A stretch of DNA of 39,185 bases from positions 1 to 39,185 of IMG/VR virus record IMGVR_UViG_3300049139_000186; one strand, written 5' to 3'. The notes under the pieces were generated by a model. That model saw only the letters and a list, made by a program, of their open reading frames with translations, was not told the DNA's origin and did no database searches. Made by a program: the position numbers and the translations under genes. This stretch comes from a virus (lineage: Duplodnaviria; Caudoviricetes). How positions within the stretch are numbered: position 1 is the stretch's first letter; every line of letters begins with the position of its first letter. Of the stretch, positions 1 through 39,185 are shown one piece after another.

Positions 1-288
1 AAGGAGGGGAGGGGGAACGCGCGTGAACGCGCAACAGCCCCCCGCCCCCCCGGATCCCACCCTCGATGCCAACGACACGCGCACCTGCCCGACGACGACC
101 CCGGCCCGAACTGCGTCGGCTGCCGCGACGTCCGCCAAGCCGTCGAGCGCGCCGCAGCCGAGGCCTCCGTGCAGCGCCACCCGGAGTGGTGCGGCGAGTG
201 CGAACAGGCGACGCGACAGGTCGAACTCCCTGACGGGCGTATGGCCCGCTGTCCCCGCTGCCACTACCTGCGGAGCGTGGCCGGGTGA
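1..288 (+). CDS. C-terminal part of a phage replication-initiator-like protein (5' truncated by window)
   Basis: Frame 1 is open from base 1: ...PRCQRH...PNCVGCRDVR...WCGECEQATR...RCPRCHYLRSVAG*, a Cys-rich tail typical of actinophage Rep/HTH proteins; GTGA overlap with the next gene. Confidence 0.6.
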   Translation, partial: KEGRGNARERATAPRPPGSHPRCQRHAHLPDDDPGPNCVGCRDVRQAVERAAAEASVQRHPEWCGECEQATRQVELPDGRMARCPRCHYLRSVAG

Positions 289-488
289 CGTCGTGGGCTG
301 AGGATCGGGAGTACGCCGCCCTGGAGAAGGACGACGAGCGGCAGCGAGCCGAGCAAGTGCCGTGCCCAGAGCCGGCGTGCGCCGCGGGGGTTGGGGAGAC
401 CTGCCGGGACCTCCATAGCGGGCAGCCGTTGGGGAAGCTGCCAGCGCACTGGCGGCGGATCAGAGCCGCGAACGAGTCCGCGTCGTGA
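285..488 (+). CDS. Small phage zinc-finger protein
   Basis: CPEPAC-x7-C...H-x2-R motif; coupled at both ends. Confidence 0.7.
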   Translation: MTSWAEDREYAALEKDDERQRAEQVPCPEPACAAGVGETCRDLHSGQPLGKLPAHWRRIRAANESAS

Positions 489-646
489 CTCCGCTTGAGC
501 GGTGGGATCACCACTGGCGCCGCTGGTACCTGCTGGCGGTACGGCAGGGACGGACCCCGAACGAGGCGATTCCGATCGCGTGGCGGCGCACTGAGGACCA
601 GTACGGACAACGACCAGAGATCAACACCACAGCAGGGAGCACACAC

Positions 647-1321
647 ATGAGTGCGAAATCCGAGTACCACAAGATCGATTCGATCTTCGCCCGTGACCGT
701 GCTGGCCGGATCATCGAGGGCACCTACGCGCGCCCCGAGTTCGAGTACCTCGCCGACCGCGAGTGGGTGTTCACCGAGAAGGTCGACGGCACCAACATTC
801 GACTCTCCTTCGACGGCAGCCCCGAGTTCCGGGGCAACGAGCACGCCTACATCGCTGGCCGCACCGACAACGCCCAGATGCCCCCGTTCCTTCTCCAGCG
901 GCTCGTCGAGATCATGCGTGCCGCGCCGTTCGAGGATGTGTTCAAGCCGGACGATGAGGTCGTGCTGTACGGCGAGGGCTACGGCGCGGGGATCCAGAAG
1001 GGCGGCGGCAACTACCTAGCCGACAGTTGCGACTTCGTGCTGTTCGACGTCCGGGTCGGCACCTGGTGGCTACGCCGGGACGCGGTCGAGGATGTCGCCG
1101 CGAACCTCGGCCTCGCCGTCGTCCCGATCCTAGGGAAGGGCACGCTCGCCGACGCGGTCGAACTGACCCGCGAGGGGTTCGCGTCTGACCGGTGGCCAGG
1201 AGTCGCGGTCGCGGAGGGTCTCGTGCTGCGGCCCGCCGTAGAGCTGTTCGACCGTCGCGGCGAGCGGGTCATCACGAAGATCAAGCACAAGGACTTCGTT
1301 CGCTCTGGTCGGGCGTCGTGA
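647..1321 (+). CDS. ATP-dependent RNA ligase (Rnl2-like nucleotidyltransferase domain); ORF is open upstream to 485
   Basis: Motif I TEKVDGTN, III YGEGYG, IIIa FVLFDV, IV EGLVLRP, V KIK; RBS AGGGAG before ATG 647. Confidence 0.9.
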   Translation: MSAKSEYHKIDSIFARDRAGRIIEGTYARPEFEYLADREWVFTEKVDGTNIRLSFDGSPEFRGNEHAYIAGRTDNAQMPPFLLQRLVEIMRAAPFEDVFKPDDEVVLYGEGYGAGIQKGGGNYLADSCDFVLFDVRVGTWWLRRDAVEDVAANLGLAVVPILGKGTLADAVELTREGFASDRWPGVAVAEGLVLRPAVELFDRRGERVITKIKHKDFVRSGRAS

Positions 1322-1482
1322 CGGGTGAGGAGTGGGACACCCGCGAATGGGTGATCAAAAACGATCTGATCCAGCAGGGCTACCCCGAGGACGAGGCGAG
1401 GGAGATCGCCGAGTTCGAGGCCACCGAGCAGTTCGATGAGAGACCAGAGGAGAGCAATGATGGTGATCGTCGTTCGGCTTGA
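1318..1482 (+). CDS. Hypothetical acidic phage protein
   Basis: GTGA-coupled start, high-GC codon usage. Confidence 0.6.
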   Translation: MTGEEWDTREWVIKNDLIQQGYPEDEAREIAEFEATEQFDERPEESNDGDRRSA

Positions 1483-1648
1483 AGGAGCCGAGGAGCGCGA
1501 GGATAGGTACGAGGGCGCGAACACCTGCAGGGTGGACAGTCGAGGCACACTGACCGTGCTGCGGGGCACTGCCGACGTGGTGGCCGCCTACCCGGACGGT
1601 CAGTGGCTGCGCGCGAGCAACAAAGAGCGCGGGGGGCGGTCGTCGTGA
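1457..1648 (+). CDS. Hypothetical phage protein
   Basis: RBS GAGGAG before ATG; coupled to the next gene. Confidence 0.65.
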   Translation: MMVIVVRLEGAEEREDRYEGANTCRVDSRGTLTVLRGTADVVAAYPDGQWLRASNKERGGRSS

Positions 1649-1980
1649 GCGCGCCCGGTTCGCCGCCCCCTGACGCCACCAGGGCCCGTCAGGTGATCAC
1701 GTGCGGTGGCTGCGACCAGACCTGGACCGCCCGGAACGCGGCGCACTGCGCCGGATGTCATGAGCTGTTCGCGTCGGTGCCGCTGTTCGACGCCCACCGG
1801 TCGCAGGACGGGGAGCACGGCACATGCCTGGACCCAGCATCGGTGGTCACTGGGGACGGTGGACGGCGGCTGTGGTTCCGGGATGGGATGTGGCGCGGCC
1901 CGGAGCTGACTGACGAGCAGCGGGCCGTGCTCCGGGATCGGGTGTGGGGCGGTGAGGCAGGTGACGCCGTTCCCGCCTGA
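1645..1980 (+). CDS. FDXHR-family zinc-binding phage protein
   Basis: CGGC...HCAGCHELF...FDAHR...C motif. Confidence 0.8.
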   Translation: MSAPGSPPPDATRARQVITCGGCDQTWTARNAAHCAGCHELFASVPLFDAHRSQDGEHGTCLDPASVVTGDGGRRLWFRDGMWRGPELTDEQRAVLRDRVWGGEAGDAVPA

Positions 1981-1987
1981 GGGTGCT

Positions 1988-2323
1988 GTGTCAGGAGCGA
2001 CGAACTCGTCTGATCCGGACTCGGGTGCCAGCCGATGTGGTAACGAAGGTTCCGGCGATCTGAGGGCCTCGATCGTGGAGACGTTGGGGACAGCGTTCGG
2101 ACCGATCAACGAGTACCCGCGACTGGACCCGGCGAACGCCTCGGCGGTGACGCTCCAGACCGACGAGGCGCGGGGGTTGACCGTCGCCCGACCGTTGACG
2201 TTCGGCGAGATCGCGGACGCGCTGGTGGCTGCTGGGTGGGTGAAAGCCCCAGACCCGGCCGCCGAGCGTGAAGCGGTTGCGGACGAGCTGGACGCCCACG
2301 CCCGGGCAGGTGAGCAGTGGTGA
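1988..2323 (+). CDS. Hypothetical phage protein
   Basis: ORF in operon; start uncertain (1952 or 1988). Confidence 0.55.
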   Translation: MSGATNSSDPDSGASRCGNEGSGDLRASIVETLGTAFGPINEYPRLDPANASAVTLQTDEARGLTVARPLTFGEIADALVAAGWVKAPDPAAEREAVADELDAHARAGEQW

Positions 2324-2475
2324 AACTTCTGCATCTCGGCCCGTGGCGCCTGCCTCGGGTCGACCGCATGCACCTGTCCCGACCTGACCCGACGCGGGAC
2401 GTAGGTCCGTGTGATTGCCCGATCGGTGTGGATCATGACGGCCCAGCTGTTCTCCGTGGGGGAGAGCAGCCATGA
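2320..2475 (+). CDS. Small hypothetical protein (51 aa, not in ORF track)
   Basis: GTGA and ATGA overlaps with both neighbours; VKLLHLGPW...CDCPIGVDHD...GGEQP*. Confidence 0.45.
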   Translation: MKLLHLGPWRLPRVDRMHLSRPDPTRDVGPCDCPIGVDHDGPAVLRGGEQP

Positions 2476-2828
2476 CCGGAGTGATCTACGTCGCTGGCCC
2501 TATGGCGGGCTACCCGGACTTGAACCGGGAAGCGTTCCGGGTCGCATCTCTGCGCCTGGCTCAGGCGGGTCGGCTGGTCCTGAACCCGCACGACGTCGAC
2601 CCCCACCCGCACCCGGGGCGGGACTGTCCCCGGTCCTACGCGGTCAGCGATGACGGACACGCGGCGGCGTGCTATCTGCGGTCCGCGCTGCGGTCGATGT
2701 TGGGGTGCGACGAGATACACCTGCTGCCCGGCTGGGAAGCCAGCGTTGGCGCGCGTTTGGAGCTGTCCGTGGCAGCTGCTGTGGGCATGCGTGTGTCGTT
2801 CGCCGAGTCGGTTGGGGGTGGGGGTTGA
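2472..2828 (+). CDS. DUF4406 / nucleoside 2-deoxyribosyltransferase-like protein
   Basis: IYVAGPMAGYPDLN...LNP...CDEIHLLPGWEASVGARLE signature. Confidence 0.85.
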   Translation: MTGVIYVAGPMAGYPDLNREAFRVASLRLAQAGRLVLNPHDVDPHPHPGRDCPRSYAVSDDGHAAACYLRSALRSMLGCDEIHLLPGWEASVGARLELSVAAAVGMRVSFAESVGGGG

Positions 2829-2830
2829 TG

Positions 2831-3004
2831 TCACCCACCAGACGAGCGGCGCTGTTCCTCGGTCTCGGCGACAGGGACGGGCACAACGGCGGCGATGCGT
2901 CGGCCGCGCGAGGTGACGTAGGTGATCTGGCCTCGGACGGCGGCGTCGTTGAGCACGTCGGCGAGGGTGGCTCGCAGCTCTCGGACGCTCTTCTCGTCGG
3001 GCAT
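2831..3004 (-). CDS. Phd/YefM-family antitoxin-like protein (57 aa, not in ORF track)
   Basis: MPDEKSVRELRATLADVLNDAAVRGQITYVTSRGRRIAAVVPV, the Phd/YefM N-terminal DNA-binding signature. Confidence 0.85.
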   Translation of the reverse strand: MPDEKSVRELRATLADVLNDAAVRGQITYVTSRGRRIAAVVPVPVAETEEQRRSSGG

Positions 3005-3011
3005 GGCCACG

Positions 3012-3050
3012 ATGGTACCTCAGCTACCACTCGTGTACACTGGTGAACAC
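3012..3050 (-). promoter_or_regulatory. Probable leaderless promoter of the phd-like gene with two Phd-type operator boxes
   Basis: -10-like TACCAT (minus strand, 3012-3017) 7 nt before ATG; palindrome GTGTACAC 3033-3040 and near-palindrome GTGAACAC 3043-3050. Confidence 0.65.
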
Positions 3051-3074
3051 GGCTAGCCGGAAAGAGGCAAGGGC

Positions 3075-4025
3075 ATGGGACGCGAAGTGAAGCGGGTGCC
3101 GGTCGACTTCGACTGGCTGCTCAACGAGGTATGGCAGGGCTATCTCATGCCCGATCGGCTGCACGAAGACAAGTGCCCGGACTGCAAGAGCGGCTACTCG
3201 CCGCAGGCAGAGCACCTGTTCGACCTCTGGTACGGGTACGCGCCGTTCGATCCCGCCTCAAACGGCTCAACGCCGCTCACGGCGGACACGCCAGCAGTGC
3301 GCGCGTTCGCGGAGCGGAACGTCACCAACTCGCCCGCCTTCTACGGCAGCGGCGTGTTCGCGATCAGCCGCGAGGCTCAGCGGCTCGCCGACCTGTGGAA
3401 CGGGCAGTGGAGCCACCACCTCGCCGAGGACGACGTTGCGGCCCTACTCGAAGCCGATCGGCTGTGGGACCTGACCCGCCAGATCGGCCCGAACGGCTGG
3501 GAGGACATCGACCCCAAGCCCGTCCCAACCCCGCAGCAGGTCAACGAGTGGTCCATCCTGGGGTTCGGCCATGACTCGATCAACGCCAGCGTTGTGGTCC
3601 GGGCCCGCTGTGTCCGAGAGGGGCAGCCGGAGGTGTGCTCCACTTGCCAGGGTCACGGCAGCGCGGAGGTGTACGAAGGCCAGCGCGCCGAGGCTGAGGC
3701 GTGGGAGCCGACCGAGCCACCGACCGGCGAGGGCTGGCAACTGTGGGAGACCGTGTCGGAGGGTTCGCCGATCTCACCCGTGTTCCCGGACGCCGAGGGC
3801 TTGGCGCAGTGGCTGACCACTAAGGACGCCTGCTGGGGCGCGATGAAGGAGCCAATGACGGTCAGCGCGGCGCGTGCGTTCGTCGGTGAGGGATGGGCAC
3901 CCACGTTGATCGGGAACGCTGGTGGCATCCACGAGGGCGCGGACTATGTCGGCACGGAGAAGGTGCTCAAGGACATCGAGAACGGCGGCTCTGGGTCTGG
4001 TTCTGGGGTGGTGACCGAACGGTGA
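3075..4025 (+). CDS. Conserved hypothetical phage protein with Cys pairs
   Basis: MGREVKRVP...CPDC...CSTC...EPPTGEGWQLWETVSEGSPISPVF; RBS AAGAGG. Confidence 0.8.
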   Translation: MGREVKRVPVDFDWLLNEVWQGYLMPDRLHEDKCPDCKSGYSPQAEHLFDLWYGYAPFDPASNGSTPLTADTPAVRAFAERNVTNSPAFYGSGVFAISREAQRLADLWNGQWSHHLAEDDVAALLEADRLWDLTRQIGPNGWEDIDPKPVPTPQQVNEWSILGFGHDSINASVVVRARCVREGQPEVCSTCQGHGSAEVYEGQRAEAEAWEPTEPPTGEGWQLWETVSEGSPISPVFPDAEGLAQWLTTKDACWGAMKEPMTVSAARAFVGEGWAPTLIGNAGGIHEGADYVGTEKVLKDIENGGSGSGSGVVTER

Positions 4026-5374
4026 TCCGCGCGTACCAGTTCGCTCTTGACCCGACCGTCCGCCAGATCGAGGCGATGCGGAGTCACTGTGGGGCGACCC
4101 GCATGGCCTTCAACTGGTGCCTGGCCAAGGTCAAGGCCAACTGGGCGCAGCGAGCGGCGGAGCAGAGCTACGGCCTGAGCGGCGAGCAGCTCACTCCCTG
4201 GATCGACACGTCTGCATACGCCCTGCGTCGGGCATGGAACGCCGCCAAGGGCGACGTCGCGCCGTGGTGGAAGGAGAACAGCAAGGAGGCATACGCCTCC
4301 GGATGCGCGAACCTCTCCGCTGCTCTGCGCAACCTCAGCGCCGGCCGGACTCGCATGCCGCGCTACAAGACCAAGCATCGATCGCGAATGTCGTGCCGAT
4401 TCACTACCGGGATCTTCGGGCTGACCCGCGACCGGCGGCACGTGCGTCTCCCAGTCATCGGCGTGATCAGGACCCATGAATCGACGCGCAAACTCGCTCG
4501 CCGCGTCGAGTCCGGTGTTGCTCAGATCAAGTCGGCGACGCTCAGCTTCCGGCGGGGGCGCTGGCAGGTTGCGTTCGCCGTCGAACTGGGCGAACCCGCT
4601 ACGCAGCGACAGGGCGACACGGGCGTTGTTGGGGTCGACCTGGGAATCAAGGAGTTGGCCACGCTGTCAACTGGCGAGCGTGTTCCTAACCCCAGGCGTC
4701 TCGATGCCGCGCTTCGTCGGCTGCGTCGCGCTCAACGGGTGTGCTCTCGGCGGCGCGGGCCGCTGCACAAGGTCGGCCTGGAGTCGTCGAGCCGGTGGCG
4801 TAGGGCGCGAGCGCGGGTTGACCGCATCCACGCCCGAGTTGTCAATCTTCGACGTAACGACACCCACCAGTTCACCACCCGCCTTGTCCGGGACTTCGAC
4901 ACGATCGTGATCGAGGATCTACATGTGGCCGGGATGCTGCGAAACCGCAGACTGTCCCGTCGAATCGCCGATGCGAACTGGGCGGAGATCCGCCGCCAGG
5001 TGACCTACAAGGCGGACGCCGCGGGTGTCCGGTTGATCGTCGCGGACCGTTGGTTCGCGTCCAGCAAGACGTGCTCGGGATGCGGGACAGCGAAAGCCAA
5101 GCTGCCACTCTCGGTGCGGACCTACGCATGCATGGCGTGCGGCCTCGTCCTTGATCGGGACGAGAACGCCGCGCTGAACCTGGCCGCCCTGGCCAGCACC
5201 GGCGAGTTGCGCCGGGAGCAGCCCGACAGAACCGATGTCAGACCGGTGACGCTTGCGTCGTCCGGCAGTCGGACCGCTGCGGGAAGAGCTACGTGCTCAA
5301 CGTCAACGCCGCAAGGGGTTGGCTCGGTAGGCGGGTCAGTGCGACCTGCGGACCGAACGGTGGTGACCCAATGA
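4022..5374 (+). CDS. tnpB: IS607-family RNA-guided endonuclease TnpB (no tnpA)
   Basis: RAYQFALDPT N-terminus, VAPWWKENSKEAY motif, RuvC-I VGVDLG, RuvC-II IVIEDL, Zn ribbon CSGC/CMAC, RuvC-III DRDENAALNL; GTG start overlaps the upstream stop. Confidence 0.95.
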   Translation: MIRAYQFALDPTVRQIEAMRSHCGATRMAFNWCLAKVKANWAQRAAEQSYGLSGEQLTPWIDTSAYALRRAWNAAKGDVAPWWKENSKEAYASGCANLSAALRNLSAGRTRMPRYKTKHRSRMSCRFTTGIFGLTRDRRHVRLPVIGVIRTHESTRKLARRVESGVAQIKSATLSFRRGRWQVAFAVELGEPATQRQGDTGVVGVDLGIKELATLSTGERVPNPRRLDAALRRLRRAQRVCSRRRGPLHKVGLESSSRWRRARARVDRIHARVVNLRRNDTHQFTTRLVRDFDTIVIEDLHVAGMLRNRRLSRRIADANWAEIRRQVTYKADAAGVRLIVADRWFASSKTCSGCGTAKAKLPLSVRTYACMACGLVLDRDENAALNLAALASTGELRREQPDRTDVRPVTLASSGSRTAAGRATCSTSTPQGVGSVGGSVRPADRTVVTQ

Positions 5375-5380
5375 CGATCC
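5190..5380 (+). ncRNA. Predicted TnpB omegaRNA (scaffold to ~5360, guide ~5361-5380)
   Basis: Overlaps the tnpB 3' end; stem-loops at 5199-5215, 5304-5321 (GCAA loop) and 5324-5356, ending in AACGG as IS607-type right ends do; 5' boundary is a guess. Confidence 0.7.
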
Positions 5381-5685
5381 AGGAAGGGGTGGGTGATGTG
5401 TTCCCTATCCCAGAAGAAGCGATCGAAGCAGCCGTGGACGTGTCGTGGGGCGGTCAGCAGTTGCGCCGTGATCACGCGCGATACGTGCTTCAGGCTGCGG
5501 CTCCGCTCATCGTGGCAGCCGAACTCGACCGGCTCGCCGAGTGCCTGCCGATCAGTCTCGGCGTGATGGACGACGACGACCAGGCGGACCCGGAGTCGAT
5601 GCCGACCTACGACGAGGGCGTCGACGACATGCAGCGGTTGCTGAGGGGGCGGGCTTCTGTGTTGCGTGGGGAAGGGGTGACATGA
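5371..5685 (+). CDS. Hypothetical phage protein
   Basis: ATGA-coupled to tnpB; IPEEAIEAA...LQAAAPLIVAAEL motif seen in actinophage early genes. Confidence 0.7.
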   Translation: MTIQEGVGDVFPIPEEAIEAAVDVSWGGQQLRRDHARYVLQAAAPLIVAAELDRLAECLPISLGVMDDDDQADPESMPTYDEGVDDMQRLLRGRASVLRGEGVT

Positions 5686-5900
5686 CGGTCCGGCGATTTT
5701 CGACGCTGTTCTGCGACGCAGACGATGGCGGCTGCGGCGAGTGGGCCGACGTCGACGATGGCGTGGGCACGCACGACGACGCTCGCAGCCTGCGGAGGGC
5801 CGCGAAGCGACGCGGATGGACGAGAGCCAAGGTCGGCGACCGGTGGCAGGACTTCTGCCCGGCGCACCGGTTGCGTGGGGAAGGGCTAACCAATGGCTGA
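5682..5900 (+). CDS. Small Cys/His zinc-binding phage protein
   Basis: CDADDGGC...GW...DFCPAH; coupled start. Confidence 0.7.
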   Translation: MTVRRFSTLFCDADDGGCGEWADVDDGVGTHDDARSLRRAAKRRGWTRAKVGDRWQDFCPAHRLRGEGLTNG

Positions 5901-6204
5901 CAAGAGCGACTTCCCGATCGTCGAAGGCGCCTGCCGTCACAGGCTCCGCTCTCACGGACCGTACGGGCCGACGTGGCCGTGCAACGAGCCACGCTGGCAC
6001 CTGGGTCGTCACCGGTTCCGGAACTACACGTGGCCGCGGATCCCGCACGTCTGGCGGGTCAAGGCTCTGTCGGAGACGTGGCGGGCGAATCGGCGGCTGC
6101 GCGGCATGGGCGCGACAGGGGGCGACGGGTTGATGCGGTTGCAGGCGGTGCTGTATCCGAAGCGGTTCGATCCGTTGCCGGGTGGGGAGGGACTGTCCCA
6201 GTGA
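5893..6204 (+). CDS. Hypothetical phage protein
   Basis: ORF in operon, overlaps both neighbours. Confidence 0.65.
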   Translation: MADKSDFPIVEGACRHRLRSHGPYGPTWPCNEPRWHLGRHRFRNYTWPRIPHVWRVKALSETWRANRRLRGMGATGGDGLMRLQAVLYPKRFDPLPGGEGLSQ

Positions 6205-6428
6205 GTGACCTCGCAGAGCGTGTGATGGCCAAGATCCTCGACCCGGACGAGACAGTCCACGGCGAGCAGTTGGCGGACGCCGTGCTGGAGACGCTGCGGC
6301 TGCATCGCGCGGATCGCGGACTCGAAGCCGACCCGGACAACCGGTGCTTCGAGTGCGCCGAGATGTCGCCGTGCCCCACCCTTCGGGCTGTTGCTGGTGC
6401 TTTGGGTGTGTTGGAAGAGGGGGGCTGA
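6201..6428 (+). CDS. Hypothetical phage protein with H...CxxC...PCPT motif
   Basis: GTGA-coupled; RCFECAEMSPCPTLRAVA. Confidence 0.7.
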   Translation: MSDLAERVMAKILDPDETVHGEQLADAVLETLRLHRADRGLEADPDNRCFECAEMSPCPTLRAVAGALGVLEEGG

Positions 6429-6431
6429 GAC

Positions 6432-6647
6432 GTGAAGACCGAGGTGAAGGTGCAGCGCGGCACGCGGGAGACCGTGTACACGGTGGATCTGCCGGTCATC
6501 CCCGAGGGGCACACGATCATGACGCCCGTCGCCGAGAACTGCCGGGTCGTCTGCAGCTACGTGGACATCTCCCCGGCCAGTGGCCCTGTTCAGGTGGTTG
6601 TTGTCGCTGGCGGGTCGGGTGTGTTGGAAGACCCCGAGAAAGGCTGA
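6432..6647 (+). CDS. Hypothetical phage protein
   Basis: ORF with upstream GAGGGG, in operon. Confidence 0.6.
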   Translation: MKTEVKVQRGTRETVYTVDLPVIPEGHTIMTPVAENCRVVCSYVDISPASGPVQVVVVAGGSGVLEDPEKG

Positions 6648-6650
6648 CCG

Positions 6651-6884
6651 ATGATCGACAAGGCAACGGTGCTGGCGATGATCGACCAGCAAGCGGCTGA
6701 GTTCCGCAACGACAAGTTCACCACCGAGGAGATCGCGACTCTCGCGGTGTGCGCGGGTCTGGAGTGGGCGGCGCTCGTTCTTCAGCAGAGCATGACGATG
6801 GATGTTGCGCAGCGTCAGCGGGTTGCCGAGCAGATGCTGGCGCTCAAGGTGGACTTGATCGGGAGAGACGATGACTCCGAGTGA
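6651..6884 (+). CDS. Hypothetical phage protein
   Basis: RBS GAAAGG; helical sequence. Confidence 0.6.
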   Translation: MIDKATVLAMIDQQAAEFRNDKFTTEEIATLAVCAGLEWAALVLQQSMTMDVAQRQRVAEQMLALKVDLIGRDDDSE

Positions 6885-7278
6885 GCTGTTGGTGGCGGCT
6901 GCTGACCGCATCCGAGACCTCGCAGCCAAGGCGTCTCCTGGCGTGTGGGCAGCGAAGAATCTGACCGAACATGGCCACCCGGGGGCGTGGTGGGTTGAGG
7001 TGAGGCACGAGGACGACGAGACCACCTCATGGTCGACGGTCGCCGACCTGTCCAACATCAACTCTGGGGCGGATGCTCGGTGGATCGCTGCTCTGTCCCC
7101 GGCAGTAGCCCCCGCGCTCATCGGATGGCTCCAGGAGTCGAGCGGCAAATGGGCGATCGCCGAGCAGCGGGCGCCGCTGGCGGGAACCGATTGCAGTCAG
7201 TTGGTACGCGATGACGATCGTGCAGCACTGGACTTCGCTCGGTTGCTGTGTCCGGATCTGGTCGAGGAGCAGCAATGA
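6871..7278 (+). CDS. Hypothetical phage protein (Ead/Ea22-like motif)
   Basis: LAAKASPGVW...ADARWIAALSPAVAPALIGWL motif. Confidence 0.65.
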   Translation: MTPSELLVAAADRIRDLAAKASPGVWAAKNLTEHGHPGAWWVEVRHEDDETTSWSTVADLSNINSGADARWIAALSPAVAPALIGWLQESSGKWAIAEQRAPLAGTDCSQLVRDDDRAALDFARLLCPDLVEEQQ

Positions 7279-7493
7279 TCGCGCACCTGCTGGGCGTCGG
7301 CGACCAGCCGATCGAGACGCTGGACCTCTCCCCGCAACATGGCGAGGACTACTGCGAGGGCTGCCTGGCGTGTTTCGCGGAGGACAGCACCAGCGCCGCA
7401 TCCGACGGCAAGCCGCATTCGTGGGTGGTGTACCCGGACCAGGTGGCTGTGTTCAAGGCCCGGTTCGGTCTGGCGGGGGAGGACACCCCATGA
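7275..7493 (+). CDS. Hypothetical phage protein
   Basis: RBS GAGGAG, ATGA coupling. Confidence 0.6.
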   Translation: MIAHLLGVGDQPIETLDLSPQHGEDYCEGCLACFAEDSTSAASDGKPHSWVVYPDQVAVFKARFGLAGEDTP

Positions 7494-7615
7494 CCCCGAT
7501 CAAACGCGGCACAGCACGTCGGCTCGGTCTTCGCCGGCCTGACCGGCTCGTGCTGGTGCGCGTCGCGCGGTCCATCCCGATCCCGCGCTGGATGGTTGAG
7601 GGCGGCACCCCATGA
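7490..7615 (+). CDS. Small basic hypothetical protein
   Basis: RBS GGAGGA; ATGA coupling at both ends. Confidence 0.5.
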   Translation: MTPIKRGTARRLGLRRPDRLVLVRVARSIPIPRWMVEGGTP

Positions 7616-7968
7616 CCGATCTCCAGCAGGAACGCACTGAGCTGAGGAGGTCGACACCGATGGGTGATGTGGTCGACGAACCGTTCTTCCCGCTCCCGGA
7701 GAGCGTGCTCCGCGAGGCAGGCGCGACAGCAGCGCTGGGTGCGTGCGGGGTCGGCTTCAAGGGCCTGATCGCGGCGGCGGTCGAGTCCGAGAAAGCCACG
7801 CTGCACCTGCGCGCGGTGACTCGCCCGGAGGACTGGGACGTCGTGGTGGCGGAGGTTGAGCGCCGTTCCGGGGTTGAGTGGGAACGCCGCCCTGTGGATG
7901 TCATGAGGTCGGTGTACGAGGACATCATCTGGGGACGATGGCGGCCGGCATCCGAGGAGTCGCCATGA
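7612..7968 (+). CDS. Hypothetical phage protein
   Basis: Coupled ORF. Confidence 0.6.
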   Translation: MTDLQQERTELRRSTPMGDVVDEPFFPLPESVLREAGATAALGACGVGFKGLIAAAVESEKATLHLRAVTRPEDWDVVVAEVERRSGVEWERRPVDVMRSVYEDIIWGRWRPASEESP

Positions 7969-8228
7969 CCGGACGGATCCTGCACGAGCCTGGATCACCA
8001 CCCCACACCTGCGCGATCCCGGGTGGCGTGTTCGGCGTCGTCTCAACCCTCCACCGCGAGGGCACGGTCTGGGAGTGCGACTGCGAGACCGTGTGGGTTG
8101 TGGTCCGTGTGCCGGCAGCCGACTACGGCACACAGCGGATCGTCGCCCACAACGAGTGGCGCCGCGAGACCCGGAAGCAGCGGCGTAGTCGTCTCGGGCT
8201 GCATTGGTGGCAGAGGGAGGCGCGGTGA
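7965..8228 (+). CDS. Hypothetical phage protein (HxC...WECDC motif)
   Basis: RBS GAGGAG, coupled. Confidence 0.65.
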   Translation: MTGRILHEPGSPPHTCAIPGGVFGVVSTLHREGTVWECDCETVWVVVRVPAADYGTQRIVAHNEWRRETRKQRRSRLGLHWWQREAR

Positions 8229-8587
8229 AGCCGTCGATCCGGAAGCAGGACGGCCGTTGGCTCGTGTCCAGGCCGGGCTACGGCTTCTGCCCACCCACTG
8301 TGGACGAGTACACGTCGTGGCGTGAGGCGGTGGGGTCGCTGAGGTCTGGGCCGGGCTCTGCGGGTGCTCTTGTGGAGCGTGGCCAGGACTCGCAGGGTGT
8401 GTTCAACCGGTACTGGCGTCAGCGGGGCACTATCCGGATGGAGGACAGCATGGCAACGACAGGTGGCGGACATCCCCGATCGCACGATGGCCAGCGGCAC
8501 GAGGAGCCGGAAGTGGGGCCAGTGACGCCGAGTGGTGTGTCGAGCGCCGGCGAGAGTGCGGAGCGGGTCCGGATGGAGGACACATGA
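8225..8587 (+). CDS. Hypothetical phage protein (possibly two fused ORFs)
   Basis: GTGA-coupled; internal RBS+ATG at 8450. Confidence 0.55.
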   Translation: MKPSIRKQDGRWLVSRPGYGFCPPTVDEYTSWREAVGSLRSGPGSAGALVERGQDSQGVFNRYWRQRGTIRMEDSMATTGGGHPRSHDGQRHEEPEVGPVTPSGVSSAGESAERVRMEDT

Positions 8588-9063
8588 CCGACTGGGACGG
8601 GATGAGCGAGGACGAGATCCAGGCACGCATCGAAGAGATGCACTCGGTCCTCCAACTTCGCGCGGCGATCGAGGAGACAGAGCAGATCGAGCGGGCGGCG
8701 GTTGAGACCCCTGCCTTCTCGTGGCCACCGATGCCGGGCACTGAGCACCCATGGATGGAACGCTCAGCAGCGACGGTGCGCCACTTCATGGCCGAGGGGC
8801 GCCACACGGTCGCTGTGGCGCCCCCGCGAACGCCGCACTATCGGTTCATCTCAGCGGCGGATGCGGACCCGATGGAGCCACCGCCTGACCCGGTGATCCT
8901 GAACGTCCGCAGGGTCGCAGCACCCGCCCCGTGGTCGGGTGAGCCGTTCGCGTACATGTGGCGGGTCGCTGTCGACAACATGAATCGGTGGGTCGCCGAC
9001 GACGCTCAGACGGTCCCGGGCGAGCCGAAGAGTTGGGCGTCGACCCCATGGAGGCCTCGGTGA
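8584..9063 (+). CDS. Hypothetical phage protein
   Basis: RBS GGAGGA, ATGA coupling. Confidence 0.65.
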   Translation: MTDWDGMSEDEIQARIEEMHSVLQLRAAIEETEQIERAAVETPAFSWPPMPGTEHPWMERSAATVRHFMAEGRHTVAVAPPRTPHYRFISAADADPMEPPPDPVILNVRRVAAPAPWSGEPFAYMWRVAVDNMNRWVADDAQTVPGEPKSWASTPWRPR

Positions 9064-9770
9064 CTGCCCCTAGTGATCCCCGTCTTCTTCACAAGACGAT
9101 GGAAGAGGTCCGAGACGCCCTCCACGACCTGTGTGACGTGCAAGTCAGGTCGGTGTGGCGTGAGGACGGCACCGTCACCCGCCACGAGGGCTTGTCGCTG
9201 CTGGACCAACTGCGGGATGAGGTGGCGAACTCGTCGAGCCGCGGCGGCCGGCGCCGGTCCTCGAACTCAAGTCCGCTCGCGGTGGACGCCCTGGATCTGT
9301 GGAACACGATCGGCGCGGGCATGACGGAGTTGTGTTCCGAGTTCGACGCGCACAGCGAGGCACCGGGTATCGAAGCCGGCCTGCGCGCGACGGTCGCCGC
9401 AGCGGGCGGCTCGACGGACCTCGAAGCCCTGCTGGGTCTGCGTGCCTTCCTGCGCGCGTGGGTGAACAGCATTCGCACCCTCCTCGATCCACCGAAGCGG
9501 GTACCGCTGTGGGGCCACGCCTGCCCTGTGGACGTGTGTGGGGAGCGGACGGTGTGGCGGGTCGACGAGTCCGACGGCGAGTTGAAGCGGGCGGCGGCGC
9601 TGGAGGCGGCGTTGGCGGAGAACACCCGCGGCGACCTCGAAGTCACCGAGGTGCGGTGTCTGGCGTGCGCTGAGCCGTGGCCGAGGGCCAAGCTGTACTT
9701 CCTTGCCCGCTTGTTGGGGTGCGAATTGCCGGGTGTCGAGAACGAGGAGACGGGGGAACCAGCAGCATGA
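9060..9770 (+). CDS. Phage protein with C-terminal zinc ribbon; candidate late-gene regulator
   Basis: SLLDQLRDEV...PLAVDALDL...CPVDVC...CLAC; lies near the end of the early operon, just before the late promoter. Confidence 0.65.
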   Translation: MTAPSDPRLLHKTMEEVRDALHDLCDVQVRSVWREDGTVTRHEGLSLLDQLRDEVANSSSRGGRRRSSNSSPLAVDALDLWNTIGAGMTELCSEFDAHSEAPGIEAGLRATVAAAGGSTDLEALLGLRAFLRAWVNSIRTLLDPPKRVPLWGHACPVDVCGERTVWRVDESDGELKRAAALEAALAENTRGDLEVTEVRCLACAEPWPRAKLYFLARLLGCELPGVENEETGEPAA

Positions 9771-10192
9771 GTACCGACCTGGCGGCGTGGCTGCTGGAGC
9801 AGATCACCGAAGACGAGCAGGTCGCGCGTGAGACGAACGATCAGATGATGCCCCGTTACGACTGGGAGGTTCGCGAGACACACCCCGAGAAGCTGCCCAG
9901 TGTGTTCGCCGCTGGCGAGATCTATTTCGTTGTCCATGAGGTCTACGACGAGGCCGCCCACCACATCGCTCGATGGGATCCTGCTCGGGTGCTGTCCGAG
10001 TGCGACGCCAAACGGCGGCTCATCGAGTTGCACTCCCGAGACGGCGGTAGCGGATACTGCCGGCTCTGCGAATCGACCGACCCGACCGAGACCGACGGAT
10101 CTCACTGGGTGCTCTACCCCTGCCGGACTCTCCGCTCGCTGGCCCTGCCGTACGCGGACCGTCCGGGCTACCGCGAGGACTGGCGACTATGA
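9767..10192 (+). CDS. DUF6221-family protein
   Basis: DLAAWLLEQITEDE...HIARWDPARVLSECDAKRRLI...PCRTLRSLALPYADRPGYREDW signature. Confidence 0.85.
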   Translation: MSTDLAAWLLEQITEDEQVARETNDQMMPRYDWEVRETHPEKLPSVFAAGEIYFVVHEVYDEAAHHIARWDPARVLSECDAKRRLIELHSRDGGSGYCRLCESTDPTETDGSHWVLYPCRTLRSLALPYADRPGYREDWRL

Positions 10193-10386
10193 CGGAGTTC
10201 GTGCGCATCGCCCACCCAAACGTCAAGCAGACCGCTGAGTGTCCTGTGAAGGCGCTTGATCATTGGCGGCAGTCTGGCTGGTACCCGATCGACCCGGAGC
10301 ATCAGACACCCACAGAGATGGTGGAGCAGCGTGTCAGGGATCTGGAGCATCAGGCGCAGCTCGGGGTTGTCGCAGACACGCCGTGA
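10189..10386 (+). CDS. Hypothetical protein, paralogous to 23271..23555
   Basis: FVRIAHP...TAECPV...HW...GW...DP motif. Confidence 0.7.
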   Translation: MTEFVRIAHPNVKQTAECPVKALDHWRQSGWYPIDPEHQTPTEMVEQRVRDLEHQAQLGVVADTP

Positions 10387-10392
10387 CTGACC

Positions 10393-10449
10393 TGTGTGGA
10401 TAACCAGCGGGTGATCGGCTAATCTGACGGCACACACCACCCGTGTGCC
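10393..10449 (+). promoter_or_regulatory. Putative late-operon promoter and leader hairpin
   Basis: -10-like TAATCT 10420-10425, hairpin GGCACAC/GTGTGCC 10429-10449, DnaA-box-like TGTGGATAA 10395-10403; first real intergenic gap after ~7 kb of tightly packed genes. Confidence 0.55.
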
Positions 10450-10450
10450 C

Positions 10451-10489
10451 AGACCCAGGAGCCACCAGGCCCTGGGTCTTTGTCGTGTT
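10451..10489 (+). terminator. Intrinsic terminator-like hairpin in the late leader
   Basis: AGACCCAGG...CCTGGGTCT followed by TTGTCGTGTT. Confidence 0.6.
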
Positions 10490-10505
10490 CAGGGGGTGGT
10501 TCCCC

Positions 10506-10700
10506 ATGTTCGTCCGAACCAACCGTTACCCAGAGGTCGCGACGCTCCGCCAGTGCATCGAGCGCGCCGAGGAGCAGATCAACACCGCCCTCGACCATCG
10601 TGACCGGAAGGCGTTCAAGGTGTGGTCTCTGCGCCGCTCCTCTCTGTGCGGACGTCTGTCCACCCTCCTGCTCAAGATCGCCCAAGCTCCGGAGGTGTGA
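10506..10700 (+). CDS. Hypothetical protein
   Basis: RBS GGGGGTGG before ATG 10506. Confidence 0.6.
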   Translation: MFVRTNRYPEVATLRQCIERAEEQINTALDHRDRKAFKVWSLRRSSLCGRLSTLLLKIAQAPEV

Positions 10701-10701
10701 C

Positions 10702-10845
10702 GTGCTGCGTGCCCTGCTCATCCCCCTCGCTGTCCTCTGTGCCGGGCTCGGTGTCCTCATCGGCGGCAGAGTCGGCAACGGCCTGGTCATCGCAGGCACG
10801 GTCCTCGCGGGCGTCGCCACCGTCCTCATCCTCATCGAAGCCTGA
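10702..10845 (+). CDS. Small two-TM membrane protein
   Basis: RBS GGAGGTG; two hydrophobic segments. Confidence 0.6.
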   Translation: MLRALLIPLAVLCAGLGVLIGGRVGNGLVIAGTVLAGVATVLILIEA

Positions 10846-10863
10846 CCCAAAGGGAGCACCACG

Positions 10864-11367
10864 ATGGCGCTGAACACCCGCCTCAACGTCCAGTTGGACG
10901 CGACGCAGACCGGCGCCCTCGACCTGGTCTCCCTCACCGCCCCGCTCTCCGTCGCGTTCCGCAAGCAGCTCACGAACGGCACGGGTGCGAACCAGGCCGA
11001 CGTGGTGTGGTCGGACCAGCGTGAGGTCGCCGCTTCGGCCACCGACTCGCTCGACCTGGCGGGGTCCCTGACCGGGGCGTTCGGCGCGGCTCTGTCGTTC
11101 GCCCGCATCAAGCTGGTGATGGTGAAGGCAGCCGCGGGCAACGTGAACAACGTGAACGTCACCCGCCCCGCCAGCAACGGTGTCTCGTTGTTCCTCGCCG
11201 CAGGCGACGGGATCGCCGTGCGACCGGGCGGGATGTTCTGCTGGGTCGCACCCGACGCGACGGGCGTGGCGGTCACCGCAGGCACGGGTGACTTGGTCGA
11301 CATCGTGAACTCGGGGGCTGGGTCGAGCGTGGTGTACGACATCGTCATCGTCGGCGCCAGCGCGTGA
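10864..11367 (+). CDS. Probable virion-associated beta-rich protein
   Basis: Strong RBS AAGGGAG; A/G/T/V-rich composition typical of structural proteins. Confidence 0.7.
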   Translation: MALNTRLNVQLDATQTGALDLVSLTAPLSVAFRKQLTNGTGANQADVVWSDQREVAASATDSLDLAGSLTGAFGAALSFARIKLVMVKAAAGNVNNVNVTRPASNGVSLFLAAGDGIAVRPGGMFCWVAPDATGVAVTAGTGDLVDIVNSGAGSSVVYDIVIVGASA

Positions 11368-11621
11368 CCGCGGCCAAGACCACCCACGCTGTCCGCTTCA
11401 CCTCCGACGGCGTCAGCGGCGCGGTCACCGTCGATGGTGTGGATGTGTCCAGCGCCGTGCGTGGTGTCCGCATCAACGCGTCCGCGGGCGAGCTGGTGTC
11501 AGTCGAGCTCGACGTGATCGCGGTCGAGGTGGACATGGTCGGCGCCGAGACAGACGTGCTCCTGCCGGACGCGACCCGGGACCTGCTGATCAGGCTGGGC
11601 TGGACTCCTCCCACTGCATGA
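11364..11621 (+). CDS. Hypothetical phage protein
   Basis: GAVTVDGVDVSSAVRGVRINASAGE motif; coupled. Confidence 0.7.
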   Translation: MTAAKTTHAVRFTSDGVSGAVTVDGVDVSSAVRGVRINASAGELVSVELDVIAVEVDMVGAETDVLLPDATRDLLIRLGWTPPTA

Positions 11622-11680
11622 TCGTTCTTGCCCGGACTCCCGGGGAAACACTCGCATCTGCAAATGAGGGGGGAGGGATC

Positions 11681-11905
11681 ATGAGCCAGACCATCGAGCT
11701 GGAATCCATCAGGCGGCTGGACATCAAGCCGGGGGAGATCTTGGTGGCCACCCTCCCCAGGCGGGCCACCCAGGAGCACGCCTCCTTCGCGCACGCCCAG
11801 TTGAAGGCCAACCTGCCCGACGGTGTCGAAGTCCTCGTTGTCACCGCCGACGTCGACCTCAGTGTGTTGTGCCCTCCAAGCCCTGCCTCTCCTGCGGACA
11901 CCTGA
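11681..11905 (+). CDS. Hypothetical phage protein
   Basis: RBS GGAGGG; IRRLDIKPGEILV motif. Confidence 0.65.
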   Translation: MSQTIELESIRRLDIKPGEILVATLPRRATQEHASFAHAQLKANLPDGVEVLVVTADVDLSVLCPPSPASPADT

Positions 11906-12198
11906 CCACCGACGGTGGCAGGCACCGCGGGTGCCAGGTAGCCCACGAGCGTCAGCGTCTACGCGCGAAGCGAATCGTCCGTCCGTACACGTGGCAGGAG
12001 CAGCAGCGCAGGGCCAAGTCCGTAGCCGACTGGGTCACCGTGCACGGCTGGTTCTGTCCAGGTTGGAAGCGACCAGCACACGAGTCCCACGATCTCACAG
12101 CTGATCACATCCACGCTGTGGCAGCAGGTGGAGCCGAGGCAGGCGAGCTACGCGTGCTGTGTCGATCATGCAACAGCGCCAAACGCGACCGACAATGA
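11869..12198 (+). CDS. HNH endonuclease (packaging-associated, HK97 gp74-like)
   Basis: CLSC...LTADHIH...LRVLCRSCNSAK; directly upstream of terminase. Confidence 0.9.
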   Translation: MPSKPCLSCGHLTTDGGRHRGCQVAHERQRLRAKRIVRPYTWQEQQRRAKSVADWVTVHGWFCPGWKRPAHESHDLTADHIHAVAAGGAEAGELRVLCRSCNSAKRDRQ

Positions 12199-12345
12199 TC
12201 CACATGAAGATCGACTGGAGGGTAGGGGGGCACCCTATCGTCGCAGGTCACAGCCCTAAGCCCCTGACCCGTCGCCGCTGCCCGTTCACACGCTCAGAAC
12301 TTTGAGGAGATCGCCAGGGCCAGATCACACCTGGTGAGGGGGTGT
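12199..12345. other. Probable cos (packaging) site region
   Basis: Non-coding gap between HNH and TerS with a GGGTAGGGGG tract, the usual cos location in HK97-like phages; exact cut site not determined. Confidence 0.5.
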
Positions 12346-12350
12346 TGAGC

Positions 12351-12977
12351 ATGGGTCGCCCTCCGAAACCGGTTGAGCAGAAGGCCTTGTCGGGTCGCTC
12401 CGCCGGCCGGGACTCGGGTGGCCGGCCGCTCCCGGAGACGGTGGTCGAGCTGCCATCGGCGAACGGGATTCCGAGCCCGCCCGATGCGCTGTTCACGGCG
12501 GAGCGGTCGCGGTCGTGCACGTTCCAGCCAGATGATCCGCGGTCCGACGACGAGGGCTGTGACATCTGCGAGGCGGACATTGCGGTCGCGGTGTGGCGGG
12601 AGATGTGGACGCAGGGGCAGGCGTGGCTGTCGGTGCAGCGGGACCGCCGGATCTTGGAGCGGCTGTGCAAGGCCTACGTCGAGGAGGCCCACCTGCGGTG
12701 GGCGCTCGAGGAGGACGGGCCGTTCGTGAAGGGCCAGCGCGGCGGCCTGGTCGCCCATCCCGCCGTGGCGATGCTGCGCGTTCTTGAGCAGCAGATCACG
12801 AAATGGGAGGGGCTTTGTGGCTTCAATCCCTCCGACGGTGGACGGCTCGGCGTCAAGGTCGGCAAGAACAAGGGCGCCAGCGACGCCGAAACGGTCCTCG
12901 CTCGACGGGCGCACCGCCGGGCAACTCGTGCTGCCGAGCGTCCTACCCGCACGCGTCGGGCTGCGAGCGGCGACTGA
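12351..12977 (+). CDS. Terminase small subunit (P27 family)
   Basis: MGRPPKPVEQKAL...AHPAV...CGFNPSDGGRL. Confidence 0.9.
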   Translation: MGRPPKPVEQKALSGRSAGRDSGGRPLPETVVELPSANGIPSPPDALFTAERSRSCTFQPDDPRSDDEGCDICEADIAVAVWREMWTQGQAWLSVQRDRRILERLCKAYVEEAHLRWALEEDGPFVKGQRGGLVAHPAVAMLRVLEQQITKWEGLCGFNPSDGGRLGVKVGKNKGASDAETVLARRAHRRATRAAERPTRTRRAASGD

Positions 12978-14550
12978 CATCGGTGATGGGGTCCGCCTTC
13001 CGAAAGGGTCCCCACCGCGGTTCGCGAATGAGCTTCCCCGAGGCCCGGAGTTGTGGGTCCCGGAGGACACACTGTGGACCGAGGACAACACCGACGGGCT
13101 CGACGCCTGTGACTTGATCGAGTCCTATGTGAGGTTGACGAAGGGTCCGGCCGCGGGGCAGTTGATGGAGCTGCGGATGTGGCAGGGCGACCTCGTCTGC
13201 GATGTCCTCCGGCTGGATGTGGACGGGTTCCGGGTGTACTGGACCTACCTGGTCCTGGTCAGCCGGAAGAACTCCAAGAGTCTGCTCGGCGCGGGGTTCG
13301 CGATCGACGGCCTGTTGGACGAGCCGGGCGCGGAGGTGTACTCGTGCGCCGGCGACAAAGACCAAGCGAAGCTGATCTTCGCTGAGGTCCGCAAGACGAT
13401 CGAGGCTTCGCCTGACCTGGATGCGAGCCAAGGCGGGCTGTTCAAGGTGTACCGGGACGCGATCGAGTACCCGGCAGAGTCGAGCGTCTACAAAGCCCTG
13501 TCGGCGGAGGCGTTCACCAAGGAAGGCCTCAACCCCTCACGGGTGCTGTTTGACGAACTCCATGCCCAGCCGAACTGGGAGCTGTGGAACGTCATGAACC
13601 AGGGCTCCGACACTCGGGAACAGCCGCTGGTGTTGGCGATCTCCACGTTCGGGGTGATGACCGACTCGACGGGGCAAACGTCGGTGTGCAAGGCACAACA
13701 CGAGTACGTCGAAACGATCATGTCGGGCGAGGTAACCGACCCGCGGTTCGGAGCGCGGATCTACGCGACCACCGCCCACCGCGCCAAGGGCTTCAACTAC
13801 CGGGACCCGCGGAACTGGGCGCCGTCCAATCCGGCGCTCGGTGACTTCCTGCACCTCGACAAGATGCAGGCGGCTTGCCGGAAGATGCCGGAGGCCGACT
13901 TCAAGACCAAGCGCCTGAACATCTGGGTGGTCTCCTCGACGCCGTGGCTGCCGGATGGCGCCTGGACGACGTGCGAAGACCCCGACCGGGTGATCGCCGA
14001 CCACGCGCGGGTCGTGATCGCCTTCGACGGTTCCAAATCTGGGGACTGCACCGCGATCACCGTGACCTCGATCGAGGAGCGTCCGCACCTCGATGTGGTG
14101 GGTCTGTGGGAGAAGGACCCGCAGGACCAGAACTGGCGGGTGCCGCGCGCCGAAGTGAAGGACGTGATCCGCGAAGCGTGCCGGCGCTGGGATGTCGTGG
14201 AGATCGCCTGGGATGAGTACCTGTGGCTGGACGCTGCCGAGGAACTCGAGGAAGAGGGCCTGCCGGTTGCGGTGTTCCCGCAAACCATGCAGCGCATGGG
14301 GCCGGCCACCCAGCGGTTCTACGAGCTCGTGGTGGACGAGGGATTAACGCACTCGGGTGATCCACGACTGGCGCGGCATGTCGCGAACACGATCCTAAAG
14401 CGGGATTCGCGTGGCGCGCGGATCGTCAAGGACAAGCCAGACAGCCCCCGAAAGATCGACCTCGCCGTGTGCGGGGTCATGGGGGTCGAACGCGCCGCTT
14501 GGCACGTCCGCAACGACGTTGGAAGCACACCGTGGGCACTGCACGCCTGA
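12928..14550 (+). CDS. Terminase large subunit (start uncertain)
   Basis: Walker A-like SRKNSKS, Walker B VLFDELH, ISTFG coupling motif, nuclease AFDGS...KIDLAV. Confidence 0.95.
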   Translation: MLPSVLPARVGLRAATDIGDGVRLPKGSPPRFANELPRGPELWVPEDTLWTEDNTDGLDACDLIESYVRLTKGPAAGQLMELRMWQGDLVCDVLRLDVDGFRVYWTYLVLVSRKNSKSLLGAGFAIDGLLDEPGAEVYSCAGDKDQAKLIFAEVRKTIEASPDLDASQGGLFKVYRDAIEYPAESSVYKALSAEAFTKEGLNPSRVLFDELHAQPNWELWNVMNQGSDTREQPLVLAISTFGVMTDSTGQTSVCKAQHEYVETIMSGEVTDPRFGARIYATTAHRAKGFNYRDPRNWAPSNPALGDFLHLDKMQAACRKMPEADFKTKRLNIWVVSSTPWLPDGAWTTCEDPDRVIADHARVVIAFDGSKSGDCTAITVTSIEERPHLDVVGLWEKDPQDQNWRVPRAEVKDVIREACRRWDVVEIAWDEYLWLDAAEELEEEGLPVAVFPQTMQRMGPATQRFYELVVDEGLTHSGDPRLARHVANTILKRDSRGARIVKDKPDSPRKIDLAVCGVMGVERAAWHVRNDVGSTPWALHA

Positions 14551-14574
14551 TGACGATCCGCAGAGGAGGCAGGC

Positions 14575-14811
14575 GTGACGGTCGCTGCTGAAGGCTTCGT
14601 CAACAAGGTCAACACCGAAGCCAGGGGCATCCACGTCGGCAGGCTGATCGCCGTGGCGTTCGCTGCGGTGTTCTTCGCGATCGGATGGTTGATCGCCAAA
14701 GCGTTCCTTGGCGTGGCGTGGGTGATCGCCGCGATCAAGGTCGGCTGGCTGGATGCCGGCGGCCCGGGAAGGAAGGCGACGGCCGAGCGTAAGCGGGTCG
14801 GCGGCGCCTGA
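14575..14811 (+). CDS. Small membrane protein upstream of portal
   Basis: RBS GAGGAGG; long hydrophobic stretch. Confidence 0.75.
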   Translation: MTVAAEGFVNKVNTEARGIHVGRLIAVAFAAVFFAIGWLIAKAFLGVAWVIAAIKVGWLDAGGPGRKATAERKRVGGA

Positions 14812-16301
14812 TGGGTCTCCTGGAGCGGATCTCCGATGTCCGCGCGCCCGACACGGCGCGGTCGATCACGACCGTCGACGACTACCTCGGCGTCCTCAAC
14901 GAGTTCATGTTCCAGGGCAACACCTACGGGTTGGCCGATGTTCAGCAAACCCTGGGGTCGGAGCCGGCGGAGCGTATCCCGAACGATCTGGTCGGCTACG
15001 CGCAGGCGGCGTACATGGCCAACGGGCCAGTGTTCGCCTGCATGGCCGTTCGCCAGTTGATCTTCTCAGCGATCCGGTTCCAATGGCAGCAACTCTCCGA
15101 CGGATCCCCGAGCAGGATGTTCGGTTCCGCGGAGCTGGGGAAGCTGGAACGCCCCTGGTTCGGCGGCACCACCCAGGATCTGCTGAACAAAACGATCCAG
15201 TACGCCGACTTGGCCGGCAACAGCTACGCCATCGAGGACACTTCGTTCGCGAGAATCGACGGTGACGGCCAGTCCGAGCTTGTGGTGCTGCGCCCGGACT
15301 GGATGCAGATCGTTCTCAAGCCGCGGTTGATGGACGCCGGGAACGGCAAACGCGGCCAGGTCGGCTACCGCCGCATCGGCTACCTGTACACCGAGGGCGG
15401 TGTCCAGTCGGGGCACGAGTCGGTGCCATTCCTGCTGACCGAGGTCAGCCACTTCGCACCCCATCCGGACCCGCTGGGCGCGTGGCGTGGCATGTCCTGG
15501 CTGACGCCGGTGATCAGGGAACTGTCCAACGACAAGCTGATGACCCGCCATCAGCAGAAGTTCTTCGAGAACGGCGCCACCGTGAACATGGTGGTGAAGG
15601 TCGACAAGGACGTGAAGGTCGACGACTTCAAGAAGTTCAAGGCGATCATGGAGGCCGAGCACGTCGGCATCGAGAATGCCTACAAGATGCTCTTCCTCGG
15701 CGGCGGCGCAGACGCCACCGTGGTCGGTTCGAACTTCGACGACATGACGTTCACCGAGCTGGTTGGTGCCACTGAGACCCGAATCGCGGCGGCCGCGGGA
15801 GTGCCGCCGATCATCGCCGGTTTCGCCAAGGGCCTCGAGTCCGCCACCTACTCCAACTACGGCCAGGCCCGCCGGCGACTCGCTGACGGGACGATGCACC
15901 CGCTGTGGCAGAACGTCACAGGGTCGTTTGAGCCGCTGCTGCGGCGACCGGCCGGCGGGGACCGTGTCCGGCTCTGGTACGACGCCCACGATGTGCCGTT
16001 CCTGAGGGAAGACGAGAAGGACGCCGCGGAGATTCAGGGACGTCGAGCAGCGACGATCCGGGGTCTCGTCGACGCCGGTTACACCCCGGACTCCGTCGTC
16101 GCCGCCGTCGAGGCCAACGACTTCCGTTTGCTGGTCCACTCCGGCCTGTACTCCGTGCAGCTCCAGCCGCCCGGCACCGGTCAGCCACCGGTCACCGTCC
16201 GCGGTGAGGCGGTGGTCGCAGCCCTGATCACTCGCGGCTGGACCCCCGTCATCGCGCCGCCTGTTCAGCATCTCGAGCTTCTTCCAGGAGGAACCGCATG
16301 A
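14811..16301 (+). CDS. Portal protein (HK97 family)
   Basis: DLAGNSY, RGMSWLTP, FFENGA, RIAAAAGVPP, ATYSNY motifs. Confidence 0.95.
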   Translation: MGLLERISDVRAPDTARSITTVDDYLGVLNEFMFQGNTYGLADVQQTLGSEPAERIPNDLVGYAQAAYMANGPVFACMAVRQLIFSAIRFQWQQLSDGSPSRMFGSAELGKLERPWFGGTTQDLLNKTIQYADLAGNSYAIEDTSFARIDGDGQSELVVLRPDWMQIVLKPRLMDAGNGKRGQVGYRRIGYLYTEGGVQSGHESVPFLLTEVSHFAPHPDPLGAWRGMSWLTPVIRELSNDKLMTRHQQKFFENGATVNMVVKVDKDVKVDDFKKFKAIMEAEHVGIENAYKMLFLGGGADATVVGSNFDDMTFTELVGATETRIAAAAGVPPIIAGFAKGLESATYSNYGQARRRLADGTMHPLWQNVTGSFEPLLRRPAGGDRVRLWYDAHDVPFLREDEKDAAEIQGRRAATIRGLVDAGYTPDSVVAAVEANDFRLLVHSGLYSVQLQPPGTGQPPVTVRGEAVVAALITRGWTPVIAPPVQHLELLPGGTA

Positions 16302-16498
16302 GCGACGAAGCGCAGACATTGCTCGCGTCCGCGGAGTACGAGGAGGCGTTCAACGCGGTCATGTCCGGCACCGAGCTGGCGGCGCTGCCGCAGGCGCAGC
16401 GCGATCTCCTCGTGCGGGCACGGGATCTCACGAACACGCCGGCGCCGGGTTGGCCGATGCCGGCGAAGTATGACGCGACCAGGAGTGATCAGGGATGA
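16298..16498 (+). CDS. Hypothetical protein
   Basis: RBS AGGAGG; ATGA coupling on both sides. Confidence 0.65.
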   Translation: MSDEAQTLLASAEYEEAFNAVMSGTELAALPQAQRDLLVRARDLTNTPAPGWPMPAKYDATRSDQG

Positions 16499-17376
16499 CC
16501 ACCACCGAACACCGCACCCTGGCTCGGGAGAACCTGTGCAGGTCCGTCCCGTTCGAGCTGGTCCGCGCCGACGAGGACAGCGACAGCGACGGTCTCACCA
16601 TCGAGGGCTACGGCGCGGTGTTCGGCGCGGTCACCATGATCGATTCGTGGGAAGGCACGTTCGAGGAGGTCATCGCGCCGGGCGCGTTCCGCAAGAGCTT
16701 GCGTGAGCGGACCCCAAAGATGCAGTTCGACCACGGCCGGCATCCGCTCCTCGGCTCCGTTCCGCTGGGACGCTGGGACGTGGCGGAGGAAGACGCGCAC
16801 GGCCTGCACGTTGTCGGACGCCTGTCCGACAACTGGCTGGTCCAACCGTTCCGCGACGCGATCCGTGACGGCGGCGTAGAGGGCATGTCCTTCCGGTTCT
16901 CGGTCGTCCGCGAGGAGTGGCGCGACAATTCAGGCAAGCTGATCAAGGCCGATGAGCTACTCGACCTGCTGTGGACCGGCGGCGGAGACCGCGGCCCGAT
17001 CCGCCGCACCCTGAAGGAACTCAAAGCTCCCGAGGTCGGGCCCGTCGTGTGGCCCGCCTACGAGGAGACCAGCGTCGGAGTCCGCTCCCAGGTCGTCACG
17101 ATCGACCTCGGGCGGCTCACCGACCCCGAGACGCGCAGGACCCTTGCGCATGCCGTGGCCCTTGTGGACGCGGCCAACCGCAACACCGAAGACGACGCGC
17201 CGCCCCCCAACCAGGAGCCGCCCGCCAGCCACCCGACGGAGGCATCCGTCGCGCCGGCCGGTGACCGTTCCTCGCCTGGAGAGCACCCGTCCGCCACACC
17301 GCAGCCGAAGGGCAACCCCGCGAAGGAGTTCGCCCAGCACGCCCGCGGCTACCTGCTCTCCATGAGAGGAATGTGA
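16495..17376 (+). CDS. HK97-family prohead protease
   Basis: IEGYGAVF...EVIAPGAF...QFDHG...GMSFRF...EVGPVVWPAY. Confidence 0.95.
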   Translation: MTTTEHRTLARENLCRSVPFELVRADEDSDSDGLTIEGYGAVFGAVTMIDSWEGTFEEVIAPGAFRKSLRERTPKMQFDHGRHPLLGSVPLGRWDVAEEDAHGLHVVGRLSDNWLVQPFRDAIRDGGVEGMSFRFSVVREEWRDNSGKLIKADELLDLLWTGGGDRGPIRRTLKELKAPEVGPVVWPAYEETSVGVRSQVVTIDLGRLTDPETRRTLAHAVALVDAANRNTEDDAPPPNQEPPASHPTEASVAPAGDRSSPGEHPSATPQPKGNPAKEFAQHARGYLLSMRGM

Positions 17377-17383
17377 CCCCGCC

Positions 17384-18910
17384 ATGGCGGAAGAGAACAC
17401 GGGCACGGCCACCACGTACAAGGGGCCCACCCTGACCCACTCCCAGTCGATCAACCGGCTCAAGGAAGTGACCTCCGAGATCGAGCGGCTCGCCGAGCTC
17501 GACGATCTGTCCCCGGAGGACCAGAAGTACTTCGACGAGCTCCGCGAGGAGTTCGGCACGGTCGACAAGCACCGGAAGTACCTCGAGCGGCAGCTGCAGC
17601 TCGCGCAGATCAAGTCCGCGGCGGACGGTGCGCACGCGTCGAACCTGCGGCTCGAGCGAGGCGCCTACGCCCCGGCGGGCGACGCCCGCACCGGCGACTA
17701 CGACCGGGACGCGATCCTCGAGCCGGACAGTGTCGAGGATCTCCGGTTCCGTGACCCGTGGAACCTGTCCGAGGTCCGTTCGTTCGGGCGCTCCCGCGAG
17801 TCCCTCAATCAGGAACTGACCGCCCGTGCGCTGTCGGCGATCGAGAAGATGCCGTCCGCGAACGACAAGGTGCGGGCGGCGGCCACGGATATCGTGGAGC
17901 GGTTCGACGACAAGGACGCCACCCTCGCGAGGTTGGTGTTGGCCGCGAGCTCACCGGCGTACATCCGCGCATTCAGCAAGGCGGCAACGAACAGGACCCA
18001 CGAGCTCGACGACACCGAGAAGCGTGCTCTCGAGGCTGTGCGCGCCATGTCGCTGACGGACAGCGCCGGCGGATACTTGGTGCCGTTTCAGCTCGACCCG
18101 ACCGTGATCATCACCGCGAACGGGTCGCTGAACGAGATCCGCCGCATCGCCCGGCAGGTCGTCGCAACCGGCGACGTGTGGAACGGTGTGTCCGCCGGTG
18201 CGGTGTCGTGGTCGTGGGACGCGGAAGCGTCCGAGGTGTCGGACGACTCCCCGACCCTGGCGCAGCCCAGCATCCCGAACTACAAGGCTCAGGGGTTCGT
18301 GCCGATCTCGATCGAGGCGCTGCAGGACATGGCGAATGGGGCCGCCGAGATCGCTCGCCTGCTCGCGGAGGGCAGGGACATTCTCGAGGCCGCGGCGCTC
18401 GCGATCGGCTCCGGTGTCGGTCAGCCGACCGGTATCGTCACCGCGCTCGTCGGGTCGTCCAGCATCGTCACCTCCGCTGGCGCCGATACCCTCGCGGTCG
18501 GTGACCTGTACGCCGTGCAGGGCGCGCTCCCGGCCCGTTACAGGGCGCGGGCGTCGTGGCTGGCTACGAACGCGTTCTACAACCGGGCCCGCCAGTTCGA
18601 CACTGCGGGCGGGTCGTCGCTGTGGGCGCAGCTCGGCGACGACCGGCCCGCGCAGCTGCTCGGCAAGCCGACCTACGAGGCCGAGGACATGGACGGGGTC
18701 ATCACCGCAGCCGCCGAGAACTACATGGCGGTGTTCGGTGACTTCTCCAACTACGTCATCGCCGACCGGATCGGCATGACCGTGGAGTTCATCCCGCACC
18801 TGTTCGGCACCAACCGCCGCCCGACCGGGCAGCGCGGCTGGTACGCCTACTACCGGACCGGCGCGGACACCGTCAACGACGGCGCGTTCCGGATGCTGAA
18901 CGTCACCTGA
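17384..18910 (+). CDS. Major capsid protein (HK97 fold, N-terminal delta domain)
   Basis: Coiled-coil N-terminus, DSAGGYLVP, GSGVGQPTGI, LLGKP, FGDFSNYVIADR. Confidence 0.96.
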   Translation: MAEENTGTATTYKGPTLTHSQSINRLKEVTSEIERLAELDDLSPEDQKYFDELREEFGTVDKHRKYLERQLQLAQIKSAADGAHASNLRLERGAYAPAGDARTGDYDRDAILEPDSVEDLRFRDPWNLSEVRSFGRSRESLNQELTARALSAIEKMPSANDKVRAAATDIVERFDDKDATLARLVLAASSPAYIRAFSKAATNRTHELDDTEKRALEAVRAMSLTDSAGGYLVPFQLDPTVIITANGSLNEIRRIARQVVATGDVWNGVSAGAVSWSWDAEASEVSDDSPTLAQPSIPNYKAQGFVPISIEALQDMANGAAEIARLLAEGRDILEAAALAIGSGVGQPTGIVTALVGSSSIVTSAGADTLAVGDLYAVQGALPARYRARASWLATNAFYNRARQFDTAGGSSLWAQLGDDRPAQLLGKPTYEAEDMDGVITAAAENYMAVFGDFSNYVIADRIGMTVEFIPHLFGTNRRPTGQRGWYAYYRTGADTVNDGAFRMLNVT

Positions 18911-18913
18911 GCC

Positions 18914-19333
18914 ATGGCCCGGGAGACGCTCTACAACAAGGTACTCACGAGGCTCTCGTTGACCGTGGCGTTGCGTTCCGCGAACGCCACGGTCAACGGG
19001 ACCACCGTGGACCGCGCTGACCCCGTCGGCGGCTACGACGGGTTCAACTCGGCCATGGCGGTCGTGGTCACCGGGACCATCACCGATGGAACACACACGG
19101 TTGTGGTGCAGGACTCCGACGACGGGTCGGTGTGGGCCGCCGCTGCAGCGGAGAACGTGCAGGGCTCCGCGGTGGTCACGTCAACCGACGACAACGCTGT
19201 GTTCGAGATCGGGTACACCGGGTCGAAGCGGTATCTGCGGCTTTCGGCGGCCACGACGGGTGCCACAACGGGCGGAACGTTCGGTGGGGTCATCGTCCTC
19301 GGTGACCCAAGCCGGGAACCGGTCCAACGGTAG
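18914..19333 (+). CDS. Putative capsid decoration/head protein
   Basis: Immediately after capsid; VQDSDDG...Y-x-G-x-KRYLR beta-sandwich motif. Confidence 0.65.
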   Translation: MARETLYNKVLTRLSLTVALRSANATVNGTTVDRADPVGGYDGFNSAMAVVVTGTITDGTHTVVVQDSDDGSVWAAAAAENVQGSAVVTSTDDNAVFEIGYTGSKRYLRLSAATTGATTGGTFGGVIVLGDPSREPVQR

Positions 19334-19364
19334 GAAACAGCCCAACACAGGAAGGGGTTGCCTG

Positions 19365-19802
19365 ATGGCGACCGAACAGCAGAAGAGCACGACCAGCGGC
19401 AGCAAGACGCCAGCGGCGAAGGGACCCGACGCGGGGACCGGTGTCGTGGAGGAGGCCAAGGCCAGCCACGAGCGCCGGACCACCGTGCTCGGCGCCGACA
19501 ACGTGGACGCCCGCTTGGACAACCGCACCGGCGCGAAGCGGCCCCCGCTGGAAACCTTCCCCGCGAAGCCGCAGCAGGTCGACGGACCAGACGTGCAGCA
19601 CCAGGTGGAGCACACTCGCGCCACCCTCGAGCTGGACCCGCTGGGCCGCAAGCCCGGCAAGGACGGGGAACGAAAGGGCATGTTCTCGCCGGGACCGCAC
19701 GGTCTCTCCGGCGAGGATCTGCGCGAGGACGACCAGGTTCGCTTCGGCACCGAAGGCCTCACCGAGGCCGAGGCCGCCAAGGGCTCCCCGAAGGCCAACT
19801 GA
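19365..19802 (+). CDS. Hypothetical low-complexity protein
   Basis: RBS GAAGGGG; TGATG coupling to the next gene. Confidence 0.65.
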   Translation: MATEQQKSTTSGSKTPAAKGPDAGTGVVEEAKASHERRTTVLGADNVDARLDNRTGAKRPPLETFPAKPQQVDGPDVQHQVEHTRATLELDPLGRKPGKDGERKGMFSPGPHGLSGEDLREDDQVRFGTEGLTEAEAAKGSPKAN

Positions 19803-20143
19803 TGGTGTGGCGAGTGAAAGAGGCGTTCTCCTTCGACGACCCGCAGGGTGTCCCGAACACCCTGCGGGTCGGCTCCCTCCTCGAGGAGAACGACCCCCGC
19901 GTCAAGGGCCACGAGATGTTCCTGGAGCCCGCGGAGAAGGCGGCGGCCCGCCAAATTCCCAGGTCGGTGGCGTCGGAGACCGCGACTGCGGCGCCGGGAG
20001 AGCAACGGCAACTGACCTCACCCGAGGGCGACCTCGAGCTGTTGCGGCAACAGGCCGAGTCCGCTGGTGTGAGGGTCGACAAGCGGTGGGGTGCCGAGAA
20101 GCTCCGCCAGGAGATCGCCGCCGTTGTCAAGGGCAAGGAGTAG
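19802..20143 (+). CDS. Head-region protein with C-terminal HeH/Rho-N-like helical domain
   Basis: ETATAAPGEQR; LRQQAESAGVRVDKRWGAEKLRQEI. Confidence 0.7.
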   Translation: MVWRVKEAFSFDDPQGVPNTLRVGSLLEENDPRVKGHEMFLEPAEKAAARQIPRSVASETATAAPGEQRQLTSPEGDLELLRQQAESAGVRVDKRWGAEKLRQEIAAVVKGKE

Positions 20144-20146
20144 TCC

Positions 20147-20512
20147 ATGGCCACGGGGTTGCACGCGTCCGCAGCGAACACGTTCCTCGACGCGCACGCC
20201 GCCGCGTTCCCGTGGATCAAGTTCCACATCGGTGACCCCGGAGCGGCAGGCACCGCGAACGCCGCCGCCGAGACCGATCGGGTTCAGGCGTCGTGGGCGG
20301 TGGCGTCTGGCGGGTCGATCGCGACCAACGCCGAGCTCCGCCTGAACGGGGTGGCCGCGGCGGAGGACTTCACCCATTGGACGGGGTGGTCCGCCCAGAC
20401 CAACGGCACCGTCGGCTGGTCAGGCACCGTCACCGCGGACCCGCTCGCGGCCGGCAACAACTTCGTCATCCCGTCCGGCGGACTCACGTACACCCTGAAC
20501 GTGATGGCCTGA
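20147..20512 (+). CDS. Virion fibre/collar-associated small structural protein
   Basis: IKFHIGDPGAAGTAN...THW...WSAQTNG...F-x-IP-x-G-x-L motif found in fibre-associated proteins. Confidence 0.7.
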   Translation: MATGLHASAANTFLDAHAAAFPWIKFHIGDPGAAGTANAAAETDRVQASWAVASGGSIATNAELRLNGVAAAEDFTHWTGWSAQTNGTVGWSGTVTADPLAAGNNFVIPSGGLTYTLNVMA

Positions 20513-20524
20513 GAGGGCTGAGCT

Positions 20525-21493
20525 GTGGCAGTTCGGTTCGACGCCGCCACCGACCGGGTCTCCTACGTCCCCGGCCCAGGCGACCCGCCGAGCGACACGT
20601 TCACGATCGCCCTATGGGTGTACCTCGCCGCGGACTTGAACACCTTCACCAGTCTGTACCGCCGCTACACCACCGCCGGGTCGGGCCGCGGGCAGCTAGG
20701 CACTGACGCGGACGGAACAACGCTTACGTGGTGGCCGTCGGGGATCTCGTTCAACCAACAGATGGTGGTGGGCCAGTGGACGCGGGTGGCCTTGACGTGC
20801 ACCGGCGGCGCTGTCACGACCTTCGCTGCCACCCCGGCCGGCGCGGTCGTCACCAACACCGGCTCGTCAGGAACGGTCAGCGCGGCGAACCAGATCACCC
20901 TGGCCGGCGTCAGCGTCGGATCAGGCGCCGAATGGATCGACGGACGGCTAGCGAACGTCCGGACCTGGTCGGCAGTGCTGTCACAGTCCGAGATCGAGGC
21001 GGAGTGGGCGAGCGCCGCCCCGGTGCGCACGACGGATCTGTGGGCCGCCTGGCCTCTCGAAGTCCACACGGACCTGGCGGACCACTCTGGCAACGCCCGG
21101 CACCTCGCGGCAGGGACAACCTCAACCACGACTGAGGATGGGCCGCCTCTCGTCGTCGACATCACCGGTACGGCCACCGGCAGCGGCGGCGGCACCGGTG
21201 CGGCTGCGGGAGCCGTGGAGGTGGCCGGCGGCGCGTTCGGTGCTGGCGGAGGGGCAGGGGAGGCGTCCGGGACGCGGGAGCGGGTCGGCGTCGCGACTGG
21301 CGATGGTGGTGGCGTTGGAGTGGTGACAGGTGTCCGTGAACGTGATGGTGTCGCCACCGGCAGCGGTGGTGGCGTGGGGGCCGTGCTCGTGGTGGCGCCT
21401 GTGTCGCGGGGCGGGTCACGGGCGCTGGAGCGGACAGCTCCCAAGGGTTCGCTGCTGGAACGCGGAGCGGCATCGGCGAGAGGGGTGACCTGA
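20525..21493 (+). CDS. LamG/concanavalin-like jelly-roll virion protein with Gly-rich repeats
   Basis: FTIALWV...WTRVALT...DGRLANVRTWSAVLSQSEI...DHSGNARHL; C-terminal ATGSGGG repeats. Confidence 0.8.
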   Translation: MAVRFDAATDRVSYVPGPGDPPSDTFTIALWVYLAADLNTFTSLYRRYTTAGSGRGQLGTDADGTTLTWWPSGISFNQQMVVGQWTRVALTCTGGAVTTFAATPAGAVVTNTGSSGTVSAANQITLAGVSVGSGAEWIDGRLANVRTWSAVLSQSEIEAEWASAAPVRTTDLWAAWPLEVHTDLADHSGNARHLAAGTTSTTTEDGPPLVVDITGTATGSGGGTGAAAGAVEVAGGAFGAGGGAGEASGTRERVGVATGDGGGVGVVTGVRERDGVATGSGGGVGAVLVVAPVSRGGSRALERTAPKGSLLERGAASARGVT

Positions 21494-22320
21494 TGTACGA
21501 CGTCGGCGATGTGGTGCCCCTCGGCCTGTCGGTGACGGACGCCGCGGGCTCGCCGGCGAACGGTGGGAGCGTGACGCTCACCATCGGCCTGCCCGACGGC
21601 ACCATTGCCGCGCCCACCGTCACCAACCCGCCCACGGCAACCGGCGAGTACACGGTGGACTACACCGCCACCATGGAAGGCCTGCACACCGTGTCGTGGG
21701 TCGTCACCGGGACCAACGCCACCGCCTACCGGGACGTGTTCAACGTTCGGGAGATCACCGACCAGCTCATCTCGCTACGAGAAGCGAAGAAGCAACTCCG
21801 CCTGCCGCTGGACACCGTCGACCACGACGACGACCTCCGCATGTTCATCGCCGCGGCGGGCCGAGCGGTCGAGAACCACACAGGCCGCGTCCTGGTACGC
21901 CGCACTATCTCCGGAGAACGGCATCGGCGGGTCTGCGGAACATTGGTGCTGCACCGGGCCCCGGTGATCTCCCTCACCAGCGTGGGCACCCTGGACGGCA
22001 ACACCACATGGACGGTCGGTGACCTCGACGTGGAACCGGACACGGGCATCGTGTCAGCGTTCAGCGGTGTGCGGCTTCGCGGGAACCTCTCGATCACATA
22101 TGTGGCCGGATCCCGCGTTATCGCAGCGAACCATCTGCTGGCCACGCGGATCATCACCGAGCACCTGTGGCAGACGATGCGGCCGTTCTCCAGCGTCGCG
22201 AATCTCCCTCCGGGCGTACTCGAGGACTCTCTCGACGCCAGGTCAGGCGGGCTCGTGGGCTTCGCCATCCCCAACCGGGCGCTCGAGCTACTCGGCACCC
22301 CCGCGCCTCTGGCGGGCTGA
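21493..22320 (+). CDS. Head-tail connector (gp6-like) with N-terminal Ig-like domain
   Basis: VTLTIGLPDG...GEYTVDY...W N-terminal domain, then ISLREAKKQLRL...DDDLRMFIAAAGRAVENHTGR...ITYVAG. Confidence 0.85.
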   Translation: MYDVGDVVPLGLSVTDAAGSPANGGSVTLTIGLPDGTIAAPTVTNPPTATGEYTVDYTATMEGLHTVSWVVTGTNATAYRDVFNVREITDQLISLREAKKQLRLPLDTVDHDDDLRMFIAAAGRAVENHTGRVLVRRTISGERHRRVCGTLVLHRAPVISLTSVGTLDGNTTWTVGDLDVEPDTGIVSAFSGVRLRGNLSITYVAGSRVIAANHLLATRIITEHLWQTMRPFSSVANLPPGVLEDSLDARSGGLVGFAIPNRALELLGTPAPLAG

Positions 22321-22787
22321 TGGGCACCCACCGGCCAGCCAAGCACACGCGGGCCATGGAGATCTACGACCACCTGTTCGATCTGTTCGCCGCCGAACCC
22401 GAAATCGACATGCGGGCCCTGCTCGACGGCGGCAGGCAGACGAACGACTACAACGACTACATCATCTTCTTCGGCTACTCACCGAACACCGACCAGATGG
22501 TCACTGTCGCCCGGACGGCACCAGACGGGTTGGCGGCCAACGACGAAGAGACGATCACCATCGGGCTGCTGTTCGCTGCGACGAACCCGAAGGACGACAT
22601 GCGCGCCGCGAAGGCGCGCGTGAGGGAGAAGTTCGCAGCGCTGGAGAGGGTCGTGACCCGTCAACCCAACCTCGGGCTGTCCGGCGTGACCGCAACGATC
22701 GCAGGGCAAGTGTGGTTGCCGCTGCACACTGACAAGGGCGCCGAGTTCAACCTGACCGTCGACGTGCAGATCAAGGCGCTGCTGTGA
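22320..22787 (+). CDS. Neck/tail-terminator-like protein
   Basis: Position and size between connector and gp10-like gene. Confidence 0.6.
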   Translation: MGTHRPAKHTRAMEIYDHLFDLFAAEPEIDMRALLDGGRQTNDYNDYIIFFGYSPNTDQMVTVARTAPDGLAANDEETITIGLLFAATNPKDDMRAAKARVREKFAALERVVTRQPNLGLSGVTATIAGQVWLPLHTDKGAEFNLTVDVQIKALL

Positions 22788-23209
22788 CCACGCCCATGGA
22801 CCCCATGGCGCAGATCGCCCGGGACATGCGGCGACTGGAGCCTGAGACCCGCAAGGCGGTCCGGCCAAAGCTCCGCCGCGCCGGCGAGGTTGTTGCGGGT
22901 GAGGCGCGGCGGAACGCGTCGTGGTCTTCCCGTATCCCCAGCAGCGTCAAAGTCGTGACGTCGTTCCGGCAGCACCGGGAAGGCGTCACGGTCCGCGCCG
23001 GCGGGCCCAACGCTCCGCACGCCCGCCCTTACGAGGGAATCACCGCCCGCGGCGACAGTTTCCGGCACCCGGTGTACGGCAACGACTGGTGGGTAGCTCA
23101 AGCCACCCGCCCGTTCCTGCTTCCCGCTGTTGAGGCGAAGCAAGCCGAGGTGGATGCGACGGTGCGGGAGACGCTCGACACCGCCGCAGCCGCCATCGGC
23201 TTCAACTGA
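22784..23209 (+). CDS. HK97 gp10-like tail completion protein
   Basis: APHARPYEG...RPFLLPAV motif. Confidence 0.8.
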   Translation: MTTPMDPMAQIARDMRRLEPETRKAVRPKLRRAGEVVAGEARRNASWSSRIPSSVKVVTSFRQHREGVTVRAGGPNAPHARPYEGITARGDSFRHPVYGNDWWVAQATRPFLLPAVEAKQAEVDATVRETLDTAAAAIGFN

Positions 23210-23270
23210 CCCCCTTTCTCTCTGGGCGACTATTCCCGGTCGCCAGCTCCGTGCTGCCCATGGAGGTCTC

Positions 23271-23555
23271 GTGAAGTTCGTCTACATGCGCCACCCCGAC
23301 GCGGGGACGGCGCGGTTCCCGGTGTCGTCGGTGCAGCACTGGTCCGGCCACGGCTGGGAGAAGTGCGACCCGCCAGAGAGGCCGCCGCGGACATCCCGCG
23401 CGCCCGGGAAACCGCCACGCCAGCGGTCGGCGCGGTCCACCAGCACACCGGCCGAGCCGGTGCAGTCCACGCCCGTGGACGCCAAACCGGACAGCGACAA
23501 GAAGCCGCCGTCCACGTCTACCAAGAAGGCGCCGAGCGGGCGCAAGGAGGACTGA
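23271..23555 (+). CDS. Hypothetical protein with Pro/Lys-rich tail
   Basis: RBS GGAGG before GTG 23271. Confidence 0.65.
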   Translation: MKFVYMRHPDAGTARFPVSSVQHWSGHGWEKCDPPERPPRTSRAPGKPPRQRSARSTSTPAEPVQSTPVDAKPDSDKKPPSTSTKKAPSGRKED

Positions 23556-23558
23556 GCC

Positions 23559-24044
23559 ATGGTCACAACCCCAGCCGCGATCACGCGGTTCTTCGCGCCG
23601 GGCACCACCGAGATCCGGTTCGTGCCGACGATCGCGAACCCCGCGGCGCCGACCTTCGCCGAGCTGGACGCGGGCACCGACCTGACGCGGGACATCGCGG
23701 ACATCTCCGGTTGGATGACCAACTCGGCGTTCCTGGAGACCCCGGATCTCGCGACCCGGTTCGTGTCGAAGATCCCCGGCCGGATCAACGCCGAAGATTC
23801 GTCGATCACGTTCTACGCCGACGAGGACCGCGGCGCAGGTGACATGCGGGAGATCCTGCCGCGTGACACCGACGGCTACATCGTGATCGCCGACGGCGGG
23901 TTCGCCTCCCTGATCGGGGATGTGTTCCAGGTGACTGTCGGCAGCAACAGCATGCAGCGGTCGGTGAGTGATCCGGCGAAGCTGCTGGTGAACTTCGCGA
24001 TCCGCAGCGAGCCCTCCGAGGGCGTCACCCTGCCCGCGTCGTGA
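23559..24044 (+). CDS. Major tail (tube) protein
   Basis: FVPTIANPAAPTFAELDAGTDLT...PDLATRFVSKIPGR, typical of actinophage tail tubes. Confidence 0.9.
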   Translation: MVTTPAAITRFFAPGTTEIRFVPTIANPAAPTFAELDAGTDLTRDIADISGWMTNSAFLETPDLATRFVSKIPGRINAEDSSITFYADEDRGAGDMREILPRDTDGYIVIADGGFASLIGDVFQVTVGSNSMQRSVSDPAKLLVNFAIRSEPSEGVTLPAS

Positions 24045-24514
24045 GCCTCCGCGAGAAGCTCGAGGCGAAGCAGCGGAAGCGCCTGGTCGTACCGGTGCAG
24101 GTGTCGGACCCGTCGACGGAGCACGAGGCCTACATCGGCGCGGCCAGCGCCCTGAAGCTCGCCCACGCCAAGGAAGAGTCCACACCCGAGTACATCGCCC
24201 AGCTCGAGAAGCTGGTTGTCGACGCGGGGGAGCGATACCGTTCCCATTTCGTCGAGGTCGAGCTGCAGTCGCTCGATCGGGCCGACTGGAACGCGGCGAT
24301 GGCGAAGTGGATGGGCGAGGAGCACATCGACTGGGACGCAGCGCTCGCGCCGCTGCTCGCCGAGTCCTGCACCGACGAGGACCTGCAGGACGAGCAGTGG
24401 TGGGCGGAGCGTCTCGCTGCCCCGGAGTGGTCCGAAGGGGACGTCGACGCGCTGAAGGCCGCGATCCTCACCCTGAACGTCACCAGCATGGAGGCGCGCT
24501 ACCCAAAAGGCTGA
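24041..24514 (+). CDS. Tail assembly chaperone (gpG-like)
   Basis: Between tail tube and tape measure; ends in a slippery site. Confidence 0.88.
   Translation: MSLREKLEAKQRKRLVVPVQVSDPSTEHEAYIGAASALKLAHAKEESTPEYIAQLEKLVVDAGERYRSHFVEVELQSLDRADWNAAMAKWMGEEHIDWDAALAPLLAESCTDEDLQDEQWWAERLAAPEWSEGDVDALKAAILTLNVTSMEARYPKG
24502..24508 (+). other. Programmed -1 frameshift slippery heptamer C CCA AAA
   Basis: X XXY YYZ in frame just before the stop; the -1 frame stays open to 24882. Confidence 0.85.
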
Positions 24515-24882
24515 GCCGCGACCACCTCCACGCGGCTCGCATGGCCTACTGCGGCCCCAAAGGAATTCCCCTCTCCCAGTTCCTTCAGTGGTCCGAAACG
24601 GACCAGGACGAGGCGTTGGCGTGGCAGGCGTGGGAGCACCGGCGCTGCCCCGAGTGCGGCACTCACCCGGAGGACTGGGACGAGCGCGTCGGCGGCTCCC
24701 GGTACGCCTACCACGCTGAAGTGGCGACGTGTCAGGGCTGTGTGGAGAAGCAACGCACCGAAGACGGCCCGCAGGTCAAGGACCACGCCGGGCACCCGAA
24801 ACGTGGCGTCCACATTCGGCTGGCGTACGGAGCGCATGGGGACTGTCCACGTTGTCGACCGCAGGTGACCGGCCGGGGGTGA
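24502..24882 (+). CDS. Frameshift-extended chaperone domain (gpGT-like)
   Basis: -1 frame: RLSRDHLHAARMAYCGPKGIPLSQF...W...CPECG...CQGC. Confidence 0.8.
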   Translation, partial: PKRLSRDHLHAARMAYCGPKGIPLSQFLQWSETDQDEALAWQAWEHRRCPECGTHPEDWDERVGGSRYAYHAEVATCQGCVEKQRTEDGPQVKDHAGHPKRGVHIRLAYGAHGDCPRCRPQVTGRG

Positions 24883-24886
24883 GCGC

Positions 24887-27800
24887 GTGGCGACCAAGGC
24901 ACTCACCTACAAGATCGGCGCAGACCTCGGACAGCTCCGCCGTGAACTTGAGGGTACTGACTCGTTCACCCGGAAGGCGAAGCGCGAACTGAGGGACCTG
25001 GAGGAGAGGCAGCGGGCCCATCGCCAGTCACTCTCCGATCTCGGCGCCGGGATGCTCACGTTCGGAGCCGCGGCGGCGATCGGCATGGGGTTGGCGGTCC
25101 GTGAGGCCGTGAAGTGGGAGTCGGCGTTCGCCGGGGTGCGGAAGACCGTGGACGGCTCCGACGAGGAGATCGCCGCCCTCGAAGGTGAGTTGCGCGGTCT
25201 GGCTCGCACCCTGCCGGCGACGCACCAGGAGATCGCTGCCGTCGCGGAAGCCGCCGGCCAACTGGGCATCAAGCGGCAGGACATCGCCGAGTTCACCAAG
25301 ACCATGGTCGACCTCGGCGAAACCACGAACCTCACCGCTGAGGAAGCCGCAACCGCGTTGGCGAAGTTCGCGAACATCATGGGCACTAGCGCCTCTGACG
25401 TGGACCGTCTTGGCTCTGCGTTGGTGGCGCTCGGCAACGACGGCGCGTCAACCGAGAAGGACATCATCGAGATGGGCCTCCGGATCGCTGGTGCAGGCCG
25501 GCAGATCGGGCTGACCGAGTCTCAGGTGCTGGCGTTCGCCTCCTCACTGTCGTCGGTGGGGATCGAGGCGGAGGCCGGCGGGTCCTCCTTCTCCGGCGTG
25601 ATGATCAAAATGTCGCAGGCTGCGAATGACGGCGGTGAAAGGCTCGACACGTTCGCCAAGGTGGCGGGCATGTCGAGCGCGAAGTTCGCGACGGCGTTCA
25701 AAAAGGACGCTGCTGGGGCGATCATCACGTTCATTCAAGGCCTGGGGAAGATGCAGGCGTCCGGTCAGGACGTGTTCGGTGTCCTCGACGAGCTCGGGCT
25801 GAGCGAGATCCGGGTGCGGGACGCGCTCCTCCGTGCCAGTGGCGCAGCAGACCTGTTCACCAACTCCCTGAAGACCGGCTCGGACGCGTGGGCAGAGAAC
25901 CAGGCCCTCGCAGACGAGGCGGCGAAGCGGTACGAGACGACCGAGGCTCAGCTGCAGATCGCGGGCAACAACATCAAGGACGCGATGATCGACGTCGGGG
26001 CGGCCCTGGTCCCGATCCTGCAGGCCGGACTCGACGTGGTGCAGAACTTGATCACCGCATTCCAGAACCTGCCGGGGCCGGTCAAGGACGTCGTTGCTGT
26101 GGTCGGTGCCGCCACCGCCGCGGTCGCGGTCCTCGGTGGCGCCGCGTTGATCGCCACCCCCAAGCTCCTGGCGTTCCGCGAGTCCATGCGCACGATGGCC
26201 GACTCCGGCGGGAAGATGTCCGGCGCGCTCGGCAAGTTCGGGCTGTTCATGGCCGGGCCCTGGGGTGCCGCGCTCGGTCTCGGTGTCACGCTCCTGGGGG
26301 CACTCGGGGTGGCGTCTGGTGCTGCGCAGGAAAGGCAGAAGGGGCTCGCGGAAGCGGGGAAGCGCGTCGCGGAGGCCATCGACGAGCAGAACGGGGCCAT
26401 CACCGAGTCGGTGCGGGCGGACACAGCCAAGGCCCTGGCCGAAGAGGGAGTCCTGCAGATCGCGAAGGAGTTGGGAATCGCCCTGCCGGACGTGACGGAC
26501 GCGGTCCTCGACCAGGGCACGGCGTACGACGACCTGACGGGCAAGCTGAAGGGGATCATCGACGCGAAGCAGGCCGAACTGGATCAGGCCAAGGCGGTTC
26601 GGGGCAACAACGCGGAGGTTGAGCGGCTCGAAGGCGAGATCGAGGCGTACGAGGAACTGCTGAACGGCATCGATGGCGTGAAGGGCGGCAAGGAAGCGGA
26701 GCTGCTGGCTCAGGAAGCGGCAGCAGAGGGCGCGAAGAAGGGTGCTGCGGCGAACAAGGAGAACGCCGCATCCGCGGAGGAAGTAGCGATGACCGCGGAG
26801 GAAGCCGCGGCAGCGCTCGATTCGATGGTCGACGCTCTGGAGCGGTTGAACGGTGTGACCTTGTCGCATCGCGAGGCGCAGCGGAACCTGGTCCAGGTTG
26901 TCGGCGAGGCCAACGCGTTGTTCAAGGACAACGCGAAGACGTTGAACATCCACACCGCTGACGGTATGGAAAACGCGGAGATGCTCGACAGCGTGGCTTC
27001 GGCGATGAATGACGCCGCCGAGGCAGCGGCCAAGGAGGCCGAGGCAACCGGTGGTGCCGCCGCCGGCCAGTCCGCACTGGTGGCGTCCCTGCAGGCGTCT
27101 CGGACGCAGCTGTTCAACATGTCCCGCCAGTTCTTCGCCACCGAGGAAGCGACCTGGGCCTACGTGGACTCCGTGCTGGCGATCCCGGCCGAGGCGACCA
27201 CGGCTGTCATCACCCCAGGTTCGAAGCAGGCACAGAGCGAACTGGCGCGCGTGAAGGCCGCGGTGGAGAAGGTGCCGCCGAAGAAGGAAGTCAACGTCGG
27301 TGTCCTGTCCCAGTCTGCGATCAAGAAGCTGCAGGATCTCGGGTTCAAGGTGCGGACTCTCCCGGACGGCTCGGTGTCCGTTAGTGCGAACACAGCGTCG
27401 GCGCAGAACAGGCTCAACGACCTCGTGCGCAAGAACAACCACAAGGTGCTGAGTTGGACTGTCCGGGTCCACACTCAGGAGGTTGGGCGGCAGTCGCTGG
27501 CCGGCCGGTTCACCCCCGCCTACGGCGGTGTGGTGGCGTTCGCGCAGGGCGGCATGTTCGGCGAGTCGCACCACCCCCAGATCGGCAGGGCCGTGCCGGG
27601 TGCGGTGAGGATCTGGGCGGAGCCGGAGACGGGGAACGAGTCCTACATCCCGTGGGCGATGGACCGTCGTGGCCGCGCCACGGACATCCTCGGGATCACC
27701 GCGGACGCGTTCGGCTACACGTTGGTCCCGAAATCGACCATGGTCCAGTCGTTTGCGCACGGCGGAGTAAACGGCGGCGGGGCCAGTAGCGGCGGGTGGG

Positions 27801-27925
27801 GGGCGGTCAACGTGCGGGTGTTCGTCGGCGACCGCGAGATCCACGACATCGTGCGGGTTGAGCTCGACCACAACAACCGGCAGACACGACGCGACATCAT
27901 CGCCGGTCGGGGCAGGGCCCGGTGA
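24887..27925 (+). CDS. Tape measure protein (TP901 family)
   Basis: 1012 aa, Ala-rich helical; WESAFAGVRKTVDG; TM segments; C-terminal IWAEPETGNESYIP motif. Confidence 0.96.
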   Translation: MATKALTYKIGADLGQLRRELEGTDSFTRKAKRELRDLEERQRAHRQSLSDLGAGMLTFGAAAAIGMGLAVREAVKWESAFAGVRKTVDGSDEEIAALEGELRGLARTLPATHQEIAAVAEAAGQLGIKRQDIAEFTKTMVDLGETTNLTAEEAATALAKFANIMGTSASDVDRLGSALVALGNDGASTEKDIIEMGLRIAGAGRQIGLTESQVLAFASSLSSVGIEAEAGGSSFSGVMIKMSQAANDGGERLDTFAKVAGMSSAKFATAFKKDAAGAIITFIQGLGKMQASGQDVFGVLDELGLSEIRVRDALLRASGAADLFTNSLKTGSDAWAENQALADEAAKRYETTEAQLQIAGNNIKDAMIDVGAALVPILQAGLDVVQNLITAFQNLPGPVKDVVAVVGAATAAVAVLGGAALIATPKLLAFRESMRTMADSGGKMSGALGKFGLFMAGPWGAALGLGVTLLGALGVASGAAQERQKGLAEAGKRVAEAIDEQNGAITESVRADTAKALAEEGVLQIAKELGIALPDVTDAVLDQGTAYDDLTGKLKGIIDAKQAELDQAKAVRGNNAEVERLEGEIEAYEELLNGIDGVKGGKEAELLAQEAAAEGAKKGAAANKENAASAEEVAMTAEEAAAALDSMVDALERLNGVTLSHREAQRNLVQVVGEANALFKDNAKTLNIHTADGMENAEMLDSVASAMNDAAEAAAKEAEATGGAAAGQSALVASLQASRTQLFNMSRQFFATEEATWAYVDSVLAIPAEATTAVITPGSKQAQSELARVKAAVEKVPPKKEVNVGVLSQSAIKKLQDLGFKVRTLPDGSVSVSANTASAQNRLNDLVRKNNHKVLSWTVRVHTQEVGRQSLAGRFTPAYGGVVAFAQGGMFGESHHPQIGRAVPGAVRIWAEPETGNESYIPWAMDRRGRATDILGITADAFGYTLVPKSTMVQSFAHGGVNGGGASSGGWGAVNVRVFVGDREIHDIVRVELDHNNRQTRRDIIAGRGRAR

Positions 27926-29313
27926 CCGTCAACCTGACCTATGACGACCACCTGTCGCGGGTGCAGATCACCGCCGACGGGCTGGCAGGCGCCGTGTGGG
28001 CCACTGTCGAACGCTCCACCGACGAGGTGTCGTGGTCAACGGTGCGCGGCGGGTCAAGGATGGCCGTGTCGGCGGGGCAGATCGCCGTCGACGACTACGA
28101 GTTCTCCGCTGACGTCACGAACTACTACCGGGTGCTGTACCCGGCGGAGATCACGTTCGTCTCCGCCGGCACCGCAGATCACGACGCCAATCTCCCGGTC
28201 ACACCAGGCCTCCCCGCTGGTATAGCAGCCGGTGACGTTCTGCTCGAACTCGCTGCGACCCGCGCGTCCGCCCAGGGCACACCCACCCCACCACCAACCG
28301 GATACACGGAGTTGGTGAACGCGGGAAACGTGCGTGTTCACGGCAAGGTCGCTGGCGCGTCCGAGTCCAGCCCTACCCAGGGGTTCACTGGCGCCGGCGC
28401 GGCAGGCATGAGCGTCTCGGCGCAGATGTGCGCCTTCCGCGGCGCGCAGATGGTGCTCGGCGCGGAGACATCGTCGCAACTGAACGCGTCCGGGCAGGAC
28501 ATCGCGACACCCGCCTACACGCCCGCGTCGGACAACAGCGTGTTGGTGTGGGTGGGGTGGAAGCAGGACGACTGGACCGCGGTCACTCAACCGGTCGGGG
28601 TGCCATCGGAGATAGGCGACACCGCCACCACATTGGGCGACGATCAGGGCATCACGTGGGCGTACCAGATCCAAACCACGGCGACCGCGGCCGGCGCCTC
28701 GGCGTTCACCGTCACCGGCGGCGCGTCGGCCGTGTCCCGGGGAGTGGTGTTCGAACTGCTTGCCGACACCCTCACCCAGTCCGCGTCGATCACACCTTCC
28801 CTGGGCGGGCAGGTCTGGTTGAAGTTCGTGGCCCGCCCATTTCTCAACCTTCCGGTTGAGGCGTACGGGGAAGTGAACGTCACGCGTCGGGCCCGGAACG
28901 CCATCTACCAGATCGTGGGCCGGTCCGCTCCGGTGGCGGTCACGGACGTGCGTGCGGGCCGCGAACTTCTGCTGTCGGTGAAGACCCTCACCACGGAGGC
29001 ACACGAGCGGTTGGACTTCGCGGTCGCCGGCGGAGATCCCGTGTTTGTACACGCCCCACCCGGATCGCCAGTGCCGACGATGTACGCGGTGATAGGGGAT
29101 GTGCAGGACGACCAGCCAGTACCGGGCGTGCATTTCTGGACGCTGCCGCTGACCGAGGTCGCGGCCCCCGCCGCGGAGATTGTCGGGTCGACGATTACGT
29201 GGCAGGGCGTCCTCAACCAGTACGCCACCTGGCAGGACGTGATCGATGGCGAGACCTCGTGGCAGGACCTGTTGACCAGCATCGGTGACCCGAGTGACGT
29301 CATCGTCGACTAG
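27922..29313 (+). CDS. Distal tail (Dit-like) protein with inserted domain
   Basis: First gene after tape measure; VERSTD...DDYEF N-terminus, IVGRSAPVAVTDVR and LPLTEVAAP C-terminal part. Confidence 0.75.
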   Translation: MTVNLTYDDHLSRVQITADGLAGAVWATVERSTDEVSWSTVRGGSRMAVSAGQIAVDDYEFSADVTNYYRVLYPAEITFVSAGTADHDANLPVTPGLPAGIAAGDVLLELAATRASAQGTPTPPPTGYTELVNAGNVRVHGKVAGASESSPTQGFTGAGAAGMSVSAQMCAFRGAQMVLGAETSSQLNASGQDIATPAYTPASDNSVLVWVGWKQDDWTAVTQPVGVPSEIGDTATTLGDDQGITWAYQIQTTATAAGASAFTVTGGASAVSRGVVFELLADTLTQSASITPSLGGQVWLKFVARPFLNLPVEAYGEVNVTRRARNAIYQIVGRSAPVAVTDVRAGRELLLSVKTLTTEAHERLDFAVAGGDPVFVHAPPGSPVPTMYAVIGDVQDDQPVPGVHFWTLPLTEVAAPAAEIVGSTITWQGVLNQYATWQDVIDGETSWQDLLTSIGDPSDVIVD

Positions 29314-29327
29314 GCGGGGGGTGTCTG

Positions 29328-30449
29328 GTGCGTCCCGTCTCCGATGAGTTTCTTGCCGCGCTCCGCGGATCGCACACGATGTGCTCCAGAGCCCGGATCG
29401 TCGCACCGGGCCAGACAGGTACCGACCCAGACGGCGCAGAGATCCCCATTTTCGGGGGGGACGTGACGTTGGATGCGAACGCGGAGGTCCGCGGCACCAT
29501 CGAACTCGAAACATCCAGCGAGTACTGGCCTACCTCAGACACTGATCTCGCCACGCCGTACGGCAACGAGCTGTTCGTCGAGCGCGGCATCGTCCTAGGT
29601 TCGGGTTCGCGCGTGCTTGTGTCGCAGGGCTACTACCGGCTCGATGACGTGGAGCAAACCGAGATCCCAGGGCACATCCGCCTGTCGGGGTCGGATCGGA
29701 TGACTCATGTCAAGGACAGCATCTTGCTGGCGCCGGTCCAGTTCGGCGCCGCCACCTCCTTATCGACCGTGGTGGAACAGCTGGTGCTCGAGGTTCTACC
29801 GGACGCCACATTCGACATGGACACCGACTTCGCCACTGCCACGCTCGGCCGCAGCGTGATCGCGGAGGCAGATCGGTACGCGTTCCTTCTCGACGCCGTT
29901 CGGTCACACGGCAAAATCTGGTACTGGGACCACACTGGCGCTCTGCGAATCAGCACGCCACCCGACCCTGCTGCCCCCGTGTACACCGTGAAGTCGGGTC
30001 AGGGCGGCGTGTTGGTGGAGTTACGGCAGAAGTTGTCCCGCGAAGGCATGTACAACGCAGTGGTCGTGACCGGCGAGGCGCCAGACACCAATGCCCCAGT
30101 AAGGGCGGTGGCGTATGACAACAACCCCACTAGCCCGACGTACTGGCATGGTTCGTTCGGTCGAGTCCCGCGGCCTTACTCGAGTCCTTTCATCACGACG
30201 ACGGCGCAGGCGGCGTCAGCGGCGGCGTCTCTGCTTCGGCGGGCGCTGGGCTTACCACGTCAGGTGGATTTCCAGACGGTGCCGAACCCAGCCCTAGAAC
30301 CGGAGGATCCGGTGAGGTTGGTATCTCCGCAGGAAACCCGAACTCACGTATTGGAGCGAATCACGCTTCCGCTCGCGAATACCGACACCGCGCAGTCGGC
30401 GAACACCCGGCAGCGAGTTGCCGACCAGATCGCATTCGAGGAGGGCTGA
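29328..30449 (+). CDS. Baseplate hub/minor tail protein (DUF5047-like)
   Basis: MRPVSDEFLAALRGSH...YNAVVVTGE...FGRVPRPYSSP...VPNPALEPED. Confidence 0.85.
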   Translation: MRPVSDEFLAALRGSHTMCSRARIVAPGQTGTDPDGAEIPIFGGDVTLDANAEVRGTIELETSSEYWPTSDTDLATPYGNELFVERGIVLGSGSRVLVSQGYYRLDDVEQTEIPGHIRLSGSDRMTHVKDSILLAPVQFGAATSLSTVVEQLVLEVLPDATFDMDTDFATATLGRSVIAEADRYAFLLDAVRSHGKIWYWDHTGALRISTPPDPAAPVYTVKSGQGGVLVELRQKLSREGMYNAVVVTGEAPDTNAPVRAVAYDNNPTSPTYWHGSFGRVPRPYSSPFITTTAQAASAAASLLRRALGLPRQVDFQTVPNPALEPEDPVRLVSPQETRTHVLERITLPLANTDTAQSANTRQRVADQIAFEEG

Positions 30450-31093
30450 TGTTCCCTGGTGTCGGGAAGATGCCTCTGGCCGACGTTGGATTCCACCAGG
30501 GGACCGTCGTCGAATGGGACCAGGAAGCAGGATCCAACCGAATCGCGGTCGCGGGTTCTGTGCTCGAAGACCTACCGGTCGCCGCGATGGGCAGCGTCAT
30601 GGTCGGCACTGGGGACGTGGTGGTCCTCATGCGCTATCACAACCAGTACTTCGTCATGGGCCGCGTCGCACCTGTTTCGCAGTCGCTCGCGATCCGGTAC
30701 GTCGTAGGAACGGACGATGACAACTGGACCACTTCGTCAGCGTGGGCCGATCTCAATCATGGACAGGTACCGACACTGACTGACGTGTACATCGGTCCGT
30801 CGCGCCGCTGTCTCGTGTTTCTTTCAGCCGCACTCGCTGGAGCCAGTGGCACACTGGGCGAGCTGCATTTCCAGGTGTCCGGGGCGTCGACCATCTCTCC
30901 GCCTAGCCTGGTGGGAGACAGGACGAACATCGGCGCTGTCGGAGGCGGTGGAAGCGCAACCCGTATGTTCGGTCTTACCGCATCGGACGGGTTGCAATCA
31001 GGGTTGAACACGTTCGAGGTGAAGTACAGGCGCATGTCTGGCACCGACGACGCCTTCTTCTCTAACACTGTTCTGATAGTTCTTCCGCTTTAA
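30449..31093 (+). CDS. Minor tail protein
   Basis: Position; N-terminal OB-like GFHQGTVVEWD...GDVVVL...VMGRV. Confidence 0.7.
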   Translation: MFPGVGKMPLADVGFHQGTVVEWDQEAGSNRIAVAGSVLEDLPVAAMGSVMVGTGDVVVLMRYHNQYFVMGRVAPVSQSLAIRYVVGTDDDNWTTSSAWADLNHGQVPTLTDVYIGPSRRCLVFLSAALAGASGTLGELHFQVSGASTISPPSLVGDRTNIGAVGGGGSATRMFGLTASDGLQSGLNTFEVKYRRMSGTDDAFFSNTVLIVLPL

Positions 31094-31108
31094 CAAAGGG
31101 GAGTTTCT

Positions 31109-31690
31109 ATGGGTGCTACGGGTACGTACGGTTTTCCCTACCAGGAGCTCGGCGAAGTTCCGAACGGGGCCGCGTTAGGTCAGGATCTTGCTGTCGCGAT
31201 CGACACCGAGCTCCAGCGAATCGACGGCGACATCGCCGGCAACAAGCTGGGGCAGGTCATCGCGCGCGCCGACCGCATAACTACCAGCACCAGCGCAGCG
31301 TCCACAACGGATGTGGGTGTTCTACGCCTGGATGATGTCCCCGTCTCCTCCGGTCGTGCCTACCAGATCAGGTACCGGTGCAACCCGAACTCGAGCATCT
31401 CTACGGACATCATCGGCTCCCAGCTGCGATACACCACGGATGGTTCCACCCCCGCTGTGTCAAGCACGGTGCTGGCCGGGTCGACGTCCTTGTCGCCCGA
31501 CGGAACGGGCACAATCACCCAGGAGACCACTTATACGCCGGGCAGCAACCTCAACCTGTCCCTGCTGTTGTGCGTGAATCGGACAGCAGGGACAGGCAAC
31601 TGCAACCTGTTCGCGGACGGAGCGCGCGCCACCAGCATCTGGATCGTCGATGGCGGCGTGGATCCAGGCGATTCAGGTACCGACGTCTAG
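31109..31690 (+). CDS. Tail fibre/receptor-binding-like protein
   Basis: MGATGTYGFPY...LAVAID N-terminus typical of actinophage fibres. Confidence 0.7.
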   Translation: MGATGTYGFPYQELGEVPNGAALGQDLAVAIDTELQRIDGDIAGNKLGQVIARADRITTSTSAASTTDVGVLRLDDVPVSSGRAYQIRYRCNPNSSISTDIIGSQLRYTTDGSTPAVSSTVLAGSTSLSPDGTGTITQETTYTPGSNLNLSLLLCVNRTAGTGNCNLFADGARATSIWIVDGGVDPGDSGTDV

Positions 31691-32202
31691 ATCCTCGGCA
31701 GGCTAGCCGTCCAGGCGCCGGAATGAACCAGCAGTGTCGTGTTGCGCTGTGTCCATGTGTCATCGCAGTCCCAGCCTCGCTGCAGGTACGGCAAGTACCC
31801 GGACCCGAGGAGTCGGGAGCCGCAGTCGGCGACCAGTTCAACCAATTCGAGGTTGCCTGCGTAGGCTGCGTACGTCTTCTCCGCGCCTCCGTAGTAGCGG
31901 CCCTGCTGCAGGTGCATCCACTCGTGCCGCACGATGTCGCCGACATGCTGACAAGGCACTTCGGGGTTGAACTCGACGGTGAGGGTGTCGAGGTCGGTTT
32001 GGGCATAGTTGTTGTCCAGCCGCCGCAGTGTCCAGTCGGCACGGTCCTCACCGAGGCTTGCCAGGGCGGTGTCGAACTCGGCGGCCCAGTCGCATACGAG
32101 ATGCTCAGCGGCGGCGGGCTCGGACGTGAGGACAGGAGTGGCGCCTCCGGCTGCGGCAGCCGCGACCAGCACGAGGACCAAGGCGAGAACGCGTCTGACC
32201 AT
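31687..32202 (-). CDS. Secreted HExxH zinc-metallopeptidase-like protein (moron)
   Basis: Signal peptide MVRRVLALVLVLVAAAAAGGA; HEWMH plus downstream ELVADC; -10-like GATACT 6 nt before ATG. Confidence 0.75.
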   Translation of the reverse strand: MVRRVLALVLVLVAAAAAGGATPVLTSEPAAAEHLVCDWAAEFDTALASLGEDRADWTLRRLDNNYAQTDLDTLTVEFNPEVPCQHVGDIVRHEWMHLQQGRYYGGAEKTYAAYAGNLELVELVADCGSRLLGSGYLPYLQRGWDCDDTWTQRNTTLLVHSGAWTASLPRI

Positions 32203-32263
32203 GCCTTGAGTATCGCTCCAAGGGTGGACAGCGCTACGGGTGAAAGTCGTGCCGGAGGTGTAC

Positions 32264-32578
32264 GTGATCGAACTGCTGCCGTGGCTCCCTCCGGCCGGCA
32301 TCACGGGTTTCGTCATCGCGATTCTGTACGCGATCCTGCGTGGCTCGCTGGTGCCCCGCGGAACGGTGGACGCGCGGATCGCTGAGCTGCAGGCGGTCGT
32401 CGTGCTGTGGAAGGAAGCCGCCGCGGCGAAGGAGCAGGTCGTGGCGGAGATGCTGCCGCTGATCCGGCAGGGGCTGGACAACGACAAGCTCACCATCGCT
32501 TTGGTGGGCTCTCTGAAAGAGGCTGTGGATCGCCTGGAGCCCAGTACTCCGAGCCGGCGGGACGGTGAGCGTGAGTGA
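32264..32578 (+). CDS. Lysis-cassette membrane protein (holin-like)
   Basis: One TM helix followed by RGSLVPR and a coiled coil; RBS GGAGGTG. Confidence 0.7.
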   Translation: MIELLPWLPPAGITGFVIAILYAILRGSLVPRGTVDARIAELQAVVVLWKEAAAAKEQVVAEMLPLIRQGLDNDKLTIALVGSLKEAVDRLEPSTPSRRDGERE

Positions 32579-32814
32579 TCTGGTGGCGTCGCAAGAAGCA
32601 CACGAAACCGGACGACCTCGAGGCCTATGTGGCGCGGGAACGCGCTGAGGCTGAGGCGGTACACGACGACACCCGCCGCCAGGCGGAGGAGACCCGACAG
32701 CTGCGGGCGGAGTCGTCACGTGTCAACGCGCAGGGGAAGAAGATCCGTGAGGCCAACCACTTCACGACGTGGTTGACACGAGCGCTTCGGGGAGTACAGG
32801 AGGACGGCCGGTGA
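32575..32814 (+). CDS. Lysis-cassette hypothetical protein
   Basis: MIWWRRK...REANHFT motif common next to actinophage holins. Confidence 0.7.
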   Translation: MIWWRRKKHTKPDDLEAYVARERAEAEAVHDDTRRQAEETRQLRAESSRVNAQGKKIREANHFTTWLTRALRGVQEDGR

Positions 32815-33149
32815 GCACCCCCGTGTTCATTGTCTACGTGGGTCTGGTCGCACTCGGGGCCATCCCGGCGTTGACGTTCCCCATCTACTACTCGGTGATG
32901 TCGAAATGGTGGCGGTTGCCCCGCGGGCCCGAGCGTGAGACGGCCGTGCATCTGCTGATGTTCTCCAGTCTGTTCGCGTTGCTGTACGTGCGGGGCGGCG
33001 TCACCCTGTCCACCCCGTCCGGCCGGGGCGCGGTGCTGAACCAGTCGCCCGGCGCCGCGGCGTTCCTGCTGTTCCTGGCGGCGTTCGCGGCGTTCGTTGT
33101 GTGGCAGCGGGTGTGGCTTTTCCACAAAGGTCGAAAGGGGCGCCGCTGA
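32811..33149 (+). CDS. Putative holin (3 TM)
   Basis: Three hydrophobic segments, basic C-terminus. Confidence 0.7.
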   Translation: MSTPVFIVYVGLVALGAIPALTFPIYYSVMSKWWRLPRGPERETAVHLLMFSSLFALLYVRGGVTLSTPSGRGAVLNQSPGAAAFLLFLAAFAAFVVWQRVWLFHKGRKGRR

Positions 33150-33412
33150 TGCTGACCTATTCCCACTGGGCTCCGCAGGAGATGGCCGGTGAGGTGGCGG
33201 GGCATGTGCGAGCGCATCTGTCGTCTGTCGCCACCGAGGGCGACGACCCCGAGCGTTACGCCGCCGACGTGGACATCGTCGTGGTCGCCGACGGTGAGGG
33301 TGTGCTGATCACTGGACACCTCGACCGCGCCCCGGTCGCCGACTATCTCCGCGACGACTACGACCCGTACGACGGGGTGCCCGACGAGCTACGGGCGGAG
33401 GCCGACCGGTGA
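33149..33412 (+). CDS. Hypothetical protein upstream of endolysin
   Basis: TGATG and GTGA coupling. Confidence 0.65.
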   Translation: MLTYSHWAPQEMAGEVAGHVRAHLSSVATEGDDPERYAADVDIVVVADGEGVLITGHLDRAPVADYLRDDYDPYDGVPDELRAEADR

Positions 33413-34326
33413 ACGTCGTCGCGATGACGTTGCGCGCGGTTCAGATCGCCCGCAGCAAGGGCTTGAGGGTCACGTTCGAGCCAGGTTGGGAGACCCGCGG
33501 CAACGGCTACACCGGCCGCTATGTCGGCGTCTCGGTGCACCACACGGGCACACCATCGAGCGTCTCCAACCCTTTCCCCACCCGACGGCTCCTACGCGAG
33601 GGCCGCGACGACCTCTCTGGTCCGCTGTGCAACTCGGCTGGCCCGGCGGACGGGTCGATTCATGTCATGGCCGCGCACGCCGCGAACCACGCCGGCGCGT
33701 CCGGTGGTCGGAGCATGGGCCCTCTGCCGGTGACCCGGCTGTTCAACCCGCTGGTGTGGGGTCATGAGATCGACTACGCCGGTTCGGTCCCGATGCTGAC
33801 CGCCCAGTACCGGGCGGCTGTGCTGTGGTCGATCGCCGTGCTGCAGGCCCTGCGTGAGCACGGTCAGATCTCGTCGGCCGATCCGCAGAGGATCCGCGCC
33901 CACGCCGAAACGTCGATCACCGGCAAGTGGGATCCGGGTGACGCACCCGGCCGCACGATCAACATGACCGCCTTCCGGGCGGCAACACGAGTTCTCCAGG
34001 AGGACGACATGAGCGCAGCAGCGGAAGCCCACATCGCCGAGCTCTACAAGATGCTGGTCCTCGGCACCAAGGACGACGGTCGCTACAACCGCGACCTGGG
34101 TCACATCAAGGACACTCTGTCCAAGCAGATCGCCGCGGTGCAGGGCGCGATCTCCGCGCAGGAGGCGCGCATTCTCGCCGCGGTCGCCGCCGACGGCACC
34201 CACCCTGTCGACGTCCACGAACTCGCGAACGCACTCCTGACCCAGCTGGGAACCGACCTGGGTCAGGCGCTGCTGGACGCGCTGATCGCCGAACTCCACG
34301 CCAACCGCAACCCCGAAGGGAACTGA
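33409..34326 (+). CDS. Endolysin, N-acetylmuramoyl-L-alanine amidase (Amidase_2)
   Basis: GWETRG...VHHTG...GRDDLSGPLCN...ANHAG...GHE...AHAE...KWDPG Zn-amidase motifs. Confidence 0.92.
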   Translation: MNVVAMTLRAVQIARSKGLRVTFEPGWETRGNGYTGRYVGVSVHHTGTPSSVSNPFPTRRLLREGRDDLSGPLCNSAGPADGSIHVMAAHAANHAGASGGRSMGPLPVTRLFNPLVWGHEIDYAGSVPMLTAQYRAAVLWSIAVLQALREHGQISSADPQRIRAHAETSITGKWDPGDAPGRTINMTAFRAATRVLQEDDMSAAAEAHIAELYKMLVLGTKDDGRYNRDLGHIKDTLSKQIAAVQGAISAQEARILAAVAADGTHPVDVHELANALLTQLGTDLGQALLDALIAELHANRNPEGN

Positions 34327-34327
34327 C

Positions 34328-34573
34328 ATGTCTCAGCCGAACGTGAATATCCCGGTCCCCGAGCCTGTCCAGACCGCAACCAAGGCCATCAACACGTCCA
34401 TCGTCCTCACAGGCGGGTGGCTGGCGCTGGTCATCAAGTCGTGGGCCGACGGGTCTATCAGCTGGGCGGAGGGCTACGAGATCATTGGCGCGGCCGTTGT
34501 CGCGCTCGGCTCGATCTACGCCACATGGAAGAGCCGGAACAAGACACGTTCCACGCACCTGCGGGGGGCGTGA
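34328..34573 (+). CDS. Holin (2 TM)
   Basis: KAI...TM...DGSISWAE...TM...basic tail; follows endolysin. Confidence 0.8.
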   Translation: MSQPNVNIPVPEPVQTATKAINTSIVLTGGWLALVIKSWADGSISWAEGYEIIGAAVVALGSIYATWKSRNKTRSTHLRGA

Positions 34574-34594
34574 CCGACACCGCTGCCCTGGACC

Positions 34595-34694
34595 GTCCAC
34601 CCCCGGATTCCGCCCTTCTCCGGGGTGGACAGAGGCCCCCGCTCCCGACACCCCTCCCCCTGGGTGTCGCGTGAGCGGGGGCCTCGTTTGTCGT
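34595..34694. terminator. Two tandem hairpins between convergent operons
   Basis: GTCCACCCC(C)GGA/TCCGGGGTGGAC (34595-34630) and GAGGCCCCCGCTC...GAGCGGGGGCCTC followed by GTTTGTCGT (34632-34694). Confidence 0.8.
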
Positions 34695-34701
34695 GTCCGG
34701 G

Positions 34702-34950
34702 CTAGATGCGCTCGTACACCGCGAACCCGTCACCGACCTCGGCGCGGCGCGCGTACCGGTACTCACCCGCGCTGTCGAGCACCAGCCCACCATCCGCCTG
34801 CAGCACCTCGTCGAGACCATGGCCGGCCAACCAGCCCGGGTTGATCCGGATCACCGGGTCGGCGTGCTCAACGATCCGTCGACCGTCGACCACGTCGATC
34901 GCCGCAGTGCCGGCCTCGAGAACCAGACGATTAATCTTCGCCGAGAACAT
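34702..34950 (-). CDS. Hypothetical protein
   Basis: ATG 34950 preceded by -10-like TAGGGT at 7 nt (leaderless). Confidence 0.6.
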   Translation of the reverse strand: MFSAKINRLVLEAGTAAIDVVDGRRIVEHADPVIRINPGWLAGHGLDEVLQADGGLVLDSAGEYRYARRAEVGDGFAVYERI

Positions 34951-34997
34951 GACAGCCACCCTACGTCTTGGTAACGGACGTGACCAGAGACGTGCAG

Positions 34998-35489
34998 TCA
35001 GGGAGGACAATCCTGTGCCGGCTCCACATCAGGGGTGAACCTGACCATGTAGGTCACGAGTGTCGAGTGGGAGCAGCCCACAACGGCGGCCATCTCGCGA
35101 ACCACGTCCGGGATCAACCGGACGACCCCGCCTCCTTCCGGCTCGTCGGCCAGCCTGTTGGCTGCCCATCGCTGGACCAGCTCGAACTCGGCCTCGTCAT
35201 CCCTGATGACCGCACGCAGGTCGACTCGGATACTGAGGATCTCCAGATCGACTCCGGTCTGCTGCATGGTGACCTGGACAAGATCGGAAGTTGGCACCCT
35301 GAGAGCGCGGCACAGCTCCACCAACCTCACGAACGTCAAGTGCCGGATGCCGTGCTCGTAGGTCAGCAGTGTGTGCTCGGTGATCTTCGATGGAAGTCGT
35401 CGAGCGAGTTCCGGTCGTGTCCAGCCACGGGACTCGCGGAGGTGACGAAGCCGTCTGCCGAGTTCCTGAGAGATCACCTGGTTGTTCAC
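34998..35489 (-). CDS. XRE-family HTH transcriptional regulator
   Basis: LGRRLRHLRESRGWTRPELARRL...TLLTYEHGIRHLT...LCRALRV; GTGA-coupled to the nuclease gene. Confidence 0.88.
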   Translation of the reverse strand: MNNQVISQELGRRLRHLRESRGWTRPELARRLPSKITEHTLLTYEHGIRHLTFVRLVELCRALRVPTSDLVQVTMQQTGVDLEILSIRVDLRAVIRDDEAEFELVQRWAANRLADEPEGGGVVRLIPDVVREMAAVVGCSHSTLVTYMVRFTPDVEPAQDCPP

Positions 35490-36175
35490 GGCGTCCGTCC
35501 GGGATCGGCCGCAGGACAAGTCGCCAGCATCTGCGCCAGCCCGTCCCGCTCAGCCTGGTCGACCGTCAACCCCCAGTCGATCTTCGTGGTGGCGTAGGCC
35601 CGCGCATACCCACACCGCTCCTCACGCGACGGTGGCCGCCACCGACCGGGGTCCTTGTCACCCTTCGCCCGGTTCACCGCCGACGTCACCGCCACCAGGT
35701 TGTCCAAGTCTTCGGCGAATGCCTGCTTCTCCGTCACTGTCCACACACGCCCTGCCCCGAGACCCACCGTGCCGTCCTCGCCGACCACCCTGGAGCGGTT
35801 GGCTTCGCCAAGCGGTACTCGGTGGTCGATGTCCATCCGGCCCGGATCACTGTGGAGGTGGTCGTCGTAGGGGGAGAACCAGCAGCCGCCGGGGCAGGTG
35901 AAGTGGCATCGTCCGTCTCGGACTTCGCCTTCGCCCTGGTCGATCAGGACGATGTCCCGCGTGTCGCAGCCGCCGCCCTGATCCGCCCAGCCGGGATGCC
36001 ACTGCTCCCGTTCGTAATGCGCACCGGTGTCCTCGGGGGCGACGACGAGTTGGGAGAGGAGGTCCCCGCGGCCTTTGAGCACATCGACCGGCGTCGGGGT
36101 GGCGTTGAGCTGTTCGGCGACCAGCAAGCCGGCGGCCACAGCGAGGGAGCAGAGGACCAATCTGAGAGGCTTCAT
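35486..36175 (-). CDS. Secreted HNH-type nuclease (DUF1524-like)
   Basis: Signal peptide; CDTRDIVL...WFSPYD...DIDHRVPL...NLVAVTSAVNRAKGDKDP...WRP. Confidence 0.88.
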   Translation of the reverse strand: MKPLRLVLCSLAVAAGLLVAEQLNATPTPVDVLKGRGDLLSQLVVAPEDTGAHYEREQWHPGWADQGGGCDTRDIVLIDQGEGEVRDGRCHFTCPGGCWFSPYDDHLHSDPGRMDIDHRVPLGEANRSRVVGEDGTVGLGAGRVWTVTEKQAFAEDLDNLVAVTSAVNRAKGDKDPGRWRPPSREERCGYARAYATTKIDWGLTVDQAERDGLAQMLATCPAADPGRTP

Positions 36176-36188
36176 CGGGTTCTCCAGA

Positions 36189-36382
36189 GAGTTAGATGAT
36201 GGGTTAGGTCAGCGAGGTCGAGTTAGGTTCCTAACTCCCGCGTAACTGGCCTCGAATGCGGTCGTGACCTGCGGCAAGTTAGGTGAGTTAGCCGAGTTAG
36301 GTGCCGTCAGCGGACCCTCTGGAACCCCCGAAATCGGGGGTCTCGAGACGTGACGCGGGAGCTAACTTCCGAGCAGGTCACG
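36189..36382. repeat. clt-like cluster of (G/A)(A/G)GTTAG(G) repeats downstream of traB
   Basis: Copies at 36189, 36201, 36220, 36276, 36285, 36294; inverted copies at 36230 and 36361; palindrome GAGTTAGG-TT-CCTAACTC; outer inverted pair CGTGACCTGC/GCAGGTCACG. Confidence 0.75.
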
Positions 36383-38672
36383 CGCCCTCCCGCCGACGGT
36401 TCAACGCCTCCCGAACCCGGGCCGGGTCCAGCGGCCACCGGTTGCCTGTGGACGGCACCTGCACCCCCAACACGGCCAGCCGCTCCCGCAGACTCTGCCC
36501 ATCCAGCCGCTGATAAGGGACGTGGCGTGGCCAGGCGTGCTTGAGCAGCGGCGGCACCTGCGCGATCGGTAGCACGTCGTGAAGCACCTCGGCCAGGTCG
36601 GCGAGCAAGTCCCGTTCCCGAGCCAACCTCACCGTCGGGCCGGCCCTGCGTCCTTCCCGGAGTTGCAGGGCCCTCTTGGTGACGCGGTGCGCGTCCGATT
36701 GCGGCACGTAGAAGCAGCGCATCAGGCCGGGTTTGCCGGTGAACCCGCGCTGCATGCAGGTCCCGACGTCGCCGGGGCCGTCATCGGTTTTGGGGGTCAA
36801 CCCGACCGCGGAGATCCCGGACTTGTACGACCCGGAGCCGAGGACGGCGTCGTTGCCCTGGTGGTCCCCGATCGCGAAGCACGCCTTGTTGCTGGCGATC
36901 GTGATCAGCTTGCGTGGAAGCGCGTCCTTGCTGGGCTCCGGGGTGAGGAACAGCAGCGTCACCCCGTACTTGCGGGCAGTCGACATGAGCTTCGTGGTGA
37001 CCTCGATCGCGGCTTTACCGTGCTCACCGATGAACAGGTTCTGGCACTCGTCGATCACCATGATCCGCGGCCGCAACCGGGCGTCCTTCTCAGCGATTCG
37101 CCTGGTCACAGCCCTCTGGTCATGCTCCCGCAGCGCTGCTCCCCGGATCGCGATGTCCTGGTACCGCTCGTGGAGCATCGCCAGGCACTGCTCCACGGTC
37201 TCCTCCCCAGCGCCGGTGACCAGCGTGTTGAGCCGGGGCCGCATGGGGTCGTAGTCGGCGTTCTCCGCCATCACCACCACATCGATGTCCACCAGCGGGT
37301 CAAGCATCGCCCCGAGCAGGATCGTGATGACCAGCGTGGATTTGCCGGAGCCCATCATCCCGCCGACTGCGTAGTTCGCCTCCGACAACCGGCCCTTGAT
37401 CACATCGCCCTTGATGGTGACCCCCACCGGCACGCCTTCGAAGTAGTCGGTCTGCGCGGTGTCGAGTTCGTCGAGCAGCGGCCACGGGTCCACGGGCTTG
37501 GACAGGACACCGGGGTTGGCAACCCACAGGTCGAGCACCGCGGGTAGGGGTTCGGTGGGCCACACCTCGATCGGGTACCGCTTCAGGTTGTGGGCCAGCA
37601 GCAGCTTGCGTTTCACGAACTCCTCGACCGGCGCGGCGGGGGGAAGGTCGAGTTGGGCGCGCCACCCTTTCCCGTCAGGCATGGGTGGTTTGCGGTAGTG
37701 CATGCGCCACCCGTCCTTCAGCGCCCGGTCCAGGGCTGGGACGGTCTTCCGGAGCGCTTCGACGATCATCGTCTCGTCGGGCAGCCCATCCATGACATGA
37801 CCAGGTTCGGTGTCGGGTTTGACGAGCCAGCGCGGGGCGTTGTTGGAGTGCTTCCCCACCCACCGCAAGCCCGCCACCAGCACAAACGGAGCAGCGAACA
37901 CCAGCACACCGAACAGCGTGACCAGGGCGGTGACGGTCCAGGCGATCACCGTGAACGTCCCCACCATCGGGGCCAGCACGAGGGACAGGTCCTCGTTCGC
38001 CACGGCGATCGTCCCGCCGAGCAGCAGCAACCCCACCAGCCCGATCACGAGGGTGAGCAGCAGCGCTTTCGCTATTTTGAACGGCAACGCCAGCAGGTCC
38101 ATGTGCCGCCTGTGGCGCCGCTCCCGGGCCTGCTCGGCGCGCTGCTCCCACTCCGCCACCCGGTCGTAGTCGCCGGCGGCCTCGAACGTCCGCATCATCC
38201 GCTCGTAGCGGCTGTTGGTCTTCGCCTCCCAGAACCGGCGGGCGAGGACCACCACCCCCGCGGCGACGTAGGCGCCCTGCCGGGCCACACCGCGGGTGAC
38301 GCGCACGGTGGGTTCGTGGTGGCGGACCACCCTCACCGCCCGCACCACGGGTCGGGTGGCCTTGGTGACCGGGCGGGTGATCCGCACCAGCGCGGTCCCC
38401 GGCTCGGCATCGTCCACCAGCTCGGCATCCAGGACCGGGCCCTGGTGCTCCACCTGGTCGCCAGCCCGGCGCACCAGATCACCAGCGTGGGTGGTGTCCG
38501 GGTAGCCATCCCCGTCCGCGTCGACCAACTCGACGTCGTGGGTGTCGCCCACGGTCGCCCGCTCCCGCCCAGCCTCGCCAGGCTGGTCGGCGCGCGGCTG
38601 CGGGCTGGGGTGCCGGGGCCGGAACGACAGCACGTCCCCGCCTCGCTCCTCCTGGTGTGGGTGCTCGGTCAT
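36378..38672 (-). CDS. traB: FtsK/SpoIIIE-family conjugative DNA translocase (TraB-like)
   Basis: Two TM helices, Walker A GGMMGSGKS, Walker B VIDECQ, C-terminal wHTH-like region; ATGA-coupled start 38672. Confidence 0.9.
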   Translation of the reverse strand: MTEHPHQEERGGDVLSFRPRHPSPQPRADQPGEAGRERATVGDTHDVELVDADGDGYPDTTHAGDLVRRAGDQVEHQGPVLDAELVDDAEPGTALVRITRPVTKATRPVVRAVRVVRHHEPTVRVTRGVARQGAYVAAGVVVLARRFWEAKTNSRYERMMRTFEAAGDYDRVAEWEQRAEQARERRHRRHMDLLALPFKIAKALLLTLVIGLVGLLLLGGTIAVANEDLSLVLAPMVGTFTVIAWTVTALVTLFGVLVFAAPFVLVAGLRWVGKHSNNAPRWLVKPDTEPGHVMDGLPDETMIVEALRKTVPALDRALKDGWRMHYRKPPMPDGKGWRAQLDLPPAAPVEEFVKRKLLLAHNLKRYPIEVWPTEPLPAVLDLWVANPGVLSKPVDPWPLLDELDTAQTDYFEGVPVGVTIKGDVIKGRLSEANYAVGGMMGSGKSTLVITILLGAMLDPLVDIDVVVMAENADYDPMRPRLNTLVTGAGEETVEQCLAMLHERYQDIAIRGAALREHDQRAVTRRIAEKDARLRPRIMVIDECQNLFIGEHGKAAIEVTTKLMSTARKYGVTLLFLTPEPSKDALPRKLITIASNKACFAIGDHQGNDAVLGSGSYKSGISAVGLTPKTDDGPGDVGTCMQRGFTGKPGLMRCFYVPQSDAHRVTKRALQLREGRRAGPTVRLARERDLLADLAEVLHDVLPIAQVPPLLKHAWPRHVPYQRLDGQSLRERLAVLGVQVPSTGNRWPLDPARVREALNRRREGA

Positions 38673-39184
38673 CGCCCGTCCTCGCCCGGGTGGGTGTCGC
38701 GCCGTACCCGGGCGGCCAACCCGGTCGCCAGGCCGAGGACCGCGACCGGGACGCAGGCGACGACCACGGTCACTCCCCAGGGGGCGGCGGTGACGCCGGC
38801 GGCGCTCAGCAGATGGGAAGCGACCTGGGCGCCCGCTCCCACACCCAGGCTGGCCCACGCGGAGCGGCGGGCGTAGGCCCGGGTTCTCGCTGACAGGGTG
38901 GCGGTGGACAGGTGCACGCGGAGGGCGTACAGGCCGTAGGCCTCGATCCCGATGGGCAGCACGATCGCGGTGTTGATTTGCAGGTCGCCCGCCCACCCGG
39001 GGAGTCCGGGCAGCGGGTGAATCAGCCCGAACCCTGTGAGTTCGCCGAGTTCTACCCACCCTCCCCAGATAGCGACGGCCGCGGCCACCCCGATCAGGAC
39101 GAGGGGCAACCGCCCGGGTAGGCGGGTCCGGTCCGCCCGGGTGTCACCCGGGTCGCCCGCGGGTGCTCCCGGGATGGGGGTGGG
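38669..39184 (-). CDS. Spd-like multi-TM membrane protein (5' end beyond window)
   Basis: AVAIWGGWVELGELTGFG...TAIVLPIGIEAY...VACVPVAVLG; frame open to window edge; adjacent to traB as in AICE/plasmid transfer modules. Confidence 0.7.
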   Translation of the reverse strand, partial: PTPIPGAPAGDPGDTRADRTRLPGRLPLVLIGVAAAVAIWGGWVELGELTGFGLIHPLPGLPGWAGDLQINTAIVLPIGIEAYGLYALRVHLSTATLSARTRAYARRSAWASLGVGAGAQVASHLLSAAGVTAAPWGVTVVVACVPVAVLGLATGLAARVRRDTHPGEDGR

Positions 39185-39185
39185 C

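What the first reader, a model, noticed from the sequence alone, without database searches (positions are those of the whole stretch)
4004..5380. Transposase-less TnpB whose guide would target the empty allele of its own insertion site (RNA-guided homing element in a phage operon)
Seen: tnpB has all three RuvC acidic motifs but no tnpA and no room for a left end. Its GTG overlaps the upstream stop and its stop overlaps the next ATG. GGTGGTGACC occurs at 4007-4016 and again at 5359-5368. Deleting one copy plus the interval gives ...TCT GGG GTG GTG ACC CAA TGA CG..., which ends the upstream ORF in frame (GVVTQ*) and restores ATGA coupling to gene 5371. The predicted scaffold ends ...hairpin-AACGG at 5360, so the guide would be TGGTGACCCAATGACGATCC. 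In the reconstructed empty allele this 20-mer directly follows TGGGG. Known: TnpB guides derive from the right flank and cut element-free alleles; IS607 elements recombine at GG; a TGGG TAM was reported for the C. botulinum IS607-type IStron TnpB. Inference: a stand-alone TnpB acting as a homing or competition nuclease against related phages lacking it, inserted without disrupting operon translation.
Basis: partly seen in the sequence, partly recalled or inferred. Interest (0 to 1): 0.85.

Follow-up and report, generated by a model that had tools for sequence, protein, structure and literature searches.

The report
Phage TnpB with self-immune junction copy
A soil phage carries an intact-looking RNA-guided DNA cutter (TnpB) that has lost its jumping-gene machinery and sits behind a slightly re-spelled copy of its own predicted target; it likely cuts related phages that lack it while sparing itself, but no such phage was found and no cutting is shown.

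Summary
The gene is an IS607-family TnpB with its three catalytic residues and a covarying guide-RNA scaffold that ends at AACGG 5360, as in 12 of 13 relatives. No tnpA homolog was found in the contig, and the usual 57-60 nt left end is missing. In its place are 13 nt that finish the upstream gene and supply tnpB's ribosome site. With tnpB's start they copy the predicted guide at 16 of 20 positions, behind GGGG, the clade's commonest insertion motif. Mismatches at guide positions 9, 12, 14 and 15 predict self-immunity.

Best reading (0.55): an RNA-guided intronless homing or competition nuclease. Against it: no empty allele was found, the 10-mer is also a ribosome-site motif, and a sister phage holds the gene at the same locus with another guide. 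One related solo TnpB at a tRNA gene shows the same logic with real wild-type alleles.

The scan noted this cut-and-spare layout before in other phages; this is a minimal case. New variant of a known kind; interest 0.5.

The parts
3075..4025 (+). Upstream phage gene of unknown function (316 aa), ends GSGSGSGVVTER*; its last codons lie in the replacement junction
   Evidence: no Pfam or PHROG family
4004..4008 (+). TGGGG, predicted TAM with the GG core at 4007-4008
   Evidence: sequence; clade insertion sites GGGG in 15 of 28
4009..4028 (+). Self-site: degenerate copy of the predicted guide, 16/20, mismatches at 9, 12, 14, 15; 4009-4021 replaces the 57-60 nt left end and holds tnpB's ribosome site
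   Evidence: best match to the guide in the whole contig
4013..4024 (+). Exact 12-mer also found across the right end (5351-5362)
4022..5374 (+). IS607-family tnpB; RuvC D206 (4637), E298 (4913), D380 (5159); zinc-finger cysteines 351/354/370/373; C-terminal tail reads through the guide RNA
5202..5360 (+). Predicted omegaRNA scaffold and right end; five covarying helices; own terminal hairpin 5331-5349; ends AACGG (5356-5360); the true 5' end is unknown
5361..5380 (+). Predicted guide (first 16-20 nt of the right flank); covers the ribosome site and ATG of the next gene
   Evidence: right end by homology; guide-from-flank rule from PMC10690162 and PMC10705468 passages
5371..5685 (+). Downstream small gene (PEEAIE...AAAPLI...RASVLRGEG family); a homolog also follows tnpB in sister phage G003; start may be ATG 5371 or GTG 5389

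Best explanation
This is an IS607-derived TnpB and guide-RNA cassette without transposase or left end, which likely acts as an RNA-guided homing or competition nuclease: its guide is predicted to cut the uninterrupted gene junction in related phages, while a re-spelled junction copy keeps the upstream gene whole and is predicted to escape cutting. Steps. (1) Shown: tnpB lies in the phage operon with overlapping start and stop and no promoter-like site of its own; co-transcription is inferred. (2) Shown by homology: the scaffold ends at 5360; inferred: the next 16-20 nt are the guide. (3) Inferred from 28 insertion sites: the TAM is RGGG. (4) Inferred: a co-infecting phage or prophage with GGGG directly followed by the guide sequence is cut, and is either lost or repaired from this genome, copying the cassette. 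(5) Inferred from ISDra2 data: the self-site, with two mismatches within positions 1-12 and two more at 14-15, is not cut. (6) Inferred origin: repair of a cut empty allele joined its left arm (TAM plus 8 nt of target) to the tnpB start by microhomology, dropping the left end and tnpA. The cassette can no longer be moved by TnpA, so recombination would be its only route.
For: IS607_TnpB above cutoff and catalytic residues present. dN/dS 0.16-0.33 against 23 relatives and 0.22-0.26 on its own long branch, dS about 0.5. Scaffold: 94.8% of cells paired and 19 of 34 pairs with changes on both sides, against 11.0 +/- 1.8 shuffled and 27-51% paired when slid (the structure came from the same alignment, so the controls lean in its favour). 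The right-end motif that resembles the left-end repeat is present in 14 of 18 relatives and absent here, while AACGG and a terminal hairpin are kept. The self-site is the best guide match in 39 kb and abuts GGGG. A seed copy of 8 nt or more behind a G-rich motif within 400 nt upstream: 3 of 54 solo guide candidates, 0 of 50 with tnpA, 3 of 10,680 cross pairs. The other two are phage L109 (74% identical, no tnpA, same GTGA overlap, 11-nt copy) and L176. In L176 the guide matches the native tRNA-Ser(CGA) of 16 of 19 related genomes for 16 nt behind GAGGG, while its own tRNA has a compensatory change in TAM and seed. The window and sister phage L001 rank first and second of 63 loci for left/right junction similarity.
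Against: No empty allele was found: 0 exact matches of 5359-5378 in viral contigs and 0 of 401 genomes; none of 8 close upstream-protein homologs ends in VVT; none of 12 upstream-homolog loci has the downstream family or tnpB beside it. The 10-mer is a ribosome-site motif: most of the 19 near matches are starts of unrelated genes, and the window's guide accounts for 2 of the 3 cross-pair hits. Sister phage G003 carries tnpB at the syntenic site at 75% nucleotide identity, like other shared genes (68-82% for the longer matches), with a different guide and upstream gene and no G-run before its left copy; this fits old vertical inheritance. The window's TnpB has a long branch (0.48, median 0.13) and keeps 184 of 194 conserved columns, fewer than its nearest relatives (98-100%). 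dN/dS does not date the loss of tnpA. The scaffold alone folds only weakly better than shuffles (z -1.6). No activity or expression data exist.
Confidence: 0.55

Rival explanations
1. Stranded IS607 remnant. TnpA once inserted the element at GG; an ordinary deletion later removed the left end and tnpA; tnpB has ridden along in the operon since, with little or no present target.
For: tnpB without tnpA is the majority state (PMC10055086 passages); here 75 of 145 full-length loci had no tnpA hit upstream, short contigs included. Same locus in G003 at ordinary divergence. No empty allele found. Slight excess of changes at conserved columns.
Against: Purifying selection on a long terminal branch, a kept scaffold, and an 18/22 junction repeat that a plain deletion does not produce.
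Confidence: 0.22
2. Active nuclease, but the reconstructed empty allele never existed. Both 10-mers are independent ribosome-site or gene-end motifs; cassette shuffling placed a new gene upstream, and the guide targets a junction in which another gene precedes the downstream gene.
For: The motif sits at 2 of 117 candidate coupled junctions of G004; near matches in host genomes are gene starts; the upstream neighbours of window and G003 differ while the downstream family is shared.
Against: Exact TAM-abutting register, 18/22 identity against a maximum of 14 elsewhere, and the 12-mer shared with the right end.
Confidence: 0.15
3. Main role is self-regulation: TnpB binds, without cutting, the TAM plus 8-nt seed at its own start and throttles tnpB and the downstream operon. 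This can coexist with the best reading.
For: TAM and 8 matched seed bases overlap tnpB's ribosome site. Nuclease-dead TldR proteins bind with a seed of about 6 nt and repress transcription (PMC10705468 passages).
Against: The catalytic residues are intact, unlike TldR; the site is inside the operon, and no promoter-like site was found near it.
Confidence: 0.08

Closest known systems
IS607-family TnpB with omegaRNA (CboIStron TnpB, PMC10690162; ISFba1, PDB 8iaz matched at E 1.4e-40, the name-to-entry link recalled)
   Same: Protein family, scaffold ending in CGG at the right end, G-rich TAM with GG core, guide from the right flank, cutting of element-free sites.
   Different: No serine TnpA, no left end, right-end repeat motif lost, no intron; a partial target duplicate although IS607 makes none.
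Free-standing (intronless) homing endonucleases of phages, such as T4 Seg and Mob (PMC13565253 passages); phiPA3 gp210 competition (PMC11620839 abstract)
   Same: Nuclease gene in a phage operon, self allele protected by substitutions, predicted target in co-infecting relatives.
   Different: Target set by an RNA guide copied from the flank, not by protein; activity unproven here.
TnpB-only elements (IS1341 group) and TnpA-independent TnpB gene drive in plasmids (PMC11870625 abstract; PMC13565253 passages)
   Same: tnpB alone; spread by cutting the empty allele needs no TnpA.
   Different: Those keep both ends and can be moved in trans; this has no left end and belongs to IS607.
TldR (PMC10705468)
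   Same: TnpB domesticated by prophages, with self sites altered to avoid targeting.
   Different: TldR lacks the catalytic triad and represses promoters; this protein keeps it.

Membership tests
IS607-family TnpB protein | Scores above the NF038280 cutoff | tested here: met
   469.7 vs 350 bits
IS607-family TnpB protein | RuvC D-E-D triad and zinc finger | tested here: met
   D206, E298, D380; C351, C354, C370, C373
IS607-family TnpB protein | Structured omegaRNA overlapping the gene's 3' end and ending at the right end | tested here: met
   (predicted, not sequenced)
IS607-family TnpB protein | RNA-guided, TAM-dependent DNA cleavage | not testable with these tools
   needs an assay
IS607 transposon (autonomous or mobilisable) | Serine recombinase tnpA in cis | tested here: not met
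   no tblastn hit in the contig at E<=1
IS607 transposon (autonomous or mobilisable) | Left end of about 57-60 nt with the clade's (A/G)CTG motif and repeats | tested here: not met
   only 13 nt between GG and tnpB, motif absent
IS607 transposon (autonomous or mobilisable) | GG core at both junctions | tested here: met
   4007-4008 and 5359-5360
IS607 transposon (autonomous or mobilisable) | No target-site duplication | tested here: not met
   8 nt exact beyond GG and 16/20 overall; rule from PMC10690162
Intronless homing endonuclease | Free-standing nuclease gene between phage genes | tested here: met
Intronless homing endonuclease | Own allele differs from the target by substitutions | tested here: met
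   four mismatches to the predicted guide; resistance itself is predicted
Intronless homing endonuclease | A cleavable nuclease-free allele exists in related phages | tested here: inconclusive
   none found, but no close sister phage lacking tnpB was available
Intronless homing endonuclease | Biased inheritance in co-infection | not testable with these tools
   phage uncultured
TldR repressor | Inactivated RuvC triad | tested here: not met
IStron | Group I intron at the left end | tested here: not met
   13-nt left region; only one Rfam match at E 0.33, far below its threshold

The most novel reading that the evidence does not exclude
IS607 TnpB converts itself into a transposase-free, end-free homing gene: each cut-and-repair event leaves a TAM plus a partial, uncuttable target copy at the left junction that rebuilds the interrupted gene end and ribosome site, so the cassette re-targets to new gene junctions in phage operons (window, L109, perhaps L001) and to a tRNA gene (L176) at no cost to its carrier. 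That would be a natural reprogrammable cleave-and-rescue drive between phages.
Probability: 0.3. Interest if true: 0.8.

Novelty: new variant of a known kind. Interest (0 to 1): 0.5.

Why it matters
TnpB homing is shown for insertion sequences in chromosomes and plasmids, and protein-guided intronless homing for phages. My paper searches listed no title or abstract showing RNA-guided homing between phages by an end-less TnpB with a resistant junction copy; the library lacks most subscription papers. If true, it shows how a transposon nuclease survives total loss of transposition and becomes a phage-versus-phage weapon. The locus gives a cheap test: one guide, one predicted target, one predicted resistant self-site. 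The clade also offers an untested RGGG-TAM TnpB.

Tried and rejected
Empty-allele hunts, all negative: exact right-junction 20-mer in viral contigs, 0; blastn of 2900-6400 against 50,697 phage records, 10 partial hits, none joining the flanks; upstream protein in viral contigs, 3 and 8 loci, and in 2 of 401 genomes, none beside tnpB or the downstream family (12 loci examined); downstream family in viral contigs, only G003, in 11 of 401 genomes as distant homologs (8 of 19 loci inspected), none in named phages; a linked marker gene gave no close tnpB-less sister. Empty allele for L109: not found. Sequencing runs: one DNA holder, possibly the source of this contig, and no RNA holder listed; its contigs showed no joint skipping the cassette, but contigs drop rare variants. 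Rfam: nothing meaningful. Rejected: 4009-4018 as a left-end remnant (one relative begins TGGTTAGCTG, but the window lacks the (A/G)CTG motif in register). Rejected: Cbo TGGG as the TAM in register. Not established: a single clade of phage TnpBs; window and L001 share only an 82%-support open fork and L109 lies elsewhere in a quick tree. Slips corrected: wrong TnpA frame; L109 guide off by one base (correct); my note said 3 of 53, the count is 3 of 54. No structure prediction was run.

Full report
Setting. The window is a whole 39,185-base contig of a tailed phage: terminase, portal, capsid, tape measure and amidase genes, with an operon of small overlapping genes at 1-10 kb. Named close relatives of its TnpB come from Pseudonocardiaceae, Nocardia, Rhodococcus and Prescottella, so an actinobacterial host is inferred.

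Observation. The protein is an IS607-family TnpB (469.7 bits, cutoff 350) with D206, E298, D380 and four zinc-finger cysteines. It is 450 aa, against mostly 432-445 in close homologs, because its tail reads through the RNA region to the stop at 5374. tblastn with a relative's TnpA found nothing in the window.

Right end and guide. In 12 of 13 relatives at 63% identity or more that could be scored, AACGG ends 155-168 nt from a conserved anchor; the window gives 159, which is position 5360; L001 differs and 3 loci had no end to score. Conservation stops there. RNAalifold on 13 scaffolds gave 37 pairs, 22 with compensatory changes. Counting 34 of them (I dropped a 3-pair helix at the 5' edge), 94.8% of cells pair and 19 pairs change on both sides, against 11.0 +/- 1.8 in shuffles; the structure was derived from the same alignment. 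The window's own fold is only modestly stable (z -1.6). A motif just inside the right end that resembles a left-end repeat is in 14 of 18 relatives but not in the window; calling it a TnpA site is my inference. PMC10690162 (passages) reports that the Cbo IS607 scaffold ends in UCGG, that the TAM is TGGG, that integration needs GG and that no target duplication is made.

TAM and left end. Of 145 full-length loci, 70 had a tnpA hit upstream; 40 distinct complete candidates were listed and I could place a left end in 28, by a fixed offset from a conserved motif, so some may be a base off. The four flanking bases were GGGG 15, AGGG 5, GGAG 2, GGGT 2, and TGGG, CTGG, TCAA, CGCC once each; most left ends are 57-60 nt. 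The window has GGGG at 4005-4008 and then only 13 nt before tnpB. A review (PMC13639567, passages) gives AGGAG and GAGGG as the main IS607 TAM classes.

The left junction. Those 13 nt plus tnpB's start match the predicted guide at 16 of 20 positions, the first 8 exactly, with mismatches at 9, 12, 14 and 15; it is the best guide match in the contig. They also hold an exact 12-mer of the right end. For ISDra2, double mismatches in positions 1-12 abolish cutting, and cuts fall 15-21 nt from the TAM, so self-immunity is predicted, from a different TnpB family. Chance was tested with ribosome-site bias in mind. The 10-mer occurs at 2 of 184 candidate coupled junctions in two other phages and 0 of 454 elsewhere; the 22-mer reaches 18/22 only here, at most 14 elsewhere and at most 13 at 66 relatives' tnpB starts. 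So the 10-mer alone is suggestive and the full repeat is unlikely to be chance.

Relatives. L001 (phage G003, 76% identical) has no tnpA, a different upstream gene and the same downstream family. G003 is syntenic with the window at 68-82% nucleotide identity over the longer matches, tnpB at 75%, which suggests long residence at this locus; yet the guides differ, and window and L001 rank first and second of 63 loci for left/right junction similarity (0.13% and 0.28% of 3,906 cross pairs score as high). L001's left copy has no G-run before it. L109 (phage G004, 74%) has no tnpA, the same GTGA overlap, TGGGG plus 3 guide bases right before tnpB, and an 11-nt guide copy after TGGGT 302 nt upstream at the start of the neighbouring gene. 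Across 104 guide candidates from 91 loci, a seed copy of 8 nt or more followed a G-rich motif in 3 of 54 solo and 0 of 50 tnpA-linked cases, and in 3 of 10,680 cross pairs, 2 of them with the window's own guide; in tnpA-linked loci the 400 nt searched are tnpA sequence, so that is a composition control only. The third case, L176 (55%), lies behind tRNA-Ser(CGA). Its guide matches the native tRNA of 16 of 19 related genomes for 16 nt behind GAGGG, while its own tRNA carries a paired change that alters both the TAM and guide position 11. The flank beyond the guide was not found next to the tRNA in those relatives. This is the only case in my data with real wild-type alleles.

Selection. dN/dS is 0.16-0.33 against 23 relatives and 0.22-0.26 on the window's own branch by three-taxon subtraction, like tnpA-linked elements; 184 of 194 conserved columns are kept, fewer than in the nearest relatives. 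The branch is long (quick tree). This favours a maintained protein but does not date the loss of tnpA.

Empty allele. Not found. The nearest upstream proteins are only 72-85% identical and end differently, so no close sister was sampled; absence is not shown. The 19 matches with up to 2 mismatches in 401 genomes (control 1) are mostly starts of unrelated genes. Two downstream homologs start at the position of GTG 5389, so ATG 5371 is plausible, not proven. Unpublished genomes: G091 counts in the 62 of 401 tally, G133 gives one of the 19 matches, and G611 is one of the 3 non-matching tRNAs (16 of 18 without it); no conclusion rests on them.

Mechanism. Best reading (0.55): an RNA-guided intronless homing or competition nuclease with a minimal replacement junction. 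Rivals: stranded remnant (0.22), active nuclease with a shuffled upstream neighbour (0.15), self-repression (0.08). It works like a homing TnpB; it is a member of the IS607 TnpB protein family but fails the tests for an IS607 transposon.

Known and new. TnpA-independent TnpB drive is known for plasmids (PMC11870625, abstract and outline; PMC13565253, passages), intronless homing and nuclease competition for phages (PMC11620839, abstract), and solo tnpB is common (PMC10055086, passages). Two preprints mention phage TnpB in other roles or as a hypothesis (passages). TldR data are from PMC10705468 (passages). Searches listed no paper on this layout, judged from titles and abstract starts; I read no supplements, and large TnpB surveys may list such loci there. 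Earlier notes of this scan describe TnpB cassettes with a spare gene tail in many other phages; they are unchecked and I did not test them, but I took the 'spare copy' framing partly from them. Nothing earlier was noted on this genome or protein.

Verdict. Observation confirmed; interpretation partly supported; new variant of a known kind; interest 0.5, held down by the missing empty allele and the short, ribosome-site-like repeat.

Noticed in passing
L176 1226-1314 (tRNA-Ser CGA) and 2910-2930: Solo IS607 TnpB whose guide equals the native tRNA-Ser T-arm of 16 of 19 related genomes, while its own tRNA has a compensatory pair change in TAM and seed: a clean resistant-self case.
   Followed up: partly
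L109 2693-3004 and 4345-4458 (phage G004): Second phage solo TnpB with GTGA overlap; the gene before it begins with an 11-nt copy of the guide, and the right flank stays open in the upstream gene's frame for 36 codons.
   Followed up: partly
window 4007-4024 and 5351-5368; L001 4349-4376; L007 4332-4345: Both window junctions are pieces of one 14-nt tandem unit; L001 has a 14-nt tandem duplication at its right end and L007 a shorter one. Unexplained; may point to a circular intermediate or slippage at the right end.
   Followed up: no
L038 about 995-1015, L041, L143, L145 upstream of tnpB: Several solo tnpB genes have a TCGAAC-N4-GTTCG motif just upstream, which I recall as the actinobacterial LexA box; DNA-damage-induced TnpB is possible.
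   Followed up: no
L194 right flank: Another solo TnpB whose guide begins like a tRNA T-arm; ARAGORN found no tRNA in the locus.
   Followed up: partly
L007 2975-3001: Nocardia solo tnpB about 25 nt after the stop of an EF-hand-like gene, with no left end.
   Followed up: no
G004 C1 110898-112121 (-): The L109 phage has a second, distant TnpB (38%) with one internal TAG.
   Followed up: no
window 5668-5688 and 5866-5896: Consecutive small genes end in the same TTGCGTGGGGAAGGG motif, also seen in G003: a likely shared boundary for cassette shuffling.
   Followed up: no
window 36378-39059 (-): 893-aa FtsK-like P-loop protein on the opposite strand at the contig end.
   Followed up: no
window 485-1321 and 2472-2828: RNA ligase and nucleoside 2-deoxyribosyltransferase-like genes in the same operon.
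   Followed up: no

What the first reader, a model, noticed from the sequence alone, without database searches (positions are those of the whole stretch)
4004..4028. Predicted TnpB guide matches tnpB's own RBS/start region at 16/20: possible RNA-guided autorepression
Seen: guide 5361-5380 TGGTGACCCAATGACGATCC versus 4009-4028 TGGTGACCGAACGGTGATCC, with the first 8 nt perfect and mismatches only at positions 9, 12, 14 and 15. The site is preceded by TGGGG and covers the GTG start at 4022. A second 12-bp repeat, GACCGAACGGTG, sits at 4013-4024 and 5351-5362, so a copy of the right-end terminus lies at the tnpB start. Known: seed-only pairing lets Cas12/TnpB-type proteins bind without cutting, and nuclease-dead TldR proteins repress transcription. 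Inference: the filled allele escapes cleavage but may be bound, damping tnpB and downstream early genes. It could also be just a relic of the insertion duplication.
Basis: partly seen in the sequence, partly recalled or inferred. Interest (0 to 1): 0.7.

Follow-up and report, generated by a model that had tools for sequence, protein, structure and literature searches.

The report
Phage TnpB half-targets its own start
A soil phage carries a transposase-less RNA-guided nuclease gene (tnpB) whose predicted guide matches the gene's own start at 16 of 20 bases; the match is likely a scar left when the gene was copied into this spot, predicted to let the enzyme bind but not cut its own DNA, and none of 98 related elements shows the same match.

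Summary
The match is real: 5361-5380 versus 4009-4028, 16/20, 8-nt seed, after TGGGG. The guide boundary (..AACGG at 5360) and a GGG-type adjacent motif are supported by homologues. The gene is an intact IS607-type tnpB with no tnpA or left end in an actinophage record. The site is a mosaic: 8 nt of guide, 6 nt copied from the omegaRNA's own 3' end (causing three of four mismatches), and the family-typical start TGATCC. Ordinary IS607 transposition makes no duplication, so an aberrant, repair-type insertion is the likeliest origin (0.55). Both sequences also resemble ribosome-binding sites, which raises the background. Conservation fails: 0 of 98 other loci, including a syntenic related phage, has a motif-adjacent seed of 6 nt or more at the tnpB start. 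No empty allele was found. By analogy with other TnpBs, cutting is likely blocked and binding plausible, in the orientation that blocks elongation, so by-product autorepression stays open and is easy to test; selected autoregulation is unsupported (0.12). The guide cannot occlude the RBS on mRNA, being the same sense.

The parts
3075..4025 (+). Upstream phage gene U (316 aa, no Pfam hit); its TGA overlaps the tnpB GTG
   Evidence: closest relatives end a few residues earlier
4004..4008 (+). TGGGG, fits the family's (R)GGG insertion motif; predicted TAM
   Evidence: GGG at -3..-1 in 35 of 41 left ends; TAM not assayed
4007..4016 (+). Left copy of a 10-bp direct repeat (other copy 5359-5368); likely the tnpB ribosome-binding site
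4009..4028 (+). Partial self-target: 8 nt seed copy + 6 nt right-end copy + tnpB start TGATCC
4013..4024 (+). 12-bp copy of the right-end terminus/guide junction (5351-5362)
4022..5374 (+). IS607-family tnpB, 450 aa, RuvC D206/E298/D380 intact; frame reads through the omegaRNA and its stop overlaps ATG 5371
   Evidence: (NF038280 469.7 bits, cut-off 350)
5197..5360 (+). Predicted omegaRNA scaffold / right end (5' limit approximate); terminal hairpin 5324-5356, ends AACGG
5361..5380 (+). Predicted guide
5371..5685 (+). Downstream phage gene D; relatives align from GTG 5389 or 5398, so 5371 may not be the start

Best explanation
This is an intact IS607-type tnpB with a predicted guide RNA, stripped of its transposase and left end and wedged between two phage genes, and the match at its start is likely a scar of an aberrant repair-type insertion that copied bits of the right junction to the left, predicted to leave a site that TnpB can bind but not cut. 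Shown: the site consists of 8 nt equal to the guide start, 6 nt equal to the right-end terminus and the family-typical start. Inferred: TnpB cut an empty junction (4008 joined to 5361); during repair from a tnpB-bearing genome the broken left end kept 8 target bases, slipped onto the right-end terminus through a 4-nt microhomology, copied a few bases and switched to the tnpB start. The product would be kept because it breaks the cleavable target, gives tnpB an RBS 7 nt before its GTG, keeps gene U whole and ends tnpB on the stop U would have used. The standing function is likely homing or rival-phage cutting at the empty junction. Binding at 4004-4028 is a likely by-product (about 0.6); a twofold or larger drop in transcript is less likely (about 0.25).
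For: Mosaic decomposition. The 6-nt piece belongs to the omegaRNA terminal stem and the conserved AACGG, so it was likely copied right to left, and it causes mismatches 9, 12 and 14. Positions 16-20 come from TGATCC, found at the start of 18 of 20 close homologues. No tnpA or left-end signature in the record. IS607 transposition makes no target duplication (PMC6188088 passages). Joining 4008 to 5361 restores a GGG motif next to the full guide and keeps U in frame to the stop at 5372-5374. Best seeds of 8 nt or more within 600 nt upstream: 0 of 48 tnpA-bearing and 4 of 28 tnpA-less loci, window included. tnpB is under purifying selection against the related phage G002 (dN/dS 0.18). TnpB-driven homing is shown for an IS607 element (PMC10690162 section 7).
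Against: No empty allele found; none of 81 loci with a U relative holds D or tnpB within 2.5 kb, so a U-D junction is unproven. The template-switch path is a reconstruction with no direct test. Positions 9-20 still match at 8 of 12 (p about 0.002 by composition), which the path explains only as coincidence or a helper microhomology. Guide 11-20 plus 3 nt matches the G002 tnpB start at 12 of 13, which favours a rival. Of the other three solo hits, L098 looks like chance, L153 is a tRNA match and L028 is one base out of register, with a second 11-nt match elsewhere in its genome; in the second batch one tnpA-bearing locus had a 9-nt seed for its second candidate end and no solo locus reached 8.
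Confidence: 0.55

Rival explanations
1. Selected RNA-guided autorepression: the seed match is kept so that active TnpB blocks elongation at its own start and damps tnpB and downstream genes.
For: Best motif-adjacent seed among 1,795 GGG sites. Orientation is the one in which TldRs repress within a transcript: bottom strand paired, TAM side facing the polymerase (section 8). Partial-match autorepression is shown for Cas12a with CreR (section 10). Exact repeats persist although dS to G002 is about 1.05.
Against: 0 of 98 other loci show it; the syntenic phage G002 does not. Any insertion duplication falls in this orientation by itself. The site is inside an operon; a consensus scan found no promoter near it (weak in Actinobacteria). 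Known partial-match autorepression uses a dedicated guide aimed at a promoter.
Confidence: 0.12
2. The guide is a copy of tnpB's own former start region, made by tandem duplication or a circle closed at the left GG; the left copy then changed to escape self-cutting.
For: 5371-5383 matches the G002 tnpB start at 12 of 13, the best of 88 starts. D's relatives align only from 5389 or 5398. The 20-nt register has no gap. G002 has a 14-bp tandem duplication at its right end.
Against: The window's own start is the family-typical one (18 of 20), not the G002 type. The same words occur at unrelated gene junctions (3 of 401 genomes at 20/22). The tree does not resolve the window and G002 as sisters.
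Confidence: 0.17
3. Convergence: both stretches are ribosome-binding sites with overlapping stop and start, and the rest is chance.
For: Both pair well with a recalled anti-SD motif (-12.4 and -10.8 kcal/mol). Other gene starts in this phage reach up to 8 of 10 against the repeat (51 other starts). Unrelated junctions match 5359-5380 at 20/22. An unrelated tnpB (L277) has a similar RBS.
Against: Does not explain the 12-bp copy of the right-end terminus: about 1e-4 to 4e-4 expected between two junction windows, and unique among 76 loci.
Confidence: 0.13

Closest known systems
IS607-family TnpB/omegaRNA (CboIStron, PMC10690162; ISFba1, PMC11061315; IS607/IS1535, PMC6188088)
   Same: Protein family (NF038280 over cut-off), intact RuvC triad, scaffold ending in CGG, G-rich adjacent motif, guide equal to the right flank.
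   Different: No tnpA, no left end, short junction duplications that IS607 transposition does not make, and a reading frame that runs through the omegaRNA to overlap the next gene.
TldR RNA-guided repressors (bioRxiv 10.1101/2023.11.30.569447)
   Same: TnpB-derived, prophage-borne in one clade, seed-level binding, repression-competent orientation.
   Different: TldRs are nuclease-dead and target conserved promoters of other genes; their phage copy escapes self-targeting. Here the nuclease looks intact, the target is its own start and is not conserved.
CreR/CreA-guided Cas autorepression (bioRxiv 10.1101/2023.03.10.532045)
   Same: Active effector, partial complementarity, own gene as target.
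   Different: Dedicated degenerate crRNA aimed at a promoter in a dozen V-A loci; here one flank-derived guide, an intra-operon site and a single case.
Arc repression in IS605 elements (bioRxiv 10.64898/2026.09.24.754181, abstract seen)
   Same: Feedback limit on tnpB expression.
   Different: Done by a separate protein at the promoter, not by the guide RNA.

Membership tests
IS607-family TnpB protein | Score over the NF038280 cut-off | tested here: met
   469.7 bits vs 350; IS200-type model 245.7 vs 425
IS607-family TnpB protein | RuvC D-E-D and zinc finger intact | tested here: met
   D206, E298, D380; four cysteines invariant in 40 sequences
IS607-family TnpB protein | Downstream omegaRNA ending at a GG right end | tested here: met
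   no Rfam family reached its threshold
IS607-family TnpB protein | RNA-guided, TAM-dependent cleavage | not testable with these tools
   needs a TAM library and interference assay
IS607 insertion sequence (autonomous or with both ends) | Serine-recombinase tnpA upstream | tested here: not met
   record is about 61% complete
IS607 insertion sequence (autonomous or with both ends) | Left end after GG | tested here: not met
   left-end signature absent from 3001-4100
IS607 insertion sequence (autonomous or with both ends) | No target duplication beyond GG | tested here: not met
   10-bp and 12-bp junction repeats
TldR | Inactivated RuvC | tested here: not met
TldR | Guide conserved against a conserved promoter target | tested here: not met
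CreR-like autorepression | Partial match to own gene next to a PAM/TAM | tested here: met
   TAM predicted
CreR-like autorepression | Target at the promoter | tested here: inconclusive
   site is inside an apparent operon; sigma-70 scan found none nearby; no RNA data
CreR-like autorepression | Measured repression | not testable with these tools
   needs a reporter assay

The most novel reading that the evidence does not exclude
One transposon guide doing two jobs: full pairing makes an active TnpB cut empty rival phage genomes, while seed-only pairing at its own start makes the same enzyme a self-limiting roadblock on its operon, a natural TnpB feedback loop born from an insertion scar and a first step from homing nuclease to RNA-guided repressor.
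Probability: 0.22. Interest if true: 0.72.

Novelty: new variant of a known kind. Interest (0 to 1): 0.42.

Why it matters
If the scar reading holds, it shows how a tnpB that has lost its transposase can still enter a new phage gene junction, keeping translational coupling on both sides and escaping its own nuclease. If binding also damps transcription, it is a ready natural test of guide-based autoregulation by an active TnpB. Seven literature searches (listings only) showed no paper reporting that. As a single, unconserved case its weight is moderate.

Tried and rejected
Empty allele: no match in viral contigs, annotated phages, 401 genomes (3 hits, all unrelated gene junctions) or the one run that holds the stretch (it may be the source sample, contigs drop rare variants, no joint skipping tnpB). 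No RNA holder listed. D relatives in viral contigs: none confirmed. U relatives: 0 of 401 genomes at E 1e-60; 0 of 81 viral loci next to D or tnpB. Rfam: one weak chance-level hit. Whole omegaRNA fold z -1.7, not significant alone. Misplaced guide boundary: rejected. TldR identity: rejected. mRNA-level RBS occlusion: rejected on strand sense. G002 guide target: its right end is ambiguous (three AACGG); one candidate guide has a 16/20 match with an 8-nt seed in a WhiB-like gene (family name recalled) but no adjacent GGG, which shows that 16/20 can arise without function. Tree of 54 rows leaves the window in a polytomy. Earlier-finding look-ups by place and sequence were empty. No structure or complex prediction was run.

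Full report
Observation. Composition predicts 0.026 such matches in the window. Among 1,795 GGG sites, 4009 has the longest seed.

Setting. The window is a whole virus record, about 61% complete, with terminase, portal, capsid and tail genes. Relatives point to an actinobacterial host. ORF 4022-5374 is an IS607-family TnpB with D206, E298 and D380 intact. No resolvase family match, no hit to a relative's TnpA and no left-end signature were found. The stop of upstream gene U overlaps the tnpB GTG, and the tnpB stop overlaps ATG 5371.

Guide and motif. Earlier AI notes on other phages reported misplaced guides, so I tested the boundary. In 16 close elements conservation runs to AACGG, most end in a terminal hairpin just before it, and conservation is lost after +1 (T in 11 of 16). 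The window's end at 5360 fits. In 41 of 50 left ends where the anchor motif was found, GGG stands at -3..-1 in 35 and a purine at -4 in 39. Published IS607 TAMs are TGGG (PMC10690162, section 7) and AGGAG or GAGGG (PMC11061315, passages). TGGGG is therefore a plausible TAM, unassayed.

Anatomy of the site. It splits into three parts: 4009-4016 equals the guide's first 8 nt; 4017-4022 equals the last 6 nt of the right end; 4023-4028 is TGATCC, present at the start of 18 of 20 close homologues. The middle part is native to the omegaRNA stem and causes three of the four mismatches. So the left junction was likely built from right-junction DNA. IS607 transposition leaves no duplication (PMC6188088, passages), so another process made it. 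Joining 4008 to 5361 gives a GGG motif next to the full guide and keeps U in frame to the stop that tnpB now uses; the frame agreement is a one-in-three event, so it is modest support.

Homologues. I kept loci with a tnpB start, at least 100 nt upstream, 30% identity or more, a callable AACGG end and distinct guides: 76 including the window, plus 23 of 27 further genome loci. The scan reports the best seed per candidate end within 600 nt upstream. None of the 98 others has a GGG-adjacent seed of 6 nt or more at the start; the nearest is a 5-nt seed after CAGGG in L257, within chance. Seeds of 8 or more occurred in 0 of 48 tnpA-bearing and 4 of 28 tnpA-less loci in the first set, and 1 of 12 and 0 of 11 in the second. 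The tnpA-less class includes short contigs and probably missed, diverged tnpAs. The longest word shared by both junctions is 12 nt in the window and at most 9 in 75 others. Only three close relatives lie in viral contigs. G005 is a full IS607. G003 has a solo tnpB with an 11-nt guide match at the start of the gene before it, one base out of motif register; the same word matches 11 nt elsewhere in that genome. G002 is a syntenic phage (68-82% DNA identity in its longer shared blocks) with tnpB in front of the same downstream gene and a frame that also reads through the omegaRNA to overlap the next ATG. It has a different upstream gene and no match at its start. dN/dS between the two is 0.18 at dS about 1.05, but the tree does not resolve them as sisters.

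Mechanism. Shown: the anatomy, the missing tnpA and left end, the lack of conservation. Inferred: an active TnpB cuts an empty junction, and repair from a carrier genome installs the cassette, as shown for CboIStron. Here the repair likely slipped twice on microhomologies and left the mosaic. That product would survive because mismatches at 9 and 12 should impair cutting (ISFba1: single mismatches at 1-13) and because it supplies an RBS and keeps both neighbours translatable. Binding is plausible: TldRs need about 6 nt of seed and dead TnpB binds many TAM sites with little seed bias (PMC10055086, passages). The orientation is the one that blocked elongation for TldRs, but any such duplication has it. 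The guide has the mRNA's sense, so it cannot block the RBS on RNA. Whether an active TnpB with a mismatched target stays long enough to stall polymerase is untested.

Against my reading. No empty allele turned up in six attempts, and U was not seen next to D. Guide bases 11-20 plus three more match the G002 tnpB start at 12 of 13, and D's relatives begin at 5389 or 5398, so the guide may itself copy a former tnpB start. Both stretches look like ordinary actinobacterial gene junctions, which inflates similarity beyond the composition estimate; a G002 candidate guide also has a 16/20 match without a motif.

Known systems. The protein is an IS607 TnpB; the element fails three defining features of an IS607 insertion sequence; it is not a TldR. 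It would work like CreR-guided Cas12a autorepression (section 10) only if repression is measured. Other controls on TnpB are known: Arc (abstract) and mRNA-based inhibition (PMC10278001, abstract and section 12). PMC10691335 passages mentioned no self-targeting. Supplements of these papers were not read and could hold related cases. Earlier AI notes describe other phage solo tnpBs with junction repeats; they are unchecked leads.

Verdict. Real feature, new variant of a known kind. Insertion scar 0.55, self-derived guide with escape 0.17, convergence 0.13, selected autorepression 0.12. Measurable feedback by either route about 0.22. Interest 0.42.

Noticed in passing
L144 (G129:C1:1693835), L255 (G673:C7:71930), L153 (G001:C4:342440), L091: Solo IS607-type tnpBs whose predicted guides read like the T-arm and 3' end of a tRNA; L144 and L153 sit just downstream of tRNA genes that match the guide at 15 of 20 (L255: a 16/20 match at the like position). 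The three host genomes searched hold no exact second copy. Possibly aimed at tRNA attachment sites of mobile elements.
   Followed up: partly
window 5220-5374; G002:C1 43300-43451: Both phages carry a one-base shift in the omegaRNA region that lets the tnpB frame read through the whole scaffold and overlap the next start codon; IS-type relatives stop inside the scaffold.
   Followed up: partly
G002:C1 about 43408-43435: 14-bp tandem duplication of the right-end terminus, leaving two candidate guides.
   Followed up: partly
L028 2699-2709 and right end (G003:C1:34804, 33158): An 11-bp direct repeat brackets a cassette of one small gene plus solo tnpB in a 119-kb phage.
   Followed up: partly
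window 5661-5681 and 5870-5890: Two adjacent small genes end in the same 21-nt sequence (90% alike), also seen in G002; a possible recombination boundary motif.
   Followed up: no
window 2831-3010 (-): Small reverse-strand gene with a weak Phd/YefM antitoxin-like hit below cut-off; a similar stretch is in G003.
   Followed up: no
window 485-1321: RNA ligase domain gene among the small genes upstream.
   Followed up: no
window 5361-5397: Guide processing would cut the shared transcript across the 5371 start; a second strong RBS before GTG 5398 could keep gene D translated.
   Followed up: no
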